Source of the DNA: an uncultured Verrucomicrobiae bacterium
GTDB lineage: Bacteria > Verrucomicrobiota > Verrucomicrobiia > Limisphaerales > JAFGQR01
Direction: 5' to 3'
Assembly: GCA_963788655.1 (NCBI GenBank)
Contig: CAWBHS010000032.1
Coordinates: forward strand, 1 to 13,534
DNA: 13,534 bases
The notes under the pieces: generated by a model
Database searches by the model: none
What the model was told of the DNA's origin: nothing
What the model saw: only the letters and a program-made list of their open reading frames with translations
In this document: positions 1-13,534 of the stretch, piece after piece
Numbering within the stretch: the first letter of the stretch is position 1
Layout of the letters: every line of letters starts with the position of its first letter
Program-made: the position numbers and the translations under genes

Positions 1-2632
1 CCAAGCGACAAATCTCGTCGAGGTGGCGGATACCAACCAGGAAACGGATTTGTTCGCACGCGACTTGGAAACGGGCACCACGCACTTGATCAGTCCCAAC
101 GCCGCCGGCACCGCCACGGGGAATGGCCGATCCGAGCAGGCCGCCATGACGCCGGACGGAAAATACGTTGCGTTTGTAAGCACGGCCACGGATCTCGTCC
201 CCGGGGTGACTAACCGCCGGGGCGACGTTTATGTGCGTGACTCAACGCCGGTCAAACCTTTTGGGCGAGCACGAACGTCGGTGCCGCCATGCCGGACGCC
301 GCCGGCTACGAATGCTTTGGCCCGGCGCTCAGCGCGGATGGACGTTCCGTGGTTTTAAAGCAACGGGCATCGGAGTGACCAATGAGATATTGTTCGTCCA
401 TCACGATTTGAAACGGGCGTGAACACGGTGCTCACGCGGGAAACGGCGGCGGATACCTGGCCGCAACTCAGTGCTGACGGACGTTTCGTGGCTTACGAAA
501 GCACCAATCAGGTGTACCACTGGGACCGGGAACCGGTTCGAACGTGCTTGTCAGTGTGGCCATGGATGGCATTAATTCAGCGAGTGCCGCGGCGCGAGCT
601 CCGCTGATGACACCAAACGGATCCGGGTCGTGTTCCTGAGCTCAGCGACGAATCTGGTGGACGGCGGAATCAACGGTGTCTGGCAAATCTACCAGCGAGA
701 TTTGGAACATGACGTCACGACTCGGTCAGCGCCGACGATGACGGCCGGCCCGGGGCGGTGCATTTGGACGTTGCCCTTCCCTCGCTCAGCCCGGACGGTC
801 GCTGGGTGGCCTTTTCGTCAAGTGACGACCGTCTGGTGGCCGACGATTTGAACGGGATGGAAGATGTCTTTGTTTGCGAGGTGACTGCGGGCGTAACTCG
901 GTTGGTTTCCGCGCGCGATCCCGCGTTGGCCGCGTCACTGGTTCCGCCCTGAGTGCTCGCGAAGTCGGCGCCATTTCAGCCGACGGCAAGCGGATCGGTT
1001 TTGTTAGCCTGGACGGCAACCTGGCACCGCGGCGACACGAATGGGTGGCAGGATGCGTTCGTACAGGACATGGGCACCGGTCGGTGATGCCGTTGAGTGT
1101 CGATTCGAATGGCGGCTTCAACGATACCAATAGTATTCGCTCGCAACTTGACGTGAGCGCCCATGGTGAAGCCGCGGCCTTCTTGTGGCACAATTACGAT
1201 ATACGATAATGCCCATCCATTATACGTGAAATATCGAATCCCGGCGATGTCTATTGGTATGATTTCGACAGTGGTCAGGCGCTGCTGGTGAACGCCGATT
1301 CCGCCGGCAGTCCGATACGAAGTTGTCGTTCTCCGGTGGTCAGTCCGGATGGCCGGTACGTGGCCTTTTGCTGCAATGCCAACGTTAGCGATTTGGTGCC
1401 GGGAGCGTATGGCAGTTACAATAATTACTACAACGTCTATCTGCGCGACATGTGGGCGGGCACCAATGCGCTGATCAGCCAGGATTGGTATGGCGACGGA
1501 CTTTGGGATGATTCCGCGACGAATTGTGTGTTCAGCCCGGATGGACATTGGATTCTGTTTGCCACGGCGGCGTCGTATGTCACGGCAGACACTCCGGACG
1601 GCGTCTTCAGTCTCTATGCCCGCAACCTCGTCGAGCAAACCACGACGTTGATCAGCATTCGACCAAAGCCCAGCGCACTTGGGGGTACTTACGCGACGCG
1701 GTATTCAGCGCCGATTCTCGTCGGGTGGCGTTCGTCAGCGGCTTGCGCACGGTCGCCGTTCGCGATCTGGTTGTCCAAACCACCACGGTGGCGGCCAGTC
1801 ATGGCGAAGCCCCCAGCATCAGTGGGGATGGGCGTTACGTCACCACCAGACACCCGTTGATCGCCCGGGCCCGACGAACATCATGGTGGCCGATCTCGAG
1901 AGCGGCACGACCGATTTGGTCAGCCGCGGCCTTTCGGGCCAGGGCGTCAACGGCGATTCCGTGGCCGCCTCGATCAGCGCGGATGGCCGGTATGTGGTCT
2001 TTGCCAGTCGGGCGGACAACCTTGTGTTGAACGATACCAACCACGCCAGCGACATCTTCGTGCGAGACCTATGGCTCGGCACCACCTTGCTCGCCAGTAT
2101 GAACTACCATGGCACGGGCCCCGGCAACGGTGCGTCCACCCAACCCATCCTGGCGGCCAATGGCCGCACGGTGGTGTTCCAGAGCTTCGCCAGCGACTTG
2201 ATTCCTCACGACTACAACGGCACGCGCGACGTGTTCGTGTTGCAGTTGGGTGGACAAGATACCGATGCCGACGGCCTGGATGACGATTGGGAAATCGCGT
2301 ATTTCAAGAATTTGGATCACGACGGGGCAGGGGACTTTGACAGCGATGGTTCGACCAACGGTGAGGAGTTCCGCGCCGGCACGGATCCGACGAACGAAGG
2401 CTCCGTGCTGCAAGTGCTGACCGTAACCGCGCCCGGCAGCGGCAGCACGACCGTGCTTTGGAGCGCCGTACCCGGTCGCACCTATCAAGTGCAGTTCAAG
2501 GATTCCATGGACGATTCGGCCTGGCAGAACCTGCCCGCGGAGGTGACCGCCAGCAACACGACCGGCGCCGCGGTGGATGGAACTTCACCGGCATCCGGCA
2601 CGCGTTTCTACCGGGTACTGTTGGCGCCATGA
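1..2632 (+). CDS. Large extracellular TolB-like/PD40 beta-propeller repeat protein with C-terminal DxDxDG Ca-binding repeats and an FYRV-terminated C-terminal domain; 5' end lies outside the window; many frameshifts
   Basis: The blade motif (S-x-DGRYVAFxSxAxNLV...DTN...D(V/I)FVRD) recurs across ORF fragments 23..358, 419..607, 630..851, 758..952, 874..1209, 1288..1860, 1524..2030 and 1679..2632 in switching frames. Frame 2 is open from base 2 (QATNLVEVADTN...). The C-terminus reads DTDADGLDDDWE...DFDSDGSTNGEEFRAGTDP then WSAVPGRTYQVQ...RFYRV; stop TGA at 2630-2632. Confidence 0.85.
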
Positions 2633-2717
2633 CGTGCGTTGTTCCGAGCGAACTGGTTTGCAAGTGCCCGATGTGAGTCTCGGCCAATGCTCAAGCATCA
2701 ATTCAAAATTGCCGTCG

Positions 2718-2870
2718 CTTCCGAGAGTCGCGCCAGCGTTTGGAGTGCGCGAAGCTTGCTCCCGCTCTCTGCAAGTGCCGGGCGTCGCCATTGGAAGGCA
2801 GCTCCAGAAACGGACCGCAACTGCGCCGGCAAGCCGGACGCACTCCAAACGCGGGCGCGACTTTCGGAGG
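2718..2870. repeat. Inverted pair of REP-like elements (REPIN/BIME-like long hairpin)
   Basis: 2718-2749 (cttccgagagtcgcgccagcgtttggagtgcg) matches the reverse complement of 2839-2870 at 29/32 positions. Each arm continues into a GGAGTGCG-x4-GCTTGC-x3-CGC unit. It lies between genes, downstream of a stop codon. Confidence 0.8.
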
Positions 2871-3007
2871 TTGCCATTCCGGCCTTGGCCCCGCCCTGAG
2901 ATGAATGGAACGGCAAAGCACGCCAATCGGAACCTCTTTTTCCGTTCCTTCGCTCGTTTGACGTTCGATTTATCGGCAAACCCGTGACCGCAGCGTTCAT
3001 TTCTCGT

Positions 3008-3036
3008 TTGCACCGGAACGCAAATCGGCCTAGAAG
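3008..3036 (+). promoter_or_regulatory. Putative sigma70-type promoter of the oxidoreductase (probably leaderless transcript)
   Basis: TTGCAC (3008-3013), 17-nt spacer, TAGAAG (3031-3036), then 6 nt to ATG 3043; no SD. Confidence 0.4.
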
Positions 3037-3042
3037 AAGTTT

Positions 3043-4379
3043 ATGAATTCACATTTTCGCACCAGTCGTCGTTCATTTCTTAAACAAGTGGCCTTCGCGG
3101 GGCTGAGCGTTCCGTTTGTCACGCGCAACCTAATGTCCGCTCCGCCGAGCGGTAAGTTGTTTCACGCCAGCTTTGGTGGCAGCGGCATGGCGGGCGCCGA
3201 TCTGGAAACCATTACCCATCATGATTTCGTCCAACTCGTCGCCGTGGCCGACGTGGATCTCAGCCGCGCCGCCCGCTGGAAACAGCAGTTCCCGAACATC
3301 AAGATTTACCAGGATTGGCGCCAGTTGCTTGACAAGAAAAACAACTCGACTCGGTCAATGTGTCCGTCCCTGATCACATGCACGGCCCGATCGCGATGTC
3401 CGCGCTGCAACTCGGCAAGCACGTGTATTGTCAAAAGCCGCTCACGCATGACGTTTTTGAAACGCGGCAACTAACTCTGGTTGCGCGACAGAAGAAACTC
3501 GCCACGCAGATGGGCATCCAGATTCATTCGAGCCGGGAATACATGACTGCGGTGCGCCTGGTGCAGGATGGCGCCCTTGGCAAGGTCAAGGAAGTCCACA
3601 CCTGGAGCAACAAGAAATGGGGCGACATGAGTGCGCGTCCGGACCGCAGCGACCCGGTGCCCGACGGTTTTGATTGGAATATCTGGTTGGGCGTGTGCGC
3701 GGAGCGTCCCTTCATCGGCAATGCCTACTACCACCCGGGCAACTGGCGCAAACGTCTCGACTTCGGTACCGGCACGTTTGGCGACATGGGCTGCCATATT
3801 TACGATCCGGTGTTCAAATCGCTGGAACTGACCGCGCCGTTGTCGGTGCGCTCCGAGGGCCCGACGCCCAACCAATGGAATTGGGCCATCAACGCGGTGA
3901 TCCACTACGTGTTCCCCGGGACCCAGTTCACCGAAGGTAAGACCGTGAAGGTGACGTGGTATGACGGCGATGCCCGCCCGCCGCAGGACGTGCAGGCGTT
4001 GCTCGGCGGACAAAAAATACCGGGGCAGGGCTCGATCCTCATCGGCACAAAGGGGGTCATGCTCATCCCGCACATTGCCATGCCGCAACTGCTACCGAAG
4101 GAACAGTACCAGGACTACAACATTCCCAACGTGACCGCGCCGCACCATTACACGCAATTCCTCGAAGCCGCCCGCGGCAACGGCAAACCGCCCCTGGCCA
4201 ATTTCGATTACTCCGGGCCGCTGACAGAATCCGTACTCTTGGGCAGTGTGGCCACCCGGTTTCCGCACGCGACGTTGGAATGGAATGCCAAAAAACTGGC
4301 GTTTACGAATGTCGAGGAAGCCAATTCCTTTGTCCGCCGGACCTACCGGAAAGGCTGGGAAGTGAAAGGATTGTCGTAG
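3043..4379 (+). CDS. Gfo/Idh/MocA family NAD(P)-dependent oxidoreductase with Tat signal peptide; one frameshift near 3335-3345
   Basis: N-terminal SRRSFLK twin-arginine motif and a Rossmann-like FGGSGMAG. VAVADVD and IYQDWRQLLDK join, after a frame change at gacaagaaaaacaactc, to LDSVNVSVPDHMH, GKHVYCQKPLTH, WRKRLDFGTGTFGDMGCH and C-terminal RRTYRKGWE. Confidence 0.92.
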
Positions 4380-4700
4380 GCCCGCTTGCTTCCAACTCCC
4401 AGTAGCTTCGATGTAACGGTACGGACGCGGTGCATGCTGAACGAGCTTCTCGTTCGGCACTTGGGAGGCAACATTTGCCGGCATGCTCTGCGAGCCTTCT
4501 TTCGACGGAGAAGCGGACGGCGGAAACTCACTTCTAAACTAGCCAAGAACTGAGAGATTTCTCACGTCGGTTCCTATGGTTCAGGGTGTTCGGTCGTTTT
4601 GCCGAATTATGGAAAGGGGCGGATAAGTTGCCAATCAAACCCCGGTCCAAGCAAAACGCCAGCGGGGGGAGGCGGACCGTTACCAGCGGTATGGAAAGAT

Positions 4701-4782
4701 AAAAAAATGGCCCTGGCAACAGCAGCCAAGGAGGTGGGGATGGGGAATCCCGCTGTGAGGTATTTATACTGTTACCAGAACC
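4701..4782 (-). ncRNA. Candidate ~82-nt small RNA with 16-bp closing stem, C-rich/anti-SD loop and U7 tail
   Basis: GGUUCUGGUAACAGUA (4782-4767) pairs fully with UGCUGUUGCCAGGGCC (4724-4709) using 4 G-U pairs, followed by AUUUUUUU. An inner hairpin GGGAU-UCCCC-AUCCC is followed by CACCUCCUU. A promoter lies directly upstream. I cannot assign an Rfam family. Confidence 0.65.
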
Positions 4783-4788
4783 GCGTCC

Positions 4789-4850
4789 TTTTTACCCGAT
4801 TCAGACCAAGGGTGTCAACGCCATTATTGGATTTTTTTCAGACTTTTTTC
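4789..4850 (-). promoter_or_regulatory. Sigma70-type promoter with A-tract UP-like element driving the candidate sRNA
   Basis: Minus strand: A-tracts at 4849-4844 and 4838-4832, consensus TTGACA (4818-4813), 18-nt spacer, TAAAAA (4794-4789). The predicted +1 near 4782 coincides with the first base of the stem. Confidence 0.6.
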
Positions 4851-4930
4851 GCCAGGGCATTTCGCCGTTCCTGATCAGCGAATGATGAGCCTTGTCGCCC
4901 CAAGCCGGAACTCCATTGCCGCTCGGCCAA

Positions 4931-5419
4931 TCAGAGGTCTATTCGCGTAGCGGTGCCTGTCGCGGTGTCGTAATTGACAAAGGTCGAGTTGCCTGTCAGG
5001 CCGCCGTAGATTTCGCCGGGATTGATCATCAGCGTCTGACCCTGCGGCGTGATTTCGAAACGATGGTTATGTCCAAAACAGACCACGTCATAGCCACCGC
5101 CTTTGGCTATGGCCCGGCCAATATTGTCAAAATGATTTACGGAAAACGTCTTGCCGCCCAGTTCGAGTTCCACATATTCCCCGTGAAAATTCAGGTGCGG
5201 AAATTTCGCGCCGTTCGCGGCAATCCGGAAGCGGTCACCGTCATTGTTACCGAACACCACGTGGATGGGCTTGGAAAATCCCTGGCCCAGTTCCTTGGCA
5301 ATAAAGGGCGAACAAAGGTCACCGCAGCAAATCAGCGTCTCCGCCTCCTGGCAGCGCCGCAACGCCGCCTGCAGCTTGGGGATGTTGTCATGAATGTCGG
5401 ATAATATGGCCACGTTCAT
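4931..5419 (-). CDS. Metallophosphoesterase, YfcE/MJ0936/Vps29-like (calcineurin-like phosphoesterase superfamily), 162 aa
   Basis: Motifs SDIH, CGD, GNND, NH, GHNH and INPG occur in the correct order. Start taken at MNVAILSDIH (ATG 5419) rather than the longer 5479 ORF. Confidence 0.92.
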   Translation of the reverse strand: MNVAILSDIHDNIPKLQAALRRCQEAETLICCGDLCSPFIAKELGQGFSKPIHVVFGNNDGDRFRIAANGAKFPHLNFHGEYVELELGGKTFSVNHFDNIGRAIAKGGGYDVVCFGHNHRFEITPQGQTLMINPGEIYGGLTGNSTFVNYDTATGTATRIDL

Positions 5420-5527
5420 GCCGGCATGCTTAACGGCAAACGACGGGCAAGGCAAGAATGGGACTTGGCGAACGATCAATTATCGAGTCCTTCCTTGTTT
5501 GCGCTGCGAATGCGGTTCGGGCTACCA

Positions 5528-5707
5528 TTAGGACCGATGAGCCAGGCTGTCGGCCAAACCAAACCGAACCCGCATCGCGTGATTTCGCCGGGGTCCGCGC
5601 TCGAAGAATTCCCGAACCGTTTCAAGATCAGCTTGCCGCAATTGGTCTTGGAACGCGTGGGTGGGGACCGCGAACGAATCGCCCAACACCTCGACCAATT
5701 TAGGCAT
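5528..5707 (-). CDS. Small hypothetical protein (59 aa from ATG 5707), possibly frameshifted
   Basis: ATG-started ORF MPKLVEVLGDSFAVPTHAFQDQLRQADLETVREFFERG..., co-oriented with both neighbours; no recognisable motif. Confidence 0.3.
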   Translation of the reverse strand: MPKLVEVLGDSFAVPTHAFQDQLRQADLETVREFFERGPRRNHAMRVRFGLADSLAHRS

Positions 5708-5817
5708 TGATAGCAATGGAGACACTTCGGTCACCCGCGCAGCTTAGGCCAAGATGAATCACCGATGCAATCTTGCCCGCCCAAGGCTCCATGGATTAGA
5801 CACGTATAAGGGGTGGG

Positions 5818-7984
5818 TCACGGCATCGGGGTGAGTCCCTCCCACTGCACCTTCCAACGGCCATTGTTTGGAAAACCCGGCGCAGACCTCTTTGGCGCCC
5901 CATCCCAGCCGGCAGCCATCATGGCCACCGCCGTTAACAAACCGCCGTTGCCTGGGAGATACAATTGGAGGTTGCCGCGTTGGAAATTATGCCCGTTGGC
6001 GAGGTAATGGTTCTTCGGCGTATCCAGCAGCAAGGCGTCAATGGCCTCTTCGGGTTTGCCGACGCGCGCGGCGGTCATCGCCATCATCGGGTAATCCCAA
6101 CCCCAGGTCCGCGGCCAGTCCCAGGTCTTTTGCACGTTGTCAAGAGTGCGGCTCATTGTGTCGGGATCGATCAGCGGTGTGAGCGGTAGAACCCCCAAGG
6201 CCGCCAGCATGGACGGATGATCCTGGCGTTTGGTGAAGGGCGGCGTCTCGATGGCGGCATAAACACCTTCCTTGACCGTGGGCTTGGACAAATGTTTCAA
6301 CACGCGATCCCATTCCGGATTGCGCGCCAAGCCCAACCGCTCGCGCCATCGCTGGGCGGTGTTCAGGCCCCAATCCCAATAGGCCAATTCGAACGTGGGG
6401 TTGAGGGTGGTGCGCCGATCATAATTTTCCTGGGCCGGGATCAGGACCGGTCCCAAGACGTAGCGCTGATTCGCGGCATCCCAAACCGGATACGACGCCA
6501 TGAATTCGGCCGTCTCGAAGACCAGTTCCCGATAACGTTCCAACGTGGCGCGCTCGGGATGAGCCCGGTAAGCCAATTCGGCGTAATAGATCGGGTGCGG
6601 CTGTTGCCAGATCAGGAACACTCCGACGCTGCTCGGACTTTCGCGTCCATCCGGTCCCACCATCTTTGGCCAGCGGGCGCCGCGGTAGCCCTGGCGTCGG
6701 GCGGTCGCCTGGGCCATCGGCAGGATGCGCTGATACCAGGGCAAGCTGCGTTCGAGCAGTTCGAGGCGATTCCACAAGGCGAAGTGCGCCGCGTGCCACC
6801 AGTGCATTTCGAGATGGAACTTCCCGTACCAGCTATTCTGAACCAGACCCGTTTCCTGCGGCGGCATCGAACCGGCGCAATTAATGGCCGTCACGTATTG
6901 GGAAAGCACAATCCGGCGCTCCAATTCGTGCCAACGTGGATCAGTGCTGCCGGACAAATCGATGGCCCCACCCGTGGACCAGAACTTCTGCCAATGGCGA
7001 GCCGCGGCATCGCGCACAGCGGTAAAGTCCGGCAACCCCTCCGCGGCCGGGCGCGGTGAAAATGCTAACACCACCTCCAGCGTTTCATGGTCCTTCGCCC
7101 ATATTTCAAAATGATGCGGAGCGGTTTCTTTGATGGCGCCGCCGGCCGACCATGCCGCTTGGACGTAATAGCGGTCCGCATCCAACACTCGCTCGAACCG
7201 GCCCTGATTTCCCTGGATGCGCAGCGTGGTGGTGTGGCGGTTGGGTTATCGTCCAATCGGAGGGATTCCGCCAATTGTCCGAGCCGTAAGGAAAGGCGAG
7301 TTGCACCCCCAATCGCTGATTCTGCAACCGGGGAGACTCGATGCGCACGGCCAGCAGATCGCGTTCGGGATGGCAGACCGTTAACACCCGCACCGCTTGG
7401 CCGTCCATGGTGAATCGGCTGTCGAGTAATCCCTGCCACAAATCAAGCGTCTGCCGCGTGGCCGTCAAATCTGGCAGGCTTGCCGGAGAGCCGTCCGGGT
7501 GGCGGAGGATGAGTCCGAGGCGACCCAGGTTTAGGCGATGCGGATTGGCGCGCAGCCATTGATTGGCGGCTTTGGCCAATGGGCTTGGGGCGGCTTGATC
7601 CGGGTAGGGAACCGGGCGGCCGTTGACCTCGTAGGAATTCAGCACGTTCTCCAACTTGAATCCCTGTGGATTGGGCAGGCGGTGCCATCCCCACTGCGAC
7701 ATCGTGGCGAGCAAGATGTCCGCTTGATGAAACTCGGGAAAAGTCTGAAGCCCCGTGATGTCGGCCGTAAACGCAAACTCACCGTTGCCGACCGTCAACG
7801 GGGTGAGCGGATCGGGGTGGGTGAGCGTGACGTTATGGCGCGTCACCAACGCCCGTCGATCGATGGAAGATGCGGCACCGTGGGTTGGATTCTCGCTGCC
7901 GCGGCTTCCCTGAGCAAGCGCATCTTGACCGCAGACGCAACAGCCCAGCAGCAGGGCGACGGAGGATGTGAATATGTGTTTCAA
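5818..7984 (-). CDS. Secreted six-hairpin (alpha/alpha)6 glycoside hydrolase, GH65/GH95-like; one frameshift near 7250
   Basis: Signal peptide MKHIFTSSVALLLGCCVCG, then IDRRALVTRHN and PLTVGNGEFAFTADITGLQTF in ORF 7106..7984. It continues after SDW in the 5818 frame (PNRHTTTL...VLDADRYY) with PPQETGL, NSWYGKFHLEMHWWH, GARWPKM, LIWQQPHPIY, TWGWDYPM and YLPGNGGLL. Confidence 0.85.
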
Positions 7985-7990
7985 TGCTTC

Positions 7991-8018
7991 AGATTAACAT
8001 GACCGCGAGATTTGTTAA
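7991..8018 (-). promoter_or_regulatory. Putative extended -10 promoter of the six-hairpin glycosidase
   Basis: Minus strand: TTAACA (8018-8013), 16-nt spacer ending TGt, TAATCT (7996-7991), 6 nt to the start codon at 7984. Confidence 0.45.
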
Positions 8019-8079
8019 CTCTGGATCAACTGGTTTCAAGAAGGCCGGTAATTGTGGTTCTCACGCCTCTCCCGCAACC

Positions 8080-8241
8080 GGCGGCGGAAATTATTTCGAA
8101 GAACTGCTGGCGCGCATCCGCGACATCCGATCTTCGGAGAAGGTCTTCTGGCGCAAGGCGGAGAAGGATTTTGAGGCGGCGGTGAAGCAATTGAAGCCGT
8201 TGTCGCCAGGCAGCCGGAAGAAAAAGACCAGCGAACGTTAA
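8080..8241 (+). pseudogene. Remnant of a RhuM-family (virulence RhuM-like) gene, N-terminally truncated and internally deleted
   Basis: GGGNYFEELLARIRDIRSSEKVFWRK matches the recalled RhuM core motif (YFxELLxRIRDIRSSEK). It is fused directly to a RhuM-like C-terminus, AEKDFEAAVKQLK...KKK. The family is normally several times longer. Confidence 0.75.
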
Positions 8242-8284
8242 GGCGTTGCTTCCGCTTTCGCGGCTGGGTTTCCAGACCATTCCA

Positions 8285-8313
8285 TTGACCCGCGCCAATT
8301 GCTGGCGTAAAAC
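8285..8313 (+). promoter_or_regulatory. Putative sigma70-type promoter of the GH29 gene
   Basis: TTGACC (8285-8290), 17-nt spacer, TAAAAC (8308-8313), 14 nt to ATG 8328; no SD. Confidence 0.5.
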
Positions 8314-8327
8314 AATGTTCCATAAGC

Positions 8328-9809
8328 ATGAAACAGACATCGCTCTTCAGCCTTCTCGCAGTGGCGGCGTTTACTGGCCTTGTTTCCGGGGCCGGCGCCG
8401 CTGATACCCAACCGCCCACCCCGTACGGCCCGGTGCCCACCGCGCGCCAACTGCGCTGGCACGAGATGGAGTTTTACGGCTTCCTGCACTTCACAGTGAA
8501 CACGTTCACAGACAAGGAATGGGGTTACGGTGACGAAGACGAAAAGGTGTTCAATCCGACGGATTTCGATGCCGACCAAATCGTGCGCACGGCCAAGGAA
8601 GCGGGCATGAAAGGGCTCATTCTAACGTGCAAACACCACGACGGCTTCTGCCTCTGGCCCAGCCAATACACCGAACATTGTGTGAAGAACTCGCCGTGGA
8701 AAGACGGCAAAGGCGACGTGGTGAAGGAGATTTCCGAGGCTTGCCGCCGGGCCGGGCTGAAGTTCGGCGTCTATCTATCGCCCTGGGACCGCAATCACAA
8801 AGACTACGGCCGGCCTGCCTACATCACGTACTACCGCAATCAACTCCGCGAACTGCTCACCCATTACGGCGACATCTTCACTGTCTGGCTGGACGGCGCC
8901 AACGGTGGCGACGGCTATTATGGAGGCGCTCGCGAAATGCGGCGGATTGACAACAAGGTCTATTACGACTGGAAAAACACCTGGCAGATTGTGCGCGACC
9001 TGATGCCAATGGCGGTCATGTTTAGCGATGTGGGCCCGGACTTTCGTTGGGTGGGCAACGAACGGGGAATTGCCGGCGAAACCTGCTGGGCTACGATCAG
9101 CCCCGGTGACGGTGTGCCAGGTAACACGCGCGCCAACTTGAACCAGGGCGAGCGGCCAGGGACGAATTGGATTCCGCCGGAGTGCGATGTCTCCATTCGG
9201 CCCGGCTGGTTTTACCACGCCAGCCAGGATAACGCTGTGAAAACTCCCGCCCAGTTGCTCGACATCTACTACAAAAGTGTCGGTCGCGGCGCCTGTTTGA
9301 ATCTGAACCTGCCCCCGGATCGGCGGGGCCAGATCCACGACAATGACATCAAGTCATTGCGCGAGTTCCGCCGGCTGCTGGACGCCACGTTTGCAGCGGA
9401 CCTGGCCAAGGGAGCCAAGCTCACCGCCAGCAATACGCGCGGCAACGGGGCCAGACAATTCGCGCCGGAAAACGTGCTCGATGGCAATCGCTACACGTAT
9501 TGGGCCACCGACGACAACGTGACCACGCCGGAATTAGTCTTGGACCTGGGCCAGGCCAAAACGTTTAATGTGGTCAGTCTGCGCGAAGCGTTGCCGCTGG
9601 GCCAGCGCGTCGAGGCCGTTGCGTTGGATGCCTGGAAGGAGGGCCGCTGGCAGGAATTCGCCAAAGCTATCAGCATTGGCAATCGCCGGTTGCTCCGTGG
9701 CAAGGCAGTCACCACGGACAAAGTCCGACTGCGCATCACCCAGGCGCCGGTCTGCCCGGCAATTTCGGAAGTTGCCCTTTACGCCGAGCCTGAGGCGAAG
9801 TCCAGGTAA
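8328..9809 (+). CDS. Alpha-L-fucosidase, GH29 (GH29B-like) with C-terminal F5/8 type C (CBM32-like) domain
   Basis: Signal peptide; FLHFTVNTF, FNPTDFDADQ, LTCKHHDGFCLWPS, GVYLSPWD, WLDGA (nucleophile Asp), RWVGNE, ECDVSIRPGWFYH (acid/base Glu), YYKSVGRG. C-terminal VLDGN...YW...LRE...GQRV...IGNRR discoidin-like domain. Intact 493 aa ORF. Confidence 0.95.
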   Translation: MKQTSLFSLLAVAAFTGLVSGAGAADTQPPTPYGPVPTARQLRWHEMEFYGFLHFTVNTFTDKEWGYGDEDEKVFNPTDFDADQIVRTAKEAGMKGLILTCKHHDGFCLWPSQYTEHCVKNSPWKDGKGDVVKEISEACRRAGLKFGVYLSPWDRNHKDYGRPAYITYYRNQLRELLTHYGDIFTVWLDGANGGDGYYGGAREMRRIDNKVYYDWKNTWQIVRDLMPMAVMFSDVGPDFRWVGNERGIAGETCWATISPGDGVPGNTRANLNQGERPGTNWIPPECDVSIRPGWFYHASQDNAVKTPAQLLDIYYKSVGRGACLNLNLPPDRRGQIHDNDIKSLREFRRLLDATFAADLAKGAKLTASNTRGNGARQFAPENVLDGNRYTYWATDDNVTTPELVLDLGQAKTFNVVSLREALPLGQRVEAVALDAWKEGRWQEFAKAISIGNRRLLRGKAVTTDKVRLRITQAPVCPAISEVALYAEPEAKSR

Positions 9810-9832
9810 CTGGCGGATAATCCCGGCCAAAC

Positions 9833-12066
9833 TTATTTCTTTATTTCGATCAGAGGCGCGGTGTTGGTGAGGACCAGCGTCGGCGGTTTGTAGGCCGGAG
9901 CATTGGTGCCCAGCACGTGCAGGCTTCGAGCTTTGGTTGGCAGGAGTCGATCCAGCTTGCCCTCGTACCAAAGCGCCCCCAGTGCCACCAGAATGAGCAA
10001 GGCCAAAATCCACGGCCAGCGGCGCTTCTTCTCCGGATACGGATCATCAAAGGAGCGCTGCGATCCCGGCGGCAGCTTGGGAATGTCAGTCAGGACCTTG
10101 CCAAAGGGCACGTTGATTTTGGCGCGGCCATTGATGGCCCAACCGTTGGCATCGAGAATGGGACCCACATTGCGCAGGCGTAATTTCAGATAGGCTAACA
10201 CCATCGAGGGCACCGAGATCAAGAGAATCAAACCCACGATCGCCAGCGGCATCCACAATCCCAAATCGACGAATTTGGCCAACAGCAAGGCCACGAAGGT
10301 GCCGATGCTGCCCAAGGCCACGCCGATGGCGGCCACGGTGCCCACGTCCATTTTCTTGGGCGCGGCGGGTGGTGGGGCGGCCTTGGTTTTGTCCGCCTGA
10401 GCCACCGACTCCGCAGTCGAGGTCAATTTCGCCGTCGAAGCCGCGTCCGCGGCGGCGGCCCGCTTGGCGACCATCGCTTCAATGGCCCGCACAAATTTTT
10501 TATAGGGCAGCCAGAACGCTTCCCGCAGGCTGATTGGATTGGCCACCGCTTTGGTAATGGTAGCATCCCAGTCGCGCCCTTTACGGTCGTAAAAGATGCC
10601 GTTGCGTCCCACCATTAAGTAATCGCTGTCGCCGTTGGTGAACGCCGCGACAATGGTCATCTTTTCTCCGCCGGGCCGGGTGCAGTCACAATACGCCAAG
10701 TAGGCTTGCGACAAGCCGGCTAACAAGGCGTGTTTAGCCGGATCGGTCACATGCACGCACAGCTTGCAACTCCGCCCGTCCAGGTAAAGGGTGCCCGCTT
10801 GAAAGATTGCGCCCTTGCGCCCGTAGAAGTCAGCGAAGTTAACGAAGTTGTCCAGGAGTTTGAGAAAGTCGCGCTGCAAGAGGACGAGCTTTTCGACCGC
10901 CAGGATCTGGGCATACTCCGGTTCGAGCGCGGCATCCTGCTGAAGGAGTGCCGCCAGGTTTTGTTTGGCTTGACTGGCCAGCAATTCCCGCACGCGGGCC
11001 AGTCCCAGTTTTTCCACGCTGCCGGCAGGTTTGCCGGCCAACCAGGCTTCATAGGGCGCCAATTTGGATTGCACCGCCGCCCAATCATTTTCCGTCAGGC
11101 TGGTTTGGCCATCGCCGAGCAGGGGCTTTAACGCTTTGCTCACCAGCGCGGAAACCGCGTTCGCCCAAGCGGGATTAAGGCCCTCGTCCAGGGGCAACGG
11201 GCGCTTTGGTTCGACGCGGGCCAGCGGAAAACCGGCCAGTTCCTGCGCCGAAATCGTCATGTCTTGCGCTGCCACGGCCAGGTATTCGGCCTCTTGACGG
11301 TTCACCGCCGCCAGGGCGCGCTCATCAAAGGCCGCCAGGCGACTGCGGGCAAAATAATCGTCCACCTTGGCCTTCACCGTTTTGACGGCGGCGGCCGCGG
11401 CCGCGGTGGCTTCAGGTCCCAGCGGGAAGATGGTCGAGTCGGTTTCTGCGTGGGCCTGCCAGTCGGCATAGGCTTTGGCTTCGGCAAAGAATTGATCGAG
11501 ACCGGCCAGGTTGATGCCGGGTTTGCCACTGCGGTCAGCCACGCTGCCCAGGGCCGTAATGATGTCAACGATGGCCTGTTGGTCGGCGGCTTCACTGGCG
11601 GCATCAGCGGGTATGATGCCGTCACCATTCAACGTCGTGTTCGCAAAGATGGTTTTGGTGTCCGCGACATCGGCCAAGCTGATGGCCGGCGCTTCACTTT
11701 TCCCGAGGCCATGGAGAATGCGCCGGGCTCCCGCCAGCAACGCGACTCCGGCCGGCGTCTGCTCATTGATTCCCGCCAGCGGCACGGAATCTCCGCGCTT
11801 CAGGACATCATCCGGATTTTTGTAAACGTCGCTGATCCAGCGGACCGCTCCGAGAATTTCCGGGGCGCGAATTCGTCCATCCTTGTCGGTGTCCAGGTGG
11901 TCGAGGGTTTTGGGATCGAACTCGATGCCGCGCGTGGGCATGGCCAAAGCCACCCACAGTTTTTGATCCAGTTGATCCAAATGCAGGATATCCCGGCCAT
12001 TGGTGAAGGCGCTTGTTCCACGCCGCCGGAGCGAAAGAACCTCCAAGTGTGTTGGGTGGTGTCCAT
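9833..12066 (-). CDS. Conserved hypothetical membrane protein with N-terminal EF-hand-like loop and 3 predicted TM segments; one frameshift near 12012
   Basis: The true start is probably MDTTQHTWRFFRSGGVEQ (ATG 12066). Adding one base at caag|cgccttc joins it to AFTNGRDILHLDQLDQKLWVAL of ORF 9833..12046. EF loop DTDKDGRIRAPE; hydrophobic segments GTVAAIGVALGSIGTFVALLLAKF, LGLWMPLAIVGLILLISVPSMVLAYL and WPWILALLILVALGALWY. Confidence 0.85.
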
Positions 12067-12109
12067 AATTTCTATTGGTTGTTTTGAACTTCTTTTTTGT
12101 TGGGCGGGA

Positions 12110-12137
12110 CTATTAGCAACCGTTGCCAAAATGTCAA
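12110..12137 (-). promoter_or_regulatory. Sigma70-type promoter of the EF-hand membrane protein gene
   Basis: Minus strand: TTGACA (12137-12132), 16-nt spacer ending TGc, TAATAG (12115-12110), then an A-rich unstructured leader without SD before ATG 12066. Confidence 0.55.
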
Positions 12138-12216
12138 AGGGGAGATTTCCGCATTCTCCATGCTGTCCGGATTGCCGGCTGGACGCTCGGGAGCGCCTCA
12201 GGCACCATTCCGGCTT

Positions 12217-13426
12217 ATGAAATCAGTTTCTTCCGCCTTGGGCCGGTGTGGGCCGGTAATCCTGCTGCTTCAATTTGGCTGGCTGGCCTTCGGCGCTGGC
12301 GTCGAAGAGGGCTTGCGTCCGCTATTCGACGGCAAATCACTGGCCGGCTGGGTGAACGTGAATTGCGCCCCGGAAACCTGGACGGTACGTGACGGCCTGC
12401 TGCACTGCGATGGGGTGCCCACGGGCGCGTTGCGCACTGAGCAGCCTTACGAGAATTTCATCCTGGAACTGGAATGGCGCCACCTGAAGACCGGCGGTAA
12501 TGCCGGGGTCTTTATCTCGGCCAGCCCGCTGAACAGCCCAAGGCCAGCCGTTTCTTCGGGCCATCGAAGTGCAGGTGCTCGATCACGCTTACGGCACCTC
12601 GGACTGGTTCACCACCCACGGCGATGTTTTTGCCATCCACGGTTCGACGATGAAACCATTTCCTCCCAGCCGCGGCATGCGAAGTTTCCCCACCGAGCAT
12701 CGGAGCAAAGGCTCGCCGGAATGGAATCATTATCGCGTCGTTTGCACCAATGGGGTCATCCGGTTGTCGGTGAACGGCAAGGAAGTGTCCGGTGGCAGCG
12801 ACTGCGTTTGGCGCCGGGGCTACCTCGGACTCGAAAGCGAAGGAGGCATCGTGGACTGGCGCAATATCCGCCTTCAGGAACTGCCGCCTTCCGGTGCGTC
12901 TTCGGAGCAGTCGGCCCCGGTCGCGGAAGCCTGGCGTTCGCTGTATGACGGGCGGAGCCTGCGCGGTTGGCAGGCGTCGGCGGCCGAGGCGGACGGCTGG
13001 AAAGTCGCCGATTGGACGCTGCGCTGGGAGGCGCCGCAGGGAAGCCACTCCGTGCTTTGGGCCGGCGAAACGTGGGGCGATTTTGAACTGCAAGCCGACT
13101 GGAATTGGGCCGGTGAAGTGCAGTCGAAAATCCCGCCGTTTGTGCTGCGGACGGTCGAAGACTCGCCGCGCGATACGGAATTGCCCACCTCTGACCTGGC
13201 CATGGTCAAAGGATGGAACCGCCTTCGATTGACGCGCCGTGGCACCGCCTTGAAGATAAGCATCAACGGCCAGTCAGCCGATCCCATGCGAGTGTTCAAC
13301 GGCAAGTTGAGATTGGGACTGAAGGGCGACGATGGGCCCACGCGTTTTGCCAATTTGTTTGTGCAATATGACATGGTGACCAATTCCCCTGGAACCCTGC
13401 TGAAGACCTTACGAGGGGAGGATTGA
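12217..13426 (+). CDS. Secreted two-domain DUF1080 (3-keto-glycoside hydrolase/hydratase family) protein; one frameshift near 12530-12541
   Basis: Signal-like N-terminus from ATG 12217, then PLFDGKSLAGW, WTVRDG, YENFILELEW and GNAGVFI. After a frame change: GQPFLRAIEVQVLD, EWNHYRV, VNGKEV, GYLGLESEG, WRNIRL. A second repeat reads SLYDGRSLRGW...WGDFELQADW...GWNRL...INGQ...LGL...FANL. Confidence 0.9.
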
Positions 13427-13534
13427 CTTTGAAGTGGCGGTGTCTGTTCGGTTCGATGAAGGCGAGACAGTGCGCCGAAGCGCGTTGAATTTGTTGTGCC
13501 GGCAGGGATAATGCCTCTCCATTCGCGCACCGTC

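Follow-up and report, generated by a model that had tools for sequence, protein, structure and literature searches.

A candidate small RNA family of Verrucomicrobiota that carries a copy of the 16S rRNA 3′ tail

The C-rich motifs of the small RNA (sRNA) RsaE/RoxS pair with G-rich ribosome-binding regions. The 6C RNA of Actinomycetota folds into two hairpins with at least six C in each loop, and the cuckoo/CcsR RNAs of Alphaproteobacteria, which are repeated behind a DUF1127 gene, form two hairpins with CCUCCUCCC terminal loops. Passages in three reports describe RsaE/RoxS as an Hfq-independent, C-rich and G-C-pairing sRNA that is widely conserved in Bacillota (PMC4409812, PMC6158497, PMC8216469). 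Passages of a 2024 study describe the Verrucomicrobiales as globally lacking Shine-Dalgarno (SD) sequences (PMC10798248; see also PMC10783764), and the former raises the question of whether the Verrucomicrobial anti-SD is occluded.

Here we present a minus-strand element of ~82 nt, U-run included (4701..4782), found in a window of 13,534 nucleotides, the whole stretch of DNA analysed, from an uncultured bacterium of the order Limisphaerales. Its sequence and its homologs indicate that the element, a member of an uncatalogued family spanning Verrucomicrobiota, is a real gene for a structured RNA and is very probably expressed. As read from the letters, its standout feature is the exact reproduction of the 16S tail by an RNA of a phylum in which SD sequences are little used.

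The RNA most resembles the C-rich sRNAs that target SD sequences but is a member of none of them. Like RsaE/RoxS it is short and terminator-ended, has a very wide taxonomic range and presents several unpaired C-rich motifs. This resemblance is functional only: the RNA has no sequence or covariance model (CM) similarity to the RsaE model, belongs to a different phylum, and forms one long hairpin with internal-loop seeds, whereas RsaE/RoxS is built of separate stem-loops; it also repeats nine nt of the 16S tail exactly, in a host phylum that hardly uses SD. Like 6C it is conserved phylum-wide and has C-rich loops that are the presumed seeds, but, by the definition of 6C given above, it differs in its one terminal hairpin with a UCCCC or UUCCCCAC loop and in its internal-loop CCUCC, and it has no CM match. 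CCUCC-type motifs and multi-copy, sometimes tandem genes recall the cuckoo/CcsR RNAs; unlike these as defined above, the Verrucomicrobial RNA folds into one long hairpin that has its CCUCC in an internal loop, gives no CM match, and has tRNA-Asp or unrelated genes as neighbours. The nine bases CACCUCCUU also link it to the 16S 3′ tail itself: in both they are single-stranded and come right after a hairpin on its 3′ side. The flanking bases, however, are different on either side, the position of the motif is internal instead of 3′-terminal, and the RNA is not ribosomal.

The covariance models of Rfam 15 gave no match to the window at the gathering score. At E<=10, positions 4380-4950 returned noise only (best 18.8 bits against a cut-off of 36), and a canonical copy matched only CRISPR-DR29 (11.4 vs 39 bits). 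In 40 homolog loci, the only families at threshold were tRNA and rRNA. No description of such an RNA in Verrucomicrobia was found in the open-access PMC and bioRxiv literature. The original prediction, made from the sequence of this stretch, had named a strong Rfam match as what would remove the novelty of the RNA; no family reached its threshold.

The element and its surroundings

The RNA sits in a 551-nt spacer between two convergent genes, one for a Metallophos_2 phosphoesterase (5479..4931, minus strand), the other for a GFO/IDH/MocA oxidoreductase (3360..4379, plus strand). Read along the minus strand, the element is preceded by two A-tracts (4832..4849; A7 at 4838-4832 and A6 at 4849-4844), a possible UP-like element, and by a -35 box TTGACA (4813..4818), all read directly. 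After an 18-nt spacer follows a -10-like TAAAAA (4789..4794), which ends ~6-7 nt ahead of the stem. This -10 box is weak, and an allelic contig of the same assembly, C99, has TAAAAC in its place. A generic promoter scan does not list the promoter of the window RNA because its rule demands T at the last -10 position. The +1 of the transcript would lie at the start of the stem.

From G4782 onward, the predicted RNA forms an outer stem of 16 pairs, its 5′ arm at 4767..4782 pairing with its 3′ arm at 4709..4724 (4782-4767 with 4724-4709), as supported by both fold and covariation. The only non-Watson-Crick pairs in this stem are four G-U pairs, U4780-G4711, U4779-G4712, U4774-G4717 and U4768-G4723. 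The 5′ side of the internal loop (4752..4766) holds an extra ACCUC at 4761-4757. It is followed by an inner hairpin (4737..4751), again supported by fold and covariation, that consists of GGGAU (4751-4747), the loop UCCCC (4746-4742) and AUCCC (4741-4737); the fourth pair of this hairpin is A-U in the window copy, G-C in most family members and C-G in one copy. Next comes the unpaired CACCUCCUU (4728..4736), identical to the 16S 3′ tail and the core of the family-invariant ACCUCCUUGGC. A U7 run (4701..4707) closes the element and would form an intrinsic terminator together with the stem; a U-run ends most members of the family.

Folding distinguishes the two strands. The minus strand reaches an MFE of -31.4 kcal/mol (z -4.67), and 0 of 200 shuffles were equally stable, against an MFE of -21.5 (z -0.06) for the plus strand, where 87 of 200 shuffles were. 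The minus-strand layout of the original prediction, from A-tracts and TTGACA through TAAAAA and the 16-bp stem to U7, was thus found in place throughout, as were the GGGAU/AUCCC hairpin (4751-4737) with its UCCCC loop and the second ACCUC, and its reading of all four non-Watson-Crick stem positions as G-U on the minus strand agrees with the letters.

The prediction also held the exposed motif to be identical to the 16S anti-SD. Although the 16S gene was not found in the assembly that contains the window, the 16S 3′ end could be read from two genomes of the same order (G141, G092) as ..GGAUCACCUCCUUUCU, and the nine bases CACCUCCUU match it. At both of these 16S 3′ ends (L191, L192) the mature end is followed at once by the trailer CUAAGGAG. 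Across a UCU loop this trailer can pair with the anti-SD CUCCUU, and such a cis hairpin would mask the anti-SD of the pre-16S RNA.

Downstream of the RNA, ~320 nt (4380-4700) are free of a supported ORF, and a promoter-like TTGGCA-17-CATAAT lies on the minus strand at 4634-4606. Two minus-strand ORFs, of 130 aa and 61 aa, have no Pfam match; the first overlaps the oxidoreductase gene, and the second (4534..4719) was rejected as an explanation of the locus.

Copies, distribution and conserved structure

The assembly that contains the window comprises 8.96 Mb in 115 contigs and is 86% complete. A BLAST search with the element found eight places in it, all of the same architecture and with differing stem sequences. 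A covariance model built from seven of these copies (R1) gave 8 full-length matches of 75-94 bits in this genome; the window copy, a divergent paralog of the family, scores 93.7 bits with R1 and 75.4 bits with a second model, R2. The C99 match and the window locus are alleles of each other, positions 25-6931 of the window being 96.07% identical to positions 1-6911 of C99. Two close variants (strain or sister species) are therefore present in the bin and inflate the copy count by one, and the genome has seven distinct loci. Contigs C83 and C84 also have identical stretches in common.

Within the order (Limisphaerales/Pedosphaera-type Verrucomicrobia), R1 matched in 40 of 41 genomes, the present one included, and in 39 of 40 genera. 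Of these 41 genomes, 22 have one copy and 18 have two to ten; the one genome without a copy is 92% complete. Sampled across the class, 53 of 151 genomes gave R1 matches, among them 18 of the 19 that belong to the same order. The matches are unevenly spread over the families of this sample (f59 17/17, f51 10/11, f50 0/18, f54 0/11, f61 0/11). In a sample of the phylum, model R2 found weaker but clear homologs in other classes (16 of 151 genomes), which include all genomes of three families (f90 4/4, f94 5/5, f97 2/2). The outer stems of these homologs have no sequence likeness to those of the order, whereas layout and loop motifs are kept.

A scan of all GTDB species genomes with a 22-base core pattern returned at least 120 loci. 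Among the 120 matches listed, 106 bear record labels of Verrucomicrobia/-ota/-iia/-ales, Limisphaerales, Limisphaera, Pedosphaera or Akkermansia, 5 are unspecific and 9 bear labels of other taxa, all as given in the records. The model confirmed the RNA in 9 of 14 genomes not labelled as Verrucomicrobia and in the single copy of the cultured isolate Limisphaera sp. 4302-co (L184). All 80 pattern-found loci scored with the model, out of the at least 120, were full-length matches. The paralog subfamily to which the window copy belongs also includes copies on contigs C97 and C12 of the same genome and one in a second species of the genus (G001:C21), and one RNA locus keeps its synteny in two species of the genus.

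Several copies form tandem pairs, 3-30 nt or ~100 nt apart, that resemble sibling sRNA arrays (G012:C74:14853-15010, G018:C73:5258-5439, G152:C280:5230-5425, G298:C115:30281-30468, L129 and L140). A 17-base core compared with IMG/VR viral contigs had a single match, L206 (IMGVR_UViG_3300035703_004065:9126-9442), a full-length copy that scores 80.2 bits; its outer-stem sequence is its own, and the 29-kb contig around it is classed as viral. Two look-alikes without a model score were seen in the present genome: a partial one with CACCUCCUUGGC, a 3′ arm and a T-run (G000:C85:8826-8860), and a degenerate one with the C-rich core only (G000:C34:6870-6960).

The family RNA measures ~75-85 nt and forms a single long hairpin, the outer stem of which (14-19 bp) doubles as the terminator stem. 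In the canonical form of the order, the outer stem begins GAUUCGGG and is followed by a one-base bulge and a three-pair extension ACG/CGU; then come the 5′ loop UUUCUUCAGC, the hairpin GGGGU-UCCCC-ACCCC, the 3′ loop CACCUCCUUGG and the U-run. Across the family, a UCCCC/UUCCYCA loop caps the inner 5-bp hairpin, and the 3′ side of the internal loop holds the unpaired (C)ACCUCCUU, a copy of the 16S 3′ tail. In the subfamily of the window the 5′ loop reads ..AAAUACCUCACAGC, an extra ACCUC replacing the canonical ACGUUUCUUCAGC.

Covariation was assessed in two alignments. With 37 sequences, 98.6% of cells were paired and 15 of 22 pairs had changes on both sides, levels that 0 of 500 shuffles reached. 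The larger alignment holds 102 sequences (97 of them distinct) from the order, the class and the phylum. There, 96.7% of cells were paired, compared to 83.6% in shuffles, both-side changes occurred in 20 of 22 pairs (231 cells), and the covariation score was 0.413 against 0.161; 0 of 500 shuffles reached any of these measures. In a slid control, with the partner shifted by 1-3 columns, pairing fell to 34-58%. The alignment was fitted to the model, which favours structure; yet outgroup stems of wholly different sequence still pair. At the level of the aligned sequences, these patterns show that the RNA structure is under selection.

The loops are conserved in another manner. Motifs were counted in 68 members found by the model, with pattern-selected loci left out. 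CCUCC is present in 66 of the 68, CCUCCUUGG in 63 and ACCUCCUUGGC in 61; the full CACCUCCUU occurs in 49 of the 68 and in 0 of the 11 members from other classes, which read G/A-ACCUCCUU. The mean unpaired probability of CCUCCUU is 0.87, 0.85 and 0.96 in three sets of sequences, and 64 of the 68 MFE folds have a single, C-rich terminal loop (UCCCC, UUCCCCAC or UCCUC). All three single-stranded regions are pyrimidine-rich. Judged from these counts and predicted folds, exposed C-rich motifs that are nearly invariant across the phylum can be regarded as shown. The repetition of CCUC-type motifs, with ACCUC gained in the subfamily of the window, is consistent with RNA-RNA pairing.

The original prediction had proposed a self-contained and possibly undescribed 'PVC' class of sRNAs. 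Paralogs, homologs, compensated changes in 20 of 22 pairs, exposed C-rich motifs and the lack of a match in Rfam 15 bear out a self-contained RNA class that is undescribed, whereas 'PVC' is too broad a label for a family found in Verrucomicrobiota, the phylum sampled. Homologs without stem covariation and without a conserved CCUCC loop would have spoken against the class; in the homologs found, stems covary and 66 of 68 members have CCUCC.

Promoters and genomic neighbours

Promoter-like pairs were sought within 80 nt upstream of the RNA, as a -35 box with at least 5/6 agreement to TTGACA and a -10-like box 16-19 nt on. Such pairs precede 24 of 36 order loci, compared to 3 of 67 control windows. 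At 12 of the 24 promoter-bearing loci the -10 box ends 5-7 nt ahead of the stem, as in the window; at the other 12 it ends 11-20 nt ahead, which implies a short leader. The remaining 12 of the 36 loci are without such boxes, so that processing from a longer transcript is possible there. On this evidence from sequence, the family RNA is in most copies an independent gene with its own putative promoter and terminator.

The genomic position is conserved in much of the order. In 18 of 29 other order genomes the best copy and tRNA-Asp(GTC) share a strand, the RNA being 47-95 nt upstream, and a GTTGAC box, the conserved -35 for tRNA-Asp, stands between the two genes (L017, L020-L022, L024, L027, L028, L030, L032, L035-L038, L040, L041 and L043-L045). 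One copy of the order lies ahead of tRNA-Gly and one directly after 23S-5S, the gene order at L036 being 23S-5S-RNA-tRNA-Asp. A tRNA-Asp neighbour is absent from the copies of the present genome, from all 20 class-level loci and from all 11 phylum-level loci; the tRNA-Asp of the present genome (C26:37530-37606) has kept the GTTGAC box, with no RNA copy upstream.

At four loci of family f51 (L052, L060, L065 and L066) a leader of ~40 nt is apparent behind a TATATT box and holds a conserved UCUAAGGAAG / UAAGGAAG. MFE folds had no pairing of this leader motif with the anti-SD motif.

Shine-Dalgarno usage, candidate targets and readings of function

SD usage was estimated from the frequency of SD-like 4-mers at -16..-7 of the first ATG relative to internal ATGs, a crude and uncalibrated measure. 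In the present genome, 9.5% of 7436 long ORFs had such a 4-mer, compared to 6.9% at internal ATGs. Two other genomes with the RNA gave 7.1% vs 6.9% and 8.0% vs 5.0%, and two genomes without it gave 8.5% vs 11.1% and 7.9% vs 8.9%. The corresponding ratios, 1.04, 1.61 and 1.38 for RNA-positive and 0.77 and 0.89 for RNA-negative genomes, come from five genomes by a crude measure and are confounded by kinship; because of the few genomes, the uncalibrated method and this confounding, we do not use the relation of SD ratio to RNA presence as evidence. Hfq (PF17209) was found in 0 of 41 order genomes, the present one included and 30 of them of high quality. The order is therefore the kind of setting known for C-rich, G-C-pairing sRNAs, as the passages on RsaE/RoxS cited above describe.

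Candidate targets were searched for in several ways. Exact complements of the 3′ loop, 10-13 nt long, were essentially only the antisense of the RNA genes, with none of 12-13 nt elsewhere. A listing of AGGAGG followed by a start codon held 404 ORFs, mostly noise, 54 of them with stronger SD-like leaders; 20 picked from these 54 belong to unrelated Pfam families or to none (ClpX, GlgC-type, pirin, BlaR1-type, Csd1, RHS, ADH, sigma region 4). A G-U-tolerant scan over 22 nt with <=4 mismatches had no match at start sites, and the purine-rich leader of rpsU (GGAGAGGAAGUGAG) pairs unconvincingly with the RNA. For the repression of SD-led mRNAs proposed by the original prediction, these results gave no support: SD-like motifs are barely enriched upstream of starts, and the crude target searches brought out no coherent regulon.

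The present genome (G000) also holds a very abundant, dispersed palindromic repeat of the REP/MITE-like kind (e.g. C9:6131 and C87:224847; none in the window). A loose pattern counts 174 occurrences of its arms on both strands, which corresponds to roughly 90 elements. The arms, ~25 nt long (GTAGC.GCCGACGT.AGGAGGC..), contain GAGGAGG/CCUCCUC and enclose 35-45 nt of variable sequence; there are two subtypes, mostly intergenic.

The reading we prefer, by analogy with RsaE/RoxS and 6C, and to which we would give an even chance, is that of an Hfq-independent, C-rich sRNA that occludes purine-rich ribosome-binding sites. The RNA would act in trans without Hfq, and its exposed C-rich motifs would pair with purine-rich stretches (of GGAGG/GGGGA type) at or near the ribosome-binding sites of a restricted group of mRNAs. 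By competing with the ribosome, such pairing would lower translation and/or stability of the targets, as RsaE/RoxS and 6C do. The window copy and its subfamily would have gained a third such motif, the ACCUC of the 5′ loop.

A rather unlikely reading takes the RNA for a mimic of the 16S 3′ tail or for part of a housekeeping RNP. The hairpin followed by (C)ACCUCCUU would imitate the end of 16S rRNA and bind a partner that recognises the tail, for example platform proteins such as bS21/bS18/bS6, should the anti-SD be sequestered in the manner of Bacteroidia, or else the Era KH domain, bS1, a maturation nuclease or the SD-like trailer of pre-16S. Binding would in this way adjust ribosome biogenesis or set what fraction of ribosomes has its anti-SD free. 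This role stays a candidate because SD sequences are scarce in the genomes and the searches yielded no coherent set of targets; in an SD-poor phylum few mRNA targets would be expected in any case. The unpaired stretch corresponds to exactly the nine bases common to the 16S tail of the order, but the bases 5′ of the motif are unlike 16S (CCCC or G/A, not GGAU) and the C ahead of ACCUCC is lost outside the class. The ~25 loop bases that are near-invariant across classes, the single copy in 22 of 41 order genomes and the place of the main copy beside tRNA-Asp in 18 of 29 order loci, once directly after 23S-5S, would suit a housekeeping RNA that binds a protein or the ribosome equally well. For a tail mimic, however, the further CCUC/CCCC motifs in the hairpin loop and the paralog 5′ loop would be superfluous, and up to 10 diverging paralogs plus tandem pairs per genome typify sibling regulatory sRNAs and not housekeeping RNAs.

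It is unlikely that the RNA works in some other regulatory mode, as a sponge for G-rich RNA, as a ligand of a pyrimidine-binding protein of KH/S1 type or through a function not yet conceived: every exposed region is pyrimidine-rich and the target searches gave no mRNA set, but nothing specific points in this direction and the motifs are exactly anti-SD-like. Quite unlikely, in our estimate, is a stable RNA, transcribed beside tRNA and rRNA genes and acting as a free-floating anti-SD, which would serve as a decoy for factors that hold or process the tail (bS21-type, Era, pre-16S trailer) or silence rare SD-bearing, perhaps foreign or autoregulatory, messages.

Two further readings were rejected, being contradicted by the family data. 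The element lies 149 nt downstream of the metallophosphoesterase gene on the same strand, ends in a stem and U7, and a scan lists a 7-bp hairpin with a T-run here, but that it should be a mere intrinsic terminator or 3′-UTR of this upstream gene (5479..4931), functionless itself, is extremely improbable given the same RNA at unrelated loci behind unrelated genes and upstream of a tRNA in most order genomes, its conserved and structured 41-nt interior, the promoter-like boxes ahead of it and an alternative 7-bp hairpin that canonical copies do not conserve. Equally improbable as an alternative to a gene is a REP/MITE-like dispersed repeat or miniature mobile element: several copies per genome, an abundant palindromic repeat in the present genome (of another sequence) and one copy on an IMG/VR contig invite the idea, which is countered by exactly one copy in 22 of 41 order genomes, copies that differ by compensatory stem changes while their loops stay fixed, the conserved place next to tRNA-Asp, a locus syntenic in two species, and only 1 match among viral contigs.

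Because the RNA occurs in nearly every genome sampled of one large order and is recognisable across classes, it is a candidate for a new Rfam family and would be among the few sRNAs conserved at the level of a phylum. A free-floating anti-SD, if true, would add a new layer of translational control that is tied to the loss of SD-dependent initiation. The finding touches on the question raised in passages of the 2024 study (PMC10798248), namely how Verrucomicrobia initiate without SD and whether their anti-SD is occluded. An RNA bearing the same anti-SD bases offers a concrete handle on this question, which may be taken up in cultured Limisphaera.
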